A DNA stretch of 64,000 nucleotides from Spirochaetia bacterium (GTDB taxonomy: Bacteria > Spirochaetota > Spirochaetia > CADAEX01): positions 160,954-224,953 of the forward strand of contig CAXXHA010000029.1 in the NCBI GenBank assembly GCA_963662265.2, read 5' to 3'. The notes under the pieces are model-generated. The model did no database searches, was not told the DNA's origin, and worked only from the letters and a program-made list of their open reading frames with translations. Positions within the stretch are counted from its first letter, which is position 1. Each line of letters opens with the position of its first letter. A program made the translations under genes and the position numbers. Shown here one piece after another: positions 1 to 64,000 of the stretch.

Positions 1-517
1 AAGATAATAGTCAAGGAAAATACTCTTGATACCCACATTCTCAAGCCGCCTGATATCTTCGCTTACCCCCTTCTGAATCCTTGAGCCAGAGAGGAAAGAC
101 TACCACATCAGGCTGCAGGCTGATGACAGTTTCAACGCTGAAGTCTCCCTTGTAATGATGACCCACAACAGGTATGTCAGTAACCTTGGGGTATACTTTT
201 TTATAGGCAAGAAATGTGTCCTGGTCATAAAGATTGAGATCAGAACCCCATCCTGCAATACTGTCGAGAACTTCAGCGCCCCCGACTGCTGCGAATTCAT
301 GCAGGTATCTTGACGATGCCAGTATAATCCTGTCTGCCGGAAGTGATAATGATACTTCTCTGCCTGCCATGTCGGTGACTGTTGTCATTTCAGGAGCTTT
401 GTCTGATCCTTTTTCTTCATTACCTCCTGCAAGGCAGTTTACTGCCGGAAGAAAGGCGATCAGTGCAAGAATTATGACTGCCTTTGTGATTGATTTTTTA
501 AGTGTTTTTGTTTGCAT
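1..517 (-). CDS. ABC transporter substrate-binding protein, iron-siderophore/cobalamin (FepB/BtuF-like) family; runs off the left edge; one frameshift
   Basis: Signal peptide ending AGGNEE, then TVTDMAGREV, RII and SVETVISLQPDVV motifs. Removing one base from the C5 run at 66-70 continues the frame as EGVSEDIRRLENVGIKSIFLDYYL to the edge. Confidence 0.8.
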
Positions 518-1271
518 GTTCCTTTTTAATTTTTCTCCCTTTTATTAAAAATGTTGCCGGCTGAAGTGCCAACCTGTAAAGAAGGCGCATATTTTTCGCC
601 CTTATTTTCCTGATTTCTGTCAAAGTTTCTGTTGAAATATTCTCAAGTCCCGCGTATTCAAATAGATTGCCGGCCTCTTCAGGAGCAACTCCGGTCGAAA
701 AGGGGAGGCTTTCGTTTATGTGAAGATCATAACCAAGATTGTTGGGATTGTTTTTTTCATAGATGAAGATTGCAGCCTTTCTGCACAGTTTTTTCAGCTT
801 TCCTTTGAGAGATAAATAATTCCATTGACCGTCTATACATATTATTGAACCCCCGTTCCTGAGAACCCGGGACCAGTGGGTAATTGCTTTCTCAGGGTTT
901 GGAAGAGTCCACAGAAGCCATCGGCAGACAACACAGTCAAAAGATTCTGACGGGAATGGCAGTTCTTCGGCATCACCTATGTGGAAATCTATATCCAGGT
1001 TGCTTTCAACAGCTTTGCTGCGGGCTTTTTCCAGCATCCCTTCTGTAATATCCATGGCTGTTAAACGGTGTCCCATTTCAGCCAGGGAAAGTGATACAAA
1101 GCCTGTACCTGCACCGATGTCGAGAATATCAAGATTTTCTCCATGCAGGTGGTTTCCGAATAAAGACTGATAAGCTTTTTTTTCTTCTGCTTCTTCACGC
1201 GGGGCAGGGAACCTGTCATATGTATCGCTTCGTTTATTCCAGTATTTAATGATATCACTTTTAACTTTCAT
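498..1271 (-). CDS. Class I SAM-dependent methyltransferase (UbiE-like)
   Basis: ILDIGAGTG motif I, GDAEELPFPSESFD, RVLRNGG. Confidence 0.88.
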   Translation of the reverse strand: MKVKSDIIKYWNKRSDTYDRFPAPREEAEEKKAYQSLFGNHLHGENLDILDIGAGTGFVSLSLAEMGHRLTAMDITEGMLEKARSKAVESNLDIDFHIGDAEELPFPSESFDCVVCRWLLWTLPNPEKAITHWSRVLRNGGSIICIDGQWNYLSLKGKLKKLCRKAAIFIYEKNNPNNLGYDLHINESLPFSTGVAPEEAGNLFEYAGLENISTETLTEIRKIRAKNMRLLYRLALQPATFLIKGRKIKKEHANKNT

Positions 1272-1344
1272 GAATATTATCCGTATAAAAATATGAATAT
1301 TGCACCTGAGAATCAGATGAAGAAATATTTATTGAAACAGCTGC

Positions 1345-1758
1345 TTAATCTTTCCCCATACATTTGCCGCAATATCCCTCAATAACAATGTGATGAAAAT
1401 GGGGATGAAAATCATGTGTTTTAACCAGGCTGTCCTTCAGGTTTTCGAATAGTTTTTCATCGCATTCTATGATTGTTCTGCATTTTTTGCAGATGAGGTG
1501 GCAGTGGTGGTGGATTTCGGCGTGATGGTAGACTGTATGGTTATCTACCTCGCTTTTAAAGACGCAGCCGGCCTTTTCCAGAAGATCAAGATTCCTGTAT
1601 ATTGTCGACTTGTTGACTTCAGGCAATTTCTCCTGTACCGCGGAGATAATTGTTTCTGCTGTCAGTTCGTGACTGGAATCATGAATAGCATCGACTATTA
1701 TTCTTCTCTGGGGTGTGAGGCGGAGTCCTTTTTCTTTAAGTATACTAATGCAACTCAT
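1345..1758 (-). CDS. Fur-family metal-responsive transcriptional repressor
   Basis: GLRLTPQRR, STIYRNL, HHHCHLICKKC, GYCGKC. Start moved to ATG 1758 because the TTG at 1779 lies in the -10 box. Confidence 0.92.
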   Translation of the reverse strand: MSCISILKEKGLRLTPQRRIIVDAIHDSSHELTAETIISAVQEKLPEVNKSTIYRNLDLLEKAGCVFKSEVDNHTVYHHAEIHHHCHLICKKCRTIIECDEKLFENLKDSLVKTHDFHPHFHHIVIEGYCGKCMGKD

Positions 1759-1780
1759 ATCAAATGCAACCAGTTGCAAT
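1748..1780. promoter_or_regulatory. Putative Fur-family operator (inverted repeat plus extra half-site)
   Basis: ATGCAAC-CA-GTTGCAAT at 1764-1780 and a further ATGCAAC at 1748-1754. Confidence 0.6.
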
Positions 1781-1807
1781 TGTAGGACTCAGAATAAGTT
1801 ATGTCAA
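1779..1807 (-). promoter_or_regulatory. Sigma70 promoter of the fur-methyltransferase-ABC operon
   Basis: Minus strand TTGACA-N17-TACAAT. Confidence 0.8.
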
Positions 1808-1894
1808 CCGAAATTGAATAATTTAATAATTGTTTATAAAGGATGAGCTGGTTTTATAAACTGATAAGAGTGTATTTTAAAATAAACTGAATAT

Positions 1895-1932
1895 AACATT
1901 ACTGCAGGATAGAATCATCCTGCAGCAATGTT
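1895..1932 (-). terminator. Hairpin downstream of the HD-GYP sensor gene
   Basis: AACATTACTGCAGGAT / ATCCTGCAGCAATGTT inverted repeat with a 6-nt loop. Confidence 0.6.
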
Positions 1933-1961
1933 TTCATAACTGGTTTATTGACAGGGAATTA

Positions 1962-4873
1962 TCAGATGAGTTCATTTTTTCCATTCATAATATTGTTTAT
2001 GACTCTTATTACTTCTGGGTCAAACTGGCTGCCGCTTCCCTTGTTAAGCTCTTCCATTGCAGTCTCGTGGGAAAGCCCTTTCCTGTACGGCCTGTCGCTT
2101 GTCATTGCATCATAGGCATCTGCCGCAGAAATTATTCTTGCTTCAAGAGGGATCTGGCTTCCTTTCAGGCCGTCCGGATATCCTGATCCGTCATAGTTTT
2201 CATGATGATATCTTGCACCCAGGGACATCCTTTTTAATGATATCGTATCAGCCATGATTTTTGATCCGATTACGGGATGCTGCTGCATAATATCAAGTTC
2301 ATCTGAGTCAAGTGGGCCGTCTTTCCTGATAATTGTGTCTGCTATGCCTATCTTTCCTATATCATGAAGAAGAGCCATGTATTCAAGGTTTTCAATCTTT
2401 TCACTTCCCATCTTCATTGCTTTTCCGATTCTGCTTGAAAGATCTTTAACCCTGCTGACATGTCCATGAGTATATGGATCTTTCGCTTCTACAGCTCCTG
2501 CAAGGGATGTTATTGCATCCATATAAACCTGGTGCAGCTCACGTCTCTTCTTCACCTGGAGACTGTGAAGAAAAAGAAATACTGCCAGCATGACAATGAA
2601 AAGAAAAACTGTTACAAGAAGATAAAAGAGGGGGCTGTTGTAGAAATAATCCTTTTTCCTGAAGCTGTATGCCAGGATAGGATCTGACCAGTAGCCGTCA
2701 TTGTTGCTTACCTTGAGGTAGAAATTATAATTTCCGGCCGGCAGATTAGTATAGCTTGTCTTTCTCTGGCGTGTTTCTTCAGACCATTTATCATCAAAAC
2801 CTTCAAGATAGTATCTGAAACCGGTTTTTTTCAGGGACAACATAACTGAACCCGGTGTAATCAATATCAATCCTTTTGACTTCTGCTTCAATTATTTCCG
2901 GAAACAGATCAGGAGTTTTATTGTCAAGTTTAATTTCCTCTACAAGAGCATTTGATTTTACAGTATTAATATTTGAAATCCCGGGATCATATACAGAAAT
3001 ACCCCTGCTTGTGGGAAACCATATACTTCCTTCAGCATCCTTGTAATACCATGAAACCGGTGTTATCCCGGCAAGAAGGCCGTCTGTTGTATCATAGCGT
3101 TTAAACTCGATTGGTGTATTATGAAAAAGATAGGTGTAGAGAATACTCTTTTTTACAGTCTGAAGACCGCTGTTCAGGGCAAACCATACATTGTCATTGC
3201 TGTCAAAAACTGTAAAAAAAAACAGCGTTGGAATCAAGCCCGTTTCTTTCTGATATATGATATATCTCTTCTCCAAACCATATAGAAACACCTTTGTTTG
3301 TACATATCCAGGTATTTCCTTCAGCATCTTCTGTAATTCTGAATACAATATCGCCTGCAATTCTGCCGCTGTCAGAAGTGACAACTTCTATTTTGCCGCT
3401 TTTTGTATCCAGGATATTGATGCCTCCTCCGTCTGTGCCTATCAGAATGCTGCCGTCCCTGTTTTCATGAAGAGAAAGGATATAGTCATTGCTTAAACCG
3501 TTATTTACAGTGTAAATATTTTCAATTTCAAATGTTTCAGGGTTTATTTTATTAAGCCCCGATCTTGTGCCGCTCCATATGTAGCTGTCGGAACTCTCAA
3601 TCACTGTTCTTGTCTTGTTGAATGAAAGTCCGTTGTCACTGTTCAGACTCCTGATAATTCTCCCTTTATCAGCTACAATAAGACCGGAACTGCTGTATGT
3701 TGATATCCACAGACGTGACTTGCTGTCTTTATATATATTCCTGATTCTTGTCCCTTTGAGGGATTCTGTCAGGCTGTTTTCAATTATCCTGTCACCGGAA
3801 AGGTTATAAAGACCGTCATCAGTTCCCGCCATAAGTGAACTGCTGTCATACCTGATTATTGTGTTAACTGCTTTCTCAAGTCCGTATGAATTTGAATAGT
3901 TTGTGAATTTTCCCATGCTGTATTTCTGCATTCCGGATACATCGGATATTACCCATAAATTATCTTCACGGTCCTGAAAAAGTGAATTGACAGAGTTGTT
4001 TATAAGGCCGTTTTCCTCGTTGATAATTCTGAAACTACCGTAGGATTCATCAAAGTATCCTATTCCCCCTTCAGACCAGAACCATATCTTACTGTCAGAA
4101 GTTTCCAGAAAGCCTTTGATTGAAAAAACATTCTCCATCCTGAATTCTCTGATATTGTTTTCCTTCTCAAGAATTACAGAACCTGAGACAGTGCCAAACC
4201 AGTTTCTGTTTGAGGAATCTGAAAATACCGATGTGTACTGTTCAGAACTTTTGCTTACCGGAGGGGAATATTCAGCAAAACTGCTTCCTGTGTAGCTGTA
4301 TAATTTGCCCTCATTTGTTACAGCGGTAAGTATTCCCCTGTTGTCAAGGTAGAGGGAAGTGATAATCTTGCTTTCAAGAAATATCTTCTTTTCAGGGGAA
4401 TCAAAACCTGCAGCAGGGACAAACAGAAGGCCTCCTGCTGTGCCTACCCATAAGTTGCCGTTCCTGTCAAACGAAAGCGATCTTACCGAAAGGTCGGGCA
4501 GGCCGGATTCTGTACCGTAAACGATGAATTTATAATTATCCATCAGTATCAGACCATCGCTGTTTGTGCCGATCCAGAGTTTTGTGTCACTGCCTTTTAA
4601 TAAAACCCTTGCAGTATCAGATGGGTATCCGCCCCTGTTATTCTTAAAAATTTTAAAATCCACTCCGTCAAAGCGGATTAAACCTTCATAACTGGCTATC
4701 CAGATGTAGCCGTTGAAATCCTGTTCTATATCAAGAGCATTGTTTGCGGGGAAATCATTGTTGTATTTCCAGTATGTTGATGTCATGTTGCAGAGCCAAT
4801 CTTCTGAAAACAGGTTTAAAGGAAGCAATAGTAATAGAAGGAATATATGATATTTACGGTTTATGAAAAACAT
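1962..4873 (-). CDS. Ligand-binding beta-propeller (Reg_prop/Y_Y_Y) sensor with TM helix and HD-GYP phosphodiesterase; single gene of about 970 aa split by two frameshifts
   Basis: Repeated LW(I/V)GT..GL propeller motifs, YTNLPAGNYNF Y_Y_Y domain, TM helix, LLHDIGKIG, HHENYDGSGYPDGL. The three ORFs join by removing one base from A9 (3214-3222) and T7 (2825-2831). Confidence 0.85.
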
Positions 4874-4885
4874 GTAAAACCCCTG

Positions 4886-4915
4886 AAAAAAATCCTGCAC
4901 ATTATGTGCAGGATT
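4886..4915 (-). terminator. Intrinsic terminator after the LpoB/COG3014 pair
   Basis: Minus strand AATCCTGCACA-TAA-TGTGCAGGATT followed by a T run. Confidence 0.7.
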
Positions 4916-4926
4916 GATTGAATAAG

Positions 4927-6330
4927 TTATTCATGAAGGAAAGACTCAATTATATTGAGACTGTCAGCAGATACACTGACAGTTCCCCTTTCATCTCTGA
5001 ATACGGGAATACCGTTGCTGTAATAGACAATACTTATGTTATGATCTCCCGGGGGAAGAGTAAGGTCAGTTACACTTGCGCGCGCGGGAAAGTAGGGGCA
5101 TATTCTGAGGTCTGCGTTTTCTGTTGCATCAACAGCAACATCGGCAGCAATTCCCATCAGTCCGCCAAGTATTCCGCTGTTCCTTGTTCCCATTTCGGTT
5201 TTTGCCTTTTCCTTGAGAATGTTTTTAACAACTGTCCTGATTATTGTTTTACCGATAACAAAAGGCTGTTTAAGAAGATATATTTCCTCGGAAATATTTT
5301 CCATATCTTCGATTCTTTCCAGTTCCCGTACAACTGTCCCGTCAATTTCGAGTTCTATCCTGTCAACAGCTGTTCCCATCAGGTGCATTTTCGGATACTG
5401 GAATTTAAAGTGGTAGCCCCCTTCAACTCCGGGCATATAGATATTGTCAAACCCGACAACATTCTTCACATAGTCAGTGTCCTGGCTTGTTGCTGCTATC
5501 CATACAACATCCTCTGTTGTATGAAGGTAAAATGTTTCTGCAAGCTTCCTGGGGGAGTTGCCTGTGAAAGCAACAACACTTAAGTATGCCTTGTCTTTTT
5601 CCTTTCTGAGTGCCGGAATTTCAGGCTGAGGGAAGCTGTAGAGGTGACTCTGGAACTGAAAAGCCTTGTTTATCTCATCACCTTCAATACGTGCATCATC
5701 ATAGCTTTTATCTGATCTGTACAGAAGGAGCCCGAGATACCTTGCAAGCACATCGTTATGGAAACGGTTTTTTCTTGCAATAATTTCACCTTCAGGATTA
5801 TCGGATGAATTATAATCCTCAATCATTTCCCTGTATTTGTCTTCAAGTACATTGAGTTTTATATTTACTTTTCTTATTTCGACAAGAGCACTGTCTTTCT
5901 GCTGCATGGCTATGTAGTTGAGCGCTTTGAAGATATTTATATAAATATCTTCATAATCCTCTCCGCTGTAGTCAAGCGTGTTGTCATTGATTACACCAGA
6001 AGCGATTGCTTTGGAAATGCTTTTTGTATAAAGCTCCTCAATTCCCTGTTCAGCCAGTGTAAGCGCTTCATTGCTTTTTTCATATTTTCCCGCGTAATGA
6101 TAAAGCATCCCTGTATCAAGATAAAAAAGTACCCTGTCTTTTTCCTTGTAGCTGATATCTCTGTATCCCTCTATTACAGCTGCGGCAACTTCATAGTTTC
6201 TTGTTGCATAATGTTCAGCTGCATCCTGATACTGGTCCTGCTTTGTCATTGTCGTGGCGCAGGATGAGAAAATTATCACTGCCGCGGCAGTGATAATATA
6301 TTTGATTGTTTTTTTCATTAAATCAGCCAT
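4927..6330 (-). CDS. TPR-like lipoprotein, COG3014 type
   Basis: Lipobox FSSC, DRVLFYLDTGML, YSGEDYE, ENADLR; adjacent to lpoB. Confidence 0.7.
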   Translation of the reverse strand: MADLMKKTIKYIITAAAVIIFSSCATTMTKQDQYQDAAEHYATRNYEVAAAVIEGYRDISYKEKDRVLFYLDTGMLYHYAGKYEKSNEALTLAEQGIEELYTKSISKAIASGVINDNTLDYSGEDYEDIYINIFKALNYIAMQQKDSALVEIRKVNIKLNVLEDKYREMIEDYNSSDNPEGEIIARKNRFHNDVLARYLGLLLYRSDKSYDDARIEGDEINKAFQFQSHLYSFPQPEIPALRKEKDKAYLSVVAFTGNSPRKLAETFYLHTTEDVVWIAATSQDTDYVKNVVGFDNIYMPGVEGGYHFKFQYPKMHLMGTAVDRIELEIDGTVVRELERIEDMENISEEIYLLKQPFVIGKTIIRTVVKNILKEKAKTEMGTRNSGILGGLMGIAADVAVDATENADLRICPYFPARASVTDLTLPPGDHNISIVYYSNGIPVFRDERGTVSVSADSLNIIESFLHE

Positions 6331-6340
6331 TTAAAGTATT

Positions 6341-6961
6341 TTACCAGCTTGTTTTTGATTTCTTGATAAACTTCTTGACTTCTTTTGATCCTATCCAGAC
6401 CTTTTCATTGCTCTCAAGATTTATAATTTCCATATCAACCTGATAGAGAACTACTTTCTTGCCGTCTACTGCATCGGTAACAGAAGTGATCTGACCTATC
6501 ATCATGAAATCAGCTCCTGTTTCCGCAACAAGATCCTTTACCGTCTCCATAGTTGCAAAAGTCTGCTGGTCTTTTCTCTCTTCCCTGATTTCATCTCTTT
6601 CTATCTTGCTTGCTACAAATTTTACTTTGCCGCTGTTAATGAGTTCTCTTTCAATATCTTTGACGAAAACACCTGTTTCTATATGTTCCGAACTTTTATT
6701 TCTTATTGTTCCTACAATAAGAACCGGTTTTTCGCCCCTTGCTGCTATGTAATCTGTGAGCCATGGTCTTGAAAGAGAATCGGAAACCATTTCTTCGGCT
6801 ACGAGACGTGAATCTGTATCATTCCATCTGCCGCTTAAGTCGATAACTTCTTCAGAATCTGTACGCTTTACAGTTGTAGAAGCGCATGAAACTAATACCA
6901 TAACTGTCAGAAGTACAACAGCTGCCAGTTTCGCTGCTGATGCTATTTTTTTAAATTCCAT
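6341..6961 (-). CDS. lpoB: Penicillin-binding protein activator LpoB-family lipoprotein
   Basis: Lipobox LVSC, DLSGRWNDTD, IRNKSSEHI, GADFMMIG, VWIGSKEVKK. Confidence 0.8.
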   Translation of the reverse strand: MEFKKIASAAKLAAVVLLTVMVLVSCASTTVKRTDSEEVIDLSGRWNDTDSRLVAEEMVSDSLSRPWLTDYIAARGEKPVLIVGTIRNKSSEHIETGVFVKDIERELINSGKVKFVASKIERDEIREERKDQQTFATMETVKDLVAETGADFMMIGQITSVTDAVDGKKVVLYQVDMEIINLESNEKVWIGSKEVKKFIKKSKTSW

Positions 6962-7175
6962 AAAATATTCTCCTTAGAGTAGTATTGATTAACTTATATA
7001 AATTATTCCATAAATAGTACAGGATTACAACGAATATTGGATAATATTATAAGCTGAAAAATAAAAAGATTTTATATTTGTTATTGTAAAACAGGGATAT
7101 TATTATAAAACACGGCATAAGAACGAATTATTTGAATCGCCAATTGTATTACCTCACAGGAGTATTATAGGAACA

Positions 7176-8108
7176 ATGAAAGTACTGATACTGAAAAAAT
7201 ATGGAAATACTGTTCATGAAATCATAAAGGAAAGTTTTCCTTCAGAATGGGAGATTAGTATGTCTGATCCTGAAGGCTGGGATGATCTGATCGGTAAAGC
7301 AGATATTCTAATCCCCTCTCAGATGAAAGCCGGCAGGGAATTGCTTCAGAAAGCTGAAAAGCTCAAAGTCATTCAGACAGGCGCGGGTTACGATAACGTT
7401 GACCTTGAATACTGCAGGGAAAGGGGTATAAGGGTAATGAATGCACCTGCAATCAACTGCAGCGAGGTAGCAGAGCATACATTTGCCTTTATATTCCAGC
7501 GGTATAAGAAGATTATGGAACTTGATTCAGAAATCAGGAAAGATCTCTGGTCAAAAAAGAAAGTGGGGCGAGCATTATCAGACCTTTCAATAGGTATTGT
7601 CGGTTACGGAAACATAGGCAGAAGAGTTTCGGAAATTGCTTCTGTATTTAATATGAAAGTTTATGTCTATTCAGCTTATTCTGAAAAGTGGTACAGAAAA
7701 AATATTCATTTCACTGATACACTAGATGAACTGCTTGCGGAATCTGATATTGTGACTCTTCATACATCAGCAGGCAGGGAAAAGTATGATATGATTTCTG
7801 ACAGGGAATTTTCTCTCATGAAAAAAGATGCTTTTCTTATCAATACGGCAAGAGGCGCTCTTGTCGATGAAGATGCCCTCTGCAGGGCGCTGGACAGCAG
7901 GAAGATTTCAGGTGCAGCTCTTGATGTTTTTAAAGAGGAACCTCTTCCTTCCGGCAGCAGGCTAAGGAATTACAGCAACATTATAATGACTCCCCACAAT
8001 GCGGGGGAACCTGACCTTGATAAATCATACAGGAAGAGGTTTGAATTCTTCTGCAGAAATATAATCACAGAGCTTGAAGGGGGAGAGCCGGAAGGTGTAA
8101 TTGTGTAA
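7176..8108 (+). CDS. D-isomer-specific 2-hydroxyacid dehydrogenase
   Basis: GAGYDNVD, GIVGYGNIG, LINTARG, LDVFKEEP, TPHNAG. Confidence 0.9.
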   Translation: MKVLILKKYGNTVHEIIKESFPSEWEISMSDPEGWDDLIGKADILIPSQMKAGRELLQKAEKLKVIQTGAGYDNVDLEYCRERGIRVMNAPAINCSEVAEHTFAFIFQRYKKIMELDSEIRKDLWSKKKVGRALSDLSIGIVGYGNIGRRVSEIASVFNMKVYVYSAYSEKWYRKNIHFTDTLDELLAESDIVTLHTSAGREKYDMISDREFSLMKKDAFLINTARGALVDEDALCRALDSRKISGAALDVFKEEPLPSGSRLRNYSNIIMTPHNAGEPDLDKSYRKRFEFFCRNIITELEGGEPEGVIV

Positions 8109-8191
8109 AATATCCTGGCCGGAATATTATTCCAGAAGCGGGGGAAATGCTGACTGAGAAAAGCTTAAGCTGCCTGAAAGTTTCAAATAAA

Positions 8192-9398
8192 TCAGTCTGA
8201 ATCCCTGTTCCTGTTTTTGAAATAATATTTTATCCCTTCAGCGAGACGGTAGAAGTCTTCCCTTTTGCTGTATAATCCCAGTGAAAGTCTCAGCGATTTG
8301 GATGCTCTTTCCTCATTCCTTCCCATGGCTGTTAGTACCTGGGATTTCCCCTTTATATTGTCCGAGCACGCGCTGAATCTGCTTAAACATATATTATTGA
8401 ATATGAGAAAAGAAATAAAATCCTCAATATCATATATATCAGGCAGGCTTATGCAGAGGACGCCGGGAACCCTGAGGGAAGGTGATTCAAGTATTATATT
8501 GTGAGGAAGGCTGGTGAGTATGGAAAGCCCCTCGGAAGTAAGTATTTTCAGCCTTTTATATTCACTGTCGCAGTTTTTTTTCAGCTGGGTAAATGCTTCT
8601 GACATTGCTGCAATTCCCGGCGTGTTTTCCGTGCCGGGGAAAAAACCGTTTTCCTGTTTGCCGCCGTCCCTGACAGGTTTCATCTGTATTGAATCAGGTT
8701 TGTAGAGAAGGCCGGTGCCTTTCGGCGCATATATCTTGTGGCTGCTCATTGCAAACATATCACAGTAATCAATCCATTCTTCAAGAGGAAGTCTTGGTAC
8801 TGCCTGCACAGCATCTGCAAATACAATACCCCCTGCATCCGCTATTCTTGAATATATTTCTTTGACAGGCTGTATACCCCCTGTTTCATGATTGACCGGG
8901 GAATAAACGCAGATGATTTTTTTATCCCTGTTTTCTGAAAACAGCCGATGCAAGGGTTGAAAGGTCAATTCTTCCCTCTTCTGTTACTTTCAGTATTTTA
9001 TAGCGGTGTCTCGGGAGTTCTGTTATGTTTTTAAGGACAGATGAATGTTCTATAGCTGTTGTAAGGAAGAATGAATCATTAAAGGTTTTATATAGGCCTT
9101 TTATTCCCGTAAATAGGGATTCGGAACCGGAAGATGAAAAATAGAAATGATCCGGATTCTTCCCGAAAAAATCTGCAATATTTCTCCTGCAGTTATCCAT
9201 AGCCTGCCAGGCGACAACTCCCGAGGCATGGTAGCTTGAGGGGTTTGCCCAGTGCTCTCTGCATGATTTTTCAAATGCGGCAATTGTTTCCTTTAGAACA
9301 GGAGTTGTCGCATTATAGTCCATATAAACAGTACCTGACTGTGCATAATTTTTAATTTTAGTCAGCAACTTTTTTTTTCTTTCACAATTACAAGCCAT
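8192..9398 (-). CDS. Cysteine desulfurase family protein (IscS/NifS-like); one frameshift near 8950
   Basis: YMDYNATTP, ANPSSYH, EHSSV, NHETG, DAVQA, SSHKIYAPKGTG, GTENTPGI, SAC. Two ORFs overlap at 8922-8968. Confidence 0.85.
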
Positions 9399-9637
9399 AT
9401 CGATATTTATTTTAAATAAGGAATTATGTCAATTCTTTTCAAGAATAATTATTAAAATATGTACATACAATTAATGTTTAAATTGGAATAAGTTATTTAG
9501 CATGTTATTACTGAACATGAAAATTAAATAAGCTGCAACAGGTTATGATTAAAATTAAACATATGGAGTAACTGTAAAAATCTTAATTCGGCCAATTTAA
9601 TAGAATAAAAGTACAATATCTGATATATTAATTCCTG

Positions 9638-10814
9638 ATGAATAAATATACAGACAGAATCATGGATATTTATGATCCTCCAATAGTGAAATTCAAGGCT
9701 GAAGCTGAAAAGCGAATTGACAGAAGCAAAACTGTAATCAATCTGAACCAGGCAGTCCCCTTCCTATCCTGCGCCTGTTGAAATCACAGATGCGGTGAGA
9801 AAGGAGATTGAAAATCCATCATATTCCTTTTATACAAAGGATGAAGGGAAAGATGAACTGAGACAGAGAATATCTGAAGAGGTAAATGCAATGTTTTCTG
9901 TAAATACAGAAATGGAAAACATATGTGTAACCTCAGGGGCAAATAATGCCTTCTATTCAATTCTTCCGGTAATTGCGGAATCAGGTGATGAAATAATCAT
10001 ATTTACCCCGTATTACTTCAACCACTACATGTCAATAAAGGCATACGGAATTGTACCTGTTGAAGTTTGCTCTTGATTCTGATGATAATTTTTCAATACC
10101 ATTTGAAGTTCTGAAGGAAAAAAATAAACAAAAGGACAAAGGCAGTTGTATTTGTCAATCCTTCAAATCCGACCGGAAGGTCCTACAGCATGGAAGAGGT
10201 TGAAAATCTTCATAATTTCTGCATGGAAAATAATATTTACCTTGTAAGCGATGAAGTCTATACCCATTTTCCATGATGATTATCCCATGCAGGGTTCTGT
10301 CATGAGGCTTGATGATTTCCTTGATTCAAGAACTGTGTGTATAAATTCCTTTTCCAAGATATACAGCATAACAGGGCTGAGGGCAGGTTACATAACAGCT
10401 TCTTCCGGTTTTATAAGGCAGTTTATAAAAATCCAGGATTCAAATATTATCTGCGTATCATCTCTTGCACAGGACAGCAGCTCTTGCCGGAATGGATAAA
10501 ATGTTCATCATGGCTTGATGAAAAAATAAGGCCTGATGAGAAGAAAGAAGGAAATGTTTTTAAAACTGTTTGCGGAAAGAGAATCAATGTTTAAAATTGT
10601 ATCATCAGGTTCTTTTTTCCTTTATCTCAATTATGATAAAGAGATCGGATCTGAAGAACTCTGTTACAGGATGATTGAAAAGGAGAATATTGTTTCACTT
10701 CCCGGAACCTGCTTCGGTTCTGACCAGGGGAGGGCTTTGAGGCTTGCTCTTGGAAATGTTGAAAGTGCGAATATTCCTTTTGTAGTTGATAAACTGACAG
10801 GTTTCAGTATCTGA
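9638..10814 (+). CDS. PLP-dependent aminotransferase class I/II; about 7 single-base insertions (sequencing error or pseudogene)
   Basis: Reconstructed MNKYTDRI...INLNQAVP, TSGANNA, PYYFNH, NPSNPTG, SDEVY, SFSKIYSITGLRAG, PGTCFG, LRLALG across shifting frames. Confidence 0.8.
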
Positions 10815-10855
10815 AAACAGGATGGAATTATTAAATAATAAACAGGAGTAACAGC

Positions 10856-11401
10856 TTGGATACAAATAAAACAGATATAATAAAAAAGTATTTCAATACA
10901 GATAATGTGATATTCAGTTTCGATAAAAAGATAAAGCTTGATGAATCTGCATATTCGCCATTTTTTATTGATATAAACGGGAATACTGTCCCATCCCGAA
11001 GAGAGGGATTTCATAAAAAAAAACAGCTCTGCAGTCTTCTTGAAAAAGAGGGAATTGATTTTGATATTGCAGCAGGAGCCGACCATTCAGGCATACCGTT
11101 TACAGTGGCTGTAAGCGGAAATTACGGTAAACCTCTTGTATATATAAGAAATTCCAACAAGAAAACACGGTAAAACAGAATAAAACAGAAGGAAGAATAT
11201 CAGGCGGAGAAGATGCTGTCCTTTTTACAGACTACTATTCATCTGAAGAAAAGATAAATTTCGCAGTTGATGCTCTCAGGGAATCTGATGTGAATATAAA
11301 AGCTGTTCTTACTGTTTTAAACTATTCAGATGAAAAAGAGTATGATGGGATAAAGATCCTTTCCCTGTTTTGATAAAGATGATTTTTTACTGATGCTGTA
11401 A
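10856..11401 (+). CDS. Divergent OPRTase-like (PyrE paralogue) protein lacking the PRPP-binding loop; frameshifted
   Basis: SD AGGAG then TTG. After homopolymer correction: SPFFID, FDIAAG..SGIP, KPLVYIRNSNKKHGKQNKTEG, AVLFTDYYSS, SLFDKDDFLLML*. Confidence 0.65.
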
Positions 11402-11412
11402 GGGATAAAAGA

Positions 11413-12129
11413 TTGGCTTCTGATGAAATAATCAGGAAGCTTGAAAAAGGCAAAGATAATGTTGCAGCATCATACAATGAAAGCATGGTAAGGGAAGGGG
11501 CTGAAATACTTCTTGAAATAAATGCTGTTTCACTCTCTGTTTCAGAGCCTTACAGGTATGCCTCCGGTATACTGAGCCCGATTTACTGCGACAACAGGCT
11601 TCTTATCTCATATCCCGATAAATGGGACAGGATTATTGATTTCATGATAAACCTGATTGAAACAAAGATAGGAATTGAAAATTTTGATATCATAGGCGGG
11701 ACATCTACGGCAGGTATTCCCCATTCAGTGAAAATAGCGGAAAGGCTAGATAAACCACTTGTTTATATAAAGTCGGATACCGGAAATACCGGCAGGATGT
11801 CTGAAATAGAAGGCAACATGGTCTCAGGCAGGAGAGTTCTTATTATTGAAGACCTTATCAGCAAGGGGGGCAGCGCGTTGAAGGCTGTCAAAATGGTAAG
11901 GGATAAAAACGGTATTGTAGATTACTGCCTTGCTATTTTTACTTATGAAATGGAAAGCAGTAAAAAGGCATTTGAAGAAAACAGCTGCAGAGTTTTTACT
12001 GTTTCAAGGTTTTCGGGGCTGATAGAAACTGCGGCTGAGAAAGAATATATAAACAGCAGCGAAATGGAAAAAGCGCTTGACTGGAACAGGGATCCTGAAA
12101 ACTGGGGGAAAAAACATGGATTTGAATAA
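11413..12129 (+). CDS. pyrE: Orotate phosphoribosyltransferase with atypical catalytic loop
   Basis: ASGILSPIYCDNR, GTSTAGIP, VLIIEDLISKGGS, AIFTY; immediately upstream of pyrF. Confidence 0.88.
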   Translation: MASDEIIRKLEKGKDNVAASYNESMVREGAEILLEINAVSLSVSEPYRYASGILSPIYCDNRLLISYPDKWDRIIDFMINLIETKIGIENFDIIGGTSTAGIPHSVKIAERLDKPLVYIKSDTGNTGRMSEIEGNMVSGRRVLIIEDLISKGGSALKAVKMVRDKNGIVDYCLAIFTYEMESSKKAFEENSCRVFTVSRFSGLIETAAEKEYINSSEMEKALDWNRDPENWGKKHGFE

Positions 12130-13066
12130 TAATTTTGCAGACAGACTGCTGAATGCTATAGATGAAAAAAAGAATCCTTCTGTAGTGGGGCTTGATCCGA
12201 ATCTTGAAAAAATGCCTCCACACATTGTTGAAAAATACCTGGGCGGCAGGGGGTTTGATCCTGAGGCCGCATCAGATGCAGTACTTGAATTCAACAGGGG
12301 AATTATTGATTCTGTATGCACAATTGTACCTGCGGTTAAGCCGCAGATTGCCTATTATGAGGTTTTCGGGGAATTCGGTATAAAGGCATTCCGTGAAACT
12401 GTGGAATATGCTAAGGAGAAATCGCTTCTTGTAATCGGCGATGCAAAGAGAAATGATATAGGATCGACATGCCAGGCCTATTCAGATGCATTTCTCGGAA
12501 AGGTTAAAATCGGAGACAGCGAAGAGGAGATTTTCGGTGTTGACTGCCTCACTGTGAACGGTTACCTGGGTTATGACGGGATTGAACCGTATATAAAAAA
12601 CTGCTCGAAATACGGCAGGGGAATATATATTCTTGTAAAGACATCGAATAAGGGATCTGAAGAATTTCAGTGTATATCATGCGAAAAAGGGACAAACTTC
12701 CAGATTATGGGAGAACTTGTATCTTCCTGGGGTGAAGAGCTTGTAGGAAAGGAAGGCTACAGCTCTGTAGGCGCTGTTGTCGGTGCAACATTTCCGGAAG
12801 AAGCTGAAATACTCAGAAAACAGATGAAAAAAACACTTTTCCTTGTTCCCGGGTACGGCGCACAGGGGGGGACTTCAGATGCTGCAGTCAACTGCTTCAA
12901 TCCTGACGGCAGAGGAGCGATTGTGAATTCATCCAGGGGAATAATATATGCGTGGATGGGTAAGGGCGATGGAAAAGACTATAAAAAATACACAGAGGAA
13001 GCTGCACTTGAAATGAAAAAAGATCTTGGAGCAGCCCTGAAAAAGGGGAATAAATACAGATGGTAG
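12116..13066 (+). CDS. pyrF: Orotidine-5'-phosphate decarboxylase (type 2)
   Basis: VVGLDP, KPQIAYYE, DAKRNDIGST, VKTSN, VGAVVGAT, LVPGYGAQGG, NSSRGI. Confidence 0.95.
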   Translation: MDLNNNFADRLLNAIDEKKNPSVVGLDPNLEKMPPHIVEKYLGGRGFDPEAASDAVLEFNRGIIDSVCTIVPAVKPQIAYYEVFGEFGIKAFRETVEYAKEKSLLVIGDAKRNDIGSTCQAYSDAFLGKVKIGDSEEEIFGVDCLTVNGYLGYDGIEPYIKNCSKYGRGIYILVKTSNKGSEEFQCISCEKGTNFQIMGELVSSWGEELVGKEGYSSVGAVVGATFPEEAEILRKQMKKTLFLVPGYGAQGGTSDAAVNCFNPDGRGAIVNSSRGIIYAWMGKGDGKDYKKYTEEAALEMKKDLGAALKKGNKYRW

Positions 13067-13347
13067 AAAATAAATCACAGAGAGCGATTATTACAGTTCT
13101 CGGGGCAGATAAAACAGGTATTATTGCAGGCGTTACAGCAAAGCTTGCCGAACTGAAAATCAATATTCTTGATATTACACAGACAACAATGCAGGACCTT
13201 TTTACAATGATTATGCTTGTGGATTTTGAAAAATCGGAAATAAGTTTTCACGATGTTGTTGAAGCACTCGAGGAGAGGGGAAAGGAGCTGAATGTTCAGG
13301 TCAGGATGCAGCATGAGGATATTTTCCATTCAATGCACAGAATCTGA
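13060..13347 (+). CDS. ACT domain protein (UPF0237)
   Basis: ITVLGADKTGIIA, NILDITQT, QHEDIFHSMHRI. Confidence 0.92.
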   Translation: MVENKSQRAIITVLGADKTGIIAGVTAKLAELKINILDITQTTMQDLFTMIMLVDFEKSEISFHDVVEALEERGKELNVQVRMQHEDIFHSMHRI

Positions 13348-13494
13348 TATATTTTCCCAGAAAAATATTTATAGATATTGAAAATATTGCTGAATAAATA
13401 TCGGGCAAACATATCTATGAAAGAATGTTAAAAAAAGAGATAACTGATTAACAATAATCAGACATGAAAAATCCAGTATCCGAGGATAAACAGA

Positions 13495-14856
13495 ATGCTT
13501 AAGACATCAGAAATAATTGAAACTATCAGGATGATTGATGAGGAGAATCTTGATATAAGAACTATTACTGCCGGAATTTCACTTCTTGACTGCGCAGACA
13601 GCAGCGGAAGCAGATCCCGGGAAAAAATATATGAGAAAATTACCAGAATTGCGGAAAATCTTGTAAAGACAGGGGAGCAGATAGAGCGGGAATATGGCAT
13701 ACCGATAATTAATAAAAGAATTTCAGTCACCCCTGTATCACTTGTTGCAGGAGCATCAGATGATACAGATTATACAGAATATGCAAAAACCCTGGACCGG
13801 GCAGCAGAGACCTGCGGTGTGAATTTCATAGGCGGTTTTTCAGCCCTTGTTCACAAGGGATTTTCAAAGGGTGACAGAATACTTCTTTCATCCATACCGC
13901 AGGCTCTTTCTGAAACAGAAAAAGTATGTTCATCTGTAAATATTGCAACTACAAGGGCAGGCATCAATATGGAAGCTGTTGCCGAGATGGGGTATATAAT
14001 CAAGAAAACAGCTGAACTCACAAAGGACAGGCAGGCGATCGGGTGCGCGAAACTCGTGGTATTTGCAAATGTACCTGAGGATAACCCTTTCATGGCAGGC
14101 GCATTCCACGGAGTGGGAGAAAGCGAGGCAGCGATAAATGTGGGAGTTAGCGGTCCCGGTGTAGTTCAGAATGCAATAAAAAAGATAGGCCCTGATGCTG
14201 ATTTCGGTCATGTATCTGAAGCGATAAAAAAAGCTGCTTTTAAAATAACCAGGGTCGGGGAACTTGTTGCAAGGGAAGCATCCAGAAGGCTTGGGATAAA
14301 TTTCGGCATAGTGGATCTTTCTCTCGCACCTACTCCTGCAAGGGGGGACAGTGTGGCACATATACTTGAGGAGATGGGGCTTGAAACCTGTGGTACTCAC
14401 GGTACAACAGCAGCACTGGCTCTTCTCAATGACGCGGTGAAGAAAGGGGGATCAATGGCTTCCTCCTATGTCGGGGGTTTAAGCGGCTCTTTCATTCCTG
14501 TCAGCGAAGACAGGGGAATGATTGATGCGGTCAAGGCTGATGTACTTACGCTTGATAAGCTTGAAGCAATGACATGTGTCTGTTCTGTGGGACTTGATAT
14601 GTTTGCAGTACCCGGAGATACAAACGCAGAGACGCTTTCAGCAATAATTGCGGATGAAGCTGCAATAGGTGTGATAAATCAGAAAACAACAGCAGTGAGA
14701 GTTATTCCTGTACCGGGAAGTAAAGAGGGCGATATGGTTGAATTCGGAGGTTTACTCGGAAGGGCGCCTGTAATGAATATACACAAGGCATCAAGCGATG
14801 TTTTTATAAGGAGAAGGGGTAGAATACCTGCTCCTATCAATGCGCTTAAAAACTGA
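13495..14856 (+). CDS. UPF0210/DUF711 (PFL-like) family protein
   Basis: [37 protein letters not shown]; usual partner of the ACT gene. Confidence 0.93.
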
Positions 14857-15007
14857 TGCCTAAATAGATATTTTTTTGATTAAGATGAATGATTGGTTTT
14901 CAGGAAAATATCTGTTCCTGGTATTAAATATGAATGTCATTTAATGATAATAAAGTCTGAATGGGAAATTATTAAAACATTTCTGTAGGAAAAATGAGGG
15001 GAATGAA

Positions 15008-15871
15008 ATGAATAAACCTGTAATGGAAGTTGCTGCTATACATGATTTATCAGGTTACGGGAGAGCATCTCTTACTGTTGCTATTCCTGTACTGTCTGCA
15101 ATGGGGATACAGGTTTGTCCTCTCCCTACATCTGTTTTATCCACACAGACAAGCGGTTTTACCGATTATTCATTTGCAGATTTTACCGATAACATGGAAA
15201 AAGTAATTCAGCACTGGAAAAAACTTGATATAAAATTTGATGCGGTTTATACAGGTTTTCTGGGTTCCGGAAGACAGATTTCAATTATTGAGGATTTTAT
15301 CAGGTTTTTCAGAAAAGAAAGGCAGATAGTTGTCGTTGATCCTGTTATGGGAGATAACGGGAAATCATATGATACAATAGATGACGGAATTATCAACGGG
15401 ATGAAGTCTCTTGTGTCTCTGGCTGATATAATAACACCTAACGTTACCGAGGCTTCAATGCTGATTGGAGAGGATGTCAGGCTGGAAAGCGATAAACACA
15501 GGAAAACAGTTCTGAAAAAACTTTCAGAAATGGGTCCTGACAGGGTTGTAATAACAAGTGTTCCTGAAAAAAACAACAGGATGTCTGTAATAGCCTATGA
15601 AAGGAATACAGAAAGCTTCTGGAAAATGGAACATAATTTTATAGATGCCTACTACCCGGGAACAGGCGATATTTTTACAAGCGTTCTGACAGGAGCTCTT
15701 CTCAACGGGGAGAGCCTGCCGATGGCTATGAACAAGGCTGTAAGCTTTCTGTCGCTGGCAATTAAAACAAGCTACGGTTATAACATTCCGAGGCGTAACG
15801 GTGTAATGTTTGAAAGAGTAATATCAGAACTTCCAAAGCAGCTTAAAGTGCTTGAATATGAAACATTCTGA
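15008..15871 (+). CDS. pdxK: Pyridoxal/pyridoxamine kinase
   Basis: HDLSGYGRASL, LPTSVLS, DPVMGDNG, ITPNVTEA, YPGTGDIF. Confidence 0.88.
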   Translation: MNKPVMEVAAIHDLSGYGRASLTVAIPVLSAMGIQVCPLPTSVLSTQTSGFTDYSFADFTDNMEKVIQHWKKLDIKFDAVYTGFLGSGRQISIIEDFIRFFRKERQIVVVDPVMGDNGKSYDTIDDGIINGMKSLVSLADIITPNVTEASMLIGEDVRLESDKHRKTVLKKLSEMGPDRVVITSVPEKNNRMSVIAYERNTESFWKMEHNFIDAYYPGTGDIFTSVLTGALLNGESLPMAMNKAVSFLSLAIKTSYGYNIPRRNGVMFERVISELPKQLKVLEYETF

Positions 15872-16763
15872 GAAAAATATGCAGATTAAAGAAAACATGA
15901 ACAGGAACGAGCCGGGAATGGTTGTCACTGATTTTGACGGCACCCTGTTCAGCGATGAAAAAAAAGTCAATGAGAAGGATTATAATACACTAGTAAGACT
16001 CGGAGAAATGGGGATAAAAAGGGTAATAGCAACAGGCCGGTCTATTTTCTCCGCATCAAAAGTCATTGAACGGGATTTTCCGATAGATTATCTTGTTTTT
16101 TCTTCCGGGGCAGGTATCATGAAATGGAAGAGCGGTGAACTGATCCGCCACTATTCAATAAAATCAGAATCAATCAGGAATATCTACAGTGTGCTTGAAA
16201 AAAGAGGAATTGATTTCATGCTGCACAAGGAAATTCCCTATAACCATTATTTTTATTCTGTGAAACAGTCAGATGAAAAAAACAGTGATTTCGAAACCCG
16301 CTGCACTCTTTACAGCGATTTTATACTTTCAGGCGGCAGAAATGAAATTTTCAAGCTTGAAAATGCCACACAGTTTCTTGCAATAAAAAGTTCAGAAGAA
16401 TTTAATAATCCTGAAAAGATTTACCACGAGATTAAAGAGAGCCTTCCTGATATGAAAGTGATAAGAGCTACTTCTCCTATAGACGGGAAATCCCTGTGGA
16501 TTGAGATTTTTCCTGTTGAAGTATCCAAGGCAAAAGCAGCTGATTTGATCTGCGGTATAAAAAGAATTGATAAAAGCAATGTCATGGTGATTGGAAATGA
16601 CTACAATGACGCTGATATGCTTAAATGGGGCGGGGATAACAGTTTTGTTGTTGAAAATGCTCCGGATGAATTTAAAAAAATATTCAGAAATGTAAGTTCA
16701 AATAATAGCTGCGGTTTTTCAGAGGCTGTGGAAAAATGGCTTTCAGGAAAAACTGAAGTCTAA
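15852..16763 (+). CDS. Cof-type HAD-IIB hydrolase
   Basis: TDFDGTL, ATGRS, VSKA, GNDYNDADM. Confidence 0.9.
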   Translation: MNMKHSEKNMQIKENMNRNEPGMVVTDFDGTLFSDEKKVNEKDYNTLVRLGEMGIKRVIATGRSIFSASKVIERDFPIDYLVFSSGAGIMKWKSGELIRHYSIKSESIRNIYSVLEKRGIDFMLHKEIPYNHYFYSVKQSDEKNSDFETRCTLYSDFILSGGRNEIFKLENATQFLAIKSSEEFNNPEKIYHEIKESLPDMKVIRATSPIDGKSLWIEIFPVEVSKAKAADLICGIKRIDKSNVMVIGNDYNDADMLKWGGDNSFVVENAPDEFKKIFRNVSSNNSCGFSEAVEKWLSGKTEV

Positions 16764-17024
16764 TACCTCCCGGTCTGGTTTACATTTTTTTACAGATATA
16801 CTTTCTGAAATAACTGGGGAGGATTATCTTCAACTTTCAGAGTGATGGATATCTGAAAAATATATCGGGAATCTTTTATTCAAAACCAACAATCATGATT
16901 TCCATTTTTCAATAAATGCTTTATCATGGATTTGAATATGCTGACATGATTATTTATATCTGCAATATACGGGACAGAGGTTTGTCAGAAAAATTAATGC
17001 TGATTTATATTACAGGGGATTTTT

Positions 17025-17558
17025 ATGGATATGAAATATGATATTAACGGAGCAATAAGAAAGGTAAAGGATTTTCCGAAAGAGGGGATACTTTTTTATG
17101 ATATAACAAGTGTGCTTTCCAATCCGGAAGCTTTTAATTACTGTCTTGATATTATGGAAGAACGTTACAGGAAAAGTCCTGTTACCAAAATAGCAGCAGT
17201 AGAGGCACGGGGATTTATATTTGCATCTCCACTTGCAGACAGGCTTAATCTTCCTCTGGTGCTTGTAAGGAAAGCAGGAAAGCTTCCGGGGGAAACTTTT
17301 TCAAAAAGCTATTCACTTGAATATGGAGAAGACAGGGTGGAAATACAGAAATGTGATGTCAGTAGTGAAGATACATTTATTGTTATTGATGATCTTATTG
17401 CTACGGGAGGCACAATCAGGGCAGCTTGTGATCTTATTTCTGAAAACGGCGGGAAAATTGAAGAAATATTTGCTCTTGTCGGACTTCCCTTTCTTAATTA
17501 TGATCAGGTGCTTAAGGATTATTCAGTTAAAACTGTTGTAAATTATGATCATGAATAG
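17025..17558 (+). CDS. apt: Adenine phosphoribosyltransferase
   Basis: DFPKEGILFYDIT, EARGFIF, RKAGKLP, YSLEYG, IDDLIATGGT. Confidence 0.95.
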   Translation: MDMKYDINGAIRKVKDFPKEGILFYDITSVLSNPEAFNYCLDIMEERYRKSPVTKIAAVEARGFIFASPLADRLNLPLVLVRKAGKLPGETFSKSYSLEYGEDRVEIQKCDVSSEDTFIVIDDLIATGGTIRAACDLISENGGKIEEIFALVGLPFLNYDQVLKDYSVKTVVNYDHE

Positions 17559-17594
17559 TTTGTATATTTTATGAAACTAGTTTTTTGATATCTA

Positions 17595-17623
17595 TTGACA
17601 TAAATATTGATTTTATGTATTTT
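17595..17623 (+). promoter_or_regulatory. Sigma70 promoter for tRNA-Gln(CTG)
   Basis: TTGACA-N17-TATTTT. Confidence 0.55.
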
Positions 17624-17712
17624 TATTTTCGAACAGAACAGATGATCTGAAGGTCACTGATTCAGTTCCTTAAAATGAATTGATTTTATAATCACTTCAT
17701 TTTAAGTCTATT

Positions 17713-17784
17713 AGCCCGATGGTGTAATTGGCAACACGCGAGATTCTGGTTCTCGTTTTGAGGGTTCAAGTCCTTCTCGGGCTG
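17713..17784 (+). tRNA. tRNA-Gln (anticodon CTG)
   Basis: AGCCCGA/TCGGGCT acceptor stem, CGAGA-TTCTGGT-TCTCG anticodon arm, GGTTCAAGTCC T-arm; CCA not encoded. Confidence 0.95.
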
Positions 17785-17792
17785 TAAAGCAT

Positions 17793-17829
17793 AACCGTTC
17801 AGTTTTGATAAGCTGAACGGTTTTTTTTT
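17793..17829 (+). terminator. Intrinsic terminator between the tRNA and the convergent kinase gene
   Basis: AACCGTTCAG...CTGAACGGTT followed by a long T run. Confidence 0.85.
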
Positions 17830-19396
17830 ACCGATTCAGGATTTTATATACCGTTTTCCTTACTTCAGAACCTGAAAAAGGTTTGTGCAGAATTCCTGTT
17901 AATTTAAATTCAGCAGGTATTCTGCTGCTGAAAGATATTAATCCTGAGCATAGTAATACAGGTACAGTTATATTGATTTCTGAAAGTTTTTTGATGAAGG
18001 AATCTGTATCTGTATTATTTATATAGATATCAGAAATTACCAGATCAAATTTATTATCAACATTTTCAATTCTTTCAAAAGCTTCATTGGGTGATGAATA
18101 AAATTCTGTCCTGTAATTGGATTTATCGAGAATACTGCGTAAAAGAGATCCCAGTGATTTATCTTCATCAATAATGATTATATTTTCCCCGGAACCGGAT
18201 AATGAATTATCCGGGATATTGATATTATCATCAGAATTATCTGAAACCGGCAGAAAAAGTGCAATTTTCGTTCCCAGTCCCGGAGCAGAATGGATAGCTA
18301 TGTTTCCCCCGTGACTCTTTATTATCCCGTATGCCAGAAACATTCCAAGGCCTGTATTACTGTTTTTCTTTGTCGTGAAAAAGGGTTCAAATATTTTTTC
18401 TTTGGTATAATTATCCATGCCGGCGCCTGTGTCACATATTTCAATTTTAAGATAATTTCCGGGACTCATATCGATATAATTATTCTGCCAGTGATAATCC
18501 AGATACTGTTTATTCAATAAGATACTGATTTCACCCTCTTTATCTCCAATGGCCTGAACTGAATTGGTACAGAGATTGAGAAGCACCTGGTAAATCTGTA
18601 CAGGGTCTGCTGAGATCTCAGAATCATCATCAATAGTTGTATTGACTACAATAGTTTCCGGCAGAGATGGAGTGATGAAATTAACTATTTCATTTATAAT
18701 CGGAGATATTCTGACAGGTTTGAAATTCTTTGTATTCCTTCTTGTAAAGGAACGGATTTCATTTACCATTGATATTCCCCTGCCGACAGCTTCTTCTATT
18801 GATTCAAGAAAGGAAATCTGTTCAACAGGATTATTAATATATTTCTGGGCCATCTGGGTATTTCCAAGTATTGCCGCAAGTATATTATTGAAATCATGGG
18901 CAATGCCGCTTGAAAGTGTTCCAAGTGCTTCCAGTTTACGTGTCTGGCTTAATCTTTTTTCATATTCAAGTTTACTCTCTTCGAGTTTTTTCAATTCTGA
19001 AATATTTATATGCGTCCCTATAATCCTGTCAAGAGAACTGTCCGGTTTTAATATTTTCAAGGCTCTTGAGAGTATCCATGAATAGGAGCTGTCTTTTTTT
19101 CTAAGTCTGAAGTAATTCTCATACAGTTCCTTTTCTTTATCATTTACAAAGTTATCGAAAGTATTAATTGCATTGTCTCTGTCTTCATCATGAAGCAATT
19201 CTATCCAGCATGTTTTTAATGAATCACTGTTAAAAGGCATAAAGCTTTCAATATTCCATCCAAGCATTGAAAAATATTCTTCGCTGAACCAGAATGAATT
19301 TGTATTCCTGTAATATTCCCATGCACCGGTCTTTGAAACACGTATGAAAGTTTTATATCTTTTTTCATTGAATTCTTTTTCATTTGCTGTTTCCAT
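17828..19396 (-). CDS. Hybrid PAS-histidine kinase-receiver (CckA-like)
   Basis: PAS (GAWEY, LLHDEDR), H-box GIAHDFNNIL, QVLLNLCTNS, DTGAGM, FEPFFTTK, C-terminal REC (DLVISD, KPF). Confidence 0.9.
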   Translation of the reverse strand: METANEKEFNEKRYKTFIRVSKTGAWEYYRNTNSFWFSEEYFSMLGWNIESFMPFNSDSLKTCWIELLHDEDRDNAINTFDNFVNDKEKELYENYFRLRKKDSSYSWILSRALKILKPDSSLDRIIGTHINISELKKLEESKLEYEKRLSQTRKLEALGTLSSGIAHDFNNILAAILGNTQMAQKYINNPVEQISFLESIEEAVGRGISMVNEIRSFTRRNTKNFKPVRISPIINEIVNFITPSLPETIVVNTTIDDDSEISADPVQIYQVLLNLCTNSVQAIGDKEGEISILLNKQYLDYHWQNNYIDMSPGNYLKIEICDTGAGMDNYTKEKIFEPFFTTKKNSNTGLGMFLAYGIIKSHGGNIAIHSAPGLGTKIALFLPVSDNSDDNINIPDNSLSGSGENIIIIDEDKSLGSLLRSILDKSNYRTEFYSSPNEAFERIENVDNKFDLVISDIYINNTDTDSFIKKLSEINITVPVLLCSGLISFSSRIPAEFKLTGILHKPFSGSEVRKTVYKILNR

Positions 19397-19452
19397 CGAT
19401 AATCAACCTTATATGAGGATATAATAATTATAAGTTTTATATATTAAAATGC

Positions 19453-19505
19453 AAAAAAAAACAGGCTGCAGATCACCGATTAATTAACGGATCAATGCTG
19501 CCTGA
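19453..19505 (-). terminator. Probable terminator of leuA-cimA
   Basis: Minus strand CAGGCAGCA..GATC / GATC.TGCAGCCTG imperfect stem followed by T9. Confidence 0.55.
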
Positions 19506-19558
19506 TATATTTCTGCTAAAAATGTTTTTATCCACCTGAATGGATGAATAATACTTTA

Positions 19559-21124
19559 TCAGTTGCCGTTGAAATTGTTGTAATAGTAGTCAAAGCTGTC
19601 TATAAGAGCTTCCCATGATGCTTCTATGATATTTTCTGAAACACCCACAGTATCCCATTCTCTCTCGTGGTCAGTAGTTGTTACAAATACTCTAACCTTT
19701 GCCGCAGATGCTGACTGGGGATCAAGTATTCGCACCTTATAGTCAATAAGGCTTATTTTCTCGAGAAAAGGGTGCTGTGGAACGAGAGCGTCTCTTAACG
19801 ACTTGTCAAGAGTATCTACAGGACCTACGCCTACAGCAGCACCCATCATGTTCATGCTTTCCGATTCCATGAAAACACGGCCGACTGTTTTACTCTGGAT
19901 AGAACCTGTCTTGAATGATTCAAGGTGGTAGTTATTGAGGTTTATTATTGGTTTATACATGCCCATGGTTTTTCTTATAAGTATGTCGAAAGAAGCTTCT
20001 GCCGCTTCATATTCATAACCGAATTCCTCTTTTTCCTTGAGAACATTGATAAGTTTTTTAACTTCAGGGCTGTTCTTGTCAAAGTTTCCGTATTTCTTGA
20101 GCTTGTTTACGATTGTGGATTTTCCCGAAAGTTCTGAAAGCAGTATCTGCCTGGAGTTCCCAACCTTGCTGCTGTCAACATGCTCCATAAGCTCAGATGC
20201 CTTTTCAATTACATCGGCGTGCTGGCCTGCCTTGTGGCTGAATGCGGCTTCTCCAACATAGGGCTGTCTTTTCTCAGGGATAATGTTTGCCATCTCATAT
20301 ACATAGCGGGAAAGAGATGTGATATTCTCTATTTCAGAATCTATGTTTGCAGAGTAATCAGATTTAAGGGAAATTGTAGGAGCAATTGAACACAGGTTTG
20401 CATTGCCGCATCTTTCTCCCCAGCCGTTTACAGTACCCTGTATATGCACAGCTCCGTAATCAAGCGAGAGGAGGGAATTCGCAACAGCTGTTCCACAGTC
20501 ATTATGAAAGTGGACTCCTACAGGAGCGAGTTTATCTATAGGTAGACTTTTCAATATGGAAATCACTTCAGAAGGGAGAACCCCCCCGTTGGTATCGCAT
20601 AAAACAAGTGCCTTTGCTCCGGCTTCGGTTGCAGTTTCAAGCACTTTAAGGCAGTAGTCGCTGTCATCCTTGAAGCCGTCGAAAAAATGTTCAAGATCGA
20701 AGAAAACCTGGCGGCCGTTTTTCTTCAGGTAATCAATTGATTCGTAAATCATTTCAAGGTTTTCAGTGTCAGTAGTCTTTATGACTTTCTCGACATGTGC
20801 CTTCCATGATTTGCCTACTATTATGATATGCTCCATATCGGAACCGAGAAGCGCATTAAGATGGCTGTCTTCCGCTGCCTTGATTTTCGGTTTCTTTGTA
20901 GACCCGAATGCTACAATCTTCGCGTGGCTGAAATTTTCCTTTTTCACCTGTTCAAAAAAAGCTGCCTCTTTTTTATTGGCAAGGGGAAAACCTCCTTCTA
21001 TATAATCGATTTTCATTTCATCAAGTTTATGTGCAATCTTTATCTTGTCAGAAAGGGTGAAATTAATTTCTATACCCTGCATCCCGTCACGTAGTGTAGT
21101 ATCATATAGGTCTATTTTCTTCAT
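19559..21124 (-). CDS. cimA: Citramalate synthase
   Basis: YDTTLRDGMQ, IEGGFP, DLEHFFDG, LCDTNGG, GERCGNAN, GYEYEAAEASF, TVGVSENIIEASW. Confidence 0.88.
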   Translation of the reverse strand: MKKIDLYDTTLRDGMQGIEINFTLSDKIKIAHKLDEMKIDYIEGGFPLANKKEAAFFEQVKKENFSHAKIVAFGSTKKPKIKAAEDSHLNALLGSDMEHIIIVGKSWKAHVEKVIKTTDTENLEMIYESIDYLKKNGRQVFFDLEHFFDGFKDDSDYCLKVLETATEAGAKALVLCDTNGGVLPSEVISILKSLPIDKLAPVGVHFHNDCGTAVANSLLSLDYGAVHIQGTVNGWGERCGNANLCSIAPTISLKSDYSANIDSEIENITSLSRYVYEMANIIPEKRQPYVGEAAFSHKAGQHADVIEKASELMEHVDSSKVGNSRQILLSELSGKSTIVNKLKKYGNFDKNSPEVKKLINVLKEKEEFGYEYEAAEASFDILIRKTMGMYKPIINLNNYHLESFKTGSIQSKTVGRVFMESESMNMMGAAVGVGPVDTLDKSLRDALVPQHPFLEKISLIDYKVRILDPQSASAAKVRVFVTTTDHEREWDTVGVSENIIEASWEALIDSFDYYYNNFNGN

Positions 21125-21139
21125 AAATCTCTCCCTTTT

Positions 21140-22642
21140 TTATAAAAAATTGGTTTTATTCAATGCATTAACATAAGCTATTGCGCTTGCTTCAAGGATA
21201 TCTGTGGAAGACCCTCTTCCTTTGAGCTTGTTCCCGTCAACTTCTATTGAAACAAAAACTTCCCCCATAGCCTGTTTTCCCGGTGTTACAGCTGATACCT
21301 TGTATTCTTTAAGAGTTGCTTTTATTTTTACCGCCCTTTCTATAGCATTGAATATGGCATCAACCGGACCGTCACCTGTTGCAGCTTCTTCCATGACCTT
21401 GTCATCGTTAAGTACTCTTACAGTTGCTGTCGGAACTGATGTGTTCCCTGAAATAACATTAAAGTAATCAAGCTTGAATACTGCTGATTTCATTCCAAGT
21501 TCATCAGTAACAATAGTGATAAGGTCGTCATCATAAACCTCTTTTTTCCTGTCAGCAATATAAAGGAATCTCTTGTAAATATTCTGGATTTCCTCTTCCG
21601 ACAGTTTGAACCCGAGTTCTGAAACCCTGCTCTTGAAACCGTGAAGACCGGAATGGCGTCCGAGTACAATATCGCTGTTTTCCCTTCCGATTGATGCAGG
21701 TGTCATTATTTCATATGTTTCCCTGTTTTTAAGGAATCCGTCCTGATGAATACCTGATTCATGTGCAAAAGCATTTGCACCTACTATTGGCTTGTTTCTT
21801 GCAAGGTTAAGCCCTGTAATATTTGATATGAGACGTGATGAATTATATATATGATTTGTATTTATGTTTGTTTTATACGGGAGCTTGTCCTTCCTTACAT
21901 ACATAGCCATGATAAGTTCTTCAAGAGCCGCATTTCCCGCTCTTTCCCCTATGCCATTGAGAGTTACTTCAGCCTGTCTTGCCCCGTTATCAATAGCTGC
22001 TACAGTATTTGCAACAGCAAGGCCGAGGTCATTATGGCAATGAACAGAAATAACTGCTTTATCAATATTAGGCACATTGTTTTTAATATTGTGAATGAAA
22101 TTGCCGAATTCCCTGGGTACAGCATAACCGACTGTATCCGGAATATTTATGACAGTGGCTCCGGCATTAATTACTTTTTCTATAATCCTGTAAAGAAACT
22201 CAGGTTCGCTTCTTGATGCATCTTCGGGTGAAAATTCAACTTCACCTGCCTTGTTCCTTGCGTAAGTGACTCCCCTGACTGCCATTTCAATCACGTCTTC
22301 GGGTGATTTGTTAAGCTTGTACTTCATATGGATTGGAGAAGTTGCAATAAAAGTGTGAATTCTGGAAGACGCTGCTTTTGCAAGGGCTTCTGATGCTGCA
22401 TCAATATCTTTTTCAACAGTTCTTGCAAGAACAGCAATTGTGCTGTTTTTGATTTTTTCAGCTATCTGCTGGCATGCCTGAAACTGGAATGGTGATGAAA
22501 CAGGGAAGCCTGCTTCAATAACATCAACACCAAGTCTTTCAAGCTGAACAGCTATTTCATATTTCTGTTCAATTGACATGGATGCACCGGGTGACTGTTC
22601 TCCGTCTCTTAATGTTGTATCAAAAATATAAATTTGATCCAT
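21140..22642 (-). CDS. leuA: 2-isopropylmalate synthase
   Basis: FDTTLRDGEQSPG, HCHNDLGLA, GERAGNA, AHESGIHQDG, GDGPVDA, STDILEAS. Confidence 0.95.
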   Translation of the reverse strand: MDQIYIFDTTLRDGEQSPGASMSIEQKYEIAVQLERLGVDVIEAGFPVSSPFQFQACQQIAEKIKNSTIAVLARTVEKDIDAASEALAKAASSRIHTFIATSPIHMKYKLNKSPEDVIEMAVRGVTYARNKAGEVEFSPEDASRSEPEFLYRIIEKVINAGATVINIPDTVGYAVPREFGNFIHNIKNNVPNIDKAVISVHCHNDLGLAVANTVAAIDNGARQAEVTLNGIGERAGNAALEELIMAMYVRKDKLPYKTNINTNHIYNSSRLISNITGLNLARNKPIVGANAFAHESGIHQDGFLKNRETYEIMTPASIGRENSDIVLGRHSGLHGFKSRVSELGFKLSEEEIQNIYKRFLYIADRKKEVYDDDLITIVTDELGMKSAVFKLDYFNVISGNTSVPTATVRVLNDDKVMEEAATGDGPVDAIFNAIERAVKIKATLKEYKVSAVTPGKQAMGEVFVSIEVDGNKLKGRGSSTDILEASAIAYVNALNKTNFL

Positions 22643-22727
22643 AATTTTTCTCTCCTATATTGCTTTCAAGTTTTCAAGAAAGTCTCAGTCTCTGACAATA
22701 AAACCAGTTTTATTATTCACTCAGGGT

Positions 22728-22766
22728 AAAAAAAAAAGCCGCCCTGTTGAAGGACGGCTTTTTTTT
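22728..22766 (-). terminator. Attenuator terminator upstream of leuA
   Basis: Minus strand A8-GCCGTCCT-TCAAC-AGGGCGGC-T10. Confidence 0.9.
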
Positions 22767-22779
22767 ATGGTTATCAGCA

Positions 22780-22878
22780 TTATCCTTCCTGCAAATTTTC
22801 CCCGCTAATTAGAATAATAATAATGAGTAGGTTAATAATTGCAGAAATTGTAATGTTTTTAATGGATTTCTCTGTCAT
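22780..22878 (-). CDS. Ile/Leu-rich leader peptide, 32 aa (MTEKSIKNITISAIINLLIIIILISGENLQEG)
   Basis: Manual translation; 10 Ile and 4 Leu codons; stop codon 13 nt before the terminator element. Confidence 0.85.
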   Translation of the reverse strand: MTEKSIKNITISAIINLLIIIILISGENLQEG

Positions 22879-22885
22879 ATATACC

Positions 22886-22914
22886 TGTTTAACTAATGAT
22901 TTAAAAATTGTCAA
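22886..22914 (-). promoter_or_regulatory. Candidate promoter of the leader-leuA-cimA transcript
   Basis: TTGACA-N17-TAAACA (imperfect -10), 7 nt before the leader ATG. Confidence 0.45.
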
Positions 22915-23010
22915 GAAAAAAAGTGTAAAAAACAATTATCTATGAAAAAAAATTATGATAATAAGGCAGAAAAACACTGATGTTAGTGGTAAAAAGAGAA
23001 TAAAATAGGC

Positions 23011-23039
23011 TTGACCTGTAATTTTAATAACCATAAAAT
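23011..23039 (+). promoter_or_regulatory. Sigma70 promoter, leaderless geometry
   Basis: TTGACC-N17-TAAAAT-N6-ATG(23046); no SD. Confidence 0.7.
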
Positions 23040-23045
23040 TATAGT

Positions 23046-24776
23046 ATGGGAAAAAAAGATGTTTTCGAACAACTAGCTGATGACCTTCCTGATGATGAAA
23101 GAATTACGATGCTGAATGAGATAAAAGAGGATCTCAAGAAGCATCAAAAAGTTGAAAGCAAAGAGCCTGAAAAACAGATAAAGAAAGACAAGGAACACAA
23201 ACTTGTTGAAACAGAATATCATAATTCAAGTCTTATAGATAAAATACAGCTGTTTATCAAAAAAATTATTACCGGAAAATCTGTATATGCTTTAATGAAA
23301 GAAAAGATGATTAAAAATCTTGGGAAATCTGTAGAACATGATTACCCCGGATTCGTTGATATCAAGGATTCAAGAATTAAGGAACCATACTGCAATGAAA
23401 TCCAGCTGCTGAAAACTTCAATAGCTGATATTACTGACGTTTTCAATGTTATTGAAAACTTCGGGAAAGCAGAATTTTACCAGTTTATTGCAGCTTCTGA
23501 AATGTCTGAACTTGAAGAGACACTGGAAAAAAATACTGATCCTGACTTTATTCTTAGAACAGGGCTTGTAACAGAGCGTAAAAAAGTACGAAATGAAATT
23601 ATAAGGCAGTATCATGATATTATTGAATCTGTTGACAGTATTGAAAAGGAAAAGGTTTATGAGATAATCAGGGCTTTTTTTCTTTTAAAGCAGCTTGTTA
23701 TATTTAATTTTGACAGTTTCTCCAGAAAAATTGAATTTGAGCCCAATGGCAATAAATTCTCATCATTCGGCAACTGCAGAAAAATTATCAGGGATCTGTA
23801 TGAGATAGTATTCAACATACAGAATTCCTCTGCTCCATACAAGAAACTCCTGAGATATATGGCGGAATTCTATTATGAAAAGGGTGATGCGGCTGCAAAA
23901 GTTTCCAGGGAAGATTTTCTGAATAAAATGCTTAACAAGCTGATAAGTGATTTTAATGTCATAGAAACATTCAGCAAAAACACCCCTATGAAGAATCTGA
24001 TAAAATATATGTACAAGGATTTTCATTATGAGCCGGGAAAAATTACCGGCGGTGAAGAGTGGTTCAATGTCTATAAAAATTATCTTAAGGAGAAAATTGA
24101 CAGAAAGTATGATATCTTTCTGAACGATCAGAAAAAGAATGATATTCTTCGTAAACTCAGACATTTCATAGATACACTGCCGGATGAGAAGAATCTTAAT
24201 TTTTCCGTGGATGTGAAGGAACGTATTTATAGATTTGAATACGCAAACCTGTTTTTCTATCTGAAAGAGCTTAAAAACACATTTTACCAGAAAAAAATAG
24301 AAAGAATTGTCTCTGCAGTACTGCTTGACGGTGCTTTTTACAAGGATACAAATAAAAAGGAATTATACGAGGCATATAATTTTCTGAATACAATAGATGT
24401 TGAATTCAGAAATTTCAAGAACAGGATAGATCCCGAGAGTGAAGAAATAAAAAATATCAGAAAATACAATTTCGAAGAGACATCCAAGAAGCTCCAGAAA
24501 AAGAAAACCGAACGTTTTATAAACGAAATCAATGAGAGCCTTCTCGAAAAATACAATGAATACTACAATGCATTTGTTTCTGTCAGCAATGTACTTTATG
24601 GAATTGTGAACGGCAATATAGGCGGTAAATATGACACTCTTTCCAATGTTTCAGATGTGTGTGAAGAAAAAACTTTCATGTCGCTGACATCAATAAATAC
24701 TGTAAACAATAATCTCAAGGAAATGCTGAAGATGCTGAATGACCTTACTGATCTCTATGGTATAAAAAGTGAATAA
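23046..24776 (+). CDS. Conserved spirochaete hypothetical protein (DUF5312-like)
   Basis: 576-aa helical ORF with FEQL...ER..ML, GGEEWF and YDTLSN motifs; family assignment is from memory. Confidence 0.6.
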   Translation: MGKKDVFEQLADDLPDDERITMLNEIKEDLKKHQKVESKEPEKQIKKDKEHKLVETEYHNSSLIDKIQLFIKKIITGKSVYALMKEKMIKNLGKSVEHDYPGFVDIKDSRIKEPYCNEIQLLKTSIADITDVFNVIENFGKAEFYQFIAASEMSELEETLEKNTDPDFILRTGLVTERKKVRNEIIRQYHDIIESVDSIEKEKVYEIIRAFFLLKQLVIFNFDSFSRKIEFEPNGNKFSSFGNCRKIIRDLYEIVFNIQNSSAPYKKLLRYMAEFYYEKGDAAAKVSREDFLNKMLNKLISDFNVIETFSKNTPMKNLIKYMYKDFHYEPGKITGGEEWFNVYKNYLKEKIDRKYDIFLNDQKKNDILRKLRHFIDTLPDEKNLNFSVDVKERIYRFEYANLFFYLKELKNTFYQKKIERIVSAVLLDGAFYKDTNKKELYEAYNFLNTIDVEFRNFKNRIDPESEEIKNIRKYNFEETSKKLQKKKTERFINEINESLLEKYNEYYNAFVSVSNVLYGIVNGNIGGKYDTLSNVSDVCEEKTFMSLTSINTVNNNLKEMLKMLNDLTDLYGIKSE

Positions 24777-25521
24777 ATTTATAGAAACTGATTCTGATAA
24801 TTACCTTAAATTCGATTTCAGCACATCTGATTCACCTGAGTGTATTATGTCTCTCAGATCTGCAGGCGGAATGGGAAGAAATACTGATCCTGAAACAGCA
24901 GAGCGCAGGAATTTTCTGGAAAAGACAGGTGTAGAGGATTATTTTAAGCTTAACCAGACTCACAGCCGGATTGTTCATAATGCTGCAGATCTAGGCAGTG
25001 CTGATAACGTTGTTGAAGGGGACGGCCTTTATTCCTTCAGCCGTGAAAATATACTTGCTGTTACTGCCGCAGACTGCATGCCTGTGTTTTTCTTCAGCAG
25101 ATCAGAAGGAGTATTCGGGGTTCTTCACTCCGGATGGAAAGGTACCGGCATATCGATAGAAGCTGTCCAGGAGATAGAGAAAGATGCCGGCAGACAGATT
25201 GATGACTTTGAATTCATACTTGGGCCTTCAATAGGGTCCTGCTGTTATGAGGTGGACCGTGACAGGGCAGAAGTATTTGAAAATCTTTATGGAAGTGATT
25301 CTGTAGTTACAAGGGATAATTCCGGCTATAAAAAAGAAAGCGGAAAAAGATATTATCTTGATCTCATAAAGGCAAATACAGCTGTTCTTGATAAAAAAGG
25401 GATTAAAAATATTAAAATAATTGAAAACTGCACCTGCTGCAGTGAAAACTTCTATTCTTTCCGCGGAGATGGGCCGAAACAGTTCAGGCTCATGCTTGCA
25501 CTAATCGGATATTTTAGATAA
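24769..25521 (+). CDS. pgeF: YfiH/PgeF-family (laccase-domain) protein
   Basis: QTHS, EGDGL, ADCMPV, HSGWKG, GPSIGSCCYEV, CTCC, YSFR. Confidence 0.88.
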   Translation: MNKFIETDSDNYLKFDFSTSDSPECIMSLRSAGGMGRNTDPETAERRNFLEKTGVEDYFKLNQTHSRIVHNAADLGSADNVVEGDGLYSFSRENILAVTAADCMPVFFFSRSEGVFGVLHSGWKGTGISIEAVQEIEKDAGRQIDDFEFILGPSIGSCCYEVDRDRAEVFENLYGSDSVVTRDNSGYKKESGKRYYLDLIKANTAVLDKKGIKNIKIIENCTCCSENFYSFRGDGPKQFRLMLALIGYFR

Positions 25522-25531
25522 TTTAACTGGT

Positions 25532-27265
25532 ATGGATAATGTTAAAGATATACTCAGAAAAAAGATCTTCAGTGCTGTAAGCAGTATTGCAGATAATATA
25601 GATTCAAAACCGGAGGATATAGTAGTTGAAACACCTCCGAAGCCGGAACTCGGGGATTATGCTTTTCCCATGTTTCCCTTTGCAAAAGCCTTGAGAAAAT
25701 CTCCTGTTCAGATAGCTTCCCAGATTGCTGAAATGCTTTCAGCAGATGATGCTAACAGCTATCAGGCAACAGGCCCCTATATAAATGTCAAAATAAAAAG
25801 AGACTCTGTTGTCAGTGACACCCTCAGGCAGGTGGAAGAAGAGGGGGACAGGTACGGTTTCAGCAACAGCAGAAGCGGCGAAAAGATAATGCTTGAATTT
25901 TCATGTCCCAATACAAATAAGCCTCTTCACCTCGGGCACCTAAGAAATGACTCATTGGGTGAAAGTGTTTCAAGAATTCTCAAGGCAAACGGAGCTGATG
26001 TTAAAAAGGTGAACCTGATCAATGACCGGGGTATTCATATATGTAAATCAATGCTTGCCTATAAGGAACTTGGAAACGGGACAACACCTGAATCTGAAAA
26101 CATGAAAAGCGACCATTTTGTAGGCAAGTATTATGTTGAATTCACAAATCTTTCAAAACAGGATGAAAAGGCAGAAGAAAGAGCGCGTGAAATGCTTGTT
26201 AAATGGGAAAAAGGCGATGAAGAAACCATAAAGCTCTGGAAACAGATGAACAGGTGGACAATTGACGGTGTTAATGAGACATATGAGAAGACAGGTATTT
26301 CCTTTGACAAGGTATATTATGAAAGCGAAACATATGCTTCAGGTAAAGAGGAAGTACTGAAAGGTATTGAAAAAGGGGTTTTCTACAAAGATGAAAAAGG
26401 AACTGTCTGGGTTGATCTTGAAGATATCAACCTTGACAAGAAAGTTCTTTTAAGGGCTGACGGAACATCTCTATATCTTACACAGGATTTAGGAACTGCT
26501 ATCAAACGGCATGGAGACTGGCCGTTTGAAACTCTTATATATGTTGTTGCATCTGAGCAGCAGTACCATTTCAAGGTTCTTTTCGAAGTTCTTTCAAGGC
26601 TTGGCTATAAATGGGCTGAAAACCTTTACCATCTTTCATACGGAATGGTTAACCTTCCTGAAGGGAAGATGAAATCCCGTGAGGGAACAGTTGTTGATGC
26701 TGATGATCTTTTTGCTGAACTCGCATCAATGGCGAAAAATGAGATTATTGAAAAAGAAAGGGCTGAATTTATAGATGATATCGAAGATACATCGGAAAAA
26801 ATAGCTCTTTCAGCTCTCAACTACTATCTTCTTTCCACAAATCCGACAAAGGATATGATATTCAATCCAAAGGAATCTCTCTCCTTCAACGGAAACACAG
26901 GTCCTTATCTTCAGTATATGGGGGCCAGGATAGTAAGTATTTTAAGAAAATTCGGCAGAAATGCAGACAGGGCATCGGTTGATACTTCACTTCTGAAAAC
27001 TGATGATGAGTGGGATCTGATAAAAATGATAGGTGCATTTTCAGATGTAGTTGAAGAGGCCGGCAGGGAATATAACCCCGCTTCTGTAACTTCCTACACA
27101 TATGAACTTGCAAAAAGATTCAGTAAATATTATCATGATGTTCAGATACTCAACAACGAAGACAGTAATCTTGTTGAGGCTCGTGTATATCTCGTCGAAA
27201 TGGTACTGCAGGTACTGAAAAACTGTTTCAGCCTGATAGGGATACCGTTTCTTGAAGTTATGTGA
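25532..27265 (+). CDS. argS: Arginine--tRNA ligase
   Basis: EFSCPNTNKPLHLGHLRN, KMKSREG, GNTGPYLQY. Confidence 0.97.
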   Translation: MDNVKDILRKKIFSAVSSIADNIDSKPEDIVVETPPKPELGDYAFPMFPFAKALRKSPVQIASQIAEMLSADDANSYQATGPYINVKIKRDSVVSDTLRQVEEEGDRYGFSNSRSGEKIMLEFSCPNTNKPLHLGHLRNDSLGESVSRILKANGADVKKVNLINDRGIHICKSMLAYKELGNGTTPESENMKSDHFVGKYYVEFTNLSKQDEKAEERAREMLVKWEKGDEETIKLWKQMNRWTIDGVNETYEKTGISFDKVYYESETYASGKEEVLKGIEKGVFYKDEKGTVWVDLEDINLDKKVLLRADGTSLYLTQDLGTAIKRHGDWPFETLIYVVASEQQYHFKVLFEVLSRLGYKWAENLYHLSYGMVNLPEGKMKSREGTVVDADDLFAELASMAKNEIIEKERAEFIDDIEDTSEKIALSALNYYLLSTNPTKDMIFNPKESLSFNGNTGPYLQYMGARIVSILRKFGRNADRASVDTSLLKTDDEWDLIKMIGAFSDVVEEAGREYNPASVTSYTYELAKRFSKYYHDVQILNNEDSNLVEARVYLVEMVLQVLKNCFSLIGIPFLEVM

Positions 27266-27346
27266 TCAAAAGAGGGGTCTATTGACCTTGATTGATTATT
27301 GTGGTATATGAATATACTGAAAAATACAATATGGTAGGGAATTAGA

Positions 27347-27661
27347 ATGTACGCACTGGTTGAAATTAAAGGAAAACAATACAAAGCAGAAAAGGGAGCT
27401 GTCCTCAAAGTAGATAGAATTGATTCTGAAAAAGGTGATTCTCTCGAATTCGATAAAGTTCTTATGCTTAGTAATGATAGTGATGTTAAAATTGGTACTC
27501 CTTATGTAGAGGGAATCAAGGTACAGGGTTCTGTAGAGGATCAGATTAAAGATAAAAAGGTAGTTGTGTTCAAGTACAAAAGAAGAAAAAACTACAAAAG
27601 AACACAGGGCCACAGACAGCAGTATACTCTTGTTAAAATCAACGACATAGTCGGAGCATAA
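27347..27661 (+). CDS. rplU: 50S ribosomal protein L21
   Basis: MYALVEIKGKQYK, GHRQQYT. Confidence 0.97.
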   Translation: MYALVEIKGKQYKAEKGAVLKVDRIDSEKGDSLEFDKVLMLSNDSDVKIGTPYVEGIKVQGSVEDQIKDKKVVVFKYKRRKNYKRTQGHRQQYTLVKINDIVGA

Positions 27662-27669
27662 CAGATAAA

Positions 27670-28002
27670 TTGCTGAAAATTCTGATCAGGCTTGATACAG
27701 GCAGAGTATTGAGGGAAATCAGAGCATCAGGACATGCGGGAGATGATGCAAAGGGGCATAATACAGTCTGCGCCGCTGCAACATCTCTTATCAGGTCTGC
27801 ATGCAGAACTGTTACATGTGATTCAGAAATAAAATCCATGTTTTCTGCACCTGAACCTGGACAGCTGGACTTCAGTATTCATCATTATGAATCACTGAAG
27901 TCGGAGTGGTTGAAAGGAATAACTGATTATTTGTTAACAGGATTAACAGATCTTGATAATGAATATCCGGAATATTTTGAAATAAATATAACAACTATTT
28001 GA
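27670..28002 (+). CDS. prp: Ribosomal-processing cysteine protease Prp (DUF464)
   Basis: SGHAG and VCAA catalytic motifs; located between rplU and rpmA. Confidence 0.85.
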   Translation: MLKILIRLDTGRVLREIRASGHAGDDAKGHNTVCAAATSLIRSACRTVTCDSEIKSMFSAPEPGQLDFSIHHYESLKSEWLKGITDYLLTGLTDLDNEYPEYFEINITTI

Positions 28003-28013
28003 AGGAGATATAA

Positions 28014-28265
28014 ATGGCTCATAAGAAAGGCGGCGGTAGCTCAAAGAACGGAAGAGATTCAAATTCCAAGAGACTTGGTGTAAAAAAATTCGGCGGTGAA
28101 GTAGTAACTGCAGGATCAATCATTGTAAGACAGAAAGGTACAAAATTCCACTGCGGTGACAATGCAGGTCTCGGAAGAGATTATACAATTTTTGCTAAAC
28201 TTGACGGAAAAGTTGTATTTACAAGCAGAAAAGGAAAAAAATATATTTCTGTTGAAGCAGTTTAA
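28014..28265 (+). CDS. rpmA: 50S ribosomal protein L27
   Basis: [21 protein letters not shown]. Confidence 0.97.
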
Positions 28266-29291
<1,026 letters not shown>

Positions 29292-29330
29292 TGCAGGTAT
29301 ATATAAATTCTTTTAATTTGCATTGCTTTT

Positions 29331-29396
29331 GCCACAATGTAAGCCCCTTTCAGGGGCGAGACTGCAAAACCACCAGCAACGCAGGTGGTTGATGGC
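29331..29396. other. GC-rich double-hairpin element between obgE and nadD
   Basis: GCCCCT-TTC-AGGGGC and AACCACC-agcaacgca-GGTGGTT enclosed by GCCA/TGGC. Confidence 0.55.
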
Positions 29397-29402
29397 TGAA
29401 TA

Positions 29403-29972
29403 ATGAAAATTCTTATATTCGGCGGAAGCTTTAACCCGCTACATAACGGACATCTGTTTATAGCAGAAGAAGCAAAATACACACTTTCCTACGACAGAGT
29501 TATTTTTGTCCCTTCAAATATATCTTCGCATAAAGAAGACAGGACAGGACTGGACCCTGAAGCCAGATTCAGCATGCTTGAAGAGGCATTGAAGGAATAT
29601 CCTGATTTTACAGTCGACAGATTTGATATAGAGCATGGCGGAGTATCATATTCAGTAAATACAATTGACCATATTTACAGGAACTACAGATTTGACGGAA
29701 AACCGGGATTTGTAATAGGGGATGATCTTCTGCCGGGGTTCAATTCATGGAAAAATGTTGATGAACTCATTAAAAAAATCGATCTGGTAGTTGTGAGACG
29801 TGAATCAGATGAGAAAATTGAATCTGAATACCCTGATTATTACATAGATAATACAGTTCTGCCGATATCTTCTACAGATATAAGAAACAGAATCAAAGAG
29901 GGTAAATCGGTTAAATTCCTTGTTCCTGATATAATCAGGGAAATGATTGAAAAAAATGGTTATTACAGATAA
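29403..29972 (+). CDS. nadD: Nicotinate-nucleotide adenylyltransferase
   Basis: FGGSFNPLHNGH, SYSVNT, ISSTDIR. Confidence 0.95.
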   Translation: MKILIFGGSFNPLHNGHLFIAEEAKYTLSYDRVIFVPSNISSHKEDRTGLDPEARFSMLEEALKEYPDFTVDRFDIEHGGVSYSVNTIDHIYRNYRFDGKPGFVIGDDLLPGFNSWKNVDELIKKIDLVVVRRESDEKIESEYPDYYIDNTVLPISSTDIRNRIKEGKSVKFLVPDIIREMIEKNGYYR

Positions 29973-30552
29973 TAAAATAAAAGAATTTGATAAATATTTA
30001 AAAGAAAACCTTTCCTATGAAAGATATGCTCATTCATTGTCGACAGCTGAAACTGCTGAAAAACTCTGCATCAATTTCGGAATAGATCCTGTGAAGGGGT
30101 ATTTCACAGGGCTTGTTCATGATATTGCCAGGGAATATGATAATGATGAAATTATAAATACATGTGTAGAAAAGGGTGAAAAAGTACATGAATGGGAAGA
30201 AAGAGAACCTGTACTTCTTCATGGAAAAGCGGGAGCAGGAATTCTTAAAAATGATTTTTCAGTAAGCGACGAGGAAATACTTGACGCAGTGCGTCTCCAT
30301 ACAACCGGAGCTCCCGGTATGAGCAGTCTTGCAAAAATTCTTTTTATATCAGATTATATTGAACCATGCAGAAAGCATATAACTGAAGAATATCTTGAGA
30401 ATCTTGATTTCAGTGATATGAATATAATGCTTAAAACTGTTCTTGAATCTATAATTGAATATATGAAATCACGAGGCGGAAAGCCTTCAGATATATCAAT
30501 AGAACTGTTAAAGGAACTGGAAACATGCGAAGAAACAGTAAACCAGATATAA
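29956..30552 (+). CDS. yqeK: YqeK-type HD hydrolase (Ap4A hydrolase)
   Basis: RYAHS, LVHDIAR, LLHG, HTTG, SDYIEP; follows nadD. Confidence 0.88.
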   Translation: MVITDNKIKEFDKYLKENLSYERYAHSLSTAETAEKLCINFGIDPVKGYFTGLVHDIAREYDNDEIINTCVEKGEKVHEWEEREPVLLHGKAGAGILKNDFSVSDEEILDAVRLHTTGAPGMSSLAKILFISDYIEPCRKHITEEYLENLDFSDMNIMLKTVLESIIEYMKSRGGKPSDISIELLKELETCEETVNQI

Positions 30553-31721
30553 ATATAATATTTCTTCTTCTTATCCTGACTATTTTAGCAGGAACCGGTG
30601 TATATATATTTCTGCAGCTGAGGACTGATGAAATAACACACAAGGTGGAACAGCAGGAGGAAATTGTCTTAAATATTAATATCTGCGACAATGAAAAACT
30701 TCTTTTTTCAGAACTCCTTATATACAATACAAAAACACACAAAGCTGCGATTTTCAACATACCCGGCAATTACGGATCAATAATAGACAAGATCTCAAGA
30801 ATTGCACGGATAGATGTGCTGTTTGACAATAAAAAACCGAAAGATTTTGTCGAGAAAATTGAAAAAATAACAGAACTTGAAATTCCCTATTATATAAATA
30901 TTGATATAAAGAATGTCGCAAAAATAGTTGATCTTATATCAGGGCTTGATATTTTTATAGCAAATCCGGTTGAAAATATAACTGAAAAGGATATTGTCCT
31001 GTTACCGTCCGGAAGCAATATGCTTGACGGCGACAAGATTGTATCTTTTCTAACATACAGTTCAGATGATGAAAATGATACAGATCTGATTGGCAGGTGG
31101 CATAAATTCCTGCAGGGATTCCTTAAAAAAATAGGTGAAGAATCGGTTTTCCTGACAAGCAAGAGAGTTTTCAGCAGGTTTTCAGGTAATATAAAAACAA
31201 ACCTTAACAGGGAATCTCTTATTTCATTTGTCCGTGAATTAAAACTGATGGACAGCGAAAGGATTATTTTCCAGAGAATTCTCGGGACCAGGAAAAAAAT
31301 TGATGACGATATTCTTCTTTTTCCCTATTACAACGGCAACCTTGTAAAGGAAACGCTTAAGCAGACAATATCTTCAATTGATAATGAAGATATTATAAGC
31401 GATGAGGAAATTAATATAACAGTTGAAATACAGAACGGTACAAGTACAGCCGGGCTTGCAAACAGAACAGCATACATGCTGAAAAATTTCGGGTATGAAA
31501 TAATTTCCGTAAAAAATGCGGATAGAAACGATTATGAAAAAACAAAAATAATTTCAAAAAATAATGAATATATTTCTGCACAAAAAGTTGCAAATCTAAT
31601 AAGATGCAAAAATATAGACAATACATTGCCAGATGAGAATGATGAACTGCAGATTGGTGAGGACAATCTGGATGTTGTAATAATACTTGGGAAGGATTTT
31701 GATGGAAGATACTGTAAATAA
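30525..31721 (+). CDS. LCP-like membrane protein with LytR C-terminal domain
   Basis: N-terminal TM helix, LCP-like core, VEIQNGTSTAGLA, NADRNDY, IILGKDF. Confidence 0.78.
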   Translation: MRRNSKPDINIIFLLLILTILAGTGVYIFLQLRTDEITHKVEQQEEIVLNINICDNEKLLFSELLIYNTKTHKAAIFNIPGNYGSIIDKISRIARIDVLFDNKKPKDFVEKIEKITELEIPYYINIDIKNVAKIVDLISGLDIFIANPVENITEKDIVLLPSGSNMLDGDKIVSFLTYSSDDENDTDLIGRWHKFLQGFLKKIGEESVFLTSKRVFSRFSGNIKTNLNRESLISFVRELKLMDSERIIFQRILGTRKKIDDDILLFPYYNGNLVKETLKQTISSIDNEDIISDEEINITVEIQNGTSTAGLANRTAYMLKNFGYEIISVKNADRNDYEKTKIISKNNEYISAQKVANLIRCKNIDNTLPDENDELQIGEDNLDVVIILGKDFDGRYCK

Positions 31722-32076
31722 AAATGAAATAATCAGGAAAATTGCACAGGAAATAGAAGAGCTGAAAGGAACAGATACAGTTGCGATTGATGTATCAAAG
31801 CAGAGCAGCTGGACAAGTTATTTTATAATCTCAACAGTTTCGAGTTCGGCGCATTTGAGGGGTATTTTAAAAGAACTGTATGATAAACTTGAAGAAGCAG
31901 ATCTTTTGCCGATGTCGCGTCATAAGAAAATTGATACAGATAAATGGCTGCTGATTGACTGCGGAGACCTTGTCATACACCTGATGGATAAAGAAGCAAG
32001 GGGTTTTTATGACCTTGAAAAGCTGTGGTATAACGGGGAAGTTATATTCGGTCATGTCGAAAAGAGTGACGAATAA
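31702..32076 (+). CDS. rsfS: Ribosome silencing factor RsfS
   Basis: WLLIDCGDLVIHLM, RGFYDLEKLW; SD AAGGA before ATG 31702. Confidence 0.93.
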   Translation: MEDTVNKNEIIRKIAQEIEELKGTDTVAIDVSKQSSWTSYFIISTVSSSAHLRGILKELYDKLEEADLLPMSRHKKIDTDKWLLIDCGDLVIHLMDKEARGFYDLEKLWYNGEVIFGHVEKSDE

Positions 32077-32104
32077 ACAGCATTATTAAAACTGAAACAG
32101 ATAT

Positions 32105-32136
32105 AATACCGGTTTAAACATGAACCGGTATTTTTT
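32105..32136. terminator. Bidirectional terminator
   Basis: AATACCGGTT...AACCGGTATT followed by a T run, between convergent genes. Confidence 0.8.
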
Positions 32137-32137
32137 A

Positions 32138-32551
32138 TCAGTTATCAAAATCATCATCACGGTTATTGTCCAGATCTATATATTTTTCAGCATTTTCATC
32201 ATCCTGAAAATCAAGATCGGATTCATCATTATCAACAAATACTGAATCATCATCAAAATCATCATCTTCGATGAAATCATCATCAAAATCTTCCTCAAAT
32301 TCAGGATCTTCATCATCGAAATCTTCATCAAGGTCAGAATCCTCATCAAAATCATCATCTTCGAAAGGATCTTCCTGGTCATTTGAATAATCATCAAGAT
32401 CACTGGAATAATCATCAAAATCATCATCAAAATCACTGCTGAACAGCGCATGAAAATACTTTTTTAGATCAGATATATTTAATTTCAGTTCACATGGGAT
32501 AAATTTAAATTTTAAAAGCGATATTTCCTCCTTGTCCGCTGTCAAAATCAT
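32138..32551 (-). CDS. Highly acidic (Asp/Glu/Phe-rich) small protein of unknown function
   Basis: SD GGAGG before ATG 32551, upstream TTGACA at 32641-32646, terminator after the stop. Confidence 0.7.
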   Translation of the reverse strand: MILTADKEEISLLKFKFIPCELKLNISDLKKYFHALFSSDFDDDFDDYSSDLDDYSNDQEDPFEDDDFDEDSDLDEDFDDEDPEFEEDFDDDFIEDDDFDDDSVFVDNDESDLDFQDDENAEKYIDLDNNRDDDFDN

Positions 32552-32854
32552 AAAACCTCCAAAATAATAACTTCTGTAAAGCAAAAAACATAAGATTTAA
32601 TATTTATAATTATCTAAACATAGTTCCACATTGAAGATTATGTCAATTGAATTAAGAAAAAAACATAAAAAAATAATTTTCAGTTGTGCCGCTGAAATTC
32701 CTTTGAAAAAAGAAAAATCAGGGCAATAAAACCTCCAGATAACAATAATCTTTACTGATAATTAATGTTTTTAATATATAAAAAAAAATATTAATTGAAA
32801 TTCTGAGATATTGGTCTATAATTAACAAATATCGTTATTAAACAGAGAAAGTGA

Positions 32855-33757
32855 ATGATCCTTAAAAAAATAGAGTTTGAAAGCTTTGCAAAAATTAATC
32901 TGCACCTCGATATTACAGGAAAACTTGACAATGGATTTCATAAACTGTTTTCTGTGTTCCAGCTGATTGAACTGTCCGACCGTATCAAAATAAGAATTAA
33001 AAGAACTGAAAATACTCCTGACAATGAAAGAATTATCATTAATGGGAATTTTGACTGCAGTACAGAAGATAACCTTATATACAGGATTATAAAAGATTTT
33101 GAAAAAGAGTCCGGTATTCTATTCAGCTATGTTATTGATGTTGAAAAAAATATTCCGGACGGAGGCGGTCTTGGAGGGGGATCCTCTGATGCTGCTTATG
33201 TTTTGTATAATATAAATAAAATAAATGATTTTCCTCTTGATAATAATCAGATTATGAAAATAGCTGAGAAAAACGGAAGTGATATCCCGTTTTTTCTGAA
33301 AGCAGTCACTGCTCTTGTAAAGGGAAGGGGTGAGGAAATATATCCTGTCAAAGCTGATTTGACAGATTTTTTCCTGGTTCTGGTCTGTCCTGATTTTAAA
33401 ATATCAACAAAAGACGCTTATAACTTATTTGACAGCAGAAAAAGTTCAGAATATGAAAGTTTCGAATTAACAGTAAGTGAAATTTCTCAGCTGCTTGAAA
33501 AAGATCCGAAAGAGTGGGGTTTTTTCAACTCTTTCACCCCTGTACTGACTGAAGAGAATAAGGTGTTTGAGGATATTTTCCTGGAATTGAATAATTCCGG
33601 ATGCAGATACTGCAATATTACAGGTTCGGGATCAGCTGTATATGGTATTTTCAGCAGCATAAAAGATGCTGAAAATGCTGTGAATAAATTAAAAAACAAA
33701 TTTCCATTTGTGTGGAATGGAAAAATGCTGGCAGGAAAGCCCTTGCTGGATAAATAA
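32855..33757 (+). CDS. ispE: 4-diphosphocytidyl-2C-methyl-D-erythritol kinase
   Basis: AKINLHL, KNIPDGGGLGGGSSDAA, GSDIPFF, TGSGSA. Confidence 0.95.
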   Translation: MILKKIEFESFAKINLHLDITGKLDNGFHKLFSVFQLIELSDRIKIRIKRTENTPDNERIIINGNFDCSTEDNLIYRIIKDFEKESGILFSYVIDVEKNIPDGGGLGGGSSDAAYVLYNINKINDFPLDNNQIMKIAEKNGSDIPFFLKAVTALVKGRGEEIYPVKADLTDFFLVLVCPDFKISTKDAYNLFDSRKSSEYESFELTVSEISQLLEKDPKEWGFFNSFTPVLTEENKVFEDIFLELNNSGCRYCNITGSGSAVYGIFSSIKDAENAVNKLKNKFPFVWNGKMLAGKPLLDK

Positions 33758-33790
33758 TTTTTTTTGCCATGAAACTTATAGGAGGGTTTA

Positions 33791-34048
33791 ATGGAAATTA
33801 CTGACATCAGGATTAGAAAAGTTGAAGCTGGTGGAAAATTAAAAGCTTATGTCACTGTTACATTTGACAATTGCTTTGTAGTACACAATCTGAAAGTTAT
33901 TGACGGGAAAGGCGGTACTTTTATAGCAATGCCAAGCAGAAAAACAAAAACAGGGGAATACAAGGATGTCGCTCATCCAATAATTCCAGACTTCAGATCA
34001 CAATTGCAGGATAAAATCCTGGATGAATTTAACAGACAGGAAATATAA
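33791..34048 (+). CDS. spoVG: SpoVG nucleic-acid-binding regulator
   Basis: [25 protein letters not shown]. Confidence 0.96.
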
Positions 34049-34207
34049 CTGTTTGAGAGAATAGACAGGGGCTGGATAAATACAGTAAAAAATGTATAAT
34101 CAGTTATATGATGAATATTCAGGAGTTTGAATACTTCTGAATCATTAAAAAACTGTGGTGTTTGCATGGCAGCTGTAGTCTCTGTCTAGTACTAAAGGTT
34201 ATAAACA

Positions 34208-34242
34208 TTTATGTATAAAGAAAATATTTCTTTATACATAAA
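34208..34242. repeat. Perfect 16-bp inverted repeat
   Basis: TTTATGTATAAAGAAA-ATA-TTTCTTTATACATAAA. Confidence 0.85.
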
Positions 34243-34367
34243 AACTGTTTAATCCTGTCTTATCAGCTGAAAGCAGTTTTATATTGCAATATCAATGCCA
34301 AAAACTGATAAATAAAATCTCATACACTATAGAAAAAATATTTACAATATAGTAATATGTCCAAAAT

Positions 34368-34439
34368 TGGGACGTCGGCAAGTGGTAAGCCAACGGGTTT
34401 TGGTCCCGTCATTCGCAGGTTCGAATCCTGCCGTCCCAG
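34368..34439 (+). tRNA. tRNA-Gln (anticodon TTG)
   Basis: TGGGACG/CGTCCCA acceptor stem, ACGGG-TTTTGGT-CCCGT anticodon arm, GGTTCGAATCC. Confidence 0.96.
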
Positions 34440-34513
34440 ATATGGATAGCAGGTTGGTCCTGTCGTTATCTATTATTGGAAAAACCAGTATAAATTAGGA
34501 GAAGGAGTTTCTT

Positions 34514-35134
34514 ATGGAAGCTAATACTTTGACAGTGAAAAGAAGAGATGAACTGAAAAAGACTGTTACAAAAAGATTGAGAAAAGAGGGTCAGATACCA
34601 GCTGTTGTTTACGGACACAAGGAACCGATATCCATTTCTGTAAATGAAAGAGAATTCAATAAAAAATTTCATTCTGTATCTGAAAATACAATTATTACAC
34701 TTATTGAAGATGGAAAAGAAATAGCAGATGTTCTTGTTAAGGATTATCAGGAAGATATTACAAGAGAACAGATCACACACCTTGATTTCTTTGAAGTAGA
34801 AAGAGGCAAGAAGCTTAAAGCAAAAATTCCTGTAGCTATAGAAGGATCTTCAGCAGGTGTTAAGCTGGGCGGTGTTCTTGAGCAGATGATCCATGAAATG
34901 AATGTTGAATGTCTTCCAAAAGATATTCCTGCAAAAATCATCGTAAATGTTGATGCTCTCAATATCGGAGATTCAATTCATGTAAGCGATATTGAAGATA
35001 TTGAAGGGGTTAAATTCCTCGAATCTGAAGACCAGATTGTAGTTCATGTAGTACATACAAGAGCTATTGAAGCAGAAGTTACTGAAGAAGAAGCTGAAGA
35101 AGAAGTTGAAGCAGAAGCTGAAAGCGGAGAATAA
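34514..35134 (+). CDS. rplY: 50S ribosomal protein L25/Ctc
   Basis: LRKEGQIPAVVYG, HLDF, GVKLGGVL. Confidence 0.95.
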   Translation: MEANTLTVKRRDELKKTVTKRLRKEGQIPAVVYGHKEPISISVNEREFNKKFHSVSENTIITLIEDGKEIADVLVKDYQEDITREQITHLDFFEVERGKKLKAKIPVAIEGSSAGVKLGGVLEQMIHEMNVECLPKDIPAKIIVNVDALNIGDSIHVSDIEDIEGVKFLESEDQIVVHVVHTRAIEAEVTEEEAEEEVEAEAESGE

Positions 35135-35142
35135 TTCTGTCT

Positions 35143-35733
35143 TTGATGATAATCGGACTCGGAAATCCGGGTGATAAATATAAAAACACCAGACATAATG
35201 CCGGTTTTATTACAGTTGAAAAAATAGCAGCTGAAACCGGCATTGCTTTTCGAAAGCCGTTTTTCAGAAAATATCTTATAGCAGAAGGGGTTTACAGGAA
35301 TACTGACATTATTCTTGTGAAACCCCTGAATTATATGAACAGGTCGGGAACTGTAATAGCTGATCTGATGAGTAAATATAATGTTGCTGCAGAAAATATC
35401 ATTTTGATATGTGATAACATGGACCTGTACCCCGGAGTAATAAGACTAAAACAGCGGGGGGGGGATGCCGGGCATAACGGAATAAAATCTGTTATCAGCT
35501 GTATCGGGACTTCAGAATTCAAAAGAATATATATTGGAATAGGCCGTCCGAAAAATAGCAGCAGTATTGTTGAACATGTACTGGGTGTTCCTGATCAGAA
35601 TGATCTGGAAAAAATATACAGGGCTGCTGAAACAGCAGCAGAAAATATTCTAAAACTGACGGTAAATCCTGCTGAGAAGGTAATGAATGAAATCAACAGA
35701 ATCAAAAACACTCAGGATAATATCTGCTGTTGA
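35143..35733 (+). CDS. pth: Peptidyl-tRNA hydrolase
   Basis: GLGNPG, TRHNAGF, YMNRSG, GHNGIKS. Confidence 0.95.
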   Translation: MMIIGLGNPGDKYKNTRHNAGFITVEKIAAETGIAFRKPFFRKYLIAEGVYRNTDIILVKPLNYMNRSGTVIADLMSKYNVAAENIILICDNMDLYPGVIRLKQRGGDAGHNGIKSVISCIGTSEFKRIYIGIGRPKNSSSIVEHVLGVPDQNDLEKIYRAAETAAENILKLTVNPAEKVMNEINRIKNTQDNICC

Positions 35734-37096
35734 AAATTACCTGTCTGCAGAGCTGGACAAGAAAATAAAATCAAAAATACTTATTGCATTCTCATCAGGA
35801 CCTGATTCCACCGTACTTCTGGATGTTCTTTCCAGGATTAAAGAAAACTATAATTTAGAGATTATTTGTGCCTATTATAACCACCGGCTGAGAGAAAGTG
35901 ATGAAATCGGCCGTGAGCTTGAAATTGCTGAAAACAACTGCAGAAAAAGGGGAGTTGAGCTTTTTACCGGTTCTGATGATGGCAGCATTCAGAAAGAAAT
36001 ACAGGCTCTGGGGATTGAAGGGGCAGCAAGGAAGTACAGATACAGGTTTCTTGACAAAGTATTTAATGAGGAAAACTGCGATTTTATTGCTTCCGGCCAT
36101 AATCTGGATGACCAGATAGAAACAGTTGTGATGCGGCTTTTTAAAGGGAGCGGAGCTTCCGGGCTGAAAGGGATACCAGGAAGGAATAATGAAATCATAA
36201 GGCCGCTCATATATGTATCGAAAAAAGATATAATGGAATATATAAAAGAAAACAGTCTCACATATTCTGTCGACAGCACAAATAATGAAGAGCTTTATCT
36301 CAGAAACAGGATAAGAAAACAGCTGCTTCCCCTGTCTTCAGAAATATTTCCCGGTTTTGAAAAATCAGTAATAACACTGTCAGAAAAAATGGATATGACT
36401 GAGAAATATATCAGGTCTGAGACAGCAGAGAAAATTAAATGGACTTCTGTCGAAGATGGATATATGACTGATTTTAATTTATTTTTCGAAGCTCCTGAAA
36501 TACTTCAGCTTGAATCACTTTACAGCACTGCTGATATGCTTCTTGGAAATGAGACTATCAGAATACCCTACAGCTTTTTCAAATCTGTACTTAAAAAAAG
36601 AAATACAGAAAACAGTACATGTTACCTTGACGGATACGGATTAAAGCTGTTCAGGACAGGAAGAAAGCTGTATTTCTGCAGAATCATTACAACAGGTGAG
36701 CAAAAATATATTACAGTTGATACTGATAATAAAAAAAGCATTTACCCTATCAATAAAAATAGATATATTTGTATAGAAGAAAAGCAGCTTGCCGACTGTA
36801 CGGAAAAGGATTTATGGATTGATCCCGAAGGCATAGAAGGTAAACTGTTTATAAGGTTCAGGGAAGATGGTGACAGGATATCTCTGAATTGCGGTACAAA
36901 AAAAATTAAAAAACTGTTTACAGATATGGGTATCAGGCGAGATCTAAAAGACAGGATTCCGCTGATATGTGATGACAGTGGAATTATTGCGGTCATGGGG
37001 TCTTTCTACGGATACCGGGACCGGATAGCGGAAAAAATATACATAGATAATAATATTAACAGGAAAGTCATAATTTTCAGAATAAGGCAGGTATAA
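35687..37096 (+). CDS. tilS: tRNA(Ile)-lysidine synthetase
   Basis: SSGPDS, ARKYRY, GHNLDDQIET, DSTN, RNRIR. Confidence 0.95.
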   Translation: MKSTESKTLRIISAVENYLSAELDKKIKSKILIAFSSGPDSTVLLDVLSRIKENYNLEIICAYYNHRLRESDEIGRELEIAENNCRKRGVELFTGSDDGSIQKEIQALGIEGAARKYRYRFLDKVFNEENCDFIASGHNLDDQIETVVMRLFKGSGASGLKGIPGRNNEIIRPLIYVSKKDIMEYIKENSLTYSVDSTNNEELYLRNRIRKQLLPLSSEIFPGFEKSVITLSEKMDMTEKYIRSETAEKIKWTSVEDGYMTDFNLFFEAPEILQLESLYSTADMLLGNETIRIPYSFFKSVLKKRNTENSTCYLDGYGLKLFRTGRKLYFCRIITTGEQKYITVDTDNKKSIYPINKNRYICIEEKQLADCTEKDLWIDPEGIEGKLFIRFREDGDRISLNCGTKKIKKLFTDMGIRRDLKDRIPLICDDSGIIAVMGSFYGYRDRIAEKIYIDNNINRKVIIFRIRQV

Positions 37097-39154
37097 ATGG
37101 ATAATAACGAACCGGGAAGAAAAGAGGGGAATAAGCCAGGCAGTGAACATGGCAGCCGAAAAGATAATAAAGACCCCAAAGGCCCGATGAAATATAATTT
37201 CGGCAACAACAGATTTGCATTATTTTTTCTGATTACTCTTATAATAATGTTTCTGGTTATGTTTGTTTTTAATGACAACAATAATACTACAGAAATATCT
37301 TATACATCATTTATGAATTATGTAGATGAAAACAAGATAGAAAGTGTCAAGATATTTGATAATCAGGAAATTCAGGGCAACATGAAAAACGGTACCGGCA
37401 GGGTTATCCCTTTTAAAACAAGGATACCTTACTATGATGATAACCTTCTGATTAATCTCGAAGAAAAAGGTATAAAGGTAACAGGGGCTGTAAAAAATGT
37501 TTCGACCTACAGAATCCTTGTAGATCTTATTCCATGGATAATAGGGTTCGGTTTTATCTGGTTCATGCTCAGACAGATGCAGGGCGGCGGCAACAAGGCC
37601 CTCAGCTTCGGAAAGAGCAAGGCTAAAAGATATCTTGATACAGATAAGAAAATTACTTTTGCCGATGTTGCCGGACAGGAAGAGGCAAAATACGAACTAA
37701 CAGAAGTTGTGGACTTTCTGAAAAATCCGCATAAATTTACAAAAATAGGTGCGAAAATACCGAAAGGCGTACTGCTTGTGGGAATGCCTGGTACAGGTAA
37801 GACTCTCATGGCTAAGGCTATTGCGGGAGAGGCCGAAGTACCATATTTTCATATGTCAGGTTCAGACTTTGTAGAGATGTTTGTAGGTGTCGGTGCAAGC
37901 CGCGTAAGAGATCTTTTTGAACAGGGAAGGAAAAATGCTCCATGTATTCTCTTTATTGATGAGCTTGATGCTGTAGGCCGGACAAGAGGCGCAGGATACG
38001 GCGGCGGACATGATGAAAGAGAACAGACATTAAATCAGATGCTTGTTGAAATGGACGGGTTTGATACACAGTCAGGTGTAATTATGCTTGCGGCAACAAA
38101 CCGGCCAGATGTTCTTGATCCGGCTCTTTTAAGACCTGGAAGGTTTGACAGGCAGGTTGTTGTCGATATGCCTGATATCAAGGAAAGAGAGGAAATCTTA
38201 AAAATAAGCGCAAGAAAAATTCCTGTTGCTTCGGATGTTGATTTCCATAAGGTTGCAAGAGCGACTCCGGGAAGTTCAGGAGCTGATATTGCAAACCTTG
38301 TAAATGAAGCTGCTCTTTTTGCAGCAAGGAAAGACAAGACAGAAGTAGGTATGCATGACTTTGAAGAGGCCCGTGACAAGCTTCTTCTGGGTATTGCCAG
38401 AAAATCAAGAGTTATTTCACCTGAGGAAAAGAAGGCTACAGCCTATCATGAAGCAGGACATGCTCTTCTTCATTATTATCTTGATCATGCCGATCCTCTG
38501 CACAAGGTTACAATTATCCCGAGAGGAAGAGCTCTCGGAATGGCGCTGTCACTACCGGAAAAAGAGATATATTCAAGAAACAGGCTGTGGCTGACAGACA
38601 GGATAAAGATAGCTCTGGGCGGCTATGTTGCGGAAACTCTTGTTTTCAGCAACACAACAACTGGTACACAGAATGACCTGAAACAAGCTACCGGAATAGC
38701 AAGGAAAATGGTCTGTGAATGGGGTATGAGCAGTAAAATAGGACCTATATCACTCGGATCTGAGGAAGAGCCTATATTTATCGGAAAGGAAATTGCACAG
38801 CACAAGGATTATTCTGATGAAACAGCAAGAATAATCGATGAAGAAGTAAAAATAATAATTGAAGACTGTCTTGCAGAAGTTACAGACATTCTTACAAAGA
38901 ACCGTGATAAACTTGATACTCTCACTGAAAAGCTTGTTGAATTTGAAACACTTGATGATGCAGAGATAAGGGATTTTCTCGGTTTTGAAAAAAAAGAAAA
39001 GTTAACAGATTTTACAGTTGATGATAAAATATCTCTAGATGAAAAACCATCATCTGAAAATGAGGCTGAAGAAACTGTAATAAAGGAAGAAGCAGCTGAA
39101 GATAAAGATGATGAAAAAGAAAAAAGGGATGAAGATAAGGATATTAACGAATAA
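37097..39154 (+). CDS. ftsH: ATP-dependent zinc metalloprotease FtsH
   Basis: Two TM helices, [22 protein letters not shown]. Confidence 0.97.
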
Positions 39155-40964
39155 AAAAATATTGACGGCACTGCTGATTATTACAGTCTGCAGTGCTGTA
39201 TTTTCTCAGGAAGAAAAAAAAATAGCTGATCTGTATTTGAAGACATCTGAAAGTTTTTATGACAGTAATGATATTACACAGGCAGAGGTTTTTTTAAATA
39301 AATCTCTGCTTTATTATAAAGACTCATCTGATGCTTATTATCTTAAAAGTCTTATTGCAGAAAAGAAATCAGAAAATAAAGAAACAATTATCAATAGTCT
39401 CAAGAAAGCTCTTATTCTGAGAAACTGGAATCTTTTCAGGGAAGAAGATGCTTTTTTCTACCTTGGAAAGATGTACACTTCTATAAAGGAATACAAAAAG
39501 GCAGTTTCAACCCTGTATGTTATAGAAGGGGATAAAATTGATGATGAGGATTATCTTGATTCATATACAGATTCTCTGCTTAACAGCGGTATGTTTGTTA
39601 CTGCATCACAGATACTGAATACAGCGGTTGATAAATTTCCCGATAATGTGAAATTAAAAAAGAAGCTGATTAATTCTGATTCAGATTATTATGACAGCCT
39701 TCTTATAAAAATACTGGATAAAAATGAGGTTTATGATTTCGAACCTGAAGTAATACTTGAAGTTCTGAAAAACACCGATGATGATGGTGTAAAAAGGGAG
39801 CTTCTTGAAAAAATCAGCAGTTTTTCGACAGAATATCCAGAAATAATAACTGAAAAAATAAAGATTGAAAAAAATGCTGAAAAAGAGGATATAGAAAAAT
39901 TTTTCAGAAATAAAGGTTATGAAAACCTGAAGATGCTCAGGGAATTCAGAAATGTGCTGAATACAGATGAGGTGATAGAGCTTTTCAATGATAAAATAAA
40001 TCATTTGAGTACTGTAATATATGATGATGTAAATAATGACAGTATAAATGAAATTGTATTCCGAATTGAAAACGGGGTAATGGTCTGGTACAGGGAAGAT
40101 CTGAATCAGGATGGTTTAAACGATTTCTATATATATTACAGCGACGGCGATATTGAAACTATAGAATATAATGAAAAATATCTTGTCAAATATGTAAACT
40201 ATCCGCTTCTTGAAAATATAATAATCACAGGCAGAAATATTGATATATATGATTTTTCAAACAGAAATACAATTTTTGATATTACCGAAACAGAAGAATT
40301 CCTGAATATACCTGAAATATACAGAGATTTCAAAAACAGGGTGGAAAAAATACTTCCCAGAGCTTCAATGCATCAGAATAATAATTCTGAAAAAAATCTC
40401 AGAATTCTTGAGTACATGAAAAACAGGAGAGTCAAGCTCTATACAGAGATAAGGGATGACAGGACAGTTGCGGAAGGCATAATTAAGGATGGAAACTACA
40501 AGTATATAAACCGTGATTATAATGATGGCAGCAGTTTTGAAACAAAAGAGATCTATAAAAACGGTAAACTTGAATCTGTGCTTTATGACGGAGACGGAGA
40601 CGGTATATTTGAAATAAAGATAGAGCAGAACTGTAGATACTGGGATTACAACAAAGACGGTATTTATGAAAGTTATGAAAAAAATGAAGGAGATGCTGTT
40701 TTCAGGGGATTTTCTACTGAATATAACGGAATATATGATGTAGAGGAAAAAAGCATAAACGGCAGGATTGTTTCTGTCAGAAAAAATGATAAATGGTTCA
40801 ATGTTAACTTTGATAAAAAGAATAAATTATTCTGGATCGGAGATAGGCCGGATAACATTAAAATAACAGAAAGTTTAAAGGAAAACACTTATATGAACAT
40901 TGACAACAGGATGATATATGTTTTTAAAATTGCAGATAACTATTATGCTGAGGTAATTAATTGA
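39129..40964 (+). CDS. Exported TPR protein with C-terminal DxNxDG repeats
   Basis: Signal peptide, TPR-like helices, DLNQDG, DGDGDG, DYNKDG. Confidence 0.65.
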   Translation: MKIRILTNKKILTALLIITVCSAVFSQEEKKIADLYLKTSESFYDSNDITQAEVFLNKSLLYYKDSSDAYYLKSLIAEKKSENKETIINSLKKALILRNWNLFREEDAFFYLGKMYTSIKEYKKAVSTLYVIEGDKIDDEDYLDSYTDSLLNSGMFVTASQILNTAVDKFPDNVKLKKKLINSDSDYYDSLLIKILDKNEVYDFEPEVILEVLKNTDDDGVKRELLEKISSFSTEYPEIITEKIKIEKNAEKEDIEKFFRNKGYENLKMLREFRNVLNTDEVIELFNDKINHLSTVIYDDVNNDSINEIVFRIENGVMVWYREDLNQDGLNDFYIYYSDGDIETIEYNEKYLVKYVNYPLLENIIITGRNIDIYDFSNRNTIFDITETEEFLNIPEIYRDFKNRVEKILPRASMHQNNNSEKNLRILEYMKNRRVKLYTEIRDDRTVAEGIIKDGNYKYINRDYNDGSSFETKEIYKNGKLESVLYDGDGDGIFEIKIEQNCRYWDYNKDGIYESYEKNEGDAVFRGFSTEYNGIYDVEEKSINGRIVSVRKNDKWFNVNFDKKNKLFWIGDRPDNIKITESLKENTYMNIDNRMIYVFKIADNYYAEVIN

Positions 40965-42751
40965 AACTGAAAATATTTTTAACTGCTGTTGTTGCTGTTA
41001 CACTGTTCAGCTGTTCAACTGCGAAAAATTCCTACAGGGAAGAGCAGATAATAGATATAAAATCTTTTGAAGCCAGATATGAAAGTATTGAAGAGGATGA
41101 AAGATCGTTCTCCCAGCTGCAGATGATTATTGCTGAAGAGAAAAAAGGCAATATCGAAAAAAAATATCTCTATGAAAAGAAAAATGAGATATTAAGAAAA
41201 ATTAAAAATGAAATTGATGAGAAATTAAAGGAAGAAGATTATCTGTTTGCAGCAAACAGTATTGAGTCGCTTAAGACTGCCGGCTGCTATGATGATAAAA
41301 TATTCAGTTATGAAGAATCAGACAGCTATCTGATTAAATATATAGAAAAAGAATATTCAGATGACAACTATGTAACAGCTTTTTACCAGCTGCTGAAATA
41401 TATAAATGAAATAAATAATGTTGATAACAATATTATAAAAAAGTATGCGCAGAAAGCTTACGAAGAAAAGAACAGATTTGTTTTGGCAAAACTGTCTTCT
41501 GCTGTCGAAGAAAAGGATAAGGATACAGAAGAAAAATACAGAAAATATCTCGATAAAAAAGAAAGCACATCAGAGATGATGACAGGTACTGTTACAATCT
41601 GGGTCAACAAGGGGATAAAAGTCGACAGGGGAGTCGGAACACCCGACAGATCTATCGGAAGTGGGTTTTTCATCGATAAGAGAGGATATCTTCTGACTAA
41701 TTACCATGTAATTGAAAGCGAAGTAAACCCCGAGTATGAAGGTTATTCAAGACTTTATATCAAGCTTTCAGATTATGCCGGAACAAAAATACCTGCAAAA
41801 GTAATCGGGTGGGATCCTGTATTTGATGTTGCACTGCTTAAAACAGAAATGAAGACTGAATATGTTTTCAGCATAAACAGTGATACAGATTACAGGCCTG
41901 GTGAAAATATATTTGCCATAGGTTCTCCGGGAGGACTTGATAATACAATAACATCAGGTATTATTTCTGCTGCAGGAAGAAGATTTCTGCCTATAGGTGA
42001 TTCTCTGCAGGTTGATGTTCCGATAAATCCCGGTAACTCGGGCGGGCCTCTCATAAACAGCAGTGGAGAAACCATAGGAATTGTATTTGCCGGTATAGAA
42101 CAGTTTGAAGGGATAAATTTCGCAATACCTTCCCACTGGGTTGTTGATTTTCTTCCGGAACTATACAGGGGAGGAGAAGTCCACCATTCATGGCTCGGGA
42201 TGAGCATGTATGAAAAAAACAATACCCTTGAAGTGCTGTACCCGATACCGGGGGAATCCGCATCTCTTGCCGGGCTGCAGAAAGGGGATATTCTCAAGTC
42301 AATAAACGGAATCAATTCCGAAACAATAGTCCAGGTCCAGAAGCAGCTGCTTTCCTATTCTCCGCAGAGAATAGTCAAAGTTGTCTATGAGAGAGACGGA
42401 ATCGAGCATGAAGATGTTATTGCACTTGGAAAACGTCCTCACAAGGCTTTTGATATTGCAATAAAAAAAGACAGCATGAAAAATGTGATTCTTCCGCTTT
42501 TCGGAATGGATCTTGAAAGTACAGGAAACTATATGTTCAAGGAAGGGTATTCTGTAAGGAAAGTCTATGACGGTTCAGCAGCTGCTGAAACAGGTATATC
42601 TGTAAATGATCCTCTTACAATAAAAGCCTGGAAATATGATCTGAAAAAGAGGTATGCACTTCTAAGAATATTTATTAAAAAGAGAAAAGCCGGATTTATG
42701 GAATCCGGAGTGCAGCTGATAACTTCTCTAGATTCAAATAATCTGATATAA
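40961..42751 (+). CDS. HtrA/DegP-like (S1C) serine protease lipoprotein with PDZ domains
   Basis: Lipobox LFSC, GSGFF, TNYHV, DVALLK, GNSGGP, PDZ. Confidence 0.9.
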   Translation: MKLKIFLTAVVAVTLFSCSTAKNSYREEQIIDIKSFEARYESIEEDERSFSQLQMIIAEEKKGNIEKKYLYEKKNEILRKIKNEIDEKLKEEDYLFAANSIESLKTAGCYDDKIFSYEESDSYLIKYIEKEYSDDNYVTAFYQLLKYINEINNVDNNIIKKYAQKAYEEKNRFVLAKLSSAVEEKDKDTEEKYRKYLDKKESTSEMMTGTVTIWVNKGIKVDRGVGTPDRSIGSGFFIDKRGYLLTNYHVIESEVNPEYEGYSRLYIKLSDYAGTKIPAKVIGWDPVFDVALLKTEMKTEYVFSINSDTDYRPGENIFAIGSPGGLDNTITSGIISAAGRRFLPIGDSLQVDVPINPGNSGGPLINSSGETIGIVFAGIEQFEGINFAIPSHWVVDFLPELYRGGEVHHSWLGMSMYEKNNTLEVLYPIPGESASLAGLQKGDILKSINGINSETIVQVQKQLLSYSPQRIVKVVYERDGIEHEDVIALGKRPHKAFDIAIKKDSMKNVILPLFGMDLESTGNYMFKEGYSVRKVYDGSAAAETGISVNDPLTIKAWKYDLKKRYALLRIFIKKRKAGFMESGVQLITSLDSNNLI

Positions 42752-42914
42752 CTATATAAACAGGCATTTTTTAATCTCATTAAAAATACTGCTTAAAGAG
42801 TTTATAGGATTGCGGGCTCAATGCCTGCGGAAAAATACAAAATTATTAAAAATATACTCATAAAGAATTATCAGAAATTGAGTTGAATAAAATATAAATT
42901 ATCTAAGGGATGAA

Positions 42915-44711
42915 ATGGAAAACATAAGGAATTTCTGCATTATTGCGCATATAGATCACGGAAAATCAACTCTTGCAGACCGGTTTATTGAAAGGGCTGC
43001 AATTCTGGACCAGAGAAATGTAAAGGACCAGATGCTTGATTCCATGGATATTGAGAGGGAGCGGGGAATAACAATAAAATCCCAGGCAATTACAATTCCG
43101 TATAAGGGAAAAGACGGTATAGACTATACACTCAATCTGGTTGACACTCCGGGTCATGTTGACTTTTCATATGAAGTTTCCAGGGCAATATCATCATGCG
43201 AAGGCGCTCTGCTTCTTATTGATGCTTCACAGGGTGTTGAGGCCCAGACTCTTGCAAACCTCTATATGGCGATGGAGCATGATCTGGAAATCATACCTGT
43301 CATAAACAAGGTTGACCTTCCAAGCGCTGATATAGAAATGGTTAAGCACCAGATAGAGCATGATCTGGGGCTTGATCCGGACATGGCAGTTCCGGTTTCA
43401 GCAAAAACCGGTTTTGGAATTGATGATCTTCTGAAGTCACTGGTCGAGTATATACCTGCTCCGAAAGGGGATAAAAACGATAGTTTAAAGGCACTTATCT
43501 TTGATTCCCATTACGACCCCTACCGGGGAGTTATCGTTCATCTGAGAGTGTTTGAAGGGGAAATCAGGGAAGGTATGGAAATAAAGCTGATGTCTTCAAA
43601 TGCTGATTACAAGGTTGAGGAAACAGGACTTTTCAGGCTTAAGCTTGAAAAGAAGAAAACACTTTCAGCAGGTGATGTAGGGTATATAATTGCGGGGATA
43701 AAGAATATTTCCGATATCAGAATAGGTGACACAGTTACAGGAAAAAACAAACCTGCACAGAGCCCTCTTGACGGGTTCAAAGAGGTCAAACCTGTTGTAT
43801 ATTCATCGATATATCCCATAGATTCAAATGACTACAACGAGCTTCTGACAGCTATAGAAAAACTTAAACTGAATGATGCATCCCTGATATATGAAAAAGA
43901 CTCATCTACAGCACTGGGATTCGGATTCAGATGCGGTTTTCTGGGACTTCTACACCTTGAGGTTGTCCAGGAAAGGCTTGAACGGGAATTTGATCTTTCA
44001 ATAGTACTCACATCTCCTTCTGTTCAGTACAATGTGTACCTTAAATCGGGAGAGATGGTGAAGATTGATAATCCTCTGGAATATCCCGATCCAACGCTTA
44101 TTGAATATACAGAAGAGCCTTTTATAAATGCACAGATAATTACACCAACAGACTACCTGGGGTCAATCATGAACCTGTGCATGAAAAAACGGGGAATCCA
44201 GATTGCAATGAATTATCTGGATGAAAAAAGAGTTGAGGTTATATATGATATGCCTCTTGCTGAAGTTCTTTTTGATTTCTATGACAAGCTTAAATCTGTA
44301 AGCCGGGGATATGCATCTTTTGATTACGAAGTGAAAGGATTCAAGACAACCGATCTTGCAAAACTAGATATCCTTGTGAACGGGACAGCAGTAGATGCCC
44401 TTTCAATGCTTGTGTTCAGAGACAGTGCGCGTGAGAAGGCTGTTTCTGTATGTAAAAAACTGAGAGAGGAAATCCCGAGGCAGCAGTTTAAAATACCTAT
44501 ACAGGGAGCAATCGGTACAAATATTATTGCACGTGAGACAATATCAGCGCTGCGTAAGGATGTTACAGCCAAGTGCTACGGCGGTGATATATCACGTAAG
44601 AGAAAGCTGCTTGAGAAACAGAAAGAGGGTAAGAAGCGGATGAAGATGGTCGGCAATGTTGAGCTGCCTCAGAATGCATTCCTCTCTGTACTCCGTTCAG
44701 ATGAAGACTGA
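42915..44711 (+). CDS. lepA: Elongation factor 4
   Basis: IRNFCIIAHIDHGKSTLADR, KCYGGDISRKRKLL. Confidence 0.98.
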   Translation: MENIRNFCIIAHIDHGKSTLADRFIERAAILDQRNVKDQMLDSMDIERERGITIKSQAITIPYKGKDGIDYTLNLVDTPGHVDFSYEVSRAISSCEGALLLIDASQGVEAQTLANLYMAMEHDLEIIPVINKVDLPSADIEMVKHQIEHDLGLDPDMAVPVSAKTGFGIDDLLKSLVEYIPAPKGDKNDSLKALIFDSHYDPYRGVIVHLRVFEGEIREGMEIKLMSSNADYKVEETGLFRLKLEKKKTLSAGDVGYIIAGIKNISDIRIGDTVTGKNKPAQSPLDGFKEVKPVVYSSIYPIDSNDYNELLTAIEKLKLNDASLIYEKDSSTALGFGFRCGFLGLLHLEVVQERLEREFDLSIVLTSPSVQYNVYLKSGEMVKIDNPLEYPDPTLIEYTEEPFINAQIITPTDYLGSIMNLCMKKRGIQIAMNYLDEKRVEVIYDMPLAEVLFDFYDKLKSVSRGYASFDYEVKGFKTTDLAKLDILVNGTAVDALSMLVFRDSAREKAVSVCKKLREEIPRQQFKIPIQGAIGTNIIARETISALRKDVTAKCYGGDISRKRKLLEKQKEGKKRMKMVGNVELPQNAFLSVLRSDED

Positions 44712-44882
44712 TGAAAAGAGATATCCTGTCGGGTCTGATTTATTGATAACCAGATTATTATCAGTTGAATGTGGAACAAGAACTGAAAGAGATATTTTAT
44801 TGGATATGATTTTAATAGACATGTAAATATCTTTTAAATGATGAATATAAACATAAAAAATTATTCATAAAATATATTTTAG

Positions 44883-44909
44883 AGCTGCATTTCATATGCA
44901 GCTTTTTTT
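44883..44909. terminator. Terminator between lepA and the convergent Maf gene
   Basis: AGCTGCAT-TTCAT-ATGCAGCT followed by a T run. Confidence 0.65.
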
Positions 44910-46578
44910 ATTGAAGAGTACTGATTATCTGCCTGATAATTCTTTCATACCTGTAGCATGAAAGGAGAAGCCGTTTAAGATAGGGAGGAGAAATATTTTC
45001 CGGTACTGAAGTTTCGGGAAAGTCTTCTGTAATATAGTCGGATTCATAAAGCATTTCTCTTAAACTGTCAAATGATGAGCTGCCTGTGCGGCTGTTGAGA
45101 AGATCCGCTGCAGTGCTGATTATTTTTTCCAGTTTGCTGTGTTCAGATAAGTAGAAACTTGAAAGGCTTTCACTTCCCGGTATATGAGATACAGAAGGTT
45201 TTGATGTGAAGGGGTGATTAACAAGCCTTTCAAATTCCTCTTCCGATTGAATTGTGCTGCGGTTTTTCACTATTCCTGAAGGAAAAAGGGAATATATCCT
45301 GTCAGTTTTTGATAATATTTCGGTAAGTGATTTGCTGTAGGACCTCAGGTTGCTGTTTGTTACCACTTTTTTACCGTTTATATCTTTTTCAGAAAAATTA
45401 TCTTCTCTTATACAGAATGAATAATTTCCCGATGTGCCTGTCCTGTTCCCGAGATGGGAAGTCAATATAATAAAAGGGGAATCCTTGCTGTGGCTTTTAC
45501 CCGGTATGAATGAAAAATCAAGTCCTGAATATATAACAGGGTTATCTGTGATCCTGGTTGCAATATATACGGCAATTACACCTACAGATCCCAGCGGGGG
45601 TATTTTTTCCGGAAGGAGATTTTTATTCTCCATTGTCTTAAGGAAGTTTGAAGTTGAAAATTCAGAGAAAAAGAAATAGTTTTTTCCGCCTGTTATTCTG
45701 AGTGTCTGCGGATATGATGATATGTCGCATATTACCGGGATTCCGGAATTCCTGCAGCTGTAAAAGTCAAACATGTTATAAAACTGTGCTTCAACTGCAA
45801 GTATGTAATCAGGCTTGATACTGTAATGCATAAGGGTTGATACTGCTGTATCTATTGCAATGAGTGTAATTCTCTCTCTGTACTTTTTTATTACAGGGAG
45901 TGCTGATTCAAGGGATTCACCGGCACCTGCTATGAAAACAGGTTTATCTGTGTTTATTTCTGAAACTGAGCTTTTTTTCCCGTAAAAGGGGAGGTTTTTG
46001 AAAATATTGCTGTACCACCTGCTGCTCAGGGAAATAAGTGTTATCTTGTTTTTCCAGAACCTGTTCATGTTCTGCCTGAATATTTCTGCTGCCCTGTTGT
46101 AGAATACCCTGTTGATGAAATATCCGTTATTCAGGGGAAGAAGAACAACTTTCCTGTAATTTGAAAAGTCAAAGGATTCGCAGAATTCTGATATTTCATA
46201 TTCTTTTTCAGCCAGAATATATTCCGTGCTGCTGTTTTCACGCAATAAACCGGTAATATTATTGTTTTCTGATTCGTGATGAAAATTGCCATCAGCCTGT
46301 TTTGTATTAAGAGATATATTGTAAAGCATCTTATCATGTTCAATAAAAACAATACCGCAGTTTTTTTCAAGCCTTCTGATAAGATTTTCTGCACCGTGGA
46401 AGAGAAGCGGTGACGGAACAATAAAAAGAGTGTTTTCTGATATATCGAGAGAGTTTATTTTCTGATTTATTCTGTTTAAAGGATTTTTTTCAGGATAAAG
46501 ATACTTGTTGTTATAAAAGATATTATATCCCTCACCGGTTTTTACAACACCGGGAGGGATAATATTTCTATTTTCCAC
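44908..46578 (-). CDS. Motility-associated factor (Maf/DUF115) glycosyltransferase-like protein
   Basis: IAGAGESL, IAIDTA, IKPDY, GSV, GLDFSF..GKSH. Confidence 0.78.
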   Translation of the reverse strand: MENRNIIPPGVVKTGEGYNIFYNNKYLYPEKNPLNRINQKINSLDISENTLFIVPSPLLFHGAENLIRRLEKNCGIVFIEHDKMLYNISLNTKQADGNFHHESENNNITGLLRENSSTEYILAEKEYEISEFCESFDFSNYRKVVLLPLNNGYFINRVFYNRAAEIFRQNMNRFWKNKITLISLSSRWYSNIFKNLPFYGKKSSVSEINTDKPVFIAGAGESLESALPVIKKYRERITLIAIDTAVSTLMHYSIKPDYILAVEAQFYNMFDFYSCRNSGIPVICDISSYPQTLRITGGKNYFFFSEFSTSNFLKTMENKNLLPEKIPPLGSVGVIAVYIATRITDNPVIYSGLDFSFIPGKSHSKDSPFIILTSHLGNRTGTSGNYSFCIREDNFSEKDINGKKVVTNSNLRSYSKSLTEILSKTDRIYSLFPSGIVKNRSTIQSEEEFERLVNHPFTSKPSVSHIPGSESLSSFYLSEHSKLEKIISTAADLLNSRTGSSSFDSLREMLYESDYITEDFPETSVPENISPPYLKRLLLSCYRYERIIRQIISTLQ

Positions 46579-48050
46579 TAATTACTTAAAAAATATTTTG
46601 AAAATGTTTCATTGAAATTGTCTTTAACTTTATCTGATGTAATATAGAAACTGCTCAGGCTTGAATCATTCATCTGCTGAACAATATAAGGATAATATGA
46701 ATCAAGAAGTTCATTCATTGAACCTTCAGACTCGGAAACAGAGTCGAGAGTTATAACAAGAACTGCATTGTTTACAATGACAGGTTCTGATATTTCGCCC
46801 TTGTCGAGAGAGAAAGCTGCCTGAAGGAATTCATCATTATAACCGAGGTTTGTAAGCGATTTATCCTTGTCTTCAACTTTTACAGGTTTGAAAAACATAC
46901 TGTTACCATAGTTTATAGGAAAACTGTCTGTTTTTATAACTTCATAATCATTATCAAGAGCAGCAGATATAAGGTTGCCGGAGTTTTTGAGGTTTTCAGC
47001 CTGTGCAGTGAAATAGTCCTCAATTTTACCAAGTTCATATCTCATCATGTATTCTTTGACTTTAGAATTGTCTGCTTCGCTGTTTACAGATGATGAGCTT
47101 TTATAGATAACCCAGCCGTTGTTTGTTTCAAGAAGGCTGCTTATGCTGCCGTTTGAAAGGGAAAATACTTTTTCAGCATCATCTGCGTTTTTAAGTTCAG
47201 TCTTGAGATTATAGTAATAAACATTTCCCATGTCTCCGCCGTTTGCAGAGTAACTGTCTTTTGAATGGTTCTTTGCATTGTCTGCAAAAGAATCAGGATT
47301 GTCTTTTACAATCTGATAAACTTTTTCAGCGTCTTTTTTATCTGAAAGAACTGTAATCTTACTCAATGTCATGGATCTGAATAGATTTTCATTTTCTTCT
47401 TTATATGATTCTACTTCAGAATCGGGATAATCTGAAAAAGGCAGTTTTACAATATTGAAGCTTTTTTCAACAGAAGCCATATCTTTAATGAAATCTTTCT
47501 CTGCTGTGCTGATTTTCTTGCCGTAGAAGTAGTCGTTGATATACTGTTCTTTAATTACAGTTTCCTCGATATATTTCCTGTTCTGCTTTTTTTCCATGTT
47601 TGAAGCGCTGCTGTATTTTTCAGGGCTGAACTCGCCGTTAACAGTGTAGGGGCCGTATTTAACTACTGCTGTATCAATTTTATCCTGTGATGCAATAAAA
47701 CCACTGTCAATAACTTCTTTAAGAAGAGCAACATGAAGTACTGTTCTTTCATAGGCACCCCGCCAAACCTGGTATGCCTGAAGCTGGAAATTACCTGAAT
47801 TGTTTTTATCGATTTTCTGTGCAAGCATATCTTTCTGGTTTGAAAGATAGTTACCCGGATAATATTCTATTTTTTCACCATCGTATTCTCCGAATACAAT
47901 TCTCTGACCGCCGCTGAAATTACTGGCAATCGGAGCACCTACAAAGGTTACAATTATTATTACCAGTATTATCGCACTGAATATATATAAAACCGGATGT
48001 TTGTTGATTTTCTTTTCGACCTGATTATCGTCTTTCTTTTTCATGCCCAT
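46578..48050 (-). CDS. SurA/PpiD-like membrane-anchored peptidyl-prolyl isomerase
   Basis: TM helix, FADNAKNHSKD..NGGDMG parvulin motif, GEISEPV. Start placed at ATG 48050 (AGGA SD; TTGACA promoter at 48098-48103). Confidence 0.8.
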   Translation of the reverse strand: MGMKKKDDNQVEKKINKHPVLYIFSAIILVIIIVTFVGAPIASNFSGGQRIVFGEYDGEKIEYYPGNYLSNQKDMLAQKIDKNNSGNFQLQAYQVWRGAYERTVLHVALLKEVIDSGFIASQDKIDTAVVKYGPYTVNGEFSPEKYSSASNMEKKQNRKYIEETVIKEQYINDYFYGKKISTAEKDFIKDMASVEKSFNIVKLPFSDYPDSEVESYKEENENLFRSMTLSKITVLSDKKDAEKVYQIVKDNPDSFADNAKNHSKDSYSANGGDMGNVYYYNLKTELKNADDAEKVFSLSNGSISSLLETNNGWVIYKSSSSVNSEADNSKVKEYMMRYELGKIEDYFTAQAENLKNSGNLISAALDNDYEVIKTDSFPINYGNSMFFKPVKVEDKDKSLTNLGYNDEFLQAAFSLDKGEISEPVIVNNAVLVITLDSVSESEGSMNELLDSYYPYIVQQMNDSSLSSFYITSDKVKDNFNETFSKYFLSN

Positions 48051-48266
48051 ATTCCTGAAATTAATTTTTAGAAAGAATAACATGCCACTGTAAGCTGTGT
48101 CAATTAAACTAAAATATGTAAAGATAAACAGGATTAACAATTGTTTGAAAACTGGATGAAAAGTATGAAGAAATTATGAATAAAATCAGCAAAAAGTTTT
48201 ATAAACAAAAAATAACAAATCCTACTTGACTGTTTTTTTAATACAATATATATTCATTTCTCGTAA

Positions 48267-48340
48267 GGGGGCGTGGCGAAGCTGGTTATCGCGCCGGCCT
48301 GTCAAGCCGGAGACCGCGGGTTCAAGCCCCGTCGCTCCCG
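48267..48340 (+). tRNA. tRNA-Asp (GTC), copy 1
   Basis: GGGGGCG/CGCTCCC acceptor stem, CCGGC-CTGTCAA-GCCGG anticodon arm. Confidence 0.96.
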
Positions 48341-48507
48341 AACATTAAGTCCTTGTTTTGCAAGGACTTATTTTTTTATATGCTGATCATAATTTAAACT
48401 GCCTTAAGAATTACTTAAAAAATCGCTTTAAAACATCCATAGAAATAAAGTATCTGCTGATCCTACTTGACTGTTTTTTTAATACAATATATATTCAATT
48501 CTCGTAA

Positions 48508-48581
48508 GGGGGCGTGGCGAAGCTGGTTATCGCGCCGGCCTGTCAAGCCGGAGACCGCGGGTTCAAGCCCCGTCGCTCCCG
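48508..48581 (+). tRNA. tRNA-Asp (GTC), copy 2
   Basis: Identical to copy 1. Confidence 0.96.
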
Positions 48582-48837
48582 AACATCAAGTTCCTGTTTT
48601 TACAGGGACTTTTTTTTTGCCCTGTAGTCTGTGAAAAACAGGACGTAACTGCTTTTATCTGAGGTTTGAAAGACCTGAAAATAATCAAAAAACATAAAGA
48701 ATCATAAAAACAATCCTCAAACAGAAAACAATACCCGATAAAATAATGCTGCCAGATATGGAATTGAGAAGAAAAGCTTTGAATTTGCAATAATTATTAT
48801 TACTCCTATAATTTAAGGGAAAATTAAAAAACGGAGT

Positions 48838-49683
48838 ATGAAAATGGGGAAAAATAAAATTGCAGTATTGGCTATTCACGGAATGGGGGTCCGAAAGGAA
48901 AATTTTGCAGATAAAATTGAAAAAAAGCTGAGAAAAGAAGTCGGGGATGAAAAGTGGGGCAATGTTTATTTTAACAGTATTTATTATCAGGATTTTCTAC
49001 AGGATAATCAGGATGCGCTTTTCAGGGAAATGAAAAAGGTCGAGATAGACTGGATTAGTACTAGAAAGTTTTTCCTGTATTCTTTTTCAGATGCTGTAAC
49101 ACTGGAAAGAAAGCCTCATAAGGATGGAAGTCCGTATGAAAAAGCACAGAAAATAATCATGGAAGCACTAAATAAAAGTTTAAGTGAACTGGAAAGCCCG
49201 GACTGCCCTGTATTCCTGATTGCACATTCGCTTGGATGCCAGGTCATATCAAACTATATTTGGGACTCCCAGCAGAGCAAGCCGGGGCAGGGAGTCTGGA
49301 AAAAAGCGAAAAAACTGAATAATAAAAAAGATGATTTCAAAAGATTAAAGACACTTAAGAAGCTGTATACAACAGGATGTAATATCCCTCTTTTTATTGG
49401 AGGTTACAGTAAAAAAGATATTTATCCTATCGAAACATCGGCAAATGGCTACAGCATAGAATGGAATAATTTCTATGACAGGGATGATCCCCTTGGATGG
49501 CCTCTCAAGCCTATAAACCCTTCCTATAAAAAATCTGTAAAAAAAGATATTGAAATTAATGTGGGAGGAGGTTTGTTTGGAACAATTTTTAAAAGCTGGA
49601 ATCTGTTCAGCCATACAGAATACTGGAAAGACAGGGAATTTATTGATTTTGTAGCGCGGGATATAGTTAACGAGTTGAAATGA
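48838..49683 (+). CDS. Alpha/beta-hydrolase-fold protein of unknown substrate
   Basis: IHGMG, AHSLG, NFYDRDDPLG, SHTEYW. Confidence 0.65.
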   Translation: MKMGKNKIAVLAIHGMGVRKENFADKIEKKLRKEVGDEKWGNVYFNSIYYQDFLQDNQDALFREMKKVEIDWISTRKFFLYSFSDAVTLERKPHKDGSPYEKAQKIIMEALNKSLSELESPDCPVFLIAHSLGCQVISNYIWDSQQSKPGQGVWKKAKKLNNKKDDFKRLKTLKKLYTTGCNIPLFIGGYSKKDIYPIETSANGYSIEWNNFYDRDDPLGWPLKPINPSYKKSVKKDIEINVGGGLFGTIFKSWNLFSHTEYWKDREFIDFVARDIVNELK

Positions 49684-49697
49684 ACATAAAGTTTTAC

Positions 49698-50939
49698 TTA
49701 CTGAAGCTGGTTTATCAAATCCCTGTTGCGTTCAGACTTATTCAGCAATGAAAGGGCTGTTCCTGTAAAAATTCCCAATACTGCAACAACAATCCATGTG
49801 TTTGTCACACCTGAACTGCTGGATATCACACCTGTAAAATAGGGCCCGATAATAAAACCCGTACCTGTGACTGTGTTCATCACGCTGTTGAACCTTCCCC
49901 TGTGGTTTATGGGACTGTGATTTGCTATATATATACTGAAATTAGTGACCATCAGTATTTCACCGACAGTCCAGATAAATGCAGATATGAAAAAGGAAGG
50001 AATGCTGCTGAAGAAGTAGAGCATACCAAAACCGGCTGTATATAAAAATGATGCTATGGCAGTATTTAAAGATGCACTGTTTTTTCCTGTCAGTACAAGT
50101 AAAGGTGATGTCATAAGTAATACTGTAACTGCATTAAATGACATTATATATCCGAAAATCCTTGCACTGTCATCATGAAATAATATTTCAAGGTGGAGGG
50201 GAATTAGAAATGAGTGCTGCGAATACAGGGCACTACAGAAAAGAGCAAGAATTGAAAATATCATGAGAAAGGGTCTTTCCATGATTGCTTTGAAAGTACT
50301 GCCTTTTTCTAACTTTTCACTTTCAGGACCTGCTTCAAGACTTTCTGTTTCTTCCTTTTCACCCGGGCTGCTCTCTTTAATTAATAAAACAATTAACAAT
50401 GAACTTAAAAGGGCAGTTGCCCCGTCTCCCCAGAAAATCCACCGGGTGTGATTCCTGAAAAGAAAACCTGCAATAAGGGGACCTACAGCTACACCAATAT
50501 TGGTTCCGAGATACATGAGTGAATAAGCAGCTTTTCTCTTATTTCCTGCTGCAAGATCCGCTACCATGGAACCGCTTGCAGGTCTGACAGCTCCATTGAA
50601 AAATCCAGAGACTGCCATAAGATATGGTATTATTATTGAATTGCCGAGAAAACCGCAGGGTATTAAAAAAAGTGCGGATAATGACTGTCCATATACGATA
50701 ACCATTTTTCTGCCCAGAAAATCAGATAACTTACCCCCTGTAAGGACTCCCGCAATCCTGGAAAACCCCACAATCATCAGGAAAAATCCGGTCTCCTTTT
50801 CATCCATTCCCATTCTTGTTGTAAGAAAAAGTGTCAGGAAAATATGAACAAAATCTCCCATCCTGTTAATAATTCTGGAAATAAAGAGTATGTAAATTTG
50901 ATGCGGCAAACCTGAATAGGCAGATATTACTTTTTTCAT
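49698..50939 (-). CDS. MFS transporter
   Basis: About 12 TM segments, GGKLSDFLGRK motif A. Confidence 0.92.
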   Translation of the reverse strand: MKKVISAYSGLPHQIYILFISRIINRMGDFVHIFLTLFLTTRMGMDEKETGFFLMIVGFSRIAGVLTGGKLSDFLGRKMVIVYGQSLSALFLIPCGFLGNSIIIPYLMAVSGFFNGAVRPASGSMVADLAAGNKRKAAYSLMYLGTNIGVAVGPLIAGFLFRNHTRWIFWGDGATALLSSLLIVLLIKESSPGEKEETESLEAGPESEKLEKGSTFKAIMERPFLMIFSILALFCSALYSQHSFLIPLHLEILFHDDSARIFGYIMSFNAVTVLLMTSPLLVLTGKNSASLNTAIASFLYTAGFGMLYFFSSIPSFFISAFIWTVGEILMVTNFSIYIANHSPINHRGRFNSVMNTVTGTGFIIGPYFTGVISSSSGVTNTWIVVAVLGIFTGTALSLLNKSERNRDLINQLQ

Positions 50940-50945
50940 GGAACT

Positions 50946-50974
50946 ATTCTACAGATACCGATTTAATATGTAAA
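50946..50974 (-). promoter_or_regulatory. Sigma70 promoter, leaderless geometry
   Basis: TTTACA-N17-TAGAAT-N6-ATG(50939); no SD. Confidence 0.65.
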
Positions 50975-51217
50975 GGTTCTGTCATATTTTTAAAATTATA
51001 ATGATTAAATCAATTTTAAAATAATTGAAGTATATCTGCTAAATATTTAAAGATAATAATATGGAATAATGAATTAAGAATTAGATGACATGGCCGGTGA
51101 TTATCTTTAAAGAAGAATGATTTTCTGATATTATGAAACAATTTTAAAATAGGAAGTTTCTTAACAAACATATAATTACAAAAATCATATCAATATAGAA
51201 AAAAATCATAAATTAAC

Positions 51218-52414
51218 ATGGAATCTGATTGGAGTGGGAAAAGGGATTTTAATGAAAAGACGGCAATGGAAATAAGGGAATATAAATATAAGACTTATAT
51301 TATGATACAGGTTTACTGTATAATAATATATTCTGTCATAAATAACATACATAACATAATGCACATAATTGATAGAGATTATTTTTCTCCAGGTCTCGTT
51401 ATTTTCAATATTTTAAATATTTTATTAATTTCTGTATATCTGCTGCATAGAAAGAACTGCAGGAAGACTGCAAATCATATATTTTTTTCAAGTATAGTAA
51501 TTGCTGTTATTTCTCTTAATTTCTTTAAACAAAACCTTTTTCACCAGAACAATTTACTTCTTGCATATCCTATAATGCTTTCAATTGTCTTTACCCGGAA
51601 AAGAGTAATAATGATTTACGGGTCAGTTATCCTGATCTATTTTCTTCTTTATGAGATTATTTTCGATTATTATTCTGCAGAAGAATTTATTGCAGCTTTC
51701 ATGGGGCTTGTTTTAATAACAGGTACAGTTATCCTTTATTCGACATTTGTAAAAAAACTGGAAAAAAAAGAAAGAGAAACCTCTGAGGAAATATTCAATA
51801 CAGCTCTTTCGCTTCTCGGAAGGGTTGCAGAACTCAAGGATGATGAGACACATAATCATCTTGACCGTGTAGTTCATATAAACAGAATGCTGCTCAATCG
51901 CCTTAAAAAAAGATCCAGGTATTCCAATGAGCTTACTGATGAATACCGTACATATATTGAAAAAGCATCAATTCTTCATGATATAGGAAAAATTGCTGTT
52001 GATGATAAGATCCTTATGAAGCCGGGGCGTCTTACACCGGTTGAATACGAAGTGATGAAAAAACACACTTCCAAAGGTGCTGAACTGATCGAACAGGCTC
52101 GTCATAAGACAGAAAACAGGGAGCTTTTCAGGATAGCTGTTGAAATAGCAAAATTCCATCATGAAAGATGGGACGGCGGCGGTTATCCTGAAGGTCTTAA
52201 AGGTAATGAAATACCCCTTCCTGCAAGAATAATGGCTGTTGCTGATGTTTACGATGCACTTATCTCGGAACGTCCATATAAGAAAGCCATGTCTGATGAT
52301 GAAGCGCTCAGGATAATAAAATCTGATGCCGGTTCCCATTTTGATCCTGAAATTGTTAAATGTTTTACAAAGATTCATCACAAACTGTTTGAACAGATAA
52401 AAAAACTTTTATAA
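51218..52414 (+). CDS. Membrane-bound HD-GYP phosphodiesterase
   Basis: Multi-TM N-terminus, LHDIGK, HHERWDGGGYPEGL, ADVYDAL..RPYK. Confidence 0.9.
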   Translation: MESDWSGKRDFNEKTAMEIREYKYKTYIMIQVYCIIIYSVINNIHNIMHIIDRDYFSPGLVIFNILNILLISVYLLHRKNCRKTANHIFFSSIVIAVISLNFFKQNLFHQNNLLLAYPIMLSIVFTRKRVIMIYGSVILIYFLLYEIIFDYYSAEEFIAAFMGLVLITGTVILYSTFVKKLEKKERETSEEIFNTALSLLGRVAELKDDETHNHLDRVVHINRMLLNRLKKRSRYSNELTDEYRTYIEKASILHDIGKIAVDDKILMKPGRLTPVEYEVMKKHTSKGAELIEQARHKTENRELFRIAVEIAKFHHERWDGGGYPEGLKGNEIPLPARIMAVADVYDALISERPYKKAMSDDEALRIIKSDAGSHFDPEIVKCFTKIHHKLFEQIKKLL

Positions 52415-52532
52415 ACATTATACATACAAAATATAATAACTTTTAGTATTTGCTTAATAAGATAAAGTCATTTAAAAAATATGTTAATTAATCATTGAAT
52501 TATGATAACATCTGATAAAAAGAACTTTAAAA

Positions 52533-53681
52533 ATGATTTTAACTGATAAAAACAGAAATATTGTTTACTGCTACATTGCTTATGTGATGACAGCGGTTTT
52601 TACAATTGAATATATACATTTTATACTCAGGTGTTTAAAATTCGGTAAATACAGCTGCTGTAATTATGTTCCGCTGACTGCTGTTAATCTGATGCTTTTT
52701 CTGTCTCTATACCTTAACAGCAGGGGTAAATTTCTTATATCGAAACATCTTTTTTTTACCACAATGATTCTCCTGTTTGTAAAAGTCAGTTTTCTCGAAA
52801 TAAATTTTTTTTACCCGGTAGAGGCAATAGCGGCACTGCCGCTGCTCTTTGCAATCACATTTATTCAGAGAAGATATATTTTATTCTATTCAATTATACT
52901 GCTTATTACAGTTGTTTTTCTGCAGACAAATTTCAGGTGCTATGATTCCCACCTTTACAGTTTTCTAGTTGTCACAATTATTTCAGTATCTTCTGTATGC
53001 CTGATATATAAATTATATTCTGAAAAAGTCATGGAAATACAGAAAGATTCCTATAATAAACTGTACAATGTTACTTTCAGCCTGCTGGGACGAGTATCGG
53101 AGCTGAAGGATGATGAGACACAGAACCACCAGGAAAGAGTAGGGATAATAGTAAAGACACTTCTTAAAAGGATGAAGACATCATCAAGATATTCATCGCA
53201 TATTACAAAGCATTTCATGCGTGATGTAATCAACGGATCTTATCTTCACGATATTGGAAAAATTGCAATTGAAGATTCAATACTCCTGAAAAAAGGAAAA
53301 TACAGCAAAGATGAATTTAATGCAATGAAACTGCATACTGTAATAGGGGCTGATATTCTCAATGAAACACGTGAGAAATCCGGGATGGATATATATGATA
53401 CTGCAGTTGATATTGTAAAATACCACCATGAAAGATGGGACGGATCGGGGTATCCTGAAGGACTCAAAGGGAGGGAGATACCCCTGGCTGCAAGAATAAT
53501 GGCTGTCGCTGATGTATATGATGCACTTGTTTCAAAGAGAAGATATAAAAAGGCATTTTCCCACGATGAAGCATATTCGATTATAGTGGAAAACTCGGCA
53601 AAACATTTTGACCCGGATGTAGTGAAATGTTTCAGAAAAACACATCAGGATATTTACAGGAAAATCAGGGATCTACTTTAA
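52533..53681 (+). CDS. Membrane-bound HD-GYP phosphodiesterase (tandem paralogue)
   Basis: Multi-TM N-terminus, LHDIGK, HHERWDGSGYPEGL, ADVYDAL..RRYK. Confidence 0.9.
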   Translation: MILTDKNRNIVYCYIAYVMTAVFTIEYIHFILRCLKFGKYSCCNYVPLTAVNLMLFLSLYLNSRGKFLISKHLFFTTMILLFVKVSFLEINFFYPVEAIAALPLLFAITFIQRRYILFYSIILLITVVFLQTNFRCYDSHLYSFLVVTIISVSSVCLIYKLYSEKVMEIQKDSYNKLYNVTFSLLGRVSELKDDETQNHQERVGIIVKTLLKRMKTSSRYSSHITKHFMRDVINGSYLHDIGKIAIEDSILLKKGKYSKDEFNAMKLHTVIGADILNETREKSGMDIYDTAVDIVKYHHERWDGSGYPEGLKGREIPLAARIMAVADVYDALVSKRRYKKAFSHDEAYSIIVENSAKHFDPDVVKCFRKTHQDIYRKIRDLL

Positions 53682-53694
53682 ATACCTGATGTGA

Positions 53695-55167
53695 TTATTC
53701 CTGTCTTCCCCTGTACCTGTACATGAATTTGAGCATTTTTTTTGAATGGAGGCTGAATTCCTTTTCATTGTATATGGAATCTGCCGCTGATTTATAGGCT
53801 GCTCCAACTGCGGGATAGGGATATACCGGAGAAAGAATATCCATGAATTTCAGTTTCCTGTTAAAAGCAATTATAGAAGGAATAAGAAGCTGGTCAGCAT
53901 TGGGCCCTGCTATCTGTGTGCCGATTATTCTGTCCCTGCTGTCAATCAGTATTTTTATCCGTCCGCTGTTTTCAAGTTCCGGATAATCGGAAACAGCAAC
54001 CCTGAATTTTATTCCAGCTTTTTCAGCATTCCTGACATTGTATCCGATAGATGCTGTACCCGGATCTGTGTATGTGCACCATGGAATGTTGAGATAGTTG
54101 AATTTTCCGGGCATTTTCATTTCAAGTGTATTCAGAAGATATGAAGCTTCTGCCCCTGCAACATGTGTATAAAGGAATTTCCCGTTTACATCTCCGATAG
54201 CATAGATATTTTTACTTTCAGTTCGCAGGTGGTCATCTGTCCTGATAAAACCGTTTACAGTATTTATTCCCGCCTTGTTGAGTTTCAGTGTTTCTGTATT
54301 GCCTCTTCTTCCGGCTGTAATCAGCAGTGAATCTGCCATAAGCTGATTTTCAGTTCCCCTGTAATGTCCTTCAGCATTTTTGTAATAGACAGTTTTAATA
54401 TGGCCTTTCTGCTCAACCTTCATTACAGTAACATTTTTAATGAATTTTATACCTTCGGCTTCGAGTGCTGATTCAACAAGTTCTGCAATATCACTGTCAT
54501 GTCTGCCAAGGATCTGATCCTTCTGTTCAAGTATTGTCACACTGACACCCATACGTGCCATTGCCTGACCCATAATAGTACCTTCAATTCCTCCGCCGAT
54601 TATTATCATCTCTCCGGGAAGCTTGTTCATGCTGAAGAAATCAAGGTTTGTCATGTAATCTGTCTTATTGAGACCTAAAATATCAGGTATATATGGTCTG
54701 CTTCCTGTTGCAATGATTATCTTGCCGGAACTGAGAATATCGCTGACACCGGGATCTTTACTGAGACCTGTATCAAGCTGCCATTTGTTAAGGAATTTCG
54801 GACTGCAGTGCAGGACCTCTGCCCCGAGATCTGTCAGCCTTTCCTCGCTGTCATAAAGCTCGTTCTGCTCAATCACATCATTAACCTGGTCCATAACCGA
54901 TCTTATATCCGGTTCAGGTGTTTTAAACATTGAAGATTTATAAAGTTCGGAATTAACAGTATTTGAATACATGGCAGAAAATTTAATAAGATTTTTTGCA
55001 GGTATACACCCGTTGTAAAGGCAGTTGCCCCCGACTTTTTTGTTTTCAAGCAGAATTGTCTTTAATCCGAGTCTGGAAGCCCCTTCAGCAAGTGTCAGCC
55101 CTGCGGTTCCCCCACCGATAATTATTATATCGTGAGTGAAATCTGTAATATGATTATATTCTTTCAT
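53695..55167 (-). CDS. Flavoprotein disulfide reductase (Lpd/MerA-like)
   Basis: IIGGGTAG, GGNCLYNGCIP redox disulfide, ATGS, YAIGDV; YPYP replaces the Lpd HPT motif. Confidence 0.85.
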   Translation of the reverse strand: MKEYNHITDFTHDIIIIGGGTAGLTLAEGASRLGLKTILLENKKVGGNCLYNGCIPAKNLIKFSAMYSNTVNSELYKSSMFKTPEPDIRSVMDQVNDVIEQNELYDSEERLTDLGAEVLHCSPKFLNKWQLDTGLSKDPGVSDILSSGKIIIATGSRPYIPDILGLNKTDYMTNLDFFSMNKLPGEMIIIGGGIEGTIMGQAMARMGVSVTILEQKDQILGRHDSDIAELVESALEAEGIKFIKNVTVMKVEQKGHIKTVYYKNAEGHYRGTENQLMADSLLITAGRRGNTETLKLNKAGINTVNGFIRTDDHLRTESKNIYAIGDVNGKFLYTHVAGAEASYLLNTLEMKMPGKFNYLNIPWCTYTDPGTASIGYNVRNAEKAGIKFRVAVSDYPELENSGRIKILIDSRDRIIGTQIAGPNADQLLIPSIIAFNRKLKFMDILSPVYPYPAVGAAYKSAADSIYNEKEFSLHSKKMLKFMYRYRGRQE

Positions 55168-55248
55168 ATAGATCCCCCTCTATATATAGTATAATTTAAA
55201 AAAACAAAATTCGAAGTTTTAATGATGAAAATCTTTCAAAATGTTTTC

Positions 55249-55276
55249 TTGACATACAGATATTAGCATGTAGAAT
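55249..55276 (+). promoter_or_regulatory. Sigma70 promoter of the ornithine operon
   Basis: TTGACA-N16-TAGAAT. Confidence 0.65.
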
Positions 55277-55364
55277 TTAAGTTGTACGGTACTGGAGCAG
55301 CACCTGGTTTTTTACTTCATTTAACACGGCCGTGAAAATTTTACCGCGGAGTTTTTGATATAAA

Positions 55365-56429
55365 GTGAAAAGACTGATTAAAACTGTTATCTGGGGTTTC
55401 GGTGCAATGGGAAGCACTGTGGCAGATATTCTGCTGGATAAGAAAGGGATTGAAATAACCGGTGTCTGTGACAGAAATCCGGACAATATCGGAAAAGATT
55501 TTATTTCAGTCCTTGGACGTGACGACAAAATCAACAATAAAAAAGTAATCATAGAAAGTGATATAGAAAAAATCATAAAACCGGGATCAGCCGACATCCT
55601 GATTCTTGCAACAGACTCATTCACGGAAAAAGCCTTTCCAAAAATAAAATACATTCTTGAAAACAGGATTAATATCATATCCACTGCTGAAGAAATGTCA
55701 TACCCATCTGCATCAGAGCCTGAAATAGCTTCTGCCATAGATCTTGCTGCAAGGGAAAACAATGTGTCTGTACTTGGTACAGGAATAAATCCCGGATTTA
55801 TAATGGACCTGATGGTTGTAATGCTTACAGGTGTATGCAGGGATGTAAGTAAAATAAATGTTGAAAGGATAAACAGCCTTTCTCCTTTCGGTCCTGCAGT
55901 GATGGAGGAACAGGGGGTGGGACTTTCTCCTGAAGATTTTGAGAAAGGTATTAAAAGTAAAACTCTTGCCGGTCATGTTGGATTTAACGAGTCTGTAAAG
56001 ATGATATGTGATGCTGTCGGATGGAAAGCTGATGGAAAACCGGTTCAGACAATGAAAGCAATAATATCAAATACAGAGCGGAAAACCAAATATACAAGTA
56101 TTAAACCGGGAGAAGCTGCAGGATGCCGCCAGGAAGGAAGGGGATTTGTAGGCGGCAGGGAGATGATAACTATGATTCATCCGCAGCAGATTGAACCGGA
56201 ATCTGAAGGTGTTGATACAGGTGATTACATAAAAATCAGGGGTGTTCCCGACATCAACCTCTCAATAAAGCCTGAAATACCCGGGGGAACAGGGACTGCC
56301 GCAATCTGCGTCAACATGATACCTCATGTTATAAACGCAAATCCCGGTCTCAAGACAATGCTTGATCTTCCTGTACCCAGGGCTGTACTGGGCGATATGA
56401 GGGAATATATAGACAGGGATATTGAATGA
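55365..56429 (+). CDS. ord: 2,4-diaminopentanoate dehydrogenase
   Basis: IWGFGAMGS, STAEEM, GTGINPG, LSPFGPAVMEEQGVG, HPQQIEP, PVPRA. Confidence 0.93.
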   Translation: MKRLIKTVIWGFGAMGSTVADILLDKKGIEITGVCDRNPDNIGKDFISVLGRDDKINNKKVIIESDIEKIIKPGSADILILATDSFTEKAFPKIKYILENRINIISTAEEMSYPSASEPEIASAIDLAARENNVSVLGTGINPGFIMDLMVVMLTGVCRDVSKINVERINSLSPFGPAVMEEQGVGLSPEDFEKGIKSKTLAGHVGFNESVKMICDAVGWKADGKPVQTMKAIISNTERKTKYTSIKPGEAAGCRQEGRGFVGGREMITMIHPQQIEPESEGVDTGDYIKIRGVPDINLSIKPEIPGGTGTAAICVNMIPHVINANPGLKTMLDLPVPRAVLGDMREYIDRDIE

Positions 56430-56633
56430 TCTGAAAGATATAACTGATACAGGCAAGAGTTCGCATATGATATAAAGGTTTTTTATCATTAGGCTGCTGT
56501 GCAGAATTCTTGAGGCAGCATCAAAAGGCGGAATGCAAGTTCAAGTTGAGGAGTGAAGGAATTATGGTAATTGTTACTCCTTATTATATGGAGAGAATCT
56601 TCCCTGATAATAAAAATAAAAGGAGAATGTTTG

Positions 56634-57002
56634 ATGGAAAGAAGTGATGACTATGAAAAAAGATCTGAGCATCTTAAAAATCTTACAGAAGAGCAACTTG
56701 AAAAAAGGTTCTGGGAACTTGCCGACCAGATAACTTCTCCGCTTATTAAACTTGCTCAAACCCATACATCGCCCTCGATTGAGAGGTCTGTGCTTCTGAG
56801 AATGGGTTTCAGCAGCATTGAATCTGCCTCCATAGTAAAGCAGGCTTCAGACAAATTGCTGCTGGGAAAGGGGGCAGGACACATAGTTTATGCAGTATCA
56901 TTAGTGACCGGAAAGCAGGTTTATGAAGCAGGAGCAGCCCTTGCAGAGGGTGTTGGCTGGGAAGATGCTGAAAAATATTTCAGAGAGAGGGGGATGAAAT
57001 GA
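56634..57002 (+). CDS. oraS: D-ornithine 4,5-aminomutase subunit S
   Basis: MERSDDYEKR, RFWEL, TSPSIERSVLLRMGFSS, GKGAGH; SD AGGAG. Confidence 0.93.
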   Translation: MERSDDYEKRSEHLKNLTEEQLEKRFWELADQITSPLIKLAQTHTSPSIERSVLLRMGFSSIESASIVKQASDKLLLGKGAGHIVYAVSLVTGKQVYEAGAALAEGVGWEDAEKYFRERGMK

Positions 57003-59324
57003 GTGAAAAAAAAACACACCAGAAGTCTTCTTTAAAAGATGAAAGAAATAACGGAAAAAATAAATCAGGAATAATAAAAAACAGATCTGGAGAGAATTCT
57101 TCCGGTAATCAGAATATACAGAACATGCTGCCTCTCGAAGCAGACAGAAAAATTGATATAGAAGCACTCTTATCCGGCCTTGAAAACTACACCCCCAGGA
57201 GAAGGGGCTGGACCTGGAGAAAGCCGCATCCTTACCAGAAGCTTGAAGATTTTACATACTATGAAACATCTGAAAACCTTGAAAATAACCAGCCCCTGCC
57301 GGCTGCCCATTACTTTAACAGCATCGATCCGCAGCCTCTGTGCTGCATAACAACTGAGATTGCCTCGGGACGTTTCGAGGATGATATCCGCCGTATGAGG
57401 ATGGCTGCGTGGCACGGCGCCGACCACCTTATGGTGATAAGGACTGCAGGGCAGAGCCATATTGACGGTCTTATAGAAGGTACTCCGCAGGGAATCGGCG
57501 GCGTGCCTATAACACGCAAGCAGATCCGCGCCCAGAGAAAAGCGCTTGATTTAATCGAGGATGAAGTGGGGAGGGAGATAAACTACCACTCCTATGTAAG
57601 CGGTGTTGCAGGGCCTGAGATTGCAGTTCTTTTTGCGGAAGAGGGTGTCAACGGGGCGCACCAGGATCCACAGTATAATGTCCTCTACCGTAACATCAAC
57701 ATGGTGAGGAGTTTTGTGGATGCCGCTGTTGCAAAGAAAATAATGGCATGGGCAGGCATGGCCCAGATAGACGGAGCCCACAATGCAAACGCAACAGCGA
57801 GAAAGGCATGGAAGGTAATGCCGGAACTTATTGTGCAACACGCGATAAATTCCCTCTTTTCAGTAAAGGCGGGGATTAAAAAGGAAAATATCTGCCTTTC
57901 AACTGTACCGCCCACAGCGCCCCCCGCGCCCTGCATGAGGATTGACCTTCCGTATGCAATTGCCTTACGTGAAATATTCAAAGGCTACAGGATGCGGGCT
58001 CAGCAGAATACCCGTTATATGGGATCATCTACAAGGGAAGCTGTTGTGACGCATACATTAAACATACTTATATCTGAACTTACAAGCGCTGATATTCAGT
58101 CGACAATAACTCCCGACGAGGGACGAAACGTCCCATGGCATATCTACAATATTGAAGGAGTTGATACTGCAAAACAGGCTTTTGCAGCAATGGACGGGCT
58201 TAAAAGCATGGTAGAGGTGAAGAGGAACTCAAAAGATATCAAGGAGAAGGTGAGAGAGCTTAAAGAGCGGGCAGTACTCTTCATGGAGGAGATGATTGAA
58301 GCAGGAGGGTATTTCAGGGCGGTTGAAGATGGATTTTTTGTGGATTCAGGATGCTATCCTGAAAGAAACGGAGACGGGATATTCAGGCAGGCTGAGGGGG
58401 GAATTGGAGCAGGATCAGTTGTTGAGAGGGATAAAGACTACATGGCGCCTGTTACAGCACATTTCGGCTACAATAACCTTGCACCTTTCGGTGAAGATGC
58501 TTTGAAAAATCCGTCATCCCTCATTGGGGGCTGTACATTTGAAAAAAGGGAAAAAATTAAATATATAGATGAGCTAGATGATAATGACAATGTAAATAAA
58601 AGGCTTTCAGACACTGCGGAACTCAGGAAGGGAAATCTTGTAAAGCCTGAAATGGAATGGCAGGGCGACGGGATAATACATCTTAACATGTTTTTTCCGC
58701 TTGACAGGAAAAAAGCATCTGCAGCAGCTCTTGAGACTGCTATAAGGATGGGCCTCACAGAGTGCGAAATTATTCACACCGAAGTCATGTGCCCTGCCGA
58801 AGGATGCAGGATAGAGATAAAGGGGAAGGTTGATTTTACAATTGATATTGATGAACTTGATATTCCGATCGAACCCGACATAATGAGCGATGATGAGATA
58901 AGGAAAGCTGTGAAGAATAAACCATTCAAAGTAGTAGCAGCTACTGTGGGAAATGATGAGCATTCAGTTGGACTACGGGAGATACTTGATATCAAGCACG
59001 GGGGACTTGAAGGTTTCGGTATTGAATGCATATACCTGGGAACTTCTGTCCCTGTCGAAAAACTTGTTGATGCGGCAGTTGAAACCGGCGCTGATGCAAT
59101 AATCGCGTCAACAATTATAAGCCACGATGATATACATTATAAAAACATGAAAAAACTCAGTGACTACTGCATCGAAAGGGGTGTCAGGGAGAAATTCCTC
59201 ATTGTATGCGGCGGTACACAGGTTTCTCCCGATGTAGCAGTAAAACAGGGAGTTGATGCAGGTTTCGGAAGGGGGAACAAAGGGAATTGATGTGGCCTCT
59301 TTCCTTGTAAAAAACAGGTTATGA
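56999..59324 (+). CDS. oraE: D-ornithine 4,5-aminomutase subunit E (AdoCbl/PLP); frameshift near the C-terminus
   Basis: RRGWTWR, TTEIASGRFEDDIRRMRMAAWHGADH, DEHSVG cobalamin motif, DIKHGG PLP lysine. Removing one G at 59271-59275 gives GRGTKGIDVASFLVKNRL*, overlapping the next ATG. Confidence 0.95.
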
Positions 59325-60709
59325 TAGTAGATATTCTTGTTGCTGAAATAGGGAGCACCACAACAAAGGTAAACTGCTTCGATAAGATAGGAACTCAAAA
59401 ACCGGTATTTCTCGGGCAGGGGATGTCGCGCACAACTGTAGAAGAGGGGGATGTCGGAAAAGGGCTTGAAGAGGCAATTGAAAATCTGAAGAAAAAGCTT
59501 CATGTGTCAAGCCTGTCATGCCACAGGTTTTACGGTTCAAGCAGCGCCGCGGGTGGCCTTAGAATGTCTGTGCACGGCCTGGTGCGTGAAATGACAGTAA
59601 GGGCTGCCAGGGAGGCAGCGCTCGGCGCAGGGGCAAATATCTTACTTGTAACTGCAGGGAAGCTGAAAAAGCGCGATCTTGACAATATAGAAAAAACAAA
59701 GCCGAACATAATAATGATATCAGGTGGAGTTGACTCGGGTGATACAGAAACACAGATCTTCAACAGTGAAACTATCTCCTGTTTTCTAAAAGAGAGAAAC
59801 CTTGTCATACCTGTTCTCTATGCCGGGAACAGCGATATAAGAGAGGATGTTGCTGATATTTTCAGAAGTGAAAACCAGGATATAACAGCAGTTGAGAATG
59901 TATATCCCCAGATTGACCGGCTTGTCGCAGACCCTGCGCGAAAAGTTATTCATGACCTTTTTGAAAAACATATTATTCATGCGCCCGGAATGTCAGAAAT
60001 AAGAAGATTTATTACAGGCGATATACTGCCGACACCGGGGGCTGTGATGCTGTGCGCAAAGCTTTTTGCAGAGAAGAGAGGCAGTGTTGTTGTCTTTGAT
60101 GTGGGGGGAGCAACTACAGATGTTCATTCAGTAACTGACGGCAGCGGAAAATACGAGGCGGAAATATCAACACCTGAACCTGATGCAAAGAGGACTGTGG
60201 AAGGGGACCTCGGGGTTTATGTAAACAGGAAAAACATCCTTGAAATTGCAGGCGAGCATGCTGTTTCAAAAGAGGCTGGAATTGAGAGAAAACAATCTGC
60301 AGAAATTATAGAAAAGCTTGGTTATATTCCAGTTGATTCAATCCAGGAAAGAATAGTTGCAGCACTTGCCTATCATGCTGTAAGGACAGGGCTTGAAAGG
60401 CATGCCGGGAGTATAAAGAATATTTATTCAATTCATGGAAAACACACAGTGCCTGAAGGAAAAGATCTTTCAGCTGTAAGGACTGTAATTGGTACGGGGG
60501 GGGCATTTTCAAGGCTGCGTGAGGGGGAGGAAATACTAAAGAGGGCAATAGGGAAGAAGATCCACAACAGGCTGGTGCCTGATGAAGATGCTGAGATTAT
60601 TATAGACAGGAATTACATAATGTCATCTGTGGGAGTTTTGTCGGTAAAACATCCCGAGGATGCTGAGAAAATTCTGTTTGATAACCTGGAGCGGCAGGGG
60701 AAAAACTGA
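59321..60709 (+). CDS. oraF: GlmL/MutL-type reactivase for ornithine aminomutase
   Basis: LVAEIGSTTT, SSAAGGL, DVGGATTDVHS, KRTVEGDLG. Confidence 0.9.
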   Translation: MIVDILVAEIGSTTTKVNCFDKIGTQKPVFLGQGMSRTTVEEGDVGKGLEEAIENLKKKLHVSSLSCHRFYGSSSAAGGLRMSVHGLVREMTVRAAREAALGAGANILLVTAGKLKKRDLDNIEKTKPNIIMISGGVDSGDTETQIFNSETISCFLKERNLVIPVLYAGNSDIREDVADIFRSENQDITAVENVYPQIDRLVADPARKVIHDLFEKHIIHAPGMSEIRRFITGDILPTPGAVMLCAKLFAEKRGSVVVFDVGGATTDVHSVTDGSGKYEAEISTPEPDAKRTVEGDLGVYVNRKNILEIAGEHAVSKEAGIERKQSAEIIEKLGYIPVDSIQERIVAALAYHAVRTGLERHAGSIKNIYSIHGKHTVPEGKDLSAVRTVIGTGGAFSRLREGEEILKRAIGKKIHNRLVPDEDAEIIIDRNYIMSSVGVLSVKHPEDAEKILFDNLERQGKN

Positions 60710-62524
60710 TGGGTGCACCGGGACTTACAATAGATCTTGAGCAGCTTGAAAATAATGCTGCTGCTGTAGTCGCATTCTGCGCTGATTACGGTATTGAAGT
60801 GACAGGTGTGACGAAAGCGGTCTGCGGCATGCCTCAGGCAGCAAAAGCCATGATAAGGGGCGGTGTAAAAGGGATAGGGGAATCCCGTCTTGAAAACATA
60901 AACCGCCTGAGATCTTCGGGGGTAAGTGAACCTGTAATGCTGCTCCGCATCCCCCCAATAACAGAAGTTGATGATATTGTTGCTTCAGTCGATATAAGCC
61001 TTAATTCAGAGCTTTCTGTGCTGAGGGCTTTATCTGATGCCGCGCTGAGAAAGGAAAAAACTTCATAAAGTCATACTCATGGTGGACCTCGGAGACCTGA
61101 GGGAGGGGATATGGCCTGAGGATCTTCTCCATGCTGTACACGAGACAATAGATATGGGCGGTATAGAGATAATAGGGCTTGGAACAAATCTCACCTGCTA
61201 TGGAGGGGTCCTCCCTTCAGCAAAAAACATGCAGATGCTTGTGGACTGGTCCAAAAGAATTGAAGATAATTTCTCAAGAAAAATGCATATCCTTTCAGGT
61301 GGGAATTCATCATCCCTGCCGCTGATACGATCTGGTAAAATGCCTGAAGAAATAAACCATCTCAGAATCGGGGAGGCAATACTGCTTGGCAGGGAAACTG
61401 TTTTCCGTAAAAAATGGCCCGGTACAGGGCAGAAAGTTTTTCTTCTTTCATCAGAACTGATTGAAGTTAAGAAAAAACCTTCAGTACCAATAGGGGAAAC
61501 AGGGGAAGATGCATTCGGCAACAGGCAGGAATTTCCCGACAGGGGAGAAATGCTCAGGGGAATCCTGAATATAGGAAGGGAGGATGTTGATATTGATGGG
61601 CTTACCCCTGTCGACCCCGGCATATCAATTCTGGGCGCTTCAAGCGATCATCTTTTGATAAATCTTACAGAAAGCGAAACAGATTACTCTGTAGGTAACC
61701 GGATATCGTTTATACCCAACTATTCCGCCCTCCTTGCCTCAATGACTTCAGCCTATGTTGAAAAGCTGCCTGTAAACAATGAGTCGGCCAGGGAATCAAA
61801 TATACTGTTTTTTCACAGGATAGAAGGTATTACCTCAGACCGAGAATGGCGCCTTTTAACGAGGGAGCTTGGCTATGAGCCACATCTTTTCAGGCGGGAT
61901 TTTGATTTTGAAAAAGATGAATTTATCAAAGGGGCAAAGGCAGTAACAGACAGCAGTTCAATGACTTTAAAGATTCCTATGCTCGGGAAATCAGTAAAAA
62001 CACTTGGCCTTCTGTGGATTTCCGATTCCCCTTCGCTTGATGAGGCAGAATCAGGAAGTACGCTGCTTAAAAAAATTATGGAAAAGGGAACAGAGGAAGG
62101 ATGGCTTGATACTGAAAACATAGTACTGCTGGGACTTCAGCAGGCTGGGAAAAGAGAGCGGGAAATAATTAAAAGCAGCCGTCTCAAGGCATTTACAATG
62201 GAGGATGTAGATCTTCAGGATATAAAGCAGATAATGCACCAGGCTTTGAGAAAAACATCATCCGGTACCTGCGGGCTTGCTGTATATTACAATCCTTCAG
62301 TAAGCGACAGGGGAAACCGCGGTTTTACTGACAGGGAAACGCACCTGATTATGGAAATGACAGCAGGTTCAGGTAACCTTAAAATGATATCTGTTGAAAT
62401 TGATGAGAGAAGCAGAGGAAAAAAAGGGAATAAAACTGAAGCAGCAGGAAGTGATAAAACAAGGGACAGGAGAATAAAATCATTTATCCTGTCTGCCCTG
62501 GGAAAGAGAATTCTTGATTTATAA
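60709..62524 (+). CDS. orr: Ornithine racemase fused to a degenerate arginase-like domain (about 604 aa after frameshift correction)
   Basis: GVTKAVCG, MVDLGDLREG, TNLTCYGG, SGGNSSS, LRIGE, GASSDH. One extra A at 61055-61060. The C-terminal ~250 aa are arginase-like. Confidence 0.85.
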
Positions 62525-62531
62525 AACCGAA

Positions 62532-63788
62532 TCAGTGCAGTATCTTGTTGCTTATGGCACTCGAAAGTCTTCTCAGCGCCGCAATATATGCCGCAGTTCT
62601 CATATCTGTATCGTGGGACTGATACTCGCTGTATACATTTTCAAATGCATTGACAATCTTTATTTTAAGCTTTTCGTTTACATCTTCCTCTGTCCAGTAA
62701 TAACCAGCCTTGTTCTGAACCCACTCGAAATAGCTGACAATTACACCGCCTGAGTTTGCAAGAATATCAGGTATAAGTGTTATATTGTTCCTGTGAAGAA
62801 TTTCATCAGCTTCCAGAGTTACAGGTCCGTTTGCAAGTTCGCATATTGTTTTTGCCCTGATTCTGTCAGCATTCTCTTCAGTTATCTGGTTCTCTATTGC
62901 TGCCGGTATCAGTATATCAACATCAAGTTCCAGAAGTTCACTGTTTGTTATTGACTTGATATCGTTTCCAAGTTTATCTGCAAGTAAGCTGCCGTTTTCA
63001 GCTTTTACCCTGAAAGCTTCCTGAGGATCAAGACCTTTGCTCCTGCTGCAGTAAACAGCGCTTTTTGAATCGCTTACAGCTACTATCCTTGCCCCGTCCC
63101 TGTGGAGAAAATCTGCAATATAGAATCCTGCGTTTCCGAATCCCTGAACAGCTACTTTAAGTTTTTTAATATCAAGGTTTCTTTTTTTTATATATTCCCT
63201 GAGAAGGAAATAACCTCCCATAGCAGTTGCTTCACGCCTTCCGAGCGATCCCCCTATGCTTATAGGTTTTCCGGTCAGTATCTGCGGAATGCTTTCACCT
63301 GCAATTTTATTGTATTCATCAGACATCCATCCCATTATTGTGGGATTTGTATAAACATCAGGGGCGGGAATATCTTTTTCAGGGCCAATGAAATCAAACA
63401 TCGCATCGATAAATCCCCTGCTCAGTTTTTCAAGTTCAGTTTCTGAAAGTTTCTTCGGATTGACAACTATGCCGCCCTTGCCGCCGCCGTAGGGTATATC
63501 TGCGACAGCGCATTTAAATGTCATCCAGAAAGCAAGAGCCTTGACCTCATCCAGAGTTACAGCCGGATGGTACCGTAGTCCCCCCTTTGTAGGTCCCCTC
63601 GCATCGTTATGACGAACCCTGTAGCCTGTAAAGATTTTCAGTTTACCGTTATCCAGCCTGACAGGTATGGATACTTCCTTGCATTCCTTGCAGTTTAAAA
63701 TAGTTTCAACAACATCATCCCCGATATCAAGAAAGGCAAGAGCTCTCTGAAACTGCCTTTTTGCATTTTCAAACAGTGATTTTTTCAT
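62532..63788 (-). CDS. gdhA: Glutamate dehydrogenase (Glu/Leu/Phe/Val family)
   Basis: RGPTKGGLRYHP, GGGKGG, DIPAPDV, QGFGNAG, ELANGP, SYFEWVQN. Confidence 0.95.
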   Translation of the reverse strand: MKKSLFENAKRQFQRALAFLDIGDDVVETILNCKECKEVSIPVRLDNGKLKIFTGYRVRHNDARGPTKGGLRYHPAVTLDEVKALAFWMTFKCAVADIPYGGGKGGIVVNPKKLSETELEKLSRGFIDAMFDFIGPEKDIPAPDVYTNPTIMGWMSDEYNKIAGESIPQILTGKPISIGGSLGRREATAMGGYFLLREYIKKRNLDIKKLKVAVQGFGNAGFYIADFLHRDGARIVAVSDSKSAVYCSRSKGLDPQEAFRVKAENGSLLADKLGNDIKSITNSELLELDVDILIPAAIENQITEENADRIRAKTICELANGPVTLEADEILHRNNITLIPDILANSGGVIVSYFEWVQNKAGYYWTEEDVNEKLKIKIVNAFENVYSEYQSHDTDMRTAAYIAALRRLSSAISNKILH

Positions 63789-63809
63789 ATCTTTCCCCTT
63801 ACAATATAA

Positions 63810-63838
63810 ATGATATGATGAGAGGGGAATTATATCAA
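63810..63838 (-). promoter_or_regulatory. Promoter of gdhA
   Basis: TTGATA-N17-TATCAT, then SD AAGGGG. Confidence 0.6.
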
Positions 63839-63863
63839 ATAATCAGTATAAGCCTGGTCCGGT

Positions 63864-64000
63864 TCAATACTTTATTATGTAAATGCTGCTGTTTTTTGTG
63901 GAAAGTTTTATGTCTGTGCTGCTGCCGCTGAAATCGCCTTTTGCTGTTATTTTTTTTGTTTTTTCAGGGTTGTCCCTTGTAATATCAACAGGGAAATCTG
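63864..64000 (-). CDS. 3' end of a gene entering from the right edge, DUF4097/adhesin-like C-terminus
   Basis: Open frame DFPVDITRDNPEKTKKITAKGDFSGSSTDIKLSTKNSSIYIIKY*. Confidence 0.5.
   Translation of the reverse strand, partial: DFPVDITRDNPEKTKKITAKGDFSGSSTDIKLSTKNSSIYIIKY

What the first reader, a model, noticed from the sequence alone, without database searches (positions are those of the whole stretch)
10856..12129. Split OPRTase: two adjacent pyrE paralogues with complementary half active sites
Established: OPRTase is a homodimer in which the flexible loop of one subunit (R-x-x-x-K-x-H-G; Arg99/Lys103/His105 in the enteric enzyme) closes over the PRPP/orotate site of the other. Seen: the downstream copy keeps ASGILSPIYCDNR and the PRPP motif IIEDLISKGGS, but its loop is degenerate (YIKSDTGNTG). 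After removing extra As at about 11162 and 11172, the upstream copy has a canonical loop (YIRNSNKKHGKQNKTEG) but has lost the PRPP motif (LFTDYYSSEEK) and the SG of the hood. The losses are reciprocal. Inference: an obligate heterodimer, or a single-chain pseudo-dimer if the 11368-11401 junction is also misread, with one composite active site. The dead site could serve a regulatory role. I do not know of a described natural example.
Basis: partly seen in the sequence, partly recalled or inferred. Interest (0 to 1): 0.85.

Follow-up and report, generated by a model that had tools for sequence, protein, structure and literature searches.

The report
Single-chain double OPRTase, one active site
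What looked like two neighbouring pyrimidine-synthesis genes is one gene, broken in this assembly by sequencing errors, that encodes two fused copies of orotate phosphoribosyltransferase, each keeping only the half of the active site that the other has lost.

Summary
Contigs of public runs from three studies lack the extra bases of the window (16 one- or two-base surpluses in 9600-12200, all listed ones in homopolymers, including 11165 and 11172). A near-identical intact 421-aa protein exists in another assembly (P0004). All 18 of 18 genomes of the same family carry one open frame of 399-490 aa. The true gene runs from TTG 10856 to the stop at 12129 and is a tandem double OPRTase, followed by an overlapping pyrF.

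In 54 distinct tandem proteins the N-domain keeps the catalytic loop (Arg 54/54, Lys 53/54, His-Gly 51/54) but has lost the PRPP motif (acid pair 2/54). The C-domain keeps the hood (52/54) and the PRPP acid pair (54/54) but has lost the loop (1/54). The only invariant N-domain residues are loop residues. The two halves are predicted to pack like an OPRTase dimer (0.90 against 0.01 for the best control).

The tandem gene is the only OPRTase candidate in these genomes. Tandem forms also occur in Planctomycetota and Helarchaeota MAGs. Nine literature searches found no description. Activity has not been measured.

The parts
10844..10848 (+). Ribosome-binding site AGGAG, 7 nt upstream of the TTG start
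   Evidence: Read directly from the sequence. G001 has AGGAG followed by a TTG at the equivalent place.
10856..12129 (+). Whole tandem OPRTase gene (pyrE'-pyrE). It is 1274 nt in the window and 1266 nt (421 aa plus stop) once the 8 surplus homopolymer bases are left out.
   Evidence: There is one open frame in 18 of 18 family genomes. Read contigs lack the surplus bases. The intact 421-aa protein P0004 aligns over the whole span.
10856..11450 (+). N-domain (about residues 1-196): an OPRTase-like fold that acts as loop donor, with its own substrate site degenerate
   Evidence: It hits PDB OPRTases 2wns (E 4e-13) and 1sto/1lh0/1oro (E about 4e-4 to 2e-3). The profile finds a domain at G001 10-203 with 140 bits. 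The AF2 model has the same order of secondary-structure elements as the C-domain.
10955..10978 (+). Degenerate hood of the N-domain (SPFFIDIN in place of SG..SPIY.D.R)
   Evidence: The hood is kept in only 10 of 54 N-domains.
11141..11193 (+). Catalytic flexible loop of the N-domain. It reads YIRNSNKKHGKQNKTEG once the surplus A at 11165 and the surplus A at 11172 are left out.
   Evidence: R97, K101, G104, E110 and G111 are invariant and H103 is kept in at least 90% of 38 tandem proteins. Counts over 54 proteins: R 54/54, K 53/54, HG 51/54.
11215..11253 (+). Degenerate PRPP motif of the N-domain (AVLFTDYYSSEEK)
   Evidence: The acid pair is kept in 2 of 54 N-domains and the [ST]xG turn in 3 of 54.
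11450..11484 (+). Approximate inter-domain linker (residues about 196-206). It is much longer in two other genera.
   Evidence: pLDDT dips to 69-78 at residues 190-210. The length varies between orthologues of 399-490 aa.
11485..12126 (+). C-domain: an OPRTase body of the Bacillus type (substrate-binding half)
   Evidence: PDB 3m3h E 3.9e-44. Foldseek TMt 0.90-0.94 to 2aee, 3dez and 4rv4. NCBIfam NF001729 and TIGR00336 match.
11560..11598 (+). Intact hood of the C-domain (ASGILSPIYCDNR)
   Evidence: P239, Y241 and R245 are invariant. The hood is kept in 52 of 54 C-domains.
11764..11814 (+). Degenerate loop of the C-domain (YIKSDTGNTGRMSEIEG)
   Evidence: It aligns to the loop ...yvrskakghgkgnqieg... 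of 3m3h. The loop Arg is kept in 1 of 54 C-domains. The loop is shortened by 9 residues in one genus.
11836..11874 (+). Intact PRPP motif of the C-domain (VLIIEDLISKGGS)
   Evidence: E329 and D330 are invariant. The acid pair is kept in 54 of 54 C-domains.
10979..11386 (.). Places of surplus homopolymer bases inside the gene: 10979 (1), 11015 (2), 11165 (1), 11172 (1), about 11370 (1) and about 11386 (2)
   Evidence: The first four are listed as 'left out' in contigs of X1, X2 and X4, and 11165 and 11172 also in X6. The last two are inferred from the alignment with P0004 and the homopolymer context.
12116..13066 (+). pyrF (OMP decarboxylase). Its ATG overlaps the end of the OPRTase gene by 14 nt.
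   Evidence: Pfam PF00215, E 3.1e-22. The same gene order is seen in the relatives.

Best explanation
The region holds one gene for a 421-residue protein made of two fused OPRTase-like domains, directly upstream of pyrF. The ordinary enzyme is a homodimer with two shared active sites: a substrate groove in one subunit is covered by a catalytic loop from the other. Here the two 'subunits' are one chain and have divided the work. The C-domain keeps the groove (hood SG..SPIY.D.R and the PRPP motif with its Glu-Asp pair) but has lost the loop. The N-domain keeps the loop (Arg, Lys, His-Gly, Glu-Gly) but has lost its own groove. The protein should therefore fold into an intramolecular pseudo-dimer with a single composite active site, N-domain loop over C-domain groove, and should make OMP for the adjacent PyrF. 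Shown: the single gene, the reciprocal motif pattern, its conservation and the absence of another OPRTase. Inferred: the packing (predicted only), the activity and the one-site mechanism. The frameshifts in the window are errors of this assembly.
For: One gene:
- Read contigs from three studies lack the surplus bases. X1 and X2 span 9600-12200 with 0 other letters and 16 gaps.
- The intact 421-aa protein P0004 aligns over the whole span: 91% identity over residues 94-421, and 84% over residues 1-102, where the window's frame is locally wrong.
- 18 of 18 same-family genomes, in 4 genera, have one open frame of 399-490 aa holding both domains.

Reciprocal losses, in 54 distinct complete tandem proteins (5 of 59 dropped: 2 duplicates, 3 partial):
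- N-domain: loop R 54, K 53, HG 51, EG 54; acid pair 2; [ST]xG 3; hood 10.
- C-domain: hood 52; acid pair 54; [ST]xG 49; loop R 1; full loop 1.
- 48 of 54 show the strict pattern of N loop only plus C PRPP motif only.
- Controls: 90 of 90 single-domain OPRTases keep the acid pair and 76 of 90 the strict loop pattern.

Selection:
- In alignment A1 (38 tandem proteins) the only invariant N-domain columns are R97, K101, G104, E110 and G111, all in the loop.
- The N-domain otherwise evolves faster: mean identity 42.4% against 62.1%, with N below C in 149 of 153 pairs.
- One genus has deleted 9 residues of the C-domain loop while its N-domain loop stays canonical.

Packing:
- AF2 gives pLDDT 90.5 and pTM 0.71, with two PRT folds.
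- Complex prediction of the C-domain with the N-domain scores 0.90 against 0.01 for the best of 3 controls. That mark was reached by 58 of 80 solved complexes and 2 of 110 mismatched pairs. The runs share at least 78% of their contacts and the partner's pLDDT is at least 89.
- The interface is pseudo-twofold, and N residues 90-97 and 110-113 touch C residues 245-251, next to the hood Arg.

Need:
- The tandem gene is the only strong pyrE match in G000 and in 5 of 5 relatives checked, two of them single-contig genomes. The other weak match is adenine PRTase.
- pyrF, pyrD and pyrB are present.

Background:
- The E. coli loop residues are R99, K100, K103 and H105 and the groove residues D124 and D125. 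The active site is shared between subunits, and K103 is essential (passages of bioRxiv 10.1101/2025.01.14.632917; PMC5430920).
Against: - No activity or structure has been measured.
- The complex prediction may pass from memory, because OPRTase homodimers are solved. It shows likeness, not binding.
- pTM 0.71 is only moderate for the placing of the domains, and I could not inspect coordinates to measure the distance from loop to site.
- The 54 proteins are kin. About 30 belong to this spirochaete family, so the counts overstate independence.
- The N-domain keeps one Asp of the former acid pair in 41 of 54 and a conserved ..HSGIPF.. segment, so residual ligand binding is not excluded.
- In this genus the C-domain loop keeps its length and its ..EIEG end.
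- P0004 scores 241.7 on NCBIfam NF001729, just under the cut-off of 245.
- A few tandem proteins depart from the pattern: P0016 keeps both loops, P0104 alone met both of my PRPP-motif criteria in its N-domain, P0045 keeps the acid pair only, and P0027 lacks the strict loop.
Confidence: 0.8

Rival explanations
1. Two separate genes encode two different subunits that form an obligate heterodimer.
For: As the window stands, a 105-aa frame (10856-11173) and a 238-aa frame (11413-12129) are separate.
Against: The separation comes from surplus homopolymer bases that are absent from read contigs of three studies. The intact protein P0004 and 18 of 18 family genomes have one frame. Among the best 150 representatives, none of the 90 single-domain proteins lacked the acid pair. 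Only the best 150 of 1793 hits were seen.
Confidence: 0.02
2. The upstream copy is a decaying pseudogene, and the downstream PyrE works alone as an ordinary homodimer.
For: There are several frameshifts in the window. The neighbouring aminotransferase is broken as well. The N-domain evolves faster than the C-domain.
Against: The frameshifts are absent from the reads. The N-domain is kept in frame across 4 genera and in distant phyla, and its loop residues are invariant. The C-domain lacks the loop Arg in 53 of 54, and in one genus lacks the loop altogether. In E. coli the loop supplies the essential K103.
Confidence: 0.03
3. The N-domain is mainly a regulatory or stabilising module. Its dead site would bind a nucleotide or PRPP, or it would merely replace the dimer partner, and its loop would not be needed for catalysis in the C-domain.
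For: Dead paralogues that regulate active ones are known, such as trypanosome prozymes (abstracts seen in the listing). The N-domain keeps ..HSGIPF.. and one Asp in 41 of 54.
Against: The only invariant N-domain residues are the loop residues, not those of the old pocket. The hood is lost in 44 of 54 and the 5'-phosphate turn in 51 of 54. The C-domain has no loop of its own. This reading can coexist with loop donation, so it is an addition rather than a true alternative.
Confidence: 0.1

Closest known systems
Homodimeric OPRTase (PyrE; E. coli/Salmonella 1oro, 1sto, 1lh0; Bacillus anthracis 3m3h/4rv4)
   Same: Both halves have the same fold (Foldseek TMt 0.90-0.94). The hood, the PRPP motif and the loop motif are the same. 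The predicted twofold-like interface is the same, with the loop of one unit at the groove of the other. The gene context with pyrF is the same.
   Different: It is one chain instead of two identical ones. It has one complete site instead of two, because each half has lost the complementary element. No solved chain covers both halves (best TMq 0.49).
Laboratory complementation of Salmonella OPRTase mutants (Ozturk et al. 1995, as described in passages of bioRxiv 10.1101/2025.01.14.632917; the original paper was not read)
   Same: The logic is the same: the active site is shared, with the loop from one subunit and the groove from the other, so defects in the loop of one partner and in the groove of the other are complementary.
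   Different: That was engineered and used separate subunits. Here the arrangement is natural, fused and conserved across phyla.
PRPP synthetase (two type I PRT-like domains in one chain; abstract of PMC6332680 seen in the listing)
   Same: It is a tandem duplication of the PRT fold within one polypeptide.
   Different: It is a different reaction and family. The ribP_PPkin model scores 27.4 bits against a cut-off of 113. I know of no loop-for-groove division of labour there (recalled, not tested).
UMP synthase and bacterial PyrF-PyrE fusions
   Same: They are fusion proteins of the last two steps of UMP synthesis. They are found in the same class and phylum as this organism (L024-L029; L110-L112).
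   Different: Those fuse OPRTase to OMP decarboxylase and keep a complete OPRTase domain with its loop. Here OPRTase is fused to a second OPRTase and pyrF stays separate. One representative (P0026, 701 aa) has PyrF followed by the tandem pair.
Dead-paralogue activators ('prozymes') of trypanosomes (AdoMetDC, PRMT1; abstracts in the listing)
   Same: A catalytically dead duplicate is needed by the active copy.
   Different: Those are separate subunits that act by relieving autoinhibition or by scaffolding. Here the dead copy is fused and is proposed to contribute catalytic residues directly.

Membership tests
Orotate phosphoribosyltransferase (PyrE, EC 2.4.2.10) | Profile score above the curated cut-off | tested here: inconclusive
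   P0004 scores 163.2 on TIGR00336 against a cut-off of 106.8 (met), but 241.7 on NF001729 against 245 (just under). G001 scores 248.2 against 245 (met). The window's C-only frame scores 99.3 against 106.8 and 180.5 against 245 (not met).
Orotate phosphoribosyltransferase (PyrE, EC 2.4.2.10) | PRPP-binding motif with an acidic pair followed by a [ST]-x-G turn | tested here: met
   The C-domain has VLIIEDLISKGGS at 11836-11874. The acid pair is kept in 54 of 54 C-domains and E329 and D330 are invariant. It is not met in the N-domain (2 of 54).
Orotate phosphoribosyltransferase (PyrE, EC 2.4.2.10) | Hood motif SG..SP.Y.D.R | tested here: met
   The C-domain has ASGILSPIYCDNR at 11560-11598, kept in 52 of 54. 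The N-domain keeps it in 10 of 54.
Orotate phosphoribosyltransferase (PyrE, EC 2.4.2.10) | Flexible catalytic loop (Arg, Lys, His-Gly) supplied to the partner's site | tested here: met
   The loop is present only in the N-domain: R 54/54, K 53/54, HG 51/54. It is absent from the C-domain (full loop in 1 of 54). That it reaches the C-domain site is predicted, not shown.
Orotate phosphoribosyltransferase (PyrE, EC 2.4.2.10) | Twofold dimer of two PRT folds | tested here: inconclusive
   An intramolecular pseudo-dimer is predicted: score 0.90 against 0.01 for the best control, and pTM 0.71. This is prediction only and may reflect memory of solved homodimers.
Orotate phosphoribosyltransferase (PyrE, EC 2.4.2.10) | Converts orotate and PRPP to OMP | not testable with these tools
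   Indirect evidence only. It is the sole OPRTase candidate in G000 and in 5 of 5 relatives. It overlaps pyrF, and pyrD and pyrB are present.
UMP synthase-type fusion (PyrF-PyrE) | OMP decarboxylase domain in the same chain | tested here: not met
   pyrF is a separate frame, 12116-13066. The Pfam scan of G001's protein shows only PF00156.
PRPP synthetase (tandem PRT domains) | Match to the ribP_PPkin model above its cut-off | tested here: not met
   TIGR01251 scores 27.4 bits against a cut-off of 113.

The most novel reading that the evidence does not exclude
Tandem OPRTases are an old, widespread and so far undescribed structural class of a textbook enzyme. They would be a natural single-chain pseudo-heterodimer in which duplication and fusion were followed by a stepwise, reciprocal loss of half-sites: first the N-domain PRPP motif, then the C-domain loop Arg, then the N-domain hood, then the whole C-domain loop. 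Living intermediates such as P0016 would still be available. If so, one site per pair of PRT folds is sufficient, and the vacated N-domain pocket is free to become an allosteric site. The class is present in Spirochaetota, Planctomycetota and Asgard archaea.
Probability: 0.5. Interest if true: 0.7.

Novelty: new variant of a known kind. Interest (0 to 1): 0.62.

Why it matters
OPRTase is a model for enzymes with active sites shared between subunits, and for half-of-sites behaviour. That behaviour is named only in reference titles seen (McClard 2006; Gonzalez-Segura 2007); the papers were not read. A natural fused form with only one complete site would test directly whether the second site of the homodimer is needed. 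It would also give a graded series of living intermediates for how duplicated subunits divide a shared site. Genome annotation currently calls these proteins plain 'orotate phosphoribosyltransferase', or, as here, splits them when an assembly has errors. Profile cut-offs can also miss them: the window's C-only frame falls below both curated cut-offs. In practical terms, this stretch of the assembly needs polishing.

Tried and rejected
- Pfam on the window's N-domain pieces found no family. The domain became recognisable only as an intact orthologue.
- The search for related loci in genome contigs used C-domain patterns. It returned 80 loci, of which only 1 (L030, an uncultured Spirochaetaceae MAG) is tandem. 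It gave the family a name but no wider range.
- A phylum sample of 201 genomes showed the tandem form only in this family (G000 and G004). The 452-484-aa frames of another family looked like candidates, but the three that I fetched are PyrF-PyrE fusions.
- The ESM Atlas gave a 437-aa 'Orotate phosphoribosyltransferase family protein' cluster at score 0.96. This is a lead only.
- Trees (FastTree; IQ-TREE quick) put most N-domains on one side of a branch and most C-domains in one group, with P0045 and P0104 as a separate lineage. The rooting is arbitrary, the support is moderate, and I ran no AU test. A single ancient duplication is therefore likely but not shown. Near-duplicate family rows and partial domains were left out of the trees.
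- Nine paper searches found no description of a tandem or pseudo-dimeric OPRTase. The library lacks most subscription-journal papers, and supplements are closed.
Full report
**1. What the window shows**

Between 10856 and 12129 on the + strand, table 11 gives a 105-aa frame (10856-11173, TTG start behind AGGAG) and a 238-aa frame (11413-12129). A pyrF frame follows. The three-frame translations show that the upstream OPRTase-like reading hops between frames.
- Frame 1 runs up to ...YIRNSNKK.
- Frame 3 reads KQNKTEGRISGGEDAVLFTDYYSSEEK...ILSLF, then three stops.
- Frame 3 continues without a stop into the downstream frame (...FFTDAVRDKRLASDEIIRKLEKGKDN...MVREGAEILLEINAV...).

**2. The frameshifts are errors of this assembly**

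I laid Logan contigs of four public runs on 9600-12200. X1 and X2 come from one sample, and X4 and X6 from two other studies.
- X1 and X2 cover the whole stretch with 0 substitutions and 16 gaps.
- Every listed gap is a base that the contigs leave out relative to the window: 9757, 10066, 10118, 10267, 10472, 10498, 10530, 10824, 10979, 11015 (two bases), 11165 and 11172. Five more rows were not shown.
- X4 shares all listed gaps except the one at 10118. X6 shares eight of them, including 11165 and 11172.
- All listed places lie in homopolymer runs.

An intact 421-aa protein from another assembly, P0004, matches the window at 91% over residues 94-421. It reads ...NSNKKHGKQNKTEG... and ...ILSLFDKDDFTDAV... 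across the two breaks.

Eight surplus bases inside the gene account exactly for 1274 nt against 1266 nt. The upstream aminotransferase (9638-10814) is broken by the same cluster of errors and is intact in G001 and G002. A pyrD match elsewhere in this genome also carries five stops, so the assembly has patches of such errors. X1 and X2 may be the sample from which the window was assembled. X4 and X6 are independent of it.

**3. Relatives have one gene**

I searched 31 genomes with the downstream frame.
- In 18 of 18 genomes of the same family (4 genera) the match lies in one open frame of 399-490 aa.
- My OPRTase profile finds two domains in every one of these frames.
- G001 (78% identity over the C-domain) starts at a TTG behind AGGAG, as the window does.
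- One family member has a public title, 'uncultured Spirochaetaceae bacterium' (L030).
- Other genomes of the class have single-domain PyrE with a canonical loop (L020-L023), or PyrF-PyrE or PyrE-PyrF fusions (L024-L029).
- In a sample of 201 genomes of the phylum, the tandem form appeared only in this family. Another family's 452-484-aa frames are PyrF-PyrE fusions in the three that I fetched.

**4. Anatomy and conservation**

The C-domain is a Bacillus-type OPRTase: 3m3h at E 3.9e-44, with the loop ...yvrskakghgkgnqieg... of that entry aligned to ...yiksetgntgkmseieg... of G001. The N-domain is a divergent OPRTase-like domain: human OPRT domain 2wns at E 4e-13, and Salmonella and E. coli entries at E about 4e-4 to 2e-3.

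A search of 1.84 billion representatives with the G001 N-domain gave 1793 hits at E of 0.001 or better. Among the best 150, I counted about 45 that are 365-502-aa two-domain proteins of very varied composition, and one is a 701-aa PyrF plus tandem pair.

I aligned every domain to a profile built from 90 single-domain OPRTases and counted motifs in 54 distinct, complete tandem proteins.

| Feature | N-domain | C-domain |
|---|---|---|
| Loop Arg | 54/54 | 1/54 |
| Loop Lys | 53/54 | not restated |
| Loop His-Gly | 51/54 | not restated |
| Glu-Gly | 54/54 | not restated |
| Full loop | not restated | 1/54 |
| PRPP acid pair | 2/54 | 54/54 |
| [ST]xG turn | 3/54 | 49/54 |
| Hood | 10/54 | 52/54 |

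- 48 of 54 show the strict reciprocal pattern.
- The exceptions are informative. P0016 keeps both loops and both hoods. P0104 alone met both of my PRPP-motif criteria in its N-domain, P0045 keeps the acid pair only, and the two form a separate lineage. P0027 is very divergent. Three others fail only my strict turn criterion.
- Controls: 90 of 90 single-domain proteins keep the acid pair and 76 of 90 the strict loop pattern. The rest have close variants.
- In alignment A1 (38 tandem proteins) the invariant columns of the N-domain are R97, K101, G104, E110 and G111, and nothing else. Those of the C-domain are P239, Y241, R245, G279, E329, D330, S337, Y361, W407 and W414.
- The N-domain otherwise evolves faster: 42.4% against 62.1% mean identity among the 18 family genomes, lower in 149 of 153 pairs.
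- In one genus the C-domain loop is shortened by nine residues, while its N-domain loop reads ...RSAAKDHGKKNRIEG....

These proteins are relatives, and about 30 of the 54 belong to this one family. The counts describe a conserved pattern, not independent events.

**5. Predicted structure**

AlphaFold2 on P0004 with alignment A1 gives mean pLDDT 90.5 and pTM 0.71. It shows two domains with the same order of secondary-structure elements and a low-confidence linker near residues 190-210.

Foldseek against the PDB returns only single-domain OPRTases (TMt 0.90-0.94, TMq at most 0.49), so no solved chain covers both halves.

I folded the C-domain (203-421) and the N-domain (1-196) as two chains.
- The score is 0.90 against 0.01 for the best of three controls.
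- That mark was reached by 58 of 80 solved complexes and 2 of 110 mismatched pairs.
- The runs agree in at least 78% of contacts, and the partner's pLDDT is at least 89.
- The contacts are pseudo-twofold: C 285-299 with N 79-87 and 44-47, mirrored by N 90-95 with C 248-251.
- The flanks of the N-domain loop (97, 110-113) lie against C 245-251, next to the invariant hood Arg245.

Because OPRTase homodimers are solved, this pass may come from memory. It shows likeness to the dimer, not proof of packing.

**6. Function**

The tandem gene is the only strong pyrE match in G000 and in 5 of 5 relatives examined, including two single-contig genomes. The only other weak match is adenine phosphoribosyltransferase (window 17025-17558). 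pyrF overlaps the gene's end by 14 nt, and pyrD and pyrB are present.

Published work on the E. coli and Salmonella enzyme states three things.
- K103 of the loop is essential.
- R99, K100, K103 and H105, and D124 and D125, are the residues mutated to kill the loop and the groove.

These statements come from passages of bioRxiv 10.1101/2025.01.14.632917, which cites Ozturk et al. 1995. Passages of PMC5430920 say the same for the M. tuberculosis enzyme.

The simplest reading is an intramolecular pseudo-heterodimer with one composite site: the N-domain loop over the C-domain groove. That the protein is one chain and that the losses are reciprocal is shown. That the loop serves the C-domain site, and that the enzyme is active, is inferred.

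**7. History**

In a FastTree of 134 domains, 31 of 35 N-domains form one group (support 93) and 36 of 39 C-domains form one clade (support 95).

In an IQ-TREE quick run on 100 rows, 26 main N-domains lie on one side of a branch, and the N and C labels each need two changes.

The sub-groups of this family recur in both halves. This fits one old duplication and fusion plus a second lineage (P0045 and P0104). The root is arbitrary, and I ran no topology test.

Named members are a Candidatus Helarchaeota MAG (P0020) and a Planctomycetota MAG (P0023). Both are annotated only as 'orotate phosphoribosyltransferase'.

**8. Novelty**

Nine full-text searches found no paper that describes a tandem, duplicated or pseudo-dimeric OPRTase. 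NCBIfam has no dedicated model. The library does not hold most subscription-journal papers, and supplements were closed, so this is absence in what I could search.

The kind is known: OPRTase, shared active sites, pseudo-enzyme domains, and tandem PRT folds in PRPP synthetase. The variant appears to be new. I rate it a new variant of a known kind, of moderate to high interest.

Noticed in passing
window 9600-11400 (and G000 contig C18:39212-40054): There is a local cluster of surplus homopolymer bases in this assembly: 16 gaps against read contigs in 2.6 kb. It breaks the aminotransferase gene at 9638-10814 into at least five frames, although that gene is intact in G001 and G002. A pyrD match on another contig carries 5 stops, which suggests further such patches.
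   Followed up: partly
window 8192-9398 (- strand): Two overlapping frames (8192-8968 and 8922-9398) look like one gene split just upstream of the error cluster. I did not examine this.
   Followed up: no
window 17025-17558 (+): This is adenine phosphoribosyltransferase (NF002636, E 5.6e-61). It is the only other weak pyrE-profile match in the genome, and it lies at the same distance from the tandem gene in the relatives.
   Followed up: yes
window 12116-12129: The pyrF start codon (ATG at 12116) lies 14 nt inside the end of the OPRTase gene (stop at 12127-12129). This suggests translational coupling.
   Followed up: no
L024-L029 (same class), L110-L112 (same phylum): The phylum shows four OPRTase architectures: single domain, PyrF-PyrE, PyrE-PyrF and tandem PyrE'-PyrE. 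All the non-tandem forms seen keep a canonical loop.
   Followed up: partly
P0026 (701 aa): This is a triple fusion of OMP decarboxylase with the tandem OPRTase pair. Its N-side OPRTase domain has lost the PRPP motif, and its C-side domain has a degenerate loop.
   Followed up: partly
P0016 (437 aa): This is the least degenerate tandem form. Both hoods and both loops are intact, only the N-domain PRPP motif is altered, and the N-domain and C-domain are 40% identical. It is a possible living intermediate.
   Followed up: partly
P0045, P0104: These form a separate tandem lineage. P0104's N-domain met both of my PRPP-motif criteria and P0045's keeps the acid pair only. The C-domain loop is shortened in both. 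They may be an independent duplication.
   Followed up: partly
L009-L011, L008 (family genera g2 and g4): The inter-domain linker grows to about 25-45 residues of low-complexity sequence in some genera, against about 10 in this genus.
   Followed up: no
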